Assembly: GCF_026571515.1 (NCBI RefSeq)
Contig: NW_026863809.1
Span: 1 to 64,000, forward strand
Direction of reading: 5' to 3'
DNA length: 64,000 nucleotides
Source: Ruditapes philippinarum
Lineage: Eukaryota
In this document: positions 1 through 64,000 of the stretch, in pieces
Layout of the letters: every line of letters begins with the position of its first letter
Numbering within the stretch: the first letter of the stretch is position 1
Position numbers and translations under genes: made by a program
Notes under the pieces: generated by a model
What the model saw: only the letters and a program-made list of their open reading frames with translations
Told to the model about the DNA's origin: nothing
Database searches by the model: none

Positions 1-3000
1 AAAACTAAACAAAAGCATATTTCCCCCAAAATAATTTATGCCCAAGGAATTTTACAGACATCATAAAACGTCCTTAGTACCAGCTATTCTGAGATTTCTT
101 GTACAGTACCAGTAAGTTGTTACGATTTCGTTTCAACTCTCCAACGGACAGGACCAGACTGAATTTTCCACGCTGTACCAACTCTATTTATATGCTTGTG
201 AAGCAATCATCTCCGCAGTAAACAATAATTTTGATTTGCTAAAATAATAAAACGTTTCTTGAATTTGATGTTTTAACTAAACCTTATGAGCGTCTGTTAC
301 TTTGGATTAGAGTTTCGTACAAACCATGCAACAAATAGATGAACCATTAAAATGATAAACACACTTGGGGACAATTCTTTATAATTATATCATAACAACT
401 AAATAACTAAAATTTCTTTAATTACCTAATGTTTATACCTGATATTTTTACATAAAAATTAAAAAAGTTTTTCCTTTTTCTAATCGGAAATCATTCAATT
501 TTTTTTTGTTTTTTTAGATTTTTAAAAGGCACGTCAACACATAATCCATATCGTGCGAATGCTATTAAAAAAGGGTTAAAATGTTTTGAAAATTTTTTAA
601 TTTACAAATAAAAATGAACCCAAATTAGTCCTAGAAATAAAGCTTTTTCTCTTTTTAAAATTTAATCAATTTTCTTTTTGATGGAATTGTATTAAAAAGT
701 TTTTTATTGAATTTAAAGAATAAAAATCTTTTTAGGGGCTGTGAAAAAAAAATGACATTAAGAAGAAAATCTTGCCCGTAAAATTTTTTCCCTTTTACAA
801 AAACCCCCACAGAAGGGGCATTGTCATTTGTAAGGAGATAAAAAGTGGGTAAAATTTTTGGTGTCCCAGATTCGGCATCGAAGAAGAACTGTTTGATCAC
901 GGCCGTTCGAACAGAGTATACATCAGAGGTGGACACATCAAGAGATGGGGTTTATATCGCGTGAAGTTTATAAAAAAAACGGCATTGTCCCAGTTTGCTT
1001 TACATTCAGATGATAGAGTTTATTAATAGCCGGTTAAATTAATCACAAAGCAGGTAAAAAATAAGTCAGTTTATTGAAATTTAATGATTGTTTATTAGCA
1101 AAGCATCTCCTTTTTCCATTTCCCTCGTATCCTAATGACTTTGGTAATCCAATTATTAACTATTTTGTTTTAAGTATATCATGAAATGTATATAAAAGAA
1201 GTTTTCTTTACCATGATATTGTCAGATTTTTTAGTTTTTAATGGATATTTAAAAAGAAAGCGCGTAAAATATCAAAATTTATGGCGTGGGTATGCTGTGC
1301 TAGTATGATAATGCTAAAATCTATTTTAAGGGGTAATTAAAAAAAGAAGTTATAGATGAAAATTTATAGATGCATTTCCGTCACAATAACAAAAAAGGGG
1401 ACCAAATTTTAAAAAGAAAACATGTTTTCTTGAAAAACTATTTTTTTTTTTAAGAGTAAAAGGGAAACCTGTCGGAACAATATGCATAACACATATTAAA
1501 AAGTAGTTTATCAATAACAATTAAAAAGGGTATTTTATCAGATAAATTGGGGCTGGTCTATATTATGATAAAAACAAATTTTTCGGGGAAAAAGAGAACG
1601 TTTTTGCAAAAAATTTCCATTAAAAAAGGGTTTCTATGAAAAATTTTTTTATTTCCCAAGGGGGGAATAAGTAAATGCTCATTTACCATTAATTTCTTAA
1701 TTTTTATTTTCACGAGTCACAAAAAATGTTGGAACAATTATTTTAAAAAAAAATCTCCGCCCCCTTTGCTTTAAGGAAAAAAAAAAGAATTGAAACTATT
1801 TTTTAAAACTGTTAATCTAACAACTCTTTATATAATTTATCTTATCAAACAAGGAAAAAGAACAAAAAATTTTTTGACTATGAACTTATATATAGAGATT
1901 CTAAGTACACAATAAGAGACACATTATTCCATTCCAATAATATTTTTAACTCTCAAGACAGGGAGATCAATTAATGACAAGTAATAATGTCCATTTAGAA
2001 TAGTTATTGCTTGAATAATTCAGTGCTAATAGAAGTGTTTGTGATTACCCAAATTGCGAAGATCATTTTGAGTCATTGCAAAGGTTGGCACTGTAAAAAG
2101 TATACCTTGAATAATTGAATCGTGACTTGTGAGTCAAGAATTAAGTTCAAAATGTGACTGATCTATCAATTATTATCAAAAAGCGTAACGAATATTCTAA
2201 TACTGCAGAACTAAATATATTCCAAAAAAAGAGTGTCACTTTAATGAATATACAAACACACAATGTCATATACTTTCAGTACGTAAATATGCATGATTGT
2301 TTTCATTTCTTAGTTTACAATTTTTTAATATCGAAATAACGCATTCAGAAAGAGATCATATGTGTTCATGACCCCTTTCGTTTACGTTAACAAAATGAAA
2401 ATCAAATGGTATACCTTAATAAATTTGTTGTACTTATTTTGATTTTCCTTAATGCGGTATGTTTTTATATGACTTACAATGTCATCTATTTTTTTTAAAG
2501 TATAATGTTATTAAATCAATACAATTTAAATATATTGTCTACTTAAATCACGTGAATTTTTAGATTTGTGTGGGTTTCAGAACTTATAATTTATAAGTGT
2601 ATAGGAATGTTACGTTAGAAAATTTGTGATATGTTAAAAGTTCTAAAATGTCGTTTTTCCATTTTAATTATGTTTACTAAATGCTCTCTTAAGACTTATA
2701 TGTACAGGCATTATCTGATATTTCTTTATGACATTGTTTCTCTTAAGCTGAATTAGTCTTTATGGATATTTATAAAGTGTGCATATGCAATACTGTCATT
2801 TCATTGTTGCTAGAAATATGTTCTGCTCTGCGTTATTATTCCTAATCAGGCATCAAAATTGTGTTTTCTTCTTTTAATTTGCCACATTAAAACAGCATTG
2901 CAGAGCTGACTACGTGAGTGAAGCATTAGCTAATAGGTTTGACAAAATAATATAGTAAAACGCCAGGACAAAACATGTTCCCTTACTTTTTGTGCTTAAC

Positions 3001-4420
3001 TAAAATGAATACTTTTCTCTTTGAGTGATCTAATGATAAACACGTCACAAACGAAATAGAGATATTTTGAAATCGATTGACATTTAAAAGAATAATATTC
3101 ATTTGTTCACTAGACTAATTCAAACTTAGTGCAATTTAATGTTGCTTAAAGAAAAGAGATATCATTGCTTGTCGCTCGCTTTGAAATAATATTGTTTTGC
3201 ATCATCCATCATGTAGGGTAATAGTAACAGATTATTTTTCAAATCATGTCACCATGCATTTAAAGAACTCAAAGCTTATGTATATTGGCTGTCTGGGTTC
3301 ATAACTTAGGTACACCTCTCAATGTATTTTATGTTCATACTTTCATTGACTTACTGAGATCGTTCAAATTAATATGTTAATTTAGTTTTTTAGGTCTTTA
3401 TTATTAATTGTGCAAGTTCAGCCATGACCTAAATAATTAACTTGACATTTCTTTAACGGTCATTAATTTTTGGTTAAGTTTAACTAGAAATCATGGCAAC
3501 CAACAACGGATGTTGTGCATGTTATATGCGTGTAGAACATAAGTCCTCAATTTAGAGAACAAATTGCCCGTGATGTTTTAATTCTTCAGTAAATAAGAAA
3601 AGCGTTCTTACTGAAACCATTTACTTTTCATAGATCCTAAGAATTTTCTCTTTAGAAATTAAATGTTTTTCAAAAATTTTCGGGATATCCTAACATTATG
3701 CTATCGGCTATATCATTCAAAATAATAGTGTACAGATCGACAAAGCTGACTGGTGCCCTGACATAAACAGGTAGCTCTAGAAAAGGCATTGATAGAAAAA
3801 ATAAATAAAAAGAACGTGCATTTTTAGGGACCCTCCAGAGTTTGAAATGACCCTTTTAATGCACACTCTCAAAGATTTCACAATTTTTAGAATATATATA
3901 TATATATTTTTCTTATATCTTCGATAAACAAATTAAATTTAAGGCACATATTTTGAGTTTTCTTTAGGTTTTCTATTTCTGATAATTGCTATCTAACATT
4001 AACATTTTTAACCATTATATTGCTATTGACAACTTGTATTTAAAAAAAAAAATGGCCGAATTGCTTTTAAAGTAGCCTCACTTACTGACGCATGTAGACA
4101 CAACATATTTTACAATAAGAAAACAAGAGTTCTATCTTAATAAAGGTAAAGAAAATATGTCTGCAGCGAAATAAAATATATTCCAAAGGGAACATTAACA
4201 TGTTCAGCACATATGTAGCACAACCACTAATTGGGAAAAAGAAAACTATTCCAAAAATAATTGACAGCAAGAATAAATGTTCTTCAACTTCCAGGCAACA
4301 AAACATAACACAATATAAATTGATACATTAACAACAAAGACGTTGACAAAACATGCCCGCGGGGAGTATATGAATCAAGAACAATAATATCAACTGTGAT
4401 AATAACTGACAAGTTGCGTA

Positions 4421-5123
4421 CAGTGTAACTTCTGAATTCCGGAACTTCTAAAATCCGGAAACTTCTGAAATCCGAACATTTTTCAGGGTCCCGAAATTTC
4501 TTCTTCTGTTTTCTATGTAATCAAAACCTCTGAATTACGGAACTTCTAAATTCTGAATTCCGAACGAATTTCTGGTAAAATTTTGGTAATATAAATTTAA
4601 ATTTACTTCCAAAATCCGGATATTAAAAAAGGTGTGAATATTATACTTGTAATTGAAAAACCTCCAAATGTCAGTATCTTCAAATTAACAGTGACCATTT
4701 GACACCTATTAGAATTTGCAACCTGTCAAGCATATCAAACACTTGTTTTTAAGTGTGAAAATTAAGAAATTAAGAACAATAGTGTGATGAAATGAAAAGA
4801 TACAAGTTAATAGCAGGTACTACATGTATATGAGATATACTAAAATAATATACTAATTAATATTATCCTATTGTATCAGCAAATTCAGTTAAATGTGATA
4901 ATGAAATTTAAAATAGTGAATTTAAAGTCCTACAATTTTGCTATTTTATTAATTTAATCAGCTTCATATATTTTTCATTATGGTTATGACATACTAAAAA
5001 ACAATTGATGTATACTAATATTACTTGTTCAGATAATTCCGAACTTCTGAATTCCGAAAACTTCCCCAAATTCCGAACTTTTTGGCTAGTCCCTTATGCG
5101 TTCGGTTTTCAGAAGTTACACTG
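4421..5123. mobile_element. Tc1/mariner-pogo-type MITE (~700 bp)
   Basis: TIRs CAGTGTAACTTCTGAA / TTCAGAAGTTACACTG, TA on both flanks, repeated subterminal TTCCG(G)AACTTCT motifs, no ORF. Confidence 0.88.
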
Positions 5124-8100
5124 TATAATATGTTATGCCATACATTTGTAGACAACAGAAACGAAGTGAGTTTGCATGGAGTGTAGTTTCAAGCTCTACT
5201 TGGGGCCAACAGTTTGATATATAGGTTTATTCGCAAATGCATATTTAGTGATAAATGAGTGAAAATACAGTAGTTGTGCAACGTCAAAGGTTGATATTGC
5301 CAAAATATGGATGGTAAATCTCCTTTTTTTTAAAACATGTTCTGAATTTAGATACATTTACTGGGGTTGTTAGACCACCCTCTTTCTGCTTTATCAAATT
5401 CGACTTACACCTGTTTCAATAAACCATTTATCAATCATCCTTTTCCAACGACATTGAAAAAATACAGACACGCGTGTATTGAACTTTGATTAAGCATATT
5501 TTTATAACATCAAATGAATGATTAGTAAACATGTATTGAACATTTTGTTTATATAATGATATTTTTGAAAATTATATTTAGATATTATTGTTTAACAAAA
5601 AATGTCGAAATCGTACTTTATAAAATAGAATGACATTGTTAGCCATGCAAAAACACCCCGCATTAAGGAAAATAAAAAAAATATAAAGACATATAAAAAA
5701 CATAACAAAACAACACGAAAAACAAAACAGATCAAAACAAATTAAATAAATAAAAATATCAAAAGCAGGAATTTATAAAAGGAGGATATTCTTAATAGCA
5801 CCGAACTTCACGCAACGTTTCTTTATACACTGAAAACGTCCATATTAAGTGCTGAAACATTTAAATTAATTAACACAATACTTTTCTGCTTCTTACTGGT
5901 ACATTATACTTCTGATTCTGAACAAACCTCATTCTAACATGCATTCAGATCATTTTCAGAATTTGACCATGAAAGTGTTCAACTGTACCTTTAGTATTTT
6001 AACGAGGTTACAAGTAACACCTTAATTATTCAGCTTTGTTTTAGAAATGCTCGAATACCTATTTCACTTAATCCTTTTTTTCTTCCTCTTATTTTTATTG
6101 GTGCCTATAAATTTCAAAAAGTCATACAATACTTTATATTTTCATATGAATGTGTTAGACATCCTTGTCGGTTGCTATTATTCCTCATTAGGCATTACTA
6201 AAATTAGCGGCAGGTCCTTGCTGTCTTTGTGCTCTGCTTTGTTTTTGTTGGCCGGTGATCCTATGTTGCTGGATCGTTGAAGAGATGCGTTCGGTGAATG
6301 CCTCCCTCCCTTATTGATCTTGTATTTCATATTTTAACACTTATTATTGTATGCTTTCGATGCCTATGATAAAATTGTCCTATTGGAAATGGTGGTTTTA
6401 AGCAGTATCCCAAGATTTTTTTTTTGACTTAATGAAAGCGATAAAGAGACTGTTAATATCAATAAACGCATCATGCCGATGATGCCTCCGATTAAGCCAA
6501 AGTATTTCAAAAAACAAAAAAAATTGGGAAAAATATTTTTAGAATGTAATGAGCGTTAAATGACTGATTTTGCAGTAATTGTATACACCACCCAATTACC
6601 ACGAGACTATGCAGTAAGGGCAGTTTTTTATGTTTAAATTTGATAAATTTTATCGATTCTAAGTGCTGTTTGCCGTGTGTATATTTCTTTTTTACTGTTC
6701 CTTTCACAATATTATACATTTAATTACATTTTTAAAATTTCTATGAAAACCAGTATTAATATGAAGGCATGCTACTATAAGCTTTTTATTCAGCATAAAA
6801 AAGTAAATAAATAATGAATCAGCTATAGAATACGGTTTATCACATATCAGACGACTCTCTTTAAATGTTCTCAAATTCATCATTAGAGTGATAAAGTTCT
6901 TATATATTGACATCCAATAAACGCATTATAGCAACACTCATTCAAGATTAAACAGATGACCATGTTTGAAACCAGCACAATATTTTAGTTAATATATGAA
7001 TACAAATAAAACAATATAAACTTACCTCCAATTACATTGTACGTATCCTCTATGGATGTTTTCAAGTATCAATACAATCAAATTTCATGAACTACTTAGT
7101 TATGATATTGTGTACAAAATATTGTATGTTCTTGCACGGGGTGATTAATATCCTGTTTTTTCCAAACTTGTAAGTAGGATTACCAGAGGCTTTAAATGCT
7201 GATATAACATAATTGAAAGAAAACATCAGCTAAAGTTTTATATTCCAATGATAAAGGATGAAAATATGATTATTTCAAATCGGCATGTGATATTTCTTCT
7301 CTTTATGTAACATAAAATTGCTTTCAGTTTGATTTAAGTTTACAAATTACTTTCACTTTGTCGATATTCGCTTTCATCACATTCATTAGCAAGCATATGA
7401 TCAAACGAAAAAATTATTTAAGGGACCAAAAAATATTTTTCAGTGACAGAGTAAATCGATTCCTTGGTTTCGTTCTTTGTTTGTAATGTTTTTACCACAA
7501 AGCGTTCACAGAGTGAATAATCTTTTATACAACAAACAAGCAAGTCATGTGTAAGATAATAATTTTATTGAGTTTAACTTTACTCTTTTGTCAGAATGTT
7601 ATCTACTTATTAATAATATTATCGAAGTAATTTGTTATAATTCAAAACATTCTGATTTTTTTACACAAGGCAATAAAACATACGTAGAAAACATGTCAAA
7701 ATAACTAGCTTGTTTGTTCCATGAAAAGGGAGGTTGTAACATCATTTCAAATTACTAGCCACCATAAAATGACATTATTCCACATACATGGAAACTCAAA
7801 CTTCAAATTCATATATAATTGAAACAGGGGTTATAAAATACATATCAGGTAGGTATTAAGAGTTCTCATGGTAAAAGAAAATCAATAGTAACATGGCATA
7901 ATTTGAGAGCATTGGAACCTTCACAAGTTTAAGTAGTATCGCCTTAAATCAATGTAAACACTCAGAAAACACAATTGATTAATGAACGGTTTCGCCCTTT
8001 TTCATGACTGTTTAGACTTTTATATTAAGTAAAACGAGCAAAGAAAGAAACTATAAGCATAGTGTGACTATTAAAATATGAAATTATGAAATACCCTGCT

Positions 8101-10539
8101 GCCACAGCAAAGAGTGAAAAAATAATAAAAATATAGGTATTGTTTTCAAAAATCTATGGACATTTTGGTTAAACACCATTTATTACTTGGCTTTTGCATT
8201 GAATCGTTAAATCATTTCAATGAATAATATATACCTTGATGGTACATTCAAGTATTTGTAAGACCCCAGCAATTCCCGTCATTTTAATATAAAATTTCAT
8301 TCTATTGTGATAATGGCAAAATATTTAATATTATACTAATGAATTTGTGTCGTTTGAAATAGCTCATGCGATTAATTAAATTCAAATTTTTAATATGTTA
8401 CCATGGTAAACATTTGAAAATCTCCGAATCATAACTTTCAATAACGACATTATATCTTTGAAAATGAAACCAAACTTTTCTGTTCGGTTATGTTGATAGA
8501 AGCTAAAAACTTTTAGAAAAATGTAGACTCGTCAATATATATGCATTTTTTTCTGCTATGATGAATATCTTAGACAATTGCACCTTTTAAAAAAGAACGA
8601 TTTATTTAAACTAAGATAAACAATGATAAATATAGTAAACATACTCAATGTATTGAACAATCATTTCATTTAACAAAATAAGCAAAGCTTAAACAAAGTG
8701 ATTGCTTATTCATTCATTTAAGCTTTAGTTTATTTTTTAGAGAATGCAAAATCCATTATTCAAGCTCTCATAATCTTTAAAGGCTTGCATAACTTTTTTT
8801 TGTCATTAATCTTACAACAAGACTTAGTAGCTGCTGCCATTAACTTTCCGAAAAATTGATATATAATTTACTGCATATAATTTATAATAACTACAAGTGT
8901 ACAATTTTTGTTTTTCGTCGCTACTTATTACTTTGCATCATAGTTCAATTCATTTTTAAATGAAAGTACAATTTGATAAACTGCATGACAATAGATTGAA
9001 GCATCTTAATATAATATAAGCTTTCCCGATTATACATACATAAGCAATCTTCAACACTGAAAGTGGTAATATTGCCACAAAGGTGAGGCAAATATTACAG
9101 CAAGGATTAGTTCAGGGGAGTATCATACAACTGCGAAACAGCTTTATCCCCTTTAATTATTACCCCTAATGTTTTCCCTAATCTTTGAAAACATCAGATA
9201 CACATATAATATATTAAAAGCACTTAGCATATTACTAGTTTTAGTAATGTTAGAAGATAATCATCGTTCACAACCTTAGTTTATTAATAGGAAACACTGT
9301 GTTATTTAGTTGTAATGTTAAGTTATAAGATACCAAACAAAACTTCGTACAGAATTTACAGGTCACGATTTCCAGACATTATCATTATAATATAAACGAA
9401 AAGTCATTATTTTCTGCCACGGTTATGATGCCATTTATAATGACACGGTATGAAATGAAGAAGTATCTTTCTAAAATGAATCCTTAGAGACGAAATGAAA
9501 TGCCTTTCTACTTTTAGCATTTAATTTAGTTTCTAAAATAACTCAAGGAATCTTTCAATGTATTGTTTAAGTACTTTTCTAATTATATATTTTTGTAGAC
9601 ATAATCATTTATTTTGAGCATTTCTGTCATATTATCAAGATTTCTACTCATTCTAGCTGTGTTGTATTGTGTGTATGGTTTGATTAAAATAAGACTTACA
9701 TTACGCATGAGGGCAACAAAGATAAGTATTCGTATCTCTAAATTTGTGTCATATAATTATCAGTTATATTATATTATAATAACAACACATGAATTAAGAT
9801 ATATATTTGAAACGAAGCACGTAATGTGTGTAGTGGTTTTCTTTTTGTTTAATTGAGAAGCGTTCCTACATCTTATAATTAATTACATAAAATTACTTAT
9901 CACTCATTAATTTTCTTTATATATATATAGGCCTGTTTTAGATTCATCATTTATATAGAGAACAATTATTTTGCGCAAGAGATGTATCAACGTTTAACTT
10001 ATATTTGTTAAAACAATTAAACAATATAACTGCAAATCGGCTCTTACTCGTCAGTAATTAGTGTAGCCGCTTTTTCATGAAGAGACCAGTGCTGATAGTG
10101 AAAATTGTGATTGGCATATTTTAATTAGCCAGGTCAAGTGTTTCTAAGAAGGCTGATAACACTGTAGCAATGTGAGGATATATTCAAATTTATTACATAG
10201 ATAATGCACGTGGAGCTCAGCTCGCAGAGACAAATGAGTACACAGTAACTTTTTGATCTCCTTTTAACTCTAAGAAAAATGATTATTAATTGCTGACTGT
10301 TTATATTTTCTGGAAAAAAGTAAGCAAAACATTATTTTGTTTCATATGGCAGGAATGAATTGCATTAACAATCCTAGGTATTGTTGAAAACTCATTGTTT
10401 TACTTGCGAGATTAAGTAATTGGACCCCATCCTTGTTTGTACGTGACTGCTGGGGAAAAATAATGTTATGCTTAATTAAAGAGGTGACACTTTCTATATT
10501 TTTATCTGATATCGAGTTGTAAGAGCAGATTTGCAGTTA

Positions 10540-10598
10540 TATGGGTAAGAGTTCGATAAGACTCCCTACGGTCGTCTTAATACGAACTCTTACCCATA
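10540..10598. repeat. 59-bp near-perfect palindrome
   Basis: TATGGGTAAGAGTTCG...CGAACTCTTACCCATA (16-bp perfect arms) plus inner TAAGAC/GTCTTA. Confidence 0.85.
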
Positions 10599-11567
10599 CA
10601 TACCAACAAAATAGAACCTGGCAAGAGATTATCAACGTTTAACGTGTATTTGTTAAAACAATTAAACAATATACCAATAAAATAGAACCACGTCAGGTTC
10701 AATCTTTAAAGACAAAATATTACTATATAAGAAGATTAAACAATCGGCCCTTTCTTTGAAGATTGGTCAGGTTAATGCCAAACCGGTTTAAGTCGTAATT
10801 ATCAAAACCGCCTGCTAAATTATACACGGTTAATTTGAGTACAGCCTTTTTCACAACGCATTGTGAAATATCCGATGCATCGATATTTTTCTGTCTAAAT
10901 AAAGAACGAATAATAGTTTCAATTTCACACCAAAGGTTTCATTTTAAATAGTTTTAACACTTCATACATGTCATAATAATAACGTTTTGAATTACTGCTC
11001 CGTCTAAATTTTTTTATCTTCTTAAAATATTCAAACATCTTATCTAAAAATGTATTTTATCACAAAAAATCGTCTGCTAAAGTAATGAAAAAATGAGACG
11101 TACAAAGAAATAGATCCTGTTCTAGAAAATATTTGTTATAACATAATGTAATTTTTATAGAAATTGAAAGTGTTAAAAAATGTCGTTTTTATTAAAAATA
11201 GTAAGTGTCTTTCTTTTAACTAAATGTAAGTTTTTGCAATATTCGTATTGTTACCAATGTATTCAATCTGGGATGAAAATGAATCATGAACAAAAAAAAT
11301 ATATTATTATATCTAATCATTACATCGTAAAATTGCAAATCAAAATATTATTGCCATGTCTTGTTCTTCATTTTATACGCCTTTAACCACAGTATTTTGT
11401 CCGCACATTTATTTGCTTCGTAAATATAATCATTTTCTTTAAAAACAAACGAACTTTTCTTGATATTTTAAATTGTGACATTGTTAAACTGCATAAGGCA
11501 ACATAATTAAATGTCGGTAGATTTTTTTTGTCCTGCAGCATTCCTCCCTCGTTTCGGCAATATACAA

Positions 11568-11650
11568 CATTTCTTTTTTTTGAAATTGTTTGATATTAAA
11601 GAACTTATTCATTTCTTTTTTGAAATTGTTTGATATTAAAGAACTTATTT
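11568..11650. repeat. Tandem duplication of a ~40-bp unit
   Basis: ATTTC(T)nGAAATTGTTTGATATTAAAGAACTTATT occurs twice in tandem. Confidence 0.85.
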
Positions 11651-14600
11651 ATTTGTTTATGATTTTAGTTTTGATGTTAATTTGCTCGAATAACAGTTGT
11701 GAAAAGTTTCAGATCAATTACTTCCACCATCATCTTTCAAGAAGAATGAATTAGCTTGTGTCAAAAGACTCAGAATGAGAAAAGATGAAACGTTTTAAAC
11801 TCAAATCAGGCTTAGAATAGCACTTAAACACGCTTTTCCAATTAAGTCATAACAAAAATAAATGTCTATGTTGCTAGGCAAGTAAGGAGTAATAATGCAA
11901 GGGTTTAATTTTCAGAAATCTCAAGGAATTAATCATGAACTAGTGATGGAATAATGCCCTTAAGAGCTGTGCATAGTTTCTGCAACAATTTGCAACTCAT
12001 CAAGTATCATATTTAAAAGTAACACTTGGATTTTGTATTCTCAAAGGATGTTGCTTAATGCATTATTAAGTATTTCAAAGAAGAAAAATTGATTAAAATA
12101 TGCATGACAGTTATGTTGCTTTAAAGTCAGAAGACGTGTTAAATATGAAAATTGCTTGTTAATATGTTTCTACAAATTCCTAATTAAGAAAATACATTTA
12201 TCTGAACCGTAGTTCATTTGATCTTTATTGCATGTTTCAAGTAAATTATTCATGCTGATTGTACTGCATGAAATAGATACTGCAAGGATACTGCACACAC
12301 ACGTCTGTTTTTTGTGAGTACGGTTCCTTCTAAGCCATTGTGGCAAATATTATAATAAATGTACGTTCAATTTGCAAAGAAAAATTTTCTTAAGTTATAT
12401 TTGATAAAAGTAATACGTATATTTATATACATTACACTATTTGATTTGTCTTGTTAGTTTTCCATATTAATTTATGGCACTCATACAATTTGATGATATT
12501 TATTTTTGTATTCATAATACTCTTGACAATTCAAGAAATTGTTTTGAAAATGATGCTGGGTAAAATTCAATTTCGTAAGGCAATTATTCATATTGTCCTA
12601 ATGCATGGTAATCAATCTTTATGTATTTTAAACATCTAAAAAACGTGTGTGTTACAATCACTATTCTTTCTGTTGAAATTCATGGTATTTAATGCAAAAG
12701 GAAGTGTTTTATTTTCCTTCATTTGTATGTGTATGTGTGCTGGTTTGTTAAATTTATTATTCGTGACGTATAGCTTACGATAATGTGCATTTTTATCATT
12801 TCAACCGGTATTCTATTTGATAAATGTATCAAGTTTATCTTGAATCGATACATTATGCAAGTGGTGAGCATGCAAACCGCTCTTAATACATGATTGATAT
12901 TACAACATTTTTAAACACAAGTTTTTTGCCATTTCTTAAAACGTTTTTTATGTTTTCGTTCCCGAGGAATAAATTTCAATAATGCACTATACATTTTCTT
13001 GATTAGAAATACAGCGTATTTTAGATCATGCAAAAGAAAACGTATTATGTTCTCTGTTTCGTGTGCATAATTATTTTTGTTTAAATTCGATTACGAATCT
13101 TTAGTATTTTTGTATAATTCTTTATATTATATGTTACAATTGTAACAAACAAACCAGTAAATGATTACTGAGAAAGCTGAAAGTCAACAAAAATATGGAG
13201 ATACTAACTATTTGGTGCCAATTGCTCTCTTATTAAGGGCACATGCATATTATTCTTGTGAACCATACGTAATTTGTGTATGAATTGACAAGAAAATTCA
13301 TTGAAAGGTCAATAATAACAGCCGTATAAACGCACCTGCGAAAATCTCTAGCGATATTCATGTCAAATATTGTGTGTTTTCCTGGAGCGGATAGTAGAGT
13401 TTGTGGACGGTAGCTTTTTATTTTCCATTATCGTCCTTGAACAGGATCATTCAAACCGAACATATAATATTTAGTTTTTGCCATCGCTACAGAATAATTA
13501 TATAAACGTATTTCCTTTGTTTCTTCACAGTTGCCTGAAGAAGAATGTTTGAGAAGCAAATCAAAGCCAAGCTATTTCTTTATTTCTTAAACGATGCATG
13601 AACTTTTAAAAATATATACCAATCATTATGATAATATTCCACGTCATACAATTATGAGATGCGATTTTTACTCCCTTTTTGTGAAAAAAAATAAATGAAA
13701 TTCTGCTAAACTAAAATTTGCTGGTGTAATTACAATTCATCAAAAGATAATGGAGAAACGAGTTAAAAAAGAAATAATTTCCTTCTTCATTTAAACTTTA
13801 AACGCAGAGTAAATGATTTGTCATGACAAAACATAATTTTCTGTCTAGCTCAAGATTTTGGAAACACATAATATTACTGGAATCTAATAGATTGAACGAT
13901 ATCTAACCAAAGTTAAATATTTAGGTAAATAACTCATTTTATTCTTAATGCGGTGTCCTTTTATGTTAGAATGTATGACAAAACGTTTCGTTCATTTCGA
14001 CTTATTTTCTTTTTTCTTTCTTGCATTCTTTTGTTGTTTATTTGTTTATTCATTTAAATATCTGAGTTTCCCCAATTAATTTAATACTCCGAAATACCGG
14101 ACATAATCCCAGATGATTCATCTAGATACCATTTAAAATGCACCTTACATCATTTTTATTTTCAACCAAATATTCATGACATAACTATTCTGAATGGACA
14201 TTGCTAGTTATTATAATTGTCTGCATTCTTTCATGTAAATTCCTCTTTAATCACAGGAGATTTTTTTTTAATCTGACGAATATAGCGTATACTAAATACC
14301 TTTATTACAATATAAAAATTATTTTAACATGTTGTTATAAGCTTAACGCTTGATTATGTCCCAGTTGAATCGTCTTCCCATACAAATATCAATATTTCGA
14401 GCTTATGTTTTCGCTTGATGATAACCGCCTTTGCAACTTATTTAAATTGGAAGTCAACTCTAAATGTTATCGTTTTTGTTCTATTGAATCGTAATAATAA
14501 TCACGAAATTAATTACAATATTATACATACATATATTACAGATACAGATACAGACATGTAGCTTCCGTAAAATTTTGTATTTGTATCGCATTCTTACCCT

Positions 14601-15167
14601 CCCCCACTTTGGTCTGATATAGACTGACAAACCAAAAACAACTCTGACATGATATTTTGTTTGGTTCAGAATCAGAGGTAATCGCTAGACTATTATCAAA
14701 CTTTAATCCAAACTTGTCTTGAAAATTGTTAAAAACATGATATTAAGGTTTATTTATATTATAAATATTTCATATTTTTGATCTTAATAAAAACATACTT
14801 TACAGAACTATACGAAACATAAACACTGTGGCGACATCATTTGACGATTTAACGAAAAAGAATGCAAAACGTTACGTTGTGAAAATCAGTCAAACTAACT
14901 TAAAACCTTAATTTTTATAATTGACCATTTAATTCGTTTGTTTTGCTCTTTGGCCATTGGTACAAGTAGTGTGAATTAGTATTCTGTATTATAGTATTCA
15001 TTTTGCTAATTTAATGGCACTCTAGGGAACATTCAGTGTTATTTCTCTGGTGTTGACATCTAACGTGCTCTTAATCAATTATCAAAACATCATTTTATAT
15101 AAAATAATTTGCCTTTCTTCAGAATTGAGACATTATGCAATAGGCATAATGTGCCATTAATTATGAA

Positions 15168-17295
15168 CTATAGTCTGTCCCATTAAAAATGGAAATGAAC
15201 TTTTGCCTGGTATGAAATAACAAAACGACGTTGAATAAAAAATAAAACGTTTTTGTAAACTAAAAAAAAGTCACCCTCGAGATTTTTCATGAATCTGAAG
15301 ATTCCTACATTGCCAGTTTCTATCCAGATCCCATTTTTTTACTTTAAAACTCCTGAATGACATGACTCCTACACTTTTGATGCTCCAGATTTTTTAAACT
15401 GATAATCCGTCTCATTATTAAAACATTGTTCAATTTGTGGAGTTATCTTGGTTAGCAAATGAAATATGTAAATGAAACACATCATAATTCAGCATGTTCC
15501 AAATCCATAATTCAAGAACGGCCCATCAATTTTAGTGTCAACATCACAATGCTTATGGATTCCTGACGAAAAAAAACTTTATTACGTCAACAACAATTGA
15601 CGAAATATATAACGTAACAAAAATGCCTCGCGCTTTTTATGGATGATTTCAGTTGCGGCATTGACAGAGGGCGGTTAGGCATATGTAACCTCAAACAGAT
15701 AATTTTAAGGGTTGAGATAAATTTGTCTTGATGACATTTAAAATAATTTTGTTTACCCAGATTTTGCAACATAACTGTAAAAATTACACCTTCAGTTCAT
15801 ATATAACTTTTGATAACATTTAAAAATAATTTTAAACACACTTAATGACATGAATCTACAACAGTACAATATTATTTCCATTAATTACATATAACATTCG
15901 TTTTGATTTTATGTTTTTAAACTATTTTATATATTTCTCAGAAATAATTTCCCTACATATTATCTCGTTATTCAAGACTACTGTAAATCCTACTCTTTTA
16001 GCTACAACATATACAATACGCGGTATTTTTTCTGCCGCGAAAAATATGCTAGATCTATTGTTTTTTGTTTTTTTTTCACTGAATATTTTCAAATTTTAGA
16101 AAGGCTAAAATTATTGAGAACGTCACTCGGTGTTTCTCTTTGACTCATATAAACATAATAATTTTATGTTACACTTTGAGTCTACAAAAAAAAACACTTA
16201 TTGTCGCTTATTGAACACTCCAATTTAAACTTACTCCTAATAATATCAAATCACTGCCGGTATTTCTGGACATTTTGTTGAATTGTGAGACGGAAAGTTA
16301 CATCTGTATTTACGAGCTAAAAGTGTATAGGCCTACGTTTGATTGCTTAAACTAGAAAGCATGATATTATATTCTTATAATTTACATTTTCCTCGAACGC
16401 GAGTCTGTGTTCTCTCGTTAGCGAGGGAGTTAGTTAAAGTAGACACTGCGGTAAAAAGCAAACCAATGCTGAACGTATAGTGAATCAGTTTTCCATTCTT
16501 TATATTTTTTGTCAGATTTGTATGATAATGTAGTATTTGTTGGTGATTTCTTGTGAAAGTTGAAACCTACGGAAAGTTTTAGCGCACGAACATCGCACCC
16601 GGAATAAGAAGGGTAACATATTTTTGTATCCCATCGAACCTGGTCAATTTATTTATTTTTGAATAGACGTGATACACACTTATGGACAGAATTCGTTGCG
16701 GTATTCAAGATGCGCACTTGATTTAAAAGCTATCTAATATCAAATCACTTCATTGTTTTTTTTCTCTAAAAAAATATATTATACGACAGTATACTAATAT
16801 CATGGTAATTAATTAAATCTTTGCGTAGAATTTATAAAGCTTACTGATATTTTCACTTCAAATGATTTTGATTATTTTAAATAATGGTCTGCTAGTAAAA
16901 TAATTTACTAGCAATTATTGCCTTTTTGACACCAACTTTGTTGTCATTTTTCATATTAATGATAACATTAAAATTTTAGCTATTGGTCAGTAAGTAAATA
17001 AGAATTATATTTTTTTTATAATTACCGAGTACATTTCACGCTAATTGTGAGACGAACCCTAAATGACGTCTATATGGGCGCCGCCATTTTGAAATGGAAG
17101 TCACGTCAGGTTACAACGTAAGTCAACGGGAAAAAATTTTTTTTAACATTTTGACCATATTGCTGACTTTATGAAAAAAATGAAAAACATGCCTAGAGAT
17201 ATTGACGTCAGTGTTAAGATGACATTTATTTAAATGATTTTACTATTATATTAAATAAAAAATGGAATGTTCAAATTTGATGGGACAGACTATAG
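15168..17295. mobile_element. Non-autonomous TIR DNA transposon (~2.1 kb), superfamily uncertain
   Basis: 16-bp perfect inverted ends CTATAGTCTGTCCCAT / ATGGGACAGACTATAG; no transposase ORF inside. Confidence 0.7.
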
Positions 17296-20200
17296 GATAG
17301 CTATATATATACTGTATATTATTCATACCAAGCATAATTTCTGTCATTTCCATTTTGATAAGATAAATTATGTAAAGAGTTTGACAGATTAAAAATTTAG
17401 GTAAGTTTCAATTCTTTTGTTTTCTTAAAATGCAATAAAGTGAAATATTTGTTCTTAACACTTCTTGATGACTCATGTGAAAATCAATTAAGAAGATAAT
17501 GGTATAATGGCGCATTTACCTGATTTCCCATCGGCAATCATATTTATTAAAATATTCATGACGCAAATTCTCTAAATGGACATTGTTTGAAATAATCGTC
17601 TGCATCTGTTTCTGCATATAGTTTTCTTATAATTATAGATTACCTAACTTATCTGATAAATAATTCCAATTACTATTACATTGCATTTATAATATGTGCT
17701 ATAGCATGATTGTTGCCGAAAAGTATCCCTCTTGTCACTTCAAAGAAAACAAATATTTTCAAGCATCACATCTTCTTTTTTTTAAATTTCCTTCTTATTT
17801 AGTATATTGAACATCTTGGGATGCAATTGTAATATCTTGAAAATGCAATTATTATATTTAGGTTCTTTACTATTATGCATATTGTTATACATCTATTGGC
17901 TCTGCATCAATAATAATTAATCACACTGATGAAATTCTCTACCATACCTTGATGTAAATCGGTATAAAAATAAGTAATCAACATTCTTGAAATTGAAAAA
18001 AACATGTGTACATGTACAGACTCAATCAAACCGAGTCTGTGATGCAATTTCATGTAATTATGTTGTGATTAATGCTACTTTGTTTCCAAATTTTTGTCTT
18101 TTTATACGGTTATGAAGTATATATTTTTATACAAGTTATTCTGTCATTGCCAATATTACCTGATTGCTTGAATATTAAAAGAAACAGTGTACAAATTTTA
18201 AAAGGAATCTCATGACGTTGACTTAGACACCTGCAATTTATATTGAAATGGAAATGGTGCTTCGTTGTAACATCTCTATATTCCTGAAATAGATTAAGAT
18301 ATCTGTATACAAATTGGATGCTTCTGACATGAATTCGGGAGTCACAGTAAGCATCTACATATTGGCATAAAATACAAAATGATGAGCTCAGTCTTAAACA
18401 AACTTTTTCTAAAATTGTGTTACGTAACAATTAAACGTAGAAAATAAAATTAAATCATTTATCATAGGAAAAGAAAAATTTAATAGCAATAACTCCATCA
18501 TAAAATATTTATTTAGGGAAAGTCGTTTAAAGAAAACAAAATGATGACATTCAATCACATTATATGCAAATATTACGTCAATTGGTGTATGTAATTATTT
18601 CTTATCAAAATGATTAATTAATGTGCATTTCTCCTGCTATGCGATGCTATTTACTGTGTTTTTTTCCCAACAATCGATCACTATATATTAATCTGTATAG
18701 AGCCGATCGACTAGAACTGTTATCAGATCCGTTCCAGCTGAGAAAAAGAAAACAAATCGTGTTCTATTGCGTTTAGCAAAACTGTCGTAATCAGTTATTT
18801 AAGCCTCTTCCTACATGGCTGTCGTTTTTATTAATGACGTCGAAGTCGTAAACAAATAACACGATGGAAAACGCTGATTGTTTGAAATAACATACAAAAG
18901 ACTCGTACGTGTGACACGCCACTTTGTCGAATCATACTGACACCGGGATTGCATTTCTATTAATTATAAACAATTCAGTTTTATTGTGATGATGTTGTGA
19001 GTGAACGGTTTTTTTACAATATGCATTGATATGAGATGTATCAAATAGAAAAAAATACATTAATTTTGTTAATTTGGAAAGTGTCTTTCAATACACAGCG
19101 AAAACCATAGGACTGGTGCAAAAGTTGCGAATTTGGTATAAACATAAACTTAAGGAATTAAAAAAGGACATAATAATTCTCTTTGAAATTTCTTCCAACA
19201 AAGATTAATAACTTGAAGTATCATTTTGAATTAATGAAATATATATTGACTTAATTTTCCTTTTATGTATGGTCTTCTTTACGTTGAAATTAATAAAACG
19301 ATGTCATTAACTAACCATTGTATTAGTCTATTAAATATGTCATGCCATAGAATAAATGAATCCGTTCAGACATAACAACGTCCACACACACACAGAGTTA
19401 TATATACAGATGTTGTTTACAAGTGTGGATTATGAACATGTATAATATATATTTATATAGCATATGATAAAATGTTCTAGAATAAAATAATACTATCCAT
19501 TAAGTAAATGTCCATTCTAAATCACTTAGAACTTTATCAACATTTCTTTTTAAGCAATATATTTATATGATTTTACAAAAGATACACTTATTTTGCTTTT
19601 ATCATTATTAATGGAGAATGCGCCCATTGGAGACCAATTGACTAAAATACAACGTTATAGATTAACATCAGATTCTAATTTTGTGTTACAACACTTTTTT
19701 ATTAAAATATGCTTCAGTAAATAAACGTCCAGACAACATTATCTTATGTATCCATCTTTAACCTAATGCTTTCTTAATCATTTCATGTCTTATATTGTCT
19801 CGATAATCAATGTGAAAACTGTTATGATGTCTGGTTTTTGTGTCCTTTAAGTGTAAGAATGCCTTAGAATTACTGTTTACTCAATACTTGAGTTAATAAG
19901 AAACAATCTTTATCAAGCTTACAAATTAACGATTTTACCATTTACCTAGACATCTGAAACACAATGAAACAAATATGACATTACAATGATACAAGTAGGT
20001 GATCATAATGACAACTTAGTTAACATTGAAGTGTACTAAGTATAACGAGTTTTTTAAGGGATAGGTGCCTTGCTGTTAAGAAACAACAACAGAAAGCATG
20101 ATATTATATCTTCATTCAACCTAAATGTTATACAGATAAGAATTAATAGAACACCATATACCATTGTTATATAATATTGATATAAATCATGTTCTGTCTA

Positions 20201-23200
20201 TTAGGAGTTATGTCAAAATCAAACAAAACTGATTTCCCCTTAATTTTAAAGTGCAAATCGACTAAACTGCACTCAATGTCTAGAGTAGATTTTTCTATGG
20301 AAGAATAATTAAGCAAAAACATTGAAAGAGGTTTCTTGGTATTTTTCCTTCAGTTCAATACATAAAATATGAGGGACATATTGAGTGAATTATTTGCTTT
20401 TCATATTAAATATTTTACAGTCACAAAAAGCATATTGTCTGTAGAAATTTGGACAATAACGAATGTATTGCTTCCATCAACTCTTTTAATTGTCGTAATT
20501 CCTGAACGAACGGTGGTGTCGGTATGAACATAATACTAAAACATTGAGAAATGGAATATAAATATAAAATTTGAAATTTTCTTCAACATTTGTTTAAGCA
20601 TCTTGATGTAATAATCTGTTTAGCTGTTTTCCAAACGTTAAAATATCAAAAGATTTTGCGGGTACACTGATATAAGATAATGTGGAGAAGAAATGTGAAA
20701 GTATTCCATTCTTTTCATTTAAATGTATTCACTGAATTATGTCATAATACATGATAATATTGTAAAGCATTTTTCTTCCGCTTCATAATAATTTCAATGA
20801 AGTTTTAGTCCCTTCAGGAATATGTAACCCTATCTCATTTTTAGAGATGATGAATGTTCCTTAAAATATTGCAGGCAAAAATTTACAATTTTAGGTCATT
20901 CCTTCATTTAAGATTTCCTTAATGCAGTGTCACATGATACTTCGTCTAATACATTCTTTAATTTCCATTGCAACATAAAGATTCTCTTAGGCGACAAAAT
21001 ATGGTTTGATACTACTTCAGACATTTTCGGAAAACAGCAAGGGATAAATTTCATTATTTTTAAAAAAAAAAACCTTTTTTATCCCTTATTTTTAAATTTA
21101 TATTTTATTTAAAATGATTTTTGTTAAATTTTGGCAACGTGTTTTTGAAAAACACCAAATTTTTTCCCTTTCAAAATTTTTCCCAAATAAAATGCTTTTA
21201 AAACGAAACATCAATTTGAAAACTTAAACTTATTGAAAGTTTAAGTAAGCACATCCAGTTTAAATTTTCTTAATATTTATGCATGTACAAATATCTTTTA
21301 CAAGAAAATGACATCTCGCCCCAGACCTAGCATTTTAATTTTGATGAAACATTAAAGTCAAAATACAAGTAGGTGTATCTATGAAATAACGTTTGTTTTA
21401 AATATTAATGTAATTTAACTTTGACGGATTTTAATATATGTTCATGTCTAAAGTGGTCAAAATCTTGCCCATAACGTACATTCACAGGAAGCAGCCCCTG
21501 CCACACCCAAGCTATCACAGCAGGGCACACAGAAGGCACCAAACCCAAACCTGGAGTCGACATAAGGGCAGCGAAACGAGAGGGACAAGTAATGTGTGAA
21601 ATAATTTTAACAACTAAAATGGATTTTCTTAAAGAGAAATTGATCAAACGATAAACTTCAAAAATATTAGATATGGTTAAATGCTGATGGTAAGTGTGAG
21701 ATACAGTACCTCATGTCTGTATACATCAGATAATTAAAATATTATTTAAAAAAAAGTATGTTTGGTAAAAAAAAACTGTTCTAACTAAATCACTTTGAAG
21801 TCTGTTAAAAGTATTTCTAAATAACAAAATTTATGAATAGAAAATGATAGATTCTATATATTTTTTTACCAATGTATAAATACGTATGGAAAATTTTATT
21901 TGCCCATTGTAGACAAATTAACTGAAATTAATTGTTTGATATAATAGATAGTTATATTAAGTTTTCTATTAATATTTTTAGTTTCGTGTTAATCAAGTAT
22001 GTGTACGGTTTTGTTATTGACAAAAAAGGATAAAATAATGTAAGGTAAATATATAAAGGGCAATTATCCAAGAACGGATCCATAAATAGCTATGGTTCTC
22101 TGCATTTTCCATTTTCACTATATGCCCTCTGACTTCTGTTTCAAGTGACATTATAAATGTACAACATTACTACTTATGTTTTAAAAGTAATTGACACAAG
22201 AAAATAAAAAAAAGAATAATTCTGTTCATCACAACTTTCATTCATTTCAAGCGCATGACCCCAGACAAAATCCATAAACATTTCCCTATGCAACAATTAC
22301 ATTTTTATATATAATTTCGATCGAAATAACAATAAATTGAGTCTAAATTCCATTCTAATAACATTATCACTTAATCTTAATTTGATACGATATATAATGC
22401 ATTGTCCGTTAGGAATTCTCTCAGCGATTGATTGTATGATATTATATGATATTTTAATAAATATAATATTTGCTATATAAATTTCATTATCACAAAACAG
22501 ATAACAGTGACGTTTGTATTCTATGCTATGATTTAGATCTGATTTTATCATTTTGAACACAAATACATATTAAGAGACGCAAACTAAAACAGACGACATT
22601 TAATCACGTTATCTTAAAGATACACTGTGATATTTAACTATTTAGGAAACTGATAACATTGTTGTCAAATACTGGACAGTTCAAGTTCAAATGCGTATAA
22701 ACACAATCACGAAGGCTGATCTATAATATGTAATTACAAAGCATTAAAACAATAAAGTGTGAATAATCATACTTTAATACAAGAAAAATCCATTCAACTT
22801 CCATTCTCAGACTAATATTATGATTATAAAACAATAATTGATAACCTATGTTTAAGTACATTTAGCATAGTGAAGAAGTGATTTTCCTAACGTCATTTGG
22901 TTTGCTGACGTCAAATTGAGTGTTATACATTCGCTTTTATACTATGCATATATCGTGTATTAAAGCACTTGATAATAAAGCGTGTTACAATTTTTCATTT
23001 GGCCATATTGCTTTATATTTGGAGTGTATCCGAAATAATTATCTGTCATCTCCTTTAAAAAAGTTACATATAAGGAAAGGAAATGGTCTGTGTAATTTTC
23101 AAACAAATCATAATTATACAACTCTCCTTGTACTTTATGCATTTGAAGTTCTATCGAAATATGAAAGAAATGTTTGTGTGAAAAAAAAGAGTTCGTTATA

Positions 23201-24997
23201 TACTGTTGTTATCACATATACTGATTCTATTGGTTCCGAACAGAACAGCAACACCTATACCAGACTAAGCCTGTGCCTTGCCCAATATGTTGACAGCTGA
23301 ATAGTCTTTCACTAGATAGTAAATTTATATTATTGTACCTGAATACATCAATAACAAATGTTTAGATTAGTATATACAGCAAGTAGATTATATATCATAA
23401 AGTCATTATATTTGAAATAGACTAGTACATAAAACATTTTGCAGTTTTGAGAAAACATCGGAACGTGTTATTTTAGGCTACATTTGAAACAGAATCAGGC
23501 ACTGGTTGCTATGGATTAATTTAAAATACAATCGAAAGGATAATAAGAAATAATAAGGAACTATGCTAAGGTTCAATATAAATTTGAACAAACTGATTTA
23601 TATATCTAACGATTTAAAACGTTTTGTAGTTGCGACGTACAGTTAATTAATAAAACGATACCATAAACGCGATGTCTTTAAAATATCAAACAAATAATCT
23701 TTTATTTATGTTTTTTTTTCTTTTCGTTTTTTTATAGTTTGACGTTTACTTCAATGAAACATTTAGTTTTGTATTGCATATTTGATTATCATTTCAAAGA
23801 GCCTTTGAAATCTTTCTCTGATGATGACTAATCTAGTTATAAAGATTCATGTTCCCTGAGCTTTGTAATTTATAAAATAATTGGGCGCAGCTGTCTTTCA
23901 ATAGGAAAATGATATTGCTGTTATAATTCAAATGTTATTTGACAACATGCATATACTTAATTGATTTAGTTTACATGATTTGCATTTCCTTTTGAAATCC
24001 AATTATAATATACCATTACAGACAAAATAAATAAATCGTGATTTCGCATTAAGTTATTTAGAAAAAAAACTGAAAATATTGATATGGAAATAGATATTAA
24101 ATTCACATTAGACCATGTTTTAACACTTGCTATTGAGCACGTAATATGTTTCCCACGTGAAGATAAAAACATTTAATGTAAAAATAATTTCCCATAAATA
24201 AATCACCTTCAGCTTGATAATAGTGATATTCATGATATTCAGTTTTTGATGCCAAATTTACAATGACATAGACTTCACTTATTGTCACGAGAGAGCAAAA
24301 GAAGGTTCAGCTATATTGCCGATGTGTACCAGAATACTTAAAAGACTTTCTAGTGTATATTGACGTGTTGATCAATCACAATTAAAGTTCTCTACAATAA
24401 TATTGGCGAAACAATGTGCTTAAACTTCGAGTATATACGCATTTCATATAAATTATTAGCTTCACTATTTAAACTCATCTTTTAGTGTAAGGATTATCGT
24501 AGATTTGGCTTTATAGCAATCATATTCATTTACTAGATAAAATGTAAATATAGAATTTATTGAAAATTTACCTGTCAGCAGAATCGATGTTCCATTATAA
24601 CCAAAATAGTTTTCATTTCGACGTTCAAACTGTTTCCATTTTCCTGTCATCTCAACTTTATAGAAAAGCAAATGTAGTTTCCTGGGCATTTATTTGTTAG
24701 TAATGTATGTCTTACACTTAAGCTATTAAGAAATAGACTAAAATTAACGGTTATGCACTGGTCGTGTTATCGTTTTTCTTTAAAGGGACATCACTGAGGT
24801 TTTTCACATGATTGGTTTGCAAATGTATTTTTTGAGATCTTTTAAACAATTCATGTAGGTATTAACCACCTATGTCAGATCATTCGCGTTTTTTTGTTTT
24901 ATATAAGAAAATATAAATAGCTAGATCTTCCAATTATCGTTTATATTAAAGTAAAATTTGACGTAAATGACATGAATGATAAATTTTTGGAGCGACA

Positions 24998-25284
24998 TTG
25001 TTTGTTTTGTTTGTTTGCTTTGGGTTTTACGTCACATCGACACAGTATAGGTCATATTGCCACGTTCCAGCTTTATTGGTGGAGGAAGACCTCAGGTGCC
25101 CTTCCGTGCATTATTTCAGGCACGAACGGGCACCTGAGTAGTAGAACCACCGACGTTCCGTAAGCTAGCTGGAGAGCTTCCTCACATGAAAGAATCCAAA
25201 GTCCCTGTCGGGATTCGAACTCACAGCGGTGAGGGGCGAGTGGTTTGAAGTCAACGACCTTAACCACCCGGCCACGGACGCCCC
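24998..25284 (-). mobile_element. tRNA-derived SINE, Meta-core-like, full length
   Basis: Minus strand: GGGGCGTCCG, A box TGGCCGGGTGG, B box GAGTTCGAATCC, core CAGGTGCCCGTTCGTGC...GCACGGAAGGGCACCTGAGGTCTTCCTCCACCA, tail TGACGTAAAACCC then (CAAA)n. Confidence 0.9.
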
Positions 25285-26419
25285 AACATCTTTATCTTGG
25301 AGAGACATAAATCGCCCGTCGCTACTTACTGGCTTTCCACATCTTGAATATTGTACTTTTCGGTACAGGCACTTTTTAAGATATGTTTGTATAATACTGT
25401 GTAAATGCAAATAAAAGATCATTCCTGTGAAGTGTGGTCAACATTCACATAGTGGTAAAGTAAGATATGTTGTTAAATATGAAATTAACTTTGAAAGACT
25501 GAAATAATTCTAAGGAAATATAATTGAATATAGACGGCTGAAGCAGGGTAAGCTTTATTTCCCTTTAAAAGGCATATTACGCCTTATAAAATAATACGAT
25601 TTATTTGCATTTAAGGCAAACCAATGTTTAATGATGCTCTTCTAATGATTTGTATAGATGTCAGATGTGACATGTTCGTTATATTTCGAATAGACAAACA
25701 TTAACGTGAAAAAAAACAAACAAAAACAAACAAACAACAACAACGAACAAACACATGTCACAAAAATACCTATCAAAACGTACGCACAACAGTAGTGATT
25801 TGACTTCAACTTAAGCATAAACTACAATACTCAATAGCTAATGTACATCAATTAATAAGTAGAAGACTGTCCATTTATTTTGCGAATCATATCTTTTCAG
25901 AAATTGTTACATACATTTTAACAATAAAAAATGGTAATCTTTTTAAAAAATAACTTATAACAGACGTTTACTTTATATTTTTTAAAAGTTTTAAATAAAC
26001 ATGGTGAATATGACAGAAAGTAAAAGGATTAATATATTCAATGTCTTGTAAAATATACACAGGCGAACAATATGTGTATCCGTAGAATAAAATGAGAAAA
26101 AAATAAATAAAGGACAAATAAGAAATAATAATAATAAATAAAAGGAACACGTCAAGTTTTTCTACTAAAAAGATCACCTGTCGTTAATAATGACTTCGTG
26201 ATTTATGTTTAATTGCGAGCATTGAGAAGTTCTACAGAAATCCGATGAATGTAACTATAATATCATTATAACCAGTACTTCATAGTCGAATATTCCCAGC
26301 ACGAACTATCATATGCATTGTTCTTTGACATGTTCGTGGCCTTGTTTTAATGTCTCATTTAGGAGCAAAACATTGAATTAAATTTAAAGATACATCTAGA
26401 AAACGAAAAATGTCCTAAC

Positions 26420-26670
26420 TTAATAATCACTTTTGTTGTCACTACTGTCCTCACTTTCCTCATCGTCCATTTTAAGCTCAATTACACAATTAGTACCTTG
26501 GTACATCGGTAAATTCAACTCATATTTTTGTTCAAGTGTTTTGGGGACAATCCGACCTCCAAGATAGTGATGTTTGCCTTTAAAAAACTTTGCACAGTTT
26601 TTAGGAGCGATAAGAGAAATAAGCATATCTGGTTTCAGTCCATTTTCATCGCCGGACTCGATATCCCATC
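26420..26670 (-). CDS. NAXE: NAXE-A exon 6 (to stop)
   Basis: cag|GA TGG..., (G)[42 protein letters not shown]...[15 protein letters not shown]. Confidence 0.93.
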
Positions 26671-29600
26671 CTGAAACATGGAAATAGCATTAACTACTCG
26701 AATGAATTCAAATGAATATCGTAAAATTAATATAGTTAGGCACATATTTAATGTCATGGTTTTATTGCACAATTCCAGGTCCTAGTCTTAAAATAAAAAC
26801 AAAAACTCTTGATGTATTTTTAAGTTTTAAATATGTATCAACATTACGTGAATCATTTATAATCAAATGTATACGTTCTTCAATGATATATAACAAAACA
26901 TTTCATTTATTAAATAAAATAATAAAATACATGATATGCTTTATTAGTCTTATGCAATAAAAACTGTTATTGATTCCCAAATTAAGCTAAAATCCTAAAT
27001 ATATAAATGCATACAAATAAAGTAAGATTTTTTTAATGAAAATATTGACCAAATCTTAAATAGGACAGATTTACCTTTTGAAAGTTATTAAACATATCCA
27101 TACCTTCAATTAACATATATAGTATATACAAAAATGCTAAATAATACGAGTATGTCAGAGAAATATGAGGTTCATGTATTAAAACAAAATAATGTCTAGC
27201 GTATTACACACAATAAATGCAGGGCCTGTTATCATTAAAGTATTAAACAGTCCGTTCCTTGATGTTTTGCCAAAAGTGGTATTAAAGTTTTTGAGACAGG
27301 TATTTACCAGTACAATATAAAACCTTATGTGCCCGAGAAAAAGCTTATTCTTAAACAATTAGCTGTATATGTTAATTAATTGGAGTTGCGAATTGACGTA
27401 ACATTGTCAGAATATTTACATACCCGATGGTACATCTATGCTGCAAATTGGTGATTCGACTTTCTTTAAAGTATCCATTACAGACTCGAAGTCCGTTCTT
27501 ACAGGGCCTGTCGAGAGAACAAAATTAAAACGACAGTCATTCTATATTTTGTTCAAAAGAGCAACGATTTTGTGTTAGTCACTTTCTTAAATACTTATTA
27601 ACAATGGTATAATTTAAAACAAACAAAAAAATCGTAAAAAACTATACTTTATTACATTATAAGTGACAACAAATAAGCTAAAAATAATTTGATGTGTTCT
27701 GTGGCTACAGAAATTATGATTTTAGACTCACAATACAATTAAACAATTTGCGTATATAATACATAATTATAAACCACATAATGTGCGTTTATTTGCTTGG
27801 TTTGTTTGATTGAGTGACTGGTTAGTTGGTTGAAGGTCATACCGACACTGCAATGGTCATGTGATTTGAATGAATATTTCGTAAAATTCAACATAACGAA
27901 GCTCCAAATTACCATCAAAGTTTAATCCAAATAATGCATCAACGACGAAATTGTATGAGTCTGTAATAAGATGTGCTTCTGACGGAAAGAATGATAATAA
28001 AGGCATGTCCAAGCCTTCGCATTGTTTATACAGGCGGTTAAATAGAGGCTTGTTCGGTCTCTTTGGATAAAATATTGTTGGCTTATATCCCTGCAATAAA
28101 TACAACAGAAAACACAAAACAGGAGTATACGCATAAAATGTAGATGTAAATTATTTGTATTGTTTTTGTCCGCTGAAGGTGCAAATCCTTATGCTTTCAT
28201 TTAATATGATAATAATTAGTACTGGGTTTACTTTTTCCACTTTTTATAGCAATGTTTATTCAAAAATAACAGATGTAAATGTAAAGCAATTGATAACAAC
28301 AGTGGCTGTAAACAAGTGATGATAACAATAATAACACCAACAAGGTTAATTCTCATATGGATCGAAATATGTGGGTATAAAATATAAAAAAGAACAAATA
28401 TTTGATTTCAATTATATGGTTGAAATGATAGAAAATAAAAGACAAAACTTGCAGGCACAGATACAGTACATCCTAATACTACTATATCAGTAGTGCAGAA
28501 AAACTAAAAACTATAACATACATCAGACGACGGACATTCAACGATCCTAAAAGCTCATCCTGAGCTAGCTCAGGTGAGCTAAAAACAAATATTTAATTAA
28601 AATCATCTTTGGTTTAAATGATAGCAAATAAGAAAATGAAAGACAGAACTTGCACGCACAGCTACTGTACATCTAAAACTAATGTATTGGTAGTGCATAA
28701 AAACTGAATAAAATACAAACATTAACATACAAACATTTTCAGATGTCTGGCACACACAAGTCCATCCCCGCCATTATTTCCAGGTCCACAGCAGACAAGG
28801 ACAGCATGGTTATCTTTTGTCATCTTTTCAACAGGGTAACACTTAAAAACATGTTATTTGTATAAAAGTAACCAACAATTTTTTAATCTAAGCATGCAAA
28901 AAATACATGAGATTATTAAAGAGTTTTATGCACATCGCTTTTTTATACAATATGGTAAATACTGCGTCTGTACTGCCACGCTTTTAAAATTATTCAAGAC
29001 ACATTAATCATGTTGGCGTAAAATTAGTAGCCTTTGATCTTTTGCAAAGTGTAGAGCAATCGATAACTGCGGTGCTTCATTATAAGCAACCTTTGTAATA
29101 GTGTTTATATCAATCTTATCAGAAAATAATTGTCAGTTCTCCAGAATCATAAGAAGAATAGGCATTTACTAATTGCAAAGACAATATCAAATATTCTTAA
29201 GGAAAGGTTTTTACAAAGGGTAATTTAATATTGAACATTTATAACATCGTATCATAGAAATTGCTGATTTCTTTTGATCATTGCCTCCAAGAAAATAAAG
29301 CTATATTATAAATAAATAAATTTCTTTTAAGGAAAACAACGTAAAACATAAAAAGCAATAGTAAAACTCAAGAGTGAACTATATAAGTAATAACTCACAT
29401 TTGCTATGGCAACAGCACAACTATATCCCGAAAGCTCCATAAGTTGATCAACATTAAAGGCATATTCTGTAAATAATTCTTGTTCGATTTCTCTCGCCTC
29501 TTTCTGACTGAAACAATAAAGACATCCAATAAGTTTGTCGTCAAATTCAGATCTTGTTTAAACATTATATTGGTTTTATCACAGCTCTGTAACTAATTAA

Positions 29601-32600
29601 AAAGTTTTGGATTACTTTATATTTCATTAAACGGGTTCAAAGAATAAGATATTGAAAATAAGAAATATTTAAGAGCCTGAATGAAATGCATTTGTGGGCA
29701 TGGGCGATTACTACACAAGCTCTCTACCGTAACGAAGTGCTTTTGTTTTTTACATAAGGTATCTAGTTATTTCTATTTAATTCTTCTTGAACACTGCGTG
29801 ATTTTTTTCTTGTTTGTTTGTTGTTTTTTTTAAACTATCGATGCAAAATGAAGATATATGAATGGCATATCCCAGTATAACTTTGCAATGCGAGGGGGCA
29901 AACCAATCCTGTTAATGTTTACAGGTGTTTGAAGATAAAGCAAATGTAATAAAAAGCAAAAATGAATGATAGAAATAATTTAGAGCATGTTAAATATGGT
30001 TCACGGCTTATGAGATCTGTTTTAGAATATAAAAAAAACAACAAAGATCAACAAGGAAGTGTTGCATTTAAACACGCATCTCACAATAACAAAGAAACAT
30101 ATGACCACCAGCATGGAGCCCAGCAGGACCCCAAACAAAAAGAGTATACAAGGGTCAACCACCGGGGAAGACTTAGTTGTCTATGCTAATATCATGTTAA
30201 CTTCTATTTTGATCATTTAATATTCATGTGTCAAGATGTTGATTTATATTAAATTTGCTTAATCCAACTTCCCATGAAAAATATTGGATAGTGTATAAAA
30301 CGTATCAATGTATGGTTTTGTTTTATCTGAAATGTATCCAAATGATAATGTAAAATTATAGATATTCTTTTTAGTAAATGTCTAAGTGGGAACGTTCCAG
30401 GTGCATAAGCTAAAAGATATAATGTATTGTCAATCCCATTCTACAGACTGATTAAAGCATATATTAAAACCATTGATTCCGATCTTGACAGCTAAAGCAC
30501 TAACAGTTTCAGCAATTGTTTTATTAAAACAGACAGATACATTGTTTTATCTTATGATTGCTCAGAATGAAAATAATTAATAATTTACACAAAAACCAAA
30601 ATGAAGTAATTTTGTAACTACTGTTGTATTAATATGTTGTTTGATAATGAACGTATACCTTTAAACAGTCTTTAACGTCATATCTCAGTTTATGTTTGAA
30701 AGTTAATAATAAAGGCTTAAAGATCAAAAATACGGTTCTATACAGGGCGAAACTACATGCACCACATTTGGGTAAAAATGAGGTATGGCTTTTTTTTTGC
30801 AGCGGACCTGATAAAAGGGTCGTTTCGTTAGGAAAACCAGTATTTCTAGAGCCTAACAAATAACCGGTTATTAAAACGTTTCTTTTCAGCCCGTGTAGTT
30901 TAACATTTTTTGCATGACTTTGTTAATAATTTACACATTTCTTTTATAGAAAGCAACGTAAATTATATTATAAGAGACCCTTTCGGTTTGGAAGAGGGGA
31001 AATGTTGAATGGCGGTAGTGTAATCAAAAACAGAGTCACTATGAATTTCTCTTGATCTTTTAATTTCTCATTGTTACCCTCTCCCAAGTGGGTTTCCCAC
31101 TACATGATACTCCTTTTACAGATTATCACTGACATAAAATAAATAAAGACATTTATAACTTAAGACAGCTGTGTGTCCCTCCATCTGCTTATTATAAGTA
31201 TATAGCTATCTCAGGATTGTTGCATTACATATTCACATTTACGACTTACTTGTAGCTCAAGAAAGAATATGATTTAAATAACCAATGCGTTTCTTGAGTA
31301 TCTTAATGTGTCTGAAGATAAAAAGAATAAACCCTTCATGCACATACATTTATAAAGGCAATATTCCTCTATATGTAGAAGCAAGTTTGAGACAGTTGAC
31401 ACAAATAACTGCTTTGTCTCTTGAATGTTTCCTAACAACTATTTTAACTCGTGAACTTTTTCTGAATTCTGCAACATTATATACATTAATGAACATGTTA
31501 GATGTTGAGGGGAGTAACGCATGTTATTTTATTAATTAATGTTCAGGCTTCATTGATAACATACCAAATTGTTTTTATTTATTTCTGTAGTAATGAAAAG
31601 TAAATTTGGTGTCATTCCTCAAGAGGTATATCTCTTTAGTACATAATTAGTTAAGTGTTTTATTAACAGACTACGAGTGACATATAGTAAATAAGTGATA
31701 CTGCAAAAACATTTTTCATGTCATATGGTCGTTACATTTGTATAACTATCTCTATAATTTAACATCACATTTTACTTTTCAGATAGCTAAAAATTGATGA
31801 ACGCAGAGACAATGCTGCTTCAAACAACTATAAAAAAATATCGAGGATCGTTTTGCGTTTTTGCGTACACTGAGCGCCGCCCTTCCTTGTTGATCTTGTT
31901 TTTTCATATTTTATACGTTCCCCGCTACAATTTGTACAATTACGGAAGGAAAACACTTTGTTTTATTTCCAAAAGTTTTTAAGGTTTTGTTGCATTGAAA
32001 GAATTGTTGTAATTGACTGAATATTATGATTTACAATCTTGTACTAGAATTACTTGATTTCAAACTACAAGTTTATGTTTGTAATTCAAGTAAGCATTTT
32101 ACATATTCTTAAATATACTTATATGGTTTTTCCACAAAAACAAACAAAACAAAATGTAGAATACATGTCTAATGTGTCAGTTTATTCAGTTTAACTTATT
32201 AATAACAAAATTAAACTAAAAAAAGCAAAGCTGGAGAAAACATGAATGCCTTAGAATTTGACGTTCAAATTTGATTTGAGTCAGCCATACCATTGATATT
32301 ATCATTTTGTTATCATGCTGATATAAAATTTACAACAAATGCTATAATAATGAAATTAACAGAAAGAAATATGTTATCATATTATCAAACAAGAGGTTTG
32401 CAGATGTCATATTTTATATAAAAATGTTCTGTGCAATCATTTTAAAAAACTGTTTTGTACACAATAATGCATCATGTCCTTATCAAAGATATATTTGCAA
32501 AATTAAAAAATGAACCAAACCAATTTCATAATTTGAAATAATATGACAGGATGGAAGTGATCAAACATTTTGTTAAGCAACACTGCTTTTATTATGATGG

Positions 32601-32944
32601 TGAAAATCTAAACTATTTTTTTTAATTATACAAATCTATATAAAAATATAAATCAAACTCATTAAATTTGGTTTTACATTACTTTTTTGAACAATTTTGA
32701 ATTTTAGGACATTTAAAAACGACCATACATGAATCCATCAAAAAGTTATTTGATAAAAAATGCCAGGACATACTGTATTAAATTCTATATGAAATCAATT
32801 TTGAAACATAATCTTACCTAATGTACTTTAATTTTGGCGGTTCAACTTCATCAATTTTATCCTCATGTTTGTCTTCTTTTGTTTATCCTTTTTATGACTT
32901 CCTTTTCTACGAAAAGAAAATCGGTTCACAGAAATCTTATCCAT
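26420..32944 (-). CDS. NAXE: NAD(P)HX epimerase (YjeF_N / APOA1BP) paralogue A, 6 coding exons; 1-nt frameshift in exon 1 as assembled (286 aa if repaired)
   Basis: Exons 32818-32944, 29399-29507, 28731-28841, 27913-28090, 27424-27507, 26420-26670, all GT-AG with compatible phases from exon 2 on. Translation has [47 protein letters not shown] and HYLGGR, the NAXE family motifs. Confidence 0.9.
27424..27507 (-). CDS. NAXE: NAXE-A exon 5
   Basis: cag|GC...TCG G|gtatgt, 84 nt, (G)[27 protein letters not shown]. Confidence 0.93.
27913..28090 (-). CDS. NAXE: NAXE-A exon 4
   Basis: cag|GGA...GAT G|gtaatt, 178 nt, [17 protein letters not shown]...[11 protein letters not shown]. Confidence 0.92.
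28525..28585 (+). mobile_element. Helentron/HINE-like terminal fragment in NAXE-A intron 3
   Basis: GACGACGGAC microsatellite remnant, then hairpin AGCTCATCCTGAGC-TA-GCTCAGGTGAGCT and an A tract. Confidence 0.6.
28731..28841 (-). CDS. NAXE: NAXE-A exon 3
   Basis: aag|TGT...TTT|gtatgt, 111 nt, [37 protein letters not shown]. Confidence 0.93.
29399..29507 (-). CDS. NAXE: NAXE-A exon 2
   Basis: cag|T...AAT|gtgag, 109 nt, (S)[36 protein letters not shown]. Confidence 0.93.
32818..32944 (-). CDS. NAXE: NAXE-A coding exon 1 (127 nt, frameshifted)
   Basis: ATG at 32944 reads [21 protein letters not shown]; ends AG|gtaag. One nt shorter than the 128-nt paralogous exon, giving TAA at 32830-32828. 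Confidence 0.75.
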
Positions 32945-33179
32945 CTTTTTCTTTGATTGTTTGAAGCAAATTGTTTGTATCTAAAAGAGCTGTTTTTATT
33001 ATTAAAGTGATTTATTTAAGTAAAACAATTACAAAGAAACAAAGCCTACTGCATTTATAAAATTATTCATTTAAAACCTTGTTATATTTTGCACATAAAC
33101 AAGTTATATAAGAATTATATTAGTTATTACTCCTTATTTTTTACTCAATTCGTCGCAAACAATGACACTGCATGATTAA

Positions 33180-33314
33180 AGTAAAACCCAAGTATGGCTA
33201 CAGTAGATCACAAGACGAGAACTAATACCGCATACAAATGGCAAGCAGACAACGAACGTCACTTCACATATTTCCAATAACAATATTAGATGTCCTCCTT
33301 CACTTTCCAATATA
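33180..33314 (-). promoter_or_regulatory. Conserved upstream block of NAXE-A (candidate proximal promoter or 5' UTR)
   Basis: Aligns with 57766-57900 at a similar distance from the ATG; shares AACTAATACCGCAT, TTTCCAATAACA and CCTTCACTTTCCAATATA (two CCAAT). Confidence 0.45.
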
Positions 33315-34842
33315 AAACTATAGTAGTGGTATCTATCTCTGCTCATGATACGGTATTAAACAAGTTTGAAATAAAAAAATACACGGATGTTTTGTTGTTT
33401 GGATTACGATAATTTTGTCATATATATAAAACACCGTGTCAAAAACAGTTTACATTATCGTTTTTGATTAAAATCTTTTAGTCATACAAATAAAGTATTC
33501 CTATAAGTATTGAAAATCCAACTGTTTAGTAGCATAGAAAATACTTTTCTTGAGTAAATCATATTAATACGATACTTTTATCAGGTCAGTAAATTATGCT
33601 TAAGGCTATGAAATGCAATAACTTAGGTTGTGCTATTTGAGGAAATAAAATACAGTAATTTCAGATTAACACTCGTTAAGATGTTGTTCAAACGAGGTTG
33701 TCAAATTTTGACTTTATTGACTGTTGTAAGAACTAAATAACTCAGTATAAAACATTATGAAGAGAGGTGTTGTCTTACCAAGCAATATATGTTAATGATG
33801 AGAAGAAAATTATAGTAACTTTGCCAATCAGCAATGAACACTTCATAAAACAAGTATAGCCACTAGTTGAAAGGTATAATATATCAATCTTGCATACGGC
33901 CAACCAAGGGTGTAACGATATAGGTAGAACGTCATATTACTGATAATGAGCATAATAATATGCAAAAATTTAAGTTAAAGAATTAAAATGAGGGAATGTT
34001 TCCCATATATAAGGACACAGACCAGTAATGGTTGTGACCTAGTTGTTTACCGACAGTGTTCGTGTGCCTTAAAACGTTACGATTGGTGGCTAGTGTGGGC
34101 GGATGTAGACAACTGTCAGACCGGAGCTGCCGTACCCACATATTTCTCAGACAGGGTGTGCCTTACAAAGGAAGCGTATGATTGTTTTTACAAACGGTGA
34201 TTTAATACAAGTACGGAATCCACACACCAAGATGATTGAAATTTGTTTTGATTCACGGCTATCAACATGAATGTATAGTCACTGTAACATATAAAATGCA
34301 GACACAGTTACACTTTGTATAAAAATATACGTCGTAAATATATATGACTAAGAATGAATTTTCATAACTAAAACTTATAAGTTGTAGTTTACTTTAATGA
34401 ATTTTTTCTAAATATAACAACCAATTGTCGAGCAATCAAAGGTTGTACTTATATGAATCTTTGTATTTATCTATTTCGAGGCAATGAAATGCTGAGTCGT
34501 AGTATCGAGGAATAAACAATAGGTAAATATCGCTTAGTAATGATGAAAATGTCTGAAGTAGTTTTACCATCAATCAATTTATGTTTTCGTCATCAGACAA
34601 AGGCCAAAGGCAACAATTATTTGGTAAATATAATAATGTAGACATTGATATAATCATATCATATCAATTGTTTTTAACCAATCCATTTTCATTTATATTT
34701 TTAAAAATCTAGATTTAACAGTGTAGGTACTTCTTGATAAGGTCCATGCGGTTTTAAGTGTTCAGGATATATTAAACTATTTAAAGGTTTATGCAATATT
34801 TGCCCGTTACTACTTCATATAAAACCTTTAATTTCCAAAAAT

Positions 34843-34998
34843 NNNNNNNNNNNNNNNNNNNNNNNNNNNNNNNNNNNNNNNNNNNNNNNNNNNNNNNNNN
34901 NNNNNNNNNNNNNNNNNNNNNNNNNNNNNNNNNNNNNNNNNNNNNNNNNNNNNNNNNNNNNNNNNNNNNNNNNNNNNNNNNNNNNNNNNNNNNNNNNN
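34843..34998. other. Assembly gap
   Basis: Run of 156 N. Confidence 0.99.
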
Positions 34999-37900
34999 GC
35001 GCCAGCATAGTTTACTAGATCATTTGGTGCCGATAAAATCTTCATGCCACACTAGGGGATATACACCAGTAATGTAAAACGATCTAGTCGCCTCTAACGA
35101 TCAAGCGGTGTTGAACGGTGGATGCATCTCTGATGCCTCAATCCATAAGAAAACAACCTTTATCCTTGAAGATCGTTCATCACTACATTATTGTTGTGTG
35201 TGTGTTTTAGGGTATTTTAGTTCCTTATAGCGGAACTTTTCTTTTAAAACGTATTTATTCCTACTTAAATACTGTATAATCATCATAAGCATATGTCGCC
35301 TGCTTTTCAAATTTGTCTTTTTGACCCCTTGTCTGTGATATGCAGGCTTCGTAACGTCAGGTCCCGTTCAAATTCGATTTCATTTAGTTCTGCCTATTGT
35401 TTTCTCGTTAAGGACACACGCTTTCTTTTAAATAAGGACGATATGCCGCTTTTCATTGAATGACACTAACGTGACACATTAACATTTTCAATTTTGTCGT
35501 TTTGGCATTCCGTTTATCTCTATTTCCTAAGTAAATACTAAAAATGATCTTCGATCATTTTCATCTACCATAAAGCAGAAGAAATCGAAATTAACAGCAT
35601 TAACTATTGAACAAAATATATATAAACAAATAACATTCAATATATTTAAGGAACAAATAGCATTTAATCACATTGTCTGAAAAGACTAGTACGATTTCTA
35701 TTTGTAATTGTTTTCTTATCACATTGATTTATATTCTTTCTGTATATTTAGAATCTTTGTTACAAAAGTAATGTGTTTTATACTGAAGACAAAAGATCAT
35801 TCATTGATCAGTTTAAGATTAATTTGTAAAGAGCTATACGATTCTATGAGATCAGTTCAAGCTGGGGAAAAGAAAAACATAATTATTGTAATTTTGAAAC
35901 GAGGGTTGATTAGAAAATAAATTGAGTTGTCCTGTAAAAACGTAATTTCAATTAACATTGGAAATTAAATACAATACATTTCGATATCTGATACATATCT
36001 TCCGCCACTTCTTTTTAGAATAATATTGAACATATCAGAGCTAAAATAATTTAACAAAATAATCATAAAACAAAAACGCAGAAAAGCCAGATCTACTTGA
36101 CATCACCTTGGGACGCGTTGATAACCATGGCATAAAGCGTTAAGGTACATAGTCCTTACATTACCCCCACCAAGAAATTTCCTATGAGCTTTCACACAGC
36201 ATACACAGGGTATCATGCTGTATGTTGTAAACATTTCTATGAGTGATCTCCTTAGCTGTTACAAAATAAATGATAGTAAGACGACAGTCTTCTCCGATGT
36301 ACTTCTTCATTGACATCTTAAACGTATTGAATGTCGGTCGGGACACTTATTTTCAAACACGATTTTTCCTTCTCTTCCAATTAAACCATTTGAACAAAGT
36401 TATCTCCATCATCTTTTAGAAAATTGTCAAACGTCTATGTTGTCAGATTTCCTTAACAGACGCAACACGCCAGCGCGTTCGCATTTCCTGCCTTCCCGGC
36501 AGTTTCACTCCATCTTTCAATGTTTCGTAGTACTAATAGTTTTCGATGACATCGAATGAAGCAGCGTCATAAAAGGGCATTAGTAACCTGCCCATAAATA
36601 TTTGTACCTTGTAGTCATTTTCAATTTGGTGCTGAGGAAAGCTAGATAATTATAATCTTTACGGAAAACATTTTAGTACATAGTATTTTAAACAATTAAG
36701 TCAATGAAACAAATAAATAAAACATTGTCATTAAACAATAAGCTTGTATAAATCAGGTATATTATTCAAAATATTAAAGTTTATATTTTCGTTTATTTCT
36801 TCAAGTTTCATTTTCAGAAAAGAAGATAAGACTTACTATATATATGTAAAATGACGATTGCTACTGTAAATTGTGCTGGAAAGTATACAACTCCTGCAGG
36901 CATTTATTCATCATGTCTAAATGTACTGTTATCATAAACATCTACGGTCGTCTACAACAAAACATTTTGTTAAATCATATATAAACAAATACGAGTCCAG
37001 ACTAAATTACATTTACATACAGGCTATAAATAATTGCTCTCAAACATTTTATTTATTATATTGCATCAAAAATCAAATGTAGAAAATGGCACGAGTCAGG
37101 TATATATCGTTTCTCAACAAAGATCCATTTCATTTTTTGTTTTGTTTAATATTTTACAGTTTTTTACAGTTACAGTCCATTCAATGTAAATCAAGCTTAA
37201 ATCACATTATTTTCGTGTGCATGAAAAAAAACAGTAACTTAAAAACTTACTTTTAAGTACGGATATTCAATTGACCCTTTCATGTTGAACAAAAGGTACA
37301 GCTTACATTTTTATACCATTTTTTAAATTTCTGTATGTTTAATACAGACTTTATGATAAATAATATGCATGGTATTTTTTTTTAAGATTTGTACTAAATG
37401 ATTATTAAAGACCATTAACTTAAGTCAAAAAGTCGAATTATTGTAGACTGATTGCCTTTGCTCAGGGCAGGAATGATCTTAAGAATTACTTATCATTATT
37501 AGATAGATTATTTATAATGTTAAAAATTTACAGATTTTAATATTGAAATTGAATGTAAAAAAAGTGTAATTGAAAATAGCCTCCGATAAAAGTCAACTAG
37601 TCTAAGACATAAAAATGCAATATAATATAAATACGATTAGGCAGTCAATATAACATAACATCGTTCTAAGCATAACAATCAATTATGATATTATTATCTT
37701 GCTATGGGGAATAAAAAACATAAGATAACATCTCAATTCACCTTAAGCCTTATACCATATAACGTTGCTGATGTAATGTTTATATAATTGAATACGGACT
37801 GTCTGTTAGCCTGGAGAAGTTATGTCCTAATAAATAGCACGGAATTGTCAAATAACATGAATAATGTTAGGGGCAAATCGACTAACAGAATTTAATATCT

Positions 37901-39345
37901 CACTATGAAAATGTACAGAGAAAAAAATCTTTGAAACCTTAATATCGTGTATTTATGACGAAACGAGTCGTTAATTGAATAGTATCATATACATGTATTA
38001 TTTAATATTGTAGCGATTTCGACAATCGTATGTAATAATTTGCAAGCTAACGCGTGCAGCATGATATATTTATTTACCTTTAAATTTTACTTTGTTTTAC
38101 TTTTACAAATAATCACACAGATTATTATCCTATATGACAATTCTTAATTTAGAATTATTTAATTTTATTTGTAGTCTTTATAACTAAATTATATTTAAAA
38201 CCTAAATATTTAAAACCTAAACATGTGGTTTAATGATAACATTTTATTAATATAGTGTGTTTTGACAATAAAAATTAAATAGTTGTATTGACAGTGAATT
38301 TAGTTGATATATAAAGAGCTAGGTTCACTAACCATGGATTTTTGCCCAAGATTTTGGCAAAAAATAATTTGATGAAAAGTTCTTGTTTTTAGGTTTTATT
38401 TATAAGTTCAATCCTTAAACTGTTTAAAAAATATGAATTTATAGACATATGTTTACATTTAGTATGATTTATGTTCTATGGAAATACCCCTATTTCCAGC
38501 AAAATTAGGAAAATTCACGTATTTTTGGTGTTTTAAACGAAAATTAAAGTATCAGCACAGTCCAGCCCCAACAAAATCATTACACCATTGTGTTGTAATG
38601 AATCAAAGGCTTCAACTATATCAATATAAAGTTGGGGCTTGCCTGTGCTCTATTCCAAAATAAGATTTTTATCTAATATCTAAACGTCATTTTCTGGCAT
38701 AAATTTCAGTAAATGCAAATCATGGAGCATGTATATTGCACTCAACATTATTATTTTTGTATTCTAAGTTGTTGAAATATGATTCATAACATAAATTTTA
38801 ATAAATTTTTGCAGAAAAATCATTTCTAGTAAATTAAAGGCACTTTTACTAAAATAAGTACGATTATGTTTTGGTACGAGTTCGACGGTTTCCACTGTAA
38901 CGGTTGTAAACAAAACTATGGCAAGTTAAAAGAATTATATGTAAACGCTTATAAATAAATGCTGAAATTCTACTTATGCCTTAAATATTCCATTCTTAGA
39001 ATTAGCAAGGTGTTGTTATGTAATTTTATTGATTCATTGAAAGAAGTTGTGCTGTTCAAGCTATTTTATTGCTGAATACTTGATCTGGGTCCGGTTCTTT
39101 CGCCCTCACAAAAAACAACAACAACAACAAAAACAACTGTGGTCGTTTAAACACAGTGATTAAGAGGTTTTTATGTCTTTTTAAAAGGTAGATAAGAAGA
39201 ATTCAATTTACTTTGTGAAAACAAAATTATTGCAAGTCTCAAAACAATTTAAAGATACTGTATGTAGAGTATTTAAACTTTATAATTCCACATCCTCTGC
39301 ATTGATGTAAAACTACTTGTTTAATGATGTCATTACATTTCGGAA

Positions 39346-39430
39346 TGGCATTAGCTCAGTGGTAGAATGGGAGCCTTTCACCCAGGAGAATTGAGTTCAA
39401 AACCTTGATCATGAACTCTTTTTTTTTTTC
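39346..39430 (+). repeat. Degenerate tRNA-derived fragment (SINE head or tRNA pseudogene)
   Basis: A box TAGCTCAGTGGTA, B-box-like GAGTTCAAAACC, then a T run; no intact cloverleaf. Confidence 0.55.
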
Positions 39431-40251
39431 GTTTTAATAATTAATAAAATAGATAGTGCTTTTCCAGTAAATAATATGTTATTTCATTAATGTATTTATT
39501 CCTTCAGATTTTAAGCATTTTAAGTCAGTGCTATTTCATAGTTATTAAGATATTAAAGATTTGTTTGACATTTAATTGCTTAGATAAAAGTTCAACAAGA
39601 AGTTTTAAATCTTATTAATTTAGTATTATTCTCATTAAAAAATATTCACAAGAAATTGCCAGAGCAGAAAATATGTTAGGAGTCAACGGACGAAAAGTCT
39701 TCAGTACACTTTCCCAGGATGAGAAAAAAGCATGGTATTAAGCTCTAGCTGTTTCCAAGAAAGTCTTGACTTGTCCTTTTTCACAATTCAAAAGGATCCT
39801 TTTATTTTGTGCACGAAATTGCAGAGCATACATGTAAGCAGCCATAACTACATAAATTGGATTATCTACACGAATGACAGCATTGATGTGTAATTACTGC
39901 CTTTCTTATGGCTGGTGCACATGTAGTTAGAATGTGTTCCGATGTCTCCACCGTAACATGGTACCTCGCATATGGACACCATGAGGAGTGTTGAGACTCA
40001 GTCAGGAGTGAGAAATTGGTCTGATAATTTTGCTGATCATGTAGCGGTATTTTGAAATTGATAGCCATTCAATACAGTGTGAAAGAGAATCGTTAAAAGG
40101 AACAGTAATAGAGACAATGCTAAATTAAATTTTTGATTGTGTTTAATTTACAATCATTATGTAGATATAAGGGCATATTGGAATAATATAAACCAAATCT
40201 TACTTAGAGTTGTTTTATGTCACATAAATTATGAATACATGTAAATAAATG

Positions 40252-40942
40252 TTTTATGCCCTCGAAGGATGGCATATTAAAATCGAACTGTCCGTCTGTC
40301 AGTCTGTCATTCCGTCAGTCATTCAGGCTTTATACATATAGACAGTGGTGGTCATATCCGCTCTGATTCAGTATGCATGAAAGGATTTTAATTTTTCTTT
40401 CATACATGAAATAACCATAGATGCATGGTGTGTCGCTAACAAGACTGGTTTCTATGACTTAGGTCCAGGTAATTGTGGGGGTTCAAACTTTGTCAATTTT
40501 GATATTAATATACATATAGGCAGAGATGGTCGTGTCTGCTCTGAAAATAATATGCATGAAAGGATTATATTTTTTTATTTCACATACGAAATTATCATAA
40601 ATGTATGATGTGTTGCCCTAAAGACCCGTGTTCCTACGTCACTGCTGGCGTTTAAACTTTAACAATATTTATGTTATATACATATAAATGGTGGTTGTTG
40701 TGTCCGCTCTGTAACTTCCATATACATGAAAGTTTCAATTTTTATTTAAAAATATAAAGTCACCATAGATGGACAATGTGTTGTGAACAAGACCTAGGTT
40801 TCTTTGTATAACTTATACAATGTAGTTCACTGCTGGGGTTCGAACTTTGTCAATTTTTACCACCACACTTAACATGTAATAGTTGGTTTAGAACTAAGAA
40901 TCCTTTGGGGGCATTTGTCACGTTTTGTGACAGCTCTTGTTT
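40252..40942 (+). mobile_element. Helentron-associated (Pearl/HINE-type) element with three internal ~170-bp repeats
   Basis: T-rich start, subterminal ATGCCC / GGGCAT, (GTCH)n microsatellite at ~40290-40325, three tandem units starting TATACATATA (~40331, 40509, 40677), terminal hairpin TGTCAC-GTTTT-GTGACA then GCTCTTGTTT. Confidence 0.8.
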
Positions 40943-41302
40943 TTTCTCAGTTCTCATATCGTCATGGATCATTACAATACAATTGTAATAAAAGTCTGAT
41001 TTCCATAATTATAAATAACACAAATCGTTTTCTGGATTTGGCTGTATCATAATTTATAAAAGAAAATAGTATCGAATTTGCAGTTCAGTATCAAATATTA
41101 CGTATACTCCGAAAGAGCATGCAGTCAAACATTATTTTTACTTGACAAAAAAATTCTAACGTACTTTTATTTAGGCGGACTTTTACACTATACATTGGAA
41201 TAAGTCAACAACTCCTAGTATTTACATAGTATTTGCTTACATGTATATAGTTACTCAGTGTAAGTTTAGTTAGGTTAGACAGAAATACCTATCTGTTTTG
41301 TG

Positions 41303-41310
41303 TTATTATA

Positions 41311-41350
<40 letters not shown>

Positions 41351-41398
41351 TTATTATTATTATTATTATTATTATCATTATTATTATCAATATTATTA
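41303..41398. repeat. (AAT)n microsatellite directly followed by (ATT)n
   Basis: Seen directly; strand switch at ~41350. Confidence 0.95.
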
Positions 41399-44300
41399 TG
41401 TTCAACGTCCTTGTCTAAAGACTGACTATAAAGGCCGTTAAAATTGCGATTGATTCTATACACCCTTATTTTAAGCGTAATGTAAGAAGTAGATGGATAT
41501 AACAAGCAAATTAGACATTTATTGATAAAAAATGAACAAACTTACAGTATTTATAAAAGTAAAAATAAATACATTTAGTTAGGCGAAAAATAATATGCAT
41601 GCACATTTTTATTTCTAAATATCCGAATTTGGATTATCCGAAACGTGCCCCATTTATCTTTTATATTAGTTTTGTGACACAATAGTCTAATTTTAACTAA
41701 ACTATAATTTTGTTAACAATATATAAGAAATATATTGCTATCTTTATGAGTTTAATTCAGTCAAACACACAAATTTATTAGTCTTGTATGAAAATTGTCG
41801 TCAAATTTGTGATTTAATTGAATTAAGCAGGTGCTTTAATTATGACGTCATTATGTCGTCATAGTAACCAGAAATGCCTAATAAATGTCTATTTTGAAAA
41901 TGTAACACATTGTACTATACACCTTTAGGTTTTTATCAATATCTAAGATGGGGCCATTTTTGGTGCTTAGTGAACCTTGCTCTTTGGAGAAAATGTTTTA
42001 TATCACATTGAAAATACCAAAGTTAATAAAAAAACTTCTTCCGATTGGTGCCGGATATTTGAAATGTCGCTAACAAAGATAACCATATCTTGGTCTATGC
42101 ACTCAATATAACCTTGGCCTTTGACCTAATAACCTCAGTTATAAAAGTGTTCTTGCTGGTCTTATAAAATGTATTTTATGACCTAGTATTTAAAATTGAC
42201 GTTAACCGATTATCTTTCACAAACCTCGGCCAATTCCTGCACATGTAATTGAGCATCATTTAAAATAATAACCATTTGAAAATCAACTACCATTTTTTGT
42301 GTCGTCTACCCCGTCACAAAATAAGTTTTAAAATGCTTAAACACAAATATATGAATTATATCACCATGTATGTAATTGGACGAAATTGCGACGTACTATT
42401 TTATTTCTTAAACCTTATACTTAATCAGCTATTTGTTTTGTATGACCTAAAGAAAAAACAATCTGGAAACGAAGTGATCCCTCGGAAGCATTAATCACAA
42501 CAAAATTTCATGAAAACTGCAGACTCAAGAAGTCAACGCTTAGCAAACTTTTTAACCGATTGCATTTTCTGTATTTATATATTACCATATCCCGTGTTAT
42601 GAACTTTGGTGTTTTGATCTTTATGATATCATCGGAATTTAGCATTGTAATTGAATGGCTTCCCTGTCCCTACAATACAAGAAATGAATACTTTAAAAGC
42701 AATTCGAGTCTATAGCATTTGCATTTGTTCGTTTTACACGAACTGGAATGTTTGCATATTTCAAAAATTGATGAAAAGTTACAAGTCTTGCACGGAGAGA
42801 AACGTACTTATCATAGGTCAGACGGTTCTGAACATGCTCAGTATGAAACTTGACCATAATGAATTGAAGTGCCAAAACAATAATAATTGAATTTCTTATT
42901 TGATTTAACTCTAAACAAAATTGATTGGTTCATTAACATCTTGTCCTGCTAAAGATTGAACACGAGATATTTCAATTGAAAAACAATATACACATATTGT
43001 GGAACGGCATAAAGAAACTGATAGGTAATCTACATTATATTTCAAAACACAATAAAAGAAAGTTCAGTTGATACTCACAGCATTACATATATTTTAAGAG
43101 CATAATCCCTTACAAAATTCATTTAACTTTTCCTGATGCAACATAGTTTTTTTTTTTTGGAAATTCGATCAAACAAAATAATACTTAACTCATCGCATGC
43201 TAATATCCATTAATTTTAATGTGACATCACATGCAATGCACTATCCCTTAGGACTTCTTTCAGCAATTAAATTCATTATATATTAATGGACCTACCACTT
43301 TTAATGTAGCAAGAAATAATTATAAAATGTGTATCTTTTAGTTTTTGCTTTCATTTTTATAGCATATTTAGACAATGAATGTGTAATGCATCAATACATT
43401 ATATCCATCTGGGAATTTATGTGGTTCAGATATTGCGACTTGTGCACAAAAGGTTTCAGTAATAACAATAAAGGTATGTCATCTTCCAAATTAACGTGTA
43501 CAACCTTTCGATGTGCGGTTACTGTAGTATTTTGAACGTGAATCAAAATGTTTTCAAATGTGAAATATAGTTTATAGGTTGGCATTATTGTACTTGTGGA
43601 TTAATTCTGATAGTTGATACATTTCGACACATATGTTTCTGATTATCATTCTCATAACTAATTGCTTACCCTAAGCACTTTAATGTAAACATGATATTAA
43701 CGGTGTTCATTTTCTTAAGGAATGAAATGCTTTTTGAACAGATGGGAATTGTGTAAACTGATTAATGTTAATGACCATGTTAATTTGAATAATACTTCCT
43801 TTTAAGTTACTCAATGAAGCATGTGCATTGTGAAATTAAAGATGTGAACATTAATCAGTGTTCTAAATTACTAACTTGTCTTATCTAGATATTTTCACCA
43901 AGAGTTACATACAAATATGTGTTTCATAGATAGGAAATAGGAATAAAAAATTGAATATGTTGCTTCATAAGTTTAGACCAACTGAAAACAATATACTATC
44001 TATGACATTCAAATAAGTAACTATATCATGGGAAATGCAAAAAAAACCCAAATCTTTGGAGAAATAAAATTAGGCAAAAAATATACGATTGATCTGTTAT
44101 TATTGTCTGATCATAATGATTTTATGTGTTCTGTATTCCAATATAAGGAACAATTTTATTTTATCAATACGAAAGAATTGTACGTTTCTAACAAGAAAGG
44201 ATTCAGTCATTAAAAACAAGTACATATTTTACTGTATTGAGCTACACGAATGAGAATGGTATAAGGAATGACAAAATTATATTGAATATCGCACACATAT

Positions 44301-46922
44301 TTGTCACATCATGTTGATACCAAACTCTCATTTCCTACACCTATCAGTGATACCAATTATATTATTACCTATTACAATACGACAAAACATATTAATTTCT
44401 ATATAATAATAATATGGTTAACGAGGTTGGATGCTCCTAGATAATACGATGATATCATTTAAGGATTTTGCTCTTTCTTGGACATAGCAATTAAGCATTC
44501 AATTTTCAATTTCGATCGGATAAAATACTACTTAATTAAGTTCAATTTGTCATCATTTGTCATGCTTTTGCCGATAAATCTATTTAATTAACCAAATGTA
44601 ATGTTTCCTCCCAAAGGAAGTTTCCAAAGAATTGATTGCATAATAGTTTTTATTACATAAATTGAAAGTTTGCTTTTAATGAGAATCCAAAAATCACTAT
44701 TTATATGGTGAAATGAATAATTTATATAATTATATTGTGTATTTTACCTGTGAAGAAAACGGTAGCCATTACATCAAAGATAATGGTTTTACGAAATATT
44801 AAGATGTTTTCTGTATCATTTTTGTTTGCGTTATATACTCAACTCATAGAATTAAAAGTGTTTAAGATATTTATATTTTAGGCATTATAAAATAAAGGCA
44901 GACATTATATGGCAAGAAGTAAACAAATATATTTATTAAAAGGTGAAAAAGGTACAGGTACTCTCAATTGAGTGTCCAAGATAATTTTGAAAAAGAAAAC
45001 ACATCCGAGCCGCATCATACTGACACTGGATGTAACCGCCTAAGGCAATTTAATTCTTTTCATTTTAATGCTATGCGAAATAAAACGCGTTTTAGTATTC
45101 TTAAGTCGTTAAGCCGAGCCCTCCACCTCCTGCATATGAGAATTAACTTGTCAATATAGACTAAATATAGTGACTTGTTTGCACACGACATGATAAGGCT
45201 TGACAAAAACACAATTACTAATCAATTAAATTTTGACACAATATAAATAGCTTATGTTATTTTGATGGTTTTGATGGCACACGCATTCTTTTACTTGGAG
45301 AACATACGCCGCTTTTCATAGAATGAAACACATCTGCGGTTGTTTCTAAATTCAAAATTTCACCATTACCATGACTAAATGTTGAATTCTGCTTAAGCCG
45401 GTGCTAGGGGGCGTTGACGGTAATTTGCACTTTCCATTACCGTCCATGAACAGGCTCAATCAAACCGAGCCTGAAAACATTTTCAATTTTGTCTTGTTGT
45501 GCTTTCTTTAGGTATTCTTTATTTCTCTCTATTTTGTTTCATTTGAGTTAGCATTTTGCACTTAATTAAACCATTGCCCAAAACGGAAGCATCATCTTCC
45601 CATGATCTTACTACTAGTAGACATATGAACAACGCAGTTAATGTTTAGGTTATAACTCGTGACATTTTACAATTGGCTTAATATCAAAAACAGATAAAAT
45701 ACATTTTCTCAGTATTAATGAACACATGAAAATATTTGTAACTGGAAGGGAAACTATTTGTATGGAATATACTAGTATTTCACTTGAAAAATAAAACCAT
45801 GACAACCATGCTTAATGTTTTCGAGAATGCTTCCGAGGGATCACGTTTTTCAAGATGTTGGTAAAGAATGCCTCAACAAATATAAGTCAGGATAAAAGTT
45901 CTGCTGTTTCCAAACAGTTTACCTCTGTTATCAGTGTGGAATTTTTTATATAAATATGTGTCATACTTTTTTCAGACGGTACCGAAATTATCCCCAATAT
46001 TTCTGAAACATCTATATATCAATTTGTGTTAGAGCTTTCTCTGAAATTTCATATTATTCAGCTTGTTATGGTGTCATTGCCTACGAAGTGTATAATTTTC
46101 TTTATGATCGAGTACAGCTGTCTAACAACAGGACACTGAAATTGATGTATATTGCTTCTCGAAAAATACGCTTAAATCGAGTTGGTATGATTCACATTTT
46201 CCGTAGAATTCATATAATATATAAAAAGTTAAATATAAAGAAAACAAAACAAACTAGTGAATATATTCAGAAAGACTTGTATTAATAAAAAATATTTTAT
46301 GCAGACAACTGAAACAGGTACATGTAAGCTTCTATACTGGTACTAGTATATTATTTTCAGAGATGAGAGGAGAAACAAAGATGCATCGTCATGGCCATAC
46401 AGACCTTTAATATTTAATACATGTAAATAAACGAAACATCGTTAAAGCTTGTTAAAACGATGTATTTCATAAATATATAAAGTTTAGTTAGATAATAGCA
46501 TAACATATCTTTATCCGTTAATATAGAGCAAAAAGAAACGAAATTGTAAAGTATATGTTAAATATTTCAACAGGTCATATGTCTTTTATCAGATTTCCAT
46601 ATTGTGTCGTTTAAGACCATACTAACCTGCTATTATGATTCTTATATGAATGATTCTAAAACGGTTTATCATAAAATAACATACTTAATAATGTTTAATA
46701 TATGTACCACATTAAAAGAGTCCTATCAAATCGTTTAAATGTTGTGAATATATTGTGTGAAACCAGTGTGGGGTTCATTTTTGAATTAATAATTACAAGA
46801 GAATACATGAAAACCAATTTAAGAGTTTGATGGCACTGTCAGAAATAAATAGCAATATCAAAAAATATTTAAAAAAAACATATTAAAATATTAAATGTAA
46901 AGTCTGTATCTAAAACCATTTC

Positions 46923-47179
46923 CTAATTATCACTTCTGTTATCACTATTCTCTTGGTTCTCAGTTTCCTCATTATCCACTTTAAGTTCAATAATATAATC
47001 TGTACGCGGGTACACCGGTAAATTTAACTCATATTTTTCTTCAAGTGTTTTTGGTACAATACGTCCTCCAAGAAAGTGATGTTTGCCTTTGAAAAATTTT
47101 GCACAGTTTTTGGGAGCGATAAGAGAAAAAATCATTTCTGGTTTCAAACCATTTTCATCACCGGACTCTATATCCCATC
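46923..47179 (-). CDS. NAXE: NAXE-B exon 6 (to stop)
   Basis: (G)[42 protein letters not shown]...[16 protein letters not shown]. Confidence 0.93.
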
Positions 47180-50100
47180 CTGAAAAGATGAAATAAATTT
47201 AATAGGATTTAAATGCCACTGATAACATGTTGTGACCTGGTTGCAATATTTCAGCTTCAAATCTTATTATAACTACTGTAACATTAAAGTTTCCTATCAT
47301 TGAAATGTGTGAATAATTAATCATCAAATTGAATCACAGTACAAAACAGGTAAATACTATTATATTTTTGAAATCGAGGCCAAATGTAACTTAGATACGT
47401 AAAATGACTGCAAAAATGACATAAATCCAAAAAATCAAGTAATTGCATAAAAATATAATTAGTTAATATTGTAATGAGAACTAAAATGACAAACTGCATT
47501 TTATTTCATGATTTGAGATAAACACGCTATATCTTTTAATTAAGACTTAAGATTAAGAACAAGGAAGATTCAATTATAATTTTATGAATTTATTATCAAG
47601 CATTTTCTGTGAAGTGTATGAAAGTAAACAAATAATCACATGATCAAGGTAGTATTATAAGTTATTAAGATTGATGCTTGACATACCAGATGGTACATCT
47701 ATACTACAAATTGGTGATTCGACTTTCTTCAAAGTGTCCATCACAGACTCAAAGTCCGTTCGTACAGGACCTGTAGACAAAAAAAAAGCGATTTACTACT
47801 TATCTTCTAAAAGGGCTACAATTTTAGTAAGTCTCTTTTTGAAATACTCTTTTACTTTTAGAAAATAAACCCTTTGCAATAATTTGGAAAAATATGTAAA
47901 ACATTTATATTTGTATATTGGTGGCCAATTATCAGTGCAATAAATTCTATGAAATTGATATTGCGAAATAAATTACAAATAAAAATGTCCACAAACAGGC
48001 CTCATTTTCTCTTCCCATATAGTAAGTAGTACTAATCTATTTGATGTTTGTTTCTTTGGTTATTTGGTTAGAAGTAACACCAACAACGTTACTGCTATCA
48101 TGATAAATGTTATAAAATTTGCGAGACTTTCAGAATAACCTAGCTCCAAATTACCATCAAAATTGAATCCAAATAATGCATCCACGACAAAATTGTACGA
48201 ATCAGTAATCAGGTGTGCTTCTGACGGGAAAAATGATAACAAAGGCATGTCCAAGGCTTCACATTGTTTAAACAGGCTGTTAAATAGAGGCTTGTTCGGT
48301 CTATTTGGATAGAAAATTGTTGGCTTATATCCCTGAAATAAATAACAAAAAATAATAAAACAGGAAGATCTGCATGCGATATAGATATAAGAGTTGTTAC
48401 ATTATACATTGTATGCATGTAATGAATATATTCTAAGTCTTGATTTATATTTTTTCATTTGCAAGTATTTGCATTTTGTCATTAAAAGTGACAATGACAG
48501 TGAATTAAATATAACAAGACAGTATTTTCAGTCATAGATAAAAAAAAAAACCAGTATGTATTATATCAGAATTGAAAGAAAAAATACAAACAATCACATA
48601 CAAACATTTTTAGATGTCTGGCACAAACAAGTCCACAACCGCCATTATTTCCAGGTCCACAACAGACAAGGACAGCATGGCTATCTTTTGTCATCTTTTC
48701 TACTGGAAAACACTTTTAAAAAGGCTATGTGTAATAAAGTAGCAAATAATGTCACGGTAATTGCAGGAAATGATGTTGATGTTTGACTGATTGAAGTTAA
48801 TACAAAATCTGCAATACGTTGTGTAACTAACACTTGTGCAATTATAAAGTTATTTAAGAAATGTTATATAGAATTGGCGATGAATGAGAAGGATTCTTTG
48901 ATCTTTTGATATTTAACGGGATAACGGGATAATGACTGCTGTTCTTACTTATAAACAACATTTGTGAAAGTGTTGATAATCTATTTTTTTAAAATAGCAT
49001 AAACATGAGAAAAATATGCATGTGCTATTTGCAAGTTGACATGAAATATTCATGTATTAGTCACACACATGGGGCAATCGAATAATTGGCGTTTATATTT
49101 ACATAACACGGCAGTTGCCGACTTTGTAGATCAACATTTCCGAAACATACAAATAGTAAAAAAATAATACTGGCTTATTGTAAAAATAGTAAATTCAATC
49201 ATAAGATATACAACAAGAACCGAAAACTACAACTCGAATCTTAAGTATTACTAACTCACTTTTGTTATGGCAACAGCACAACTATATCCCGAAAGCTCCA
49301 TAACTTGATCAACTGTAAATGCATATTCCGTGAATAATTCTTGTTCTATTTCCTGAGCCTCTTTCTGACTGAATTAAAAAAACAACATTAAATAAGACGT
49401 CAAATGTATATATTGTTTTAAAATACACGATGTCAACTTTTTAGAACTGTCTTTTTAATTGATTTAATTTATTCATCTATGATCATAGAAATTAGAAGCA
49501 TAACAAATTGGCATTCACTAATTTAGTCAGCATACGATTCATATGACATTAGTTTGCATGTTTACATTCGGTTTTATTTTTTGACTACCACCGGCAATTG
49601 CAAAAAAAAGATTTGTTAGCCCCTAGCATATCTTTTTTTATTAATTTTTTACCAGGAAGAAATTGCAGTCGTTATGAAAGTGTATAGCTTTTATCTTATT
49701 ACGCTCTTCACGTAAAGTTGATGTCAACATTCGTTTGCGTATACATGTATTTATATTGATGCCTTGAGCAATAAGGAGGACGCTGGGTAGTAAAAGGACA
49801 TTTTAAGAGGATTTGTCTTACGGTTATGATTTTGATGCATCTGCTACAAGAACGAAAGTTGTGTTGATTTAACTGAAATGAAATAATCAAAGCAAATACT
49901 GACACGGCATGTTGATGCTGACAGCTTAAGCACAAATATATTACTTTTTACTATAAAATATTTGCTCAGTACGTATTCTTTAACATCGGCATAAAACAAG
50001 TGCCATGAAGTAAGTAAGTATTTAGTTTTATTTTTTATTGTCATAGAAATATATTTGTTTGTATAAAGACTGACATGCCACCTTACAATGTGAATTCATA

Positions 50101-53100
50101 TAACATTTTTATGATAAAGCGGATTTGCGATGGTGATATGTAAAGACAAAAATATTGCCTTTTTTCCACAAAACAACAGAATGTGTTTAGAGTAAATGCT
50201 ATTGATAACAGATTGGAAATTTGACAAATTTGATAACTGCCTTGTACAATCCAATGGTTTAACGTTTGATGTTCAACCTTATTTTGTTTGACAAGATGCA
50301 TTCAACATTGTGTTGTTCTGTTTCACGGAAGATCTTGTTTAAAAAAAATGAATGAAATTCGGATGGATTTATTTAAATTTGTTTTAAGTTCTTGAAATGG
50401 AATATACATCCACTTGATATTTATACGATGCATGTATACAGGCATGTGTCTTTAGATAGCATTTGATCTCCCTTGTAAAGTTGCTTATAAGTACAGGTTA
50501 AAAAGCGTCTGTCTTTAAATAGCATTATGTTCTCATCTTTAAATTTGCTTTGAAGTAAAATATTTAATGACGCTGTGTATGAATTGGTTAACTGAAAAAA
50601 AAATCACATCAAGTGTCTATTGATCTTTCAATTGTTTTTTTTTATTGCTCAATTTGGTTCTATGTCCCTAGAGAGTTTTGTCTTACTTTGACTTTGATGG
50701 TTTATGTCCATTAGCAGAGTACGACAGACATAAAGTAAAGCTAGTTTTATTGTCGAACAGCGTTGTTTCATGTCATGCGCTCATTATATGTGTATGAGCA
50801 TCTCATTTATGCTGTCTCACATAATCGTTTCTTTTTTTACAACAGAGTGATGATTATAATTAACTCAAGAAAGAATATATATATATATATATATATATAT
50901 TAAAGACACAAAGCATGTTCTTTTTGTTTTATTAGGGGATAAACTTATTATTTATTTATAAAGCTTAATATTCAGATAAAGGTATATTTTAAAAGTAAAG
51001 CAGACAAAATTTACAAAATCAAATGAACAAGATTGCTTTGTCACTGAAATAATTCCAAACAACCGCTCGTTTTTTGCACCACGTACTGTGTGCCCCCGTT
51101 TCTTACATTATATTACTTTGTTACTTTAAACAACTTATCATAGCCTGACATGTTGATTTCAAATATTAGGCTTTCAAGAACATTTGTCTGTAAATTGTAT
51201 GAAATTCTTGTCTCATTCAAAATACATATAGGGTGTTGTAAACATTATAGAACGAAAAGAAGTCCTTACAAATTGTCCCTACATAGATAAATACAGTCGT
51301 TAGGAAGAGGCTCGTTGGTACAAGTCGGGATGATATTTGTTCCTTGAAGCAATACGAGACTCAAGAGGTGCATTTGCTTATAGTGTATTCTTCCTGTTTT
51401 ATCAACCGCATCAAGTCGAGAAAGGAAACGAAAATGTGATACACCATTACTGAGATTGATTTACAAATAAAACGACCAAATGACATGAAACAAATGTTGT
51501 CTGACAATATCACTGAAATTACTATAAAATTATGTTAGTTATAGTTTTAATGGAAACACAAAACACATTATGTTGTTGGGAGATATACCAAAACCAATGA
51601 AACCAAATACAAAAAAACTTCAACATCCAATGAAAAACTCTAAATGTTTTTTTAATAAATAAATTATAATGTACAATTTTTTTTTTGTTTTAAAGGATAA
51701 AAAAACATTCAATATATTATACAGAAAAATAAGGGTTTTTGAAAATTGGGTAACGAACTATAAAGCTGTAAAAACGGAAATGGCTAAATAGGATCCTTCC
51801 AAAAAAAAGGATTTGATAAAAAAAAGATTTTCAAACTCTTTTAAAAAAAAGAAACAAAAAGTAAAAAAATCACAATGAGTAGATTAAATTAAACCCGTGC
51901 ATGAAAAAAAAACTTTTTCTTTTTATTTAAGAAAAACCGAGAAAAACGAATCACAACAGCGCAATACTTCTAAGAGTTTGAATATCTAAATTTTCTATTG
52001 TCTATTAACTATTAACGGTCATACCGTGAGAACCAATAATTTCGCTTCATTTTAAGTTATTTAAATTTAATGTTTCAGTTCATGAGCCAATTTATATTTA
52101 AATTACAAAAACAGTTGAACATAAAAATAAAATAAATATTCATTCTTAAAATTGACTTTAAAAGGAACAAATGAAGATTTCGTTCTCAGAATCAAATAAG
52201 ACAGTCACCAATAGTTATTCAGTATTAGAATTAATTAAAAAGACGTTATTTGATCAATCGAAAACTAACTTCATGCCTTTCCATTTCCGTCAATGAACAT
52301 GATCAGACAAACCGAGTCTGCAACATTTTCCTTTTCAGGTTTACGCTTTCTTTAGAGGTTAATTTTTCTCTATTTTGTTTGTTTCAATCTCACTCAAGAC
52401 AGTGATTATTTTGATAATTACGGTTTCTCTATGGTGTCTCAACGTATAGATAATTTAATCTTTGTGAAAGGTAAGTGCAAACTAATCAACATCAGTTTGT
52501 TGAAGTTTTAAATTGAAGATGATGTACATCAAATATATCGTTACCTGAGTGGTAAAAGGTCGTAACTAACATTTTGCCAAAAATCAGATTTTAACATTTC
52601 TGTGATACACATAGCAATGTGCATATTCTGTAAAAATATCTTGGCTATATTCCATTTATTGACTTTGTTATTGATTAGAAATCAAAGGCCATAACAGCTA
52701 TTTTAAACTTTTAATGAGCGGTAAAAGGTCTTAAGTGAAACTAAATTAACGGTAAAAGGGCAGATTTGACAAATATGCCCATTTCATTCTCAACTTTTTT
52801 TGCAAAATGTATGCGAAAACTGATGTATAAGGTAGTATTTGCCAATTACGCCCTTTTCCTTCTAAGCAAAACACTCAATGTGAAACATATGCCCCCTTTA
52901 TCTGAACAAATTAGCAGTGTTATAGATTATAGAGAATATCATTTCAGTACAGCAGAATTGTTTGTTATACCATAAGAATATTACTAATATCATAAATTTT
53001 CCACGTTCATATGTTTACAAGAAGGAATCATGGATGGAAAAAAATCAGGTTTGTACAATTTCATAAAATTCTTAAAATAATTAATTTGTAAATTAAATAG

Positions 53101-56100
53101 TTTATATCATATTTCAGAGACAATATTCTAATACTAGTAAATAACCAGTATTCTAATTCTGCAAAATTAGTTGTTCAGTAGTGTGTCTCGCATGTTTATG
53201 TGCATGTAACTTAATCAAATGTGTCCAGGTACATATTTCTTTGATTACATTTAACTGCCAAATTATAAAGTTCGTTAAGTAATTAGTATACGCTTTCTTT
53301 GTAGGAAGACGTATATTCTGAATGGTCAGATGACGAGATGTACTTTAATATTAATGTGGCTGTCAATAAAGGTAATTATCTTAAACAATGTTGAAGAAAA
53401 TTTACTTTGTGACTGGAAATGCTGATACAATATTACTGTTATTGTCTATGGAAGGCGAGAGTTTATGCGAGTTGCTGATTAAACTAAGTCATCATCATAA
53501 GTAATAAGCTTACTATAAAAAGACCAAGAAAGTCATGTATACTATATGAAACCTTACCACTGCATATTTACTTATGTGATTATTATTCAGTAAATGCATT
53601 AAATTGAATTAAACACATGTTTTATTCCATATTCTTCATTTCAGACAAAGAAAGTAAAGACGAGCAACATGTACATGAACATGAAAAACATGGTAGTAAA
53701 AAGGAGCAGCAGGTGAATCAATCTGAAAAACAGCCTAGTAACCAGGATCAACATGTGAATGATCAAGAAAACCAGGCTAGTGACGAACGTGTGAATGAAC
53801 ATGAAACATGTGCAAGTAACGTGGAGCAGCACATAAATGAATATTGAAAACAGGCTAATAATGAGGTACAACACATGAATGAAAATGAGATACACGCTAT
53901 TAATATGGAACAACACATAAATGAACATAAAATAAAGGTTAGTTACGAAGTACAACTTGTGGATGCAAATGAAAATCAGACTAGTAACAAGGGAGAATAT
54001 GTAAAAGAACATGAAAATGAAATACAGGATCAAAACGTGAATGACAATGAGATACGTACTAGTAACGATGGTCAACACAGGAACAAACATAAAAAGCAGA
54101 CAAAAAACAAGGGACAACATTTGAATGAACATGAAATACAGGATAGCAGCGGCGGACAAAACGTAAATGAAATCAATGAGAGACGCCCAACATCAAATTG
54201 ATCGGGAGACTAGAGTGAACTTTGTTTATACAAGTTCTTCTGATGACGATATACCACTTTCAAAGTTACTGGAATATAATTTTAAAGGAAAAGAAAGGAA
54301 GTCTGTTTGGCGAAAGTTAATCGATTCAAATACTGAGTATTCTGATGATTGTAATTAGGACATATTATAATTATGATCTACAAAAGAACATATTAAATTC
54401 TACAGATTCAGAGACAGAAGAGCTCCAAAAAATAAAACAAAGAAAAAGGAGACAGAAGAATAGGAAACAATTACTTGTTGCAGAAACAAATCGTGGAAGA
54501 AAAAAAGCATCTACATTTAAATCAAAGTCCAAGAAATTAGTGAACAAACGAAAGAAGGAAAGTCCCCTACAAGATCAATAAAACTTTTAATTTTAAGAAA
54601 GAAGAAAAAAATCAAGAAACTTACAAACACATGATGAATTAAAAAAAGCAGTGAAGCGTAGCAAGACAATTGCATCACTTAAGGCACGGTTAAATCGTCT
54701 GCATGAGGCTAGATTAGACCAACTGTTAGCAGTAAAATTAAGAAAACGAGTTCAAATTCCCGCAGAATGAAACTGTTTCTTTGCAGCTGTTGCTGAGAGT
54801 GTTGACAACAATTTATGTAAGGATGTAGATACATTTCAAAATTCGCTATGTGATCACATTCAACAAAATAAGGACATATACTTACCTTTCTTGACAAGTA
54901 TATCACAAAGCGAGAATCAAAGTGAAGTTTTTGAAAGAGATATAAGCACTATGAGACGCAATGGTCACTAGGATGCAACTCTAGCCGATTGCATCTCTAT
55001 AGCTGTTACTAACTATTTCAATTGTGAAGTGCGGATATATTCAAGCTCGACTTCGACTCCATTTATTAATGTGAAGCCATCAAACTGGGAACAAGATGGA
55101 CATTACAAGCAAATTGAAATAGCGTATAATGCATTCCGGAATAATGAGCATTATGATGCAACCATACCAGTAGTTATACAACCAGATAATACACAAAGAG
55201 TTAATTCAATGGAACATTGTGGGAATGAAAACCATATTCCTGTTACTACACACAAACATGCAGACTATAACAGCTCAAAACAGACGATTGGAACAGTAAC
55301 TTCACAGAAACAGAGAGAAAAATATATTTGATATGTGTTATGCACTTCCAACTTATGAGAGGCAACGTTGTTTTATATGCTTTGTTGTATCGAAAAGCGA
55401 CCCGGTTAGAATCACTAAAAGTAAAAGAAAAGTATCGTTCAAATACAGTTTTTTTCAAAAGAGAAGAAAGCATCCGTGTTTGCCAGAAGTTCTTCCTTAA
55501 AACTCTCGATATTGGTGAGAAGCTGATACGGTACACTCTTAAAAGAAAAACAAATGGTACATTTCAAGGAACAGATTTGAGGGGTATATAGGCACACACC
55601 CAGTACAAAAATCAATGATGCAAGAGTGAAACTCGTGTACGAACATATAAAATGTGTTCCTTAACTATGGAATCTCACTACGCTAAAAAAAGTTCTAAGA
55701 AACAATATGTAGCCCATGATTTGAGCATAAAGCGTAAGTGGCAACTCTACAAGGATTGGTGTAGTTCAAAAGGATATGTCCCGGTAAAAGAATTAAAATA
55801 TAAACAGATATTATGTGAGAATTTCTTTGCATGAATACATTATTCCCGAAGAGTTCCACTCATATATTGCTAGCTTACCAACAAACAAAGCAACAAAGAC
55901 TTCATTTCTGAAAATTCAGAGTATGAAGATGAAGTATATTAGAATTGGTGAACAATTTACAATAACTGCTAACATTGTAACAGACGAATTAAAAAGTATG
56001 TGTTTTATACATGTATAGAAATTTAGGTGAGAAAAATCTCTGATTGATTTTATGTTTAAAAGTTGGGATGTATTAGGATGGCATCTTAAAACAGACAACC

Positions 56101-57564
56101 GTGATTATGTGACGATATGATGGCGGAACTGTAAAAGTTTTATTTTTGTTACCCTTGAAAACTTGTATGGATTTTACGCCTTTATCATTTAATACTTGAA
56201 CACTTTCAAACGGTTATATAATTTTATTCCATTGCTTACAGGACTGTTTATGCCATTTTAATAATTGTGACCAATTATTCTCAATACATATATAAAAAAC
56301 AGTTATATTCAATGTACATTGTATTTCAAAAGGAATAATTGTTTTCAATTTTATTGTAAATGTGCACGATTTCAGATCAAAGTAAGTGGTAAAAGGTCAG
56401 ATATGTCATATGTCACCCTAAGTATGTGTAAGTTTTGTGTATTTGTTAAGAATGAAAGGGTAGTATTTGTCAAATACTACCTTATATGAATGAACAGTTA
56501 TTCTATTAACTTGAACTCCCTTAGCGGCATAAGGTCATATTTGCCATATGCGACCTTTTCATTCTAATATCTCTAGCAAAAAGTAGTAGGAGAAAAAGGG
56601 CGTATGTACAGTATTGATGATATTGATTGATTGATTAGATATTTTGTATGTTTGTATATAAGAATATTAAGATGATATAATAACATCTAACATAAGAATA
56701 ATTGGTTTTCTCTGAATTCAAGTTTTGATTTTTTTAGACAGGTATAAACCTTTAAACTCTGTTCCTGAAAATTATGAAAAATGCACTTACGACCTTTTAC
56801 TTCTTAGGTGACGATATATAATTAATGAAAACTTCCTCCCTAAAAAGGCTGTACTAAAATTATTTTACCTCAAACAAAAGTCAATTTGTTAGTTCTGAAT
56901 GTTTTACAAATAAACACAAGTCAAAAGTTATTAAGCCTTGAATTTGCAATTAAGTTTTACGAATGAGCTAAATTTTTCTTTAGAAAATCATTTGAAATAT
57001 TACTTTAATAATCATACATTGATGGCCTGTATTCATCTTTGTCAATTTATTCAGTCACACTTAACACAATTATTTTAAGGGGAAAATCCAAGACAACATA
57101 ATTTAAAGGCCAATTTTACAAATATTATGCAATAATTCTTAAATCCTTTAAAAAAAAAAACAGAAAATCATTTTTGTCACCAAAACTTATTTCTGATAAA
57201 CCAAACTATCCATGTTTGCAATGATTATGCATTAATTTATCTTTCTGTATATAACACCAAACTCGAATGTTTTGTTTGAAACGAGCATGTTTATATACCT
57301 ACAAACAATTTACATTCATGTTAGAATATCTTGGTGTTGATCATCGGCTTATCTGTTAAAATTTATTTCGATATAACACTGCATGTATATAGTAGATTGA
57401 ATTATATATAAAATTGTTTTTGAAAAATAATCTTACCTTATGTACTTAATTTTTGGTAGTTCAACTTCATCAGTTTTATCCTCATGACTATCTTCTTTAT
57501 CTTTATCCTTCTTATGACTTCCTTTTCTACGAAATGAAAACCGGTTCACGGAAATCCTATCCAT
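46923..57564 (-). CDS. NAXE: NAD(P)HX epimerase-like (YjeF_N) paralogue B, 6 coding exons, 288 aa, GNNGGDG changed to GNNGGCG
   Basis: Exons 57437-57564, 49260-49368, 48602-48712, 48155-48332, 47687-47770, 46923-47179 total 867 nt in one open frame. Internal exon lengths are identical to copy A. Confidence 0.93.
47687..47770 (-). CDS. NAXE: NAXE-B exon 5
   Basis: 84 nt, same peptide as copy A with 9 synonymous differences, cag/gtatgt. Confidence 0.93.
48155..48332 (-). CDS. NAXE: NAXE-B exon 4
   Basis: 178 nt, [17 protein letters not shown]...[11 protein letters not shown], cag/gtaatt. Confidence 0.92.
48602..48712 (-). CDS. NAXE: NAXE-B exon 3
   Basis: 111 nt, [37 protein letters not shown], aag/gtatgt. 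Confidence 0.93.
49260..49368 (-). CDS. NAXE: NAXE-B exon 2
   Basis: 109 nt, (S)[36 protein letters not shown], cag/gtgag. Confidence 0.93.
50875..50900. repeat. (TA)n microsatellite
   Basis: Seen directly. Confidence 0.9.
53030..55930 (+). pseudogene. Disrupted transposase gene: low-complexity repeats, OTU-like domain, Sola1-type transposase segments
   Basis: Apparent exons from ATG 53030 (G|gt), ~53305-53371, and from 53645; many stops and frameshifts; no recognisable DDD core between ...CENF and [14 protein letters not shown]. Confidence 0.7.
53660..54180 (+). repeat. Coding-type degenerate tandem repeat (~42-nt unit, HVNExExQxS)
   Basis: Recurring CA(C/T)(G/A)T(G/A)AATGA and CTAGTAAC words. 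Confidence 0.75.
57437..57564 (-). CDS. NAXE: NAXE-B coding exon 1 (128 nt)
   Basis: [42 protein letters not shown], then AG|gtaag; joins exon 2 as KYISQKEA (NAXE KYLSQxEA-like). Confidence 0.87.
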
Positions 57565-57765
57565 CTATCTCCTTAAAACTTAACTAAAGGGACAGTTATC
57601 TTTAATGTGACAATTTAAGGAAATGCACAACAATAACCTTTCTATTAAATTATGTATATATAAATATTTTCCTGTAAAGTTCCTTCACATATTAAACAAG
57701 CTGACACCTTATACTGTTTTTGAAGAAAAGTTAAGATCGTTAATCATGACAATGCAATATGAAAA

Positions 57766-57900
57766 TTAAACCCTGAGGAAGATAACAGTTGTTTAACAAG
57801 ACGCAAACTAATACCGCATGCAACTGGCAATCAGATGACAAACACTACTTAACATTTTTCCAATAACATCACGAGATGTCTCCCTTCACTTTCCAATATA
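57766..57900 (-). promoter_or_regulatory. Conserved upstream block of NAXE-B (candidate proximal promoter or 5' UTR)
   Basis: Paralogous to 33180-33314. Confidence 0.45.
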
Positions 57901-59538
57901 ATATTACGGGTTAAACGGACAATTCGGAATCAGAACAACACGAATGTTGTGTTGCAGTTTCATAAGTTAATTTCACGAGAACGATGCTTTTGTCAACTAT
58001 ATTGTCGACTTGCTCTGATCAATTTCAACCTTCATTTTGTAAAATTTAACGCCGTTGCATGACTTTTGTCTGGTTATATTTACGACATGTTTTTCTACAA
58101 TTTCCTGTTTAGTATGTTATTTCAAAACGATGCGTGTTTCTTGTAAAAATGTATTAGGACTTCATAACGTTAATTATCTTTTCTTTTTAGGAATATAAAA
58201 ATAAATACGAATCAATATATTCTTTATAATTTTATGTGGCGAATTTTATTACATTGTAACAAACAGCTCTTATAATGTTATTTTCACGTCAATAAATTTC
58301 ATTTGCAGTGCAAATTAGACGTTGTATAAACATATACTACTTTCTATCTTAATCCAAAAAACAAATGGCTTCGACGGACATCACTTGTCTTATAATTATA
58401 TCATAGACAAACATTCTCAGATGAACACCCATTGAAATTGTGTTATATCTAATTGTTCTCAAACCGTGATTGCATTGGCAATTGTAAGATGAAAATCTTA
58501 CAATTATAACTCATATACAGATAATACTAGCACTATTAGTACTTAGAGACAGCACATATTTGCAATTCATTTTTCTGGTAACATAGCCAACATCTGACCA
58601 AAATATTTTTAAGTTTATTTTTCTCACAAATTGTATTAATTCGTCCAGAATGATACTAATAATAATCATAAAATATATTTTTTTTTTATATCTAACAAGC
58701 AAACGTTTGTTTTTAAATTGCAAATCCACAACCTGAGTCTTTATGATATGTCATTTGTCAACAATACCCGATGCATGTTTTGTTAGAAGTTGGATAAAAT
58801 TAAAGTTTCTTACCATTTTAGTTATTAAAAACATTCATAGATTTACTTGATTCAGAATTGTAAATTATTATTTGAAAAGGTTCCATTCTGCTTGAGTGAA
58901 AAACCTATAAAAGGTTTAAACTATTTGACGAATGAGATCAAAAGGTAGAATTTCCACGAAGATATTATTATACTTATCTTTATCGAGAAAATGCTACCTA
59001 TGATTCACTATAAATTGCCGAGTCACACTTAGTAATCAATAATATAACAGGTTTGATAAGTAATGACGAAAATGTCTGAAACAGTTAAATAACAATATAT
59101 TTAAATTTAATCATTGTATGTTTTCGTCATCATACAAAGGACAAACTTTAGAAAAAAAAACATTACGTCTTCCCTTTCTATACATTTACTAGAAGCATTA
59201 TGTTACCATAGAAACATTGACTGAAAATATAAGTGTGGATTTTGAATGTACATGTACTAGAAACAAATTAATTCTAAGGTTTTTAGAAACAATTGTGTCG
59301 AGCACAAATAAAGGAACTGGTTACTTTGGTTTCTGAGAGAAAAGGAAAATATTTTTTTTTTCATTTATATCTCTTATTTATAAAAGTAAATAACAAATAA
59401 AATCAATACTCAAATGAGAGATATGGCGTTTATATATCGAAGTAAGAGAGTTTAACATACCTGTTAATTATTTACAACAAATTACGGTAACTATAACTGA
59501 CATTTTGCCTAATCTAGCGAACAGGTTTCCTAAAACAG

Positions 59539-59581
59539 ATTATTATTGTTATTATAGTTGTAATTGTTATTGTTATTATTA

Positions 59582-59620
<39 letters not shown>
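59539..59620. repeat. (ATT)n/(GTT) microsatellite
   Basis: Seen directly. Confidence 0.9.
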
Positions 59621-59621
<1 letters not shown>

Positions 59622-60902
59622 ATACCAACGTTGCAAACAGACAGAATGATGTATGTTAAATGTTTTTTAAGCTAAACCATTTTGACTGAGTGCATGTTTA
59701 CTTTATGTTCTATGCACGTGACTTAAACATGAGATTCATCTTCTCTGTGTTATTTATTTTGTCAAAAAAGGATAAACAACAATACCTAATGAAACATAAA
59801 AATGTTATTCCTCTATTTTTTCAGATCAAATACAAACGTTTATTTCTAGTGATTTATACAATTAAGCATGCTTGTTACTGCTTTAGAAATTGTGAATTCG
59901 TCCTTGAATAAATTGTATATTTAAAGGAAGTAAAGTCATTTTAACATGTTTAGGTTTCCATTGATAAATGAGTATTACTATATGTCATTTTACTGTGCAA
60001 TATACCTTACATCATTCTTATTTTGATAATGTAAGTTAATAGGGCTTTATTTTATCACATCAAAATTAATTATATTTCTATTATACCAAATAAATGTAAC
60101 ATAATGTTATATGCATTTAAAAGCATATATTACACTCATCACAAGATTGCAATAACTCAGAAAACGTGATACTGTTTAATATACATAAACTAAATCCTTT
60201 TACGTGATATTTATTACTTATAACACCTCTCTTTAATCTTCTTTTAAGTCGCATGTTATCATCATTAAAATGATTGGATTTTCTATGAAAAGATCTAAGC
60301 CATTTAACTTTTTATCGATCTTTTAGCAAGGCCAATTACTAACATGATGTTTTTTCCACCTTTCAATATTGTGTCAATTTGTAATTCTTGTAACCTAGAC
60401 ATTTACTTTAAGGCGTTCAGTAAAAAAAAGTTAACCTAGACATTTACTTTGAAATGCGTTTTAAGAAATTTTACTCATAAGCATTTTTATTTCTATTACA
60501 TGGTAAGAAAAACGACAAGGTCCTTACATTTTCCTCTCAAAATAACTCTAAACTAAAGTTGACAGTTACACATCACTATGGATGGTTGGGAAACGCATCG
60601 AAATTAATCATTGATGCTTCATTTAAAGTTCAATTTCATTATGAACATATGAAAACATTCTCGAGTTTTTTTCCTAGGAAAATTCTAGCCTTTGGGATTA
60701 TATATAAATTTATTTGTATTTCAGTAATAGAAAATTCTGCAAGCAATAGCGTACAGTTCTTTAAGGCATATATTCGTGTTTTTAATGCATCGTAATTAAT
60801 TAACATCCTCAATTTAAATTTATATTATTGGCAAACACTTTATTTGTTTTAATAATGTTAATGCACATTTGCGAGCAACACTTACATGAAAGCATTTCAT
60901 TA

Positions 60903-61206
60903 AAAGGTAAAGGTCTTGTTTGTTATAGTGTCACCCCCTACTGAAAGGGCCAGCCATTTTTACTTATGAGACACCTTTTGGTTGCATACCATGTACCTCC
61001 CAATTTCCTACCACTTTTGCCAGGCGCCAGGCGGATAGAAATCGGGTAACCATTCATTTTAACTACCTCGCGGCTCACGAAGCGGCCATTTCGGAATGAG
61101 TCCCACGAGAAAACATTCATCCTTCAATTAACGCTCCCCGGGGGCTCGAACCTTCGAACCTCCCGATCCGAAGGCGGACGGCCTTAACCACTAGGCCAAC
61201 GGTACC
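60903..61206 (-). mobile_element. tRNA-derived SINE, second family
   Basis: Minus strand: A box TGGCCTAGTGG, B box GGTTCGAGCCC, GC-rich body, tail ACAAACAAGACCTTTACCTTT. Confidence 0.82.
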
Positions 61207-64000
61207 GTTTATGATGTCGAAACGTGTTCGTTTTGTCGTTGGTGATATTTTATTAGACAAACAGATGCATTTTTATATTTAAGTTAGTTTTTTGAGACTT
61301 ATACCAACAAAACCCCATTCATTTTACAAACGTTTACATTAGTTTCAAAATTGATGAGATTTCTCGAAAGGTCAATCTTGGAACACTCACACGTATTTTA
61401 TTTGAAACAAACAAAGCCATTTTCGATAAACCGCGTCTATCATTGATAAAAAATATGTTTCAAATAGAAAGAAATATGAATCCCAAAAGAAGGCCCAACA
61501 AACCTATATTTAATCTAATAAATAAGTGTTTGGATTTATATTATTACCGGTGAAAAATGGGTTAAAGGTTCAAATCTATCAAAACTAACAATGTGTATAA
61601 GAAAAAATTATCAACTATATTACAATTTTTAACAGTAACATTCATAATAATAAAAAATAAACGCAATTTGGTTTGAACAATGTATGTTTGTAACACAATC
61701 AGTACGAAAGGACATAGCATGAAGAAGTTTTGATATAAATGGGATCTGAAATCTATTGAGAAAAGAAGTACATCTGTTAAAGATGAAATGCCAGAAATTT
61801 TACTTGAAAAATAACAGAAACATTATGTTGAACGACATAAAGAAAAAAATATTGTAGTAGATTAATGCATGTTGTTTTCTTTTTCAAAATATATTAACAC
61901 AAGAAAAAATATATAACTGATGCTAACAGCTTTATATATTTCAAGAACAATGGTCCGTTACAAAATCCATTTAACTTTTCCCTTTGCAACGATTAAACTT
62001 TTGTTTTGTAATTTCGATCGAGCAAAATAATACTAAACTCATCGCATGCTAACATCAATTAATTTTTCCTTTTTTTTTTTTAATGGTGGGCATTTCTTGC
62101 AAGTTACCCATTTTCCCCCTATTAGGACTTATCTTCAGCAAAATATAGAAATATTAATTTGGATATTCCCTTTTAAAAATGAAACTATAAATTATTAACT
62201 TTGAATCCTTTTTTGTCTCAATCTTTGTAATAAATCATTCTTGCGTATCTCTATTATAACTTCATTACTTTAAACATTCCATTCTACGGAATGTAGCAGT
62301 TGTATTTTAAATAAAGTCAGGTTAAGGAATGATTTTTTTTTGTCAGATAAAGAAGTACATTAAAATTTTGTAAAGCATTATCTCGAAATGTAGTTAAGAT
62401 ATACATGTAGCAACTAGTTCTTAAATGGAAAATAAAAAAAAATCATTGTCCAAATTCAGGTTTACAACCTTTTAACGTACGTTGATTTAGTATTGTGAAA
62501 GTATATCAATATGTTCTCAAAAGTATGAAATACAGCTGATGGGTTGGCATCATCTTATTTTTTTGAATTTGCATTAATTCTGATACTTGTTAACTTTCGA
62601 CTCATATGCTTCTGATAATCTTTTTCTTAATTAATTTCATGTCCCTTGACTAAACTGAAATCTTCCTCTTTTAAATTTTATGGGAAGGGGACAAAATAAT
62701 ATTTTTTTTTTTAAGCGTTGACATTTAAAAACATGCCGCATTGTTAAAATAAAATGTTCAAACAAATTATCCAGATTTCTGAAAATTCTTTGACAACCCA
62801 AATGGAATGTTCTGCTCTGGATAATTTTCCACCCCGGAAAACAATTGTGCCCTTCACAAGAATTTTTGCAAATATATAAATTACTAAAAGGTAACACGTT
62901 TGCTTCATAGGGAAGGCCTATTGATGGTATATTTCGGGGCCAAAACCAATAGATTACACAAGAATAAAAACTATAATTTATTTGTTTACGTCTTTCAATC
63001 CGAATTCTTATTCGTTTCGTTATTTATATAATAAAAAATATCTAGTAAGTCTTTGAATTTAATCGTGTTAACACGAAAAACTAACTTGTTAAGTCAGATT
63101 AGTTTTAACCGAGATAATTTTAATTTGGGGTTTAAATGTTGGCAGAAAAAATTTCCACCATTGGAAAGGGCCCAAAAGGGAAAAAGATCTTTAAAATTTA
63201 AAGTTAATTTTTGGAAAGTTCAAATGAACAACTATACCATAAGAAATACAAAAACAATAAATTTGAAAAAAAGAAAAGAAAAAAAACGACATTCTATCAC
63301 ATAACCAGAAAAAGATTTGGTAAATTACGATTATTTCTCTTATAATATTGAATTTATTTGTTCTGTATTCTGATATGAGTTACTACTATCCTCCTCTACA
63401 TATCCAGCACGGCAAAGAAAATATTGATCATTGACAGTACATATTTTCTGTATTAAGCCTAACGAATAATAGTGTAACGAGCAGTTACAGATAAGGAAAA
63501 GGAAATGATTTGTGTCAAATTGCCTTCAGCAAGACAGATGTGCTATAATCTCCGACTTTAATTGTCAGATATAAATGTGATGAGATTCTAACATATGTCT
63601 TACTTTACATGGTTAATTACATGGAATGACATGTATAATAAATAACACTCACATGTTTGCCACACCCAACTTACCTGTCTTTTACAGATCGTTTTAACTT
63701 TCATCTTTTTTTGTAATAGTCCATGGTGACAGTTTGGAAACAAAACACATTTAAATTCACATCCCAAGTTGCAAAGGTTTTCAACAAACTCTTTCAAATT
63801 GTAAGATGATAGTCTGTTTGGTCTACTAATCAAGGTGATTATGTCTTATAAACTTTGAAAAGGATTTGCTTAAACAGATGAACCAGTGCACATCATGGAT
63901 GCGCTTTTAGACTTGCTACACTATTGGACATGCTACGCTTTTGTTATTGCTGCGCCTATGAAATTGCTGTGCTTCTGAGACTTGTTAAGAAAGAATGGCT

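Follow-up and report, generated by a model that had tools for sequence, protein, structure and literature searches.

Gene B, one of two six-exon NAXE-like genes on the minus strand of the window (the 64,000 nt stretch at the start of contig NW_026863809.1 of Ruditapes philippinarum), is intact, spliced and under purifying selection. It probably encodes a non-epimerase that has come to resemble vertebrate YJEFN3 by convergence, the Cys that replaces the conserved Asp of its NNGGD loop being a by-product of the release of the substrate groove from constraint. The predicted groove is changed at sites that are also altered in other mollusc duplicates and in YJEFN3, and B is therefore likely to have ceased repairing damaged NAD(P)H. 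The initial annotation had proposed a conserved non-epimerase or a redox-sensitive variant; the first of these is in keeping with the comparisons below, while conservation of, or redox selection for, the Cys is not borne out.

Organization of genes B and A

B (57564–46923, minus strand) has an uninterrupted frame of 288 codons, and the 288 aa product is identical to RefSeq XP_060564094.1 (P0001), 'NAD(P)H-hydrate epimerase-like' of R. philippinarum. Every intron in both genes is GT-AG. Exon 1 of B (57437–57564, 128 nt) matches residues 1–42 of P0001 and supplies the ATG and a basic N-terminus with an RFSFRRKGS motif, with no mitochondrial-type presequence; a mitochondrial-type first exon was sought within the window and none was found (best E value 0.2). 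Exon 2 (49260–49368), which is spliced to exon 3 in sequencing run X15, carries D51E, L65V and A69S. Exon 3 (48602–48712, 111 nt, bounded by AG and GT) encodes the beta1-alphaA loop, GPGNNGGCG, in which TGT codon 105 (48635–48637) specifies Cys in place of the conserved Asp. Exon 4 (48155–48332) ends in the beta4-alphaD loop, which reads GFNFDG against the canonical GFSFKG (S173N, K175D). The invariant pocket residue Asp200 and Ser203 are encoded by exon 5 (47687–47770), and exon 6 to the stop (46923–47179) carries T224I and F244I and retains the catalytic Lys227. All of these exons are on the minus strand. In intron 1 of B, a tandem repeat and disrupted open frames that overlap one another (53641–55591) resemble a decayed transposon; three ORFs of this intron gave no matches in a Pfam search, and an Rfam search of the window gave none.

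Exon 1 of A (32818–32944, minus strand) has 127 nt, compared with 128 in B. A frameshift near 32873–32879 leads, in this assembly, to a stop at codon 39; the one-base deletion sits in an A-rich part of the exon and represents a genuine null allele or, alternatively, a slip in the assembly. RefSeq annotates A as a truncated 221 aa product starting at an internal Met (P0122), and an intact A-type protein (P0123) is encoded on another contig. Exons 2–6 of A (29507–29399, 28841–28731, 28090–27913, 27507–27424 and 26670–26420, all minus strand) form an open frame containing GLNFDG and SLIAPK, and exon 3 encodes NNGGDG. The initial annotation had contrasted this loop and its GAT codon with NNGGCG and TGT (48637–48635) in B, and the sequence reads exactly so. 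The codon preceding TGT also differs at its third base, giving three adjacent differences between A and B, which could conceivably have arisen in one multi-base event.

An active subunit with which B might heterodimerize had been suggested, a role for which A fares poorly. A has D51E, A69S, S173N, K175D, T224I and F244I in common with B. Across the 90 canonical rows, sites 51, 69, 224 and 244 have the usual residue in all 90 and site 173 has it in 89, and Asp175 occurs in none, counts that are partly circular because the rows comprise 51 non-mollusc matches and 39 chosen as canonical-looking. With these other pocket changes and its frameshift in the assembly, A does not appear to be a clear active partner for B.

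A 156-base N gap (34843–34998) lies between the two genes, and the A–B spacing thus rests on scaffolding. Two non-coding blocks with 72–74% identity, 42946–43663 upstream of A and 61774–62636 upstream of B, could be a repeat common to both places or a regulatory region that has been duplicated. The 200 bases preceding exon 1 of each gene are conserved too.

Sequence reads, splicing and constraint

Four runs were compared over 46800–49500: the DNA runs X1 (study P1) and X3 (study P3), X15, which was classed as RNA by guess only ('RNA-like'), and X24, a raw RNA run. In both DNA runs, a contig anchored in B's own intron 3 spans 48463–48668 with no other letters, TGT included. Since the two runs come from different studies, TGT is not a miscall, as the initial annotation had argued from the two base differences in the codon. 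That TGT is an assembly error or a private allele, which the fragmented assembly (NAXE-like proteins on 8 contigs) and the N gap between A and B might have favoured, is largely refuted by this linkage to intron 3 and now has a negligible probability.

Contigs of B type in X15, a run taken to be RNA by guess, skip exactly introns 2, 4 and 5, which agrees with transcription of B; one such spliced contig matches B over 354 letters apart from 4 differences. X1 and X3 contain no joints across introns 2, 4 or 5. Among the loose ends of X15, translated by hand, are an exon 1 of B-like sequence connected to exon 2 and fragments resembling P0003, P0004 and P0005, which suggests transcription of several paralogues in a single sample. 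The RNA contigs listed do not include TGT: the B-type exon 2–3 contig ends at 48651, 14 bases before the codon. About 4% of run X24 yielded 32 reads, many of them intronic and none with a spliced joint. Exon depth in the reads is about 10 times intron depth, which agrees with multiple copies but gives no copy number.

Over 227 core codons, A and B differ with dS 0.47, dN 0.051 and dN/dS 0.107. The constraint reported earlier for exon 5 holds, with 9 synonymous and no replacement differences. Polarizing the 24 replacements between A and B assigns the derived state to B in 17 cases and to A in 5, and leaves 2 ambiguous. The resulting dN/dS on the B branch is about 0.15 if dS is split equally between the two genes, a value that is not near 1. 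In the rows listed, the exonic changes in B contigs from other individuals comprise 4 replacements and 2 silent ones. These contigs carry the ancestral Leu220, Ile221 and Cys265 (47132, 47129 and 46996 in the window), and 3 of the 17 replacements derived in B are therefore polymorphic. Cys105 is common to the assembled B and to both DNA runs.

B could instead be a slowly decaying member of a birth-and-death array, its low dN/dS recording past constraint. The frameshift of A in the assembly, the truncation of the related copy P0006, the share of B in the polarized replacements (17 of 22) and the replacement and silent changes among the listed rows from other individuals, three of which restore the ancestral residue, could all be read in this way. 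This is nevertheless improbable. B has kept an intact frame and splice sites at a dS of 0.47 from A, exon 5 has accumulated silent changes only, dN/dS on the B branch is low and spliced transcripts occur. In addition, a comparable oyster duplicate, with Val at site 105, persists in two oyster genera.

Site 105 among homologues

Cys at site 105 was found only in P0001, one of 303 loop-bearing proteins (of 323 proteins); an NNGGC orthologue, for which a search had been proposed, was not found among these 303. In the first, unselected set, 124 non-clam rows have Asp (117), His (4), Val (2) or a gap (1) at this site, and 148 further representatives comprise 121 with Asp, 12 with another residue and 15 without a readable loop. 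Within the clam clade, Asp105 has been replaced three times, by Cys in B, His in P0002 and Thr in P0003. Elsewhere it is replaced by Asn in Mya (P0158), Val in oysters and His in cephalopods, and the named YJEFN3 proteins of panda and frog have Val and Ile, respectively. Forcing nine Asp-less rows into one clade in a 31-row tree cost 198.6 log-likelihood units (AU test, P = 1e-66). A single origin of the loss is rejected, and the site has been released repeatedly.

Three losses within the clam clade, whose length is about 0.76 substitutions per site, are more than the average rate predicts (P = 0.04). They fit what a freed site would be expected to give, and selection for Cys seems needless. 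The contrary proposal is that the Cys itself was selected, in a redox-regulated or covalently catalytic B that perhaps forms a heterodimer with an active subunit. That the codon underwent two replacement steps, that TGT is present in both DNA runs and that Cys109 is one helix turn from Cys105 in the predicted structure are compatible with this. It is very improbable all the same, given the single occurrence of Cys in 303 proteins, His or Thr in the sister copies, a number of losses that fits an unconstrained site, and a putative partner, A, that is not canonical. Experiments or mutagenesis on this Asp were not found in the literature searched, most subscription papers being outside that search.

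The cephalopod NAXE-like proteins (P0061, P0170–P0172, P0056, P0097 and P0121) have His for Asp, a rebuilt second loop and both N-terminal isoforms. The His-bearing protein of Octopus bimaculoides occurs as two isoforms, one of the basic and one of the mitochondrial type. No canonical NAXE with a cephalopod name was present among the 120 matches listed. Taken together, the Octopus isoforms and the composition of these matches suggest that an Asp-less NAXE may be the working one in cephalopods, which may have no canonical epimerase.

Predicted structure and pocket residues

NAXE/AIBP, the canonical relative of B, is NAD(P)H-hydrate epimerase (EC 5.1.99.6), with family models PF03853 and TIGR00197 and mouse structure 2DG2. 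The YjeF_N domain of B is above the family cutoffs (PF03853, 120 bits; TIGR00197, 129 bits against a cutoff of 88.6). The two share a six-exon structure and the same fold (TM 0.99 on the target, 55% identity), the B model (pLDDT 87) superimposing on mouse AIBP with an rmsd of 0.9 Å over 233 columns. In the model, Cys105 is at the start of alphaA and S173N/K175D are in the other loop. B differs from NAXE in having NNGGC for NNGGD, GFNFDG for GFSFKG, SLIAPK for SLTAPK, D51E, A69S and F244I, in its basic N-terminus, which replaces the mitochondrial presequence, and in being multi-copy.

In a study of AIBP, the ADP moiety is assigned to a trench that has the beta1-alphaA and beta4-alphaD loops at its sides, and the invariant Asp D188 caps a pocket (PMC4059234). 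In the alignment, D188 corresponds to Asp200 of B and not to Asp105. In E. coli, according to a second study, the Lys at K192 is needed for epimerase activity and for a proposed second function linked to vitamin B6 (PMC5938422). The equivalent residue in B, Lys227, is retained. So are Asn102, Asp167 and Ser203, which we take to be the K+ ligands (positions from UniProt/HAMAP). For human NAXE, a third paper gives NAD(P)HX regions at 119–123 (printed as '119–223') and 189–195, together with ten patient missense positions (PMC10237136). With an inferred human-to-B numbering offset of 18, the substitutions in B affect both regions but none of the ten missense positions. The first region, NNGGD, reads NNGGC in B, and the second, GFSFKG, reads GFNFDG, where canonical rows have Ser in 89 of 90 and Asp175 in none.

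These residues bear on the main rival to loss of activity, that B is still an epimerase with altered kinetics or an altered preference between NADHX and NADPHX, the Asp being dispensable and K175D retuning phosphate binding. Retention of Lys227, Asp200, Asn102, Asp167 and Ser203, the TIGR00197 score, the unchanged missense positions and the occurrence of the cephalopod His form with a mitochondrial-type N-terminus, with no canonical cephalopod partner among the matches listed, would all suit an active enzyme. We regard this as unlikely, though the least so of the alternatives. Asp is present in 117 of the 124 non-clam rows of the first set, and B departs from canonical NAXE in both segments annotated as binding NAD(P)HX. 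Moreover, YJEFN3 has the same core residues and is reported to be inactive: mouse Yjefn3 had no epimerase activity in vitro, while zebrafish Aibp2 promotes cholesterol efflux and naxe-null fish are viable (PMC12861718). Panda YJEFN3 retains Asn102, Asp167, Asp200, Ser203 and Lys227. Keeping the Lys and the pocket Asp does not therefore demonstrate activity.

Motif-degenerate YjeF_N proteins are already known; what appears to be new is a protein that resembles YJEFN3 without being its orthologue, with a function predicted to be similar. Like B, YJEFN3/AIBP2 is a NAXE duplicate, changed at sites 51, 55, 61, 63, 66, 69, 101, 105, 172, 173 and 224, with the same core kept. The two are not orthologous: B nests with Mercenaria NAXE, whereas YJEFN3 nests with vertebrate NAXE (AU test, P = 1e-66). 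B is also much less diverged and has the conserved basic N-terminus.

Edc3, a multi-domain decapping factor, is a more distant comparison. It shares the YjeF_N fold (3D3J, TM 0.74), but has 15% identity to B, which is a stand-alone domain. The Edc3 YjeF_N domain is described as keeping the invariant pocket Asp and binding NADH in a regulatory role (PMC4059234).

Convergence on conserved sites

Clam copies were compared with seven other duplicate lineages at 67 sites that are at least 98% conserved in the 90 canonical rows. Sixteen sites change in the clam copies and 15 in at least two other lineages, 12 being common to both (P = 1e-7). With the three motif windows that had been used to pick duplicates removed, and conservation defined on the 51 non-mollusc rows alone, 11 sites are common, from 16 and 14 among 61 (P = 3e-6). 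In a comparison with six rows of YJEFN3 type, of which one is named and five were assigned by motif, the clam copies have 16 changed sites in common, from 23 and 23 among 84 (P = 4e-7). Sites are not independent in any of these P values, and the common changed sites may simply be the next most tolerant, since differences in tolerance alone could yield an overlap. Seven of the 10 departures of B fall on sites changed in the YJEFN3-type rows. B itself has diverged at 8 of the 67 conserved sites, well below the number in YJEFN3.

Thirty-seven sites are constant in all of the invertebrate duplicates compared, among them Asn102, Asp167, Gly171, Asp200, Ser203 and Lys227. A strict list of ligand sites gives 9 changes at 12 sites against 36 at 82, which is not significant (P = 0.11); an extended list gives P = 3e-5, but was chosen after the data had been seen.

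Clam NAXE family and the basic N-terminus

RefSeq contains nine derived NAXE-like loci for R. philippinarum (P0001, P0002, P0122, P0123, P0003, P0004/P0125, P0005, P0126 and the truncated, partial P0006), which together with one canonical locus are on 8 contigs. This number rests on RefSeq proteins, and some loci may be haplotigs, so that the extra copies number up to nine. The canonical protein (P0136, XP_060570151.1), encoded elsewhere in the genome than A and B, has a mitochondrial-type start, NNGGD, GFSFKG, SLTAPK and every catalytic motif. The eight derived copies in the tree, from which P0006 was excluded as partial, form one clade adjoining Mercenaria NAXE (support 98/90, and 96/86 in a second tree). 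All eight copies compared residue by residue, A and B included, carry groove changes. Seven of these eight, those with an intact start, have a basic-type N-terminus, and in the full-length derived copies this basic start includes RFSFRRKGS, intact or worn.

In database isoforms of bivalve NAXE, the first exon is of the mitochondrial type or of the basic RFSFRRKGS type; in Mercenaria, the basic start is isoform X1 and the mitochondrial-type start isoform X2, with the same body. The basic N-terminus is old, and canonical NAXE proteins of Mytilus, Pinctada, Haliotis, Lingula, nemerteans, chelicerates and one sea urchin also start with it. A conserved basic N-terminus occurs as an alternative to the presequence on the invertebrate NAXE proteins P0127/P0007, P0009/P0014, P0139/P0013, P0010, P0016, P0032, P0054 and P0065. 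The RFSFRRKGS N-terminus presumably resembles PKA/PKC sites and the MARCKS basic domain. A search with the N-terminus alone returned 9 candidates and added nothing. An alternative or basic first exon of invertebrate NAXE was not found described in the literature searched, which left out most subscription journals.

Independent NAXE duplicates mostly carry the conserved basic N-terminus. Changed motifs occur in 12 of 35 proteins with a basic start against 6 of 84 others, an association that is descriptive only, being inflated by five related clam rows and by the use of one isoform per cluster.

Proposed origin of B and wider relevance

In the sequence of events that we favour, NAXE was duplicated and repair remained covered by the canonical P0136. 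The derived clam copies would then have lost residues of both trench-flanking loops (N101/D105 and F172/S173/K175) and of the first helices, but retained the overall fold along with Asp200 of the pocket, Lys227 and the presumed K+ ligands Asn102, Asp167 and Ser203. Productive binding of NAD(P)HX would have been lost in B, with Cys105 arising as a by-product once the groove was released from constraint. The derived copies would act outside mitochondria, and may have been retained as YjeF_N proteins that bind a small ligand or a partner and do the non-repair job of NAXE, as vertebrate YJEFN3 appears to do.

A broader and distinctly more tentative proposal is that animals have repeatedly split the two jobs of NAXE. 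The basic isoform, present from molluscs to chelicerates and echinoderms, would carry the moonlighting function, and clams, Mya, oysters, snails, cephalopods and horseshoe crabs would independently have made dedicated copies, dropping the ADP trench, keeping the Lys/Asp/K+ pocket and converging on vertebrate YJEFN3. If the jobs have been split, the clam Cys, His, Thr and Asp variants would be a natural mutagenesis series for the second ligand, which could be a B6 vitamer, another small heterocycle or a sterol-transfer partner.

The single codon alone is of modest interest; it is the repeated pattern that makes a second function of NAXE testable. NAXE deficiency is a lethal childhood encephalopathy. 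Candidates for a second function are vitamin B6 homeostasis, which needs the same Lys (PMC5938422), and cholesterol efflux by Aibp2 (PMC12861718). Duplicates in which some residues are lost and others retained could separate positions required only for repair from those required for the other job, and would serve both as ready-made separation-of-function mutants and as proteins for ligand screens. For annotation, many mollusc 'NAD(P)H-hydrate epimerase-like' proteins pass family cutoffs yet may be inactive. Reports of mollusc NAXE duplicates, of convergence at these sites or of a hydrate epimerase in R. philippinarum were not found in the literature searched, again with most subscription journals outside the search, and nothing relevant was found on links to testis or sperm.

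Two further observations concern other lineages. A separate array of NAXE copies is present on a single chromosome of Mya arenaria (P0009, P0158–P0167), one of the copies having NNGGN. Motif-degenerate NAXE-like proteins are also present in Macrostomum (P0184, NNGGF), Diploptera (P0194, DNGAK) and Helobdella (P0200, RNGAE).
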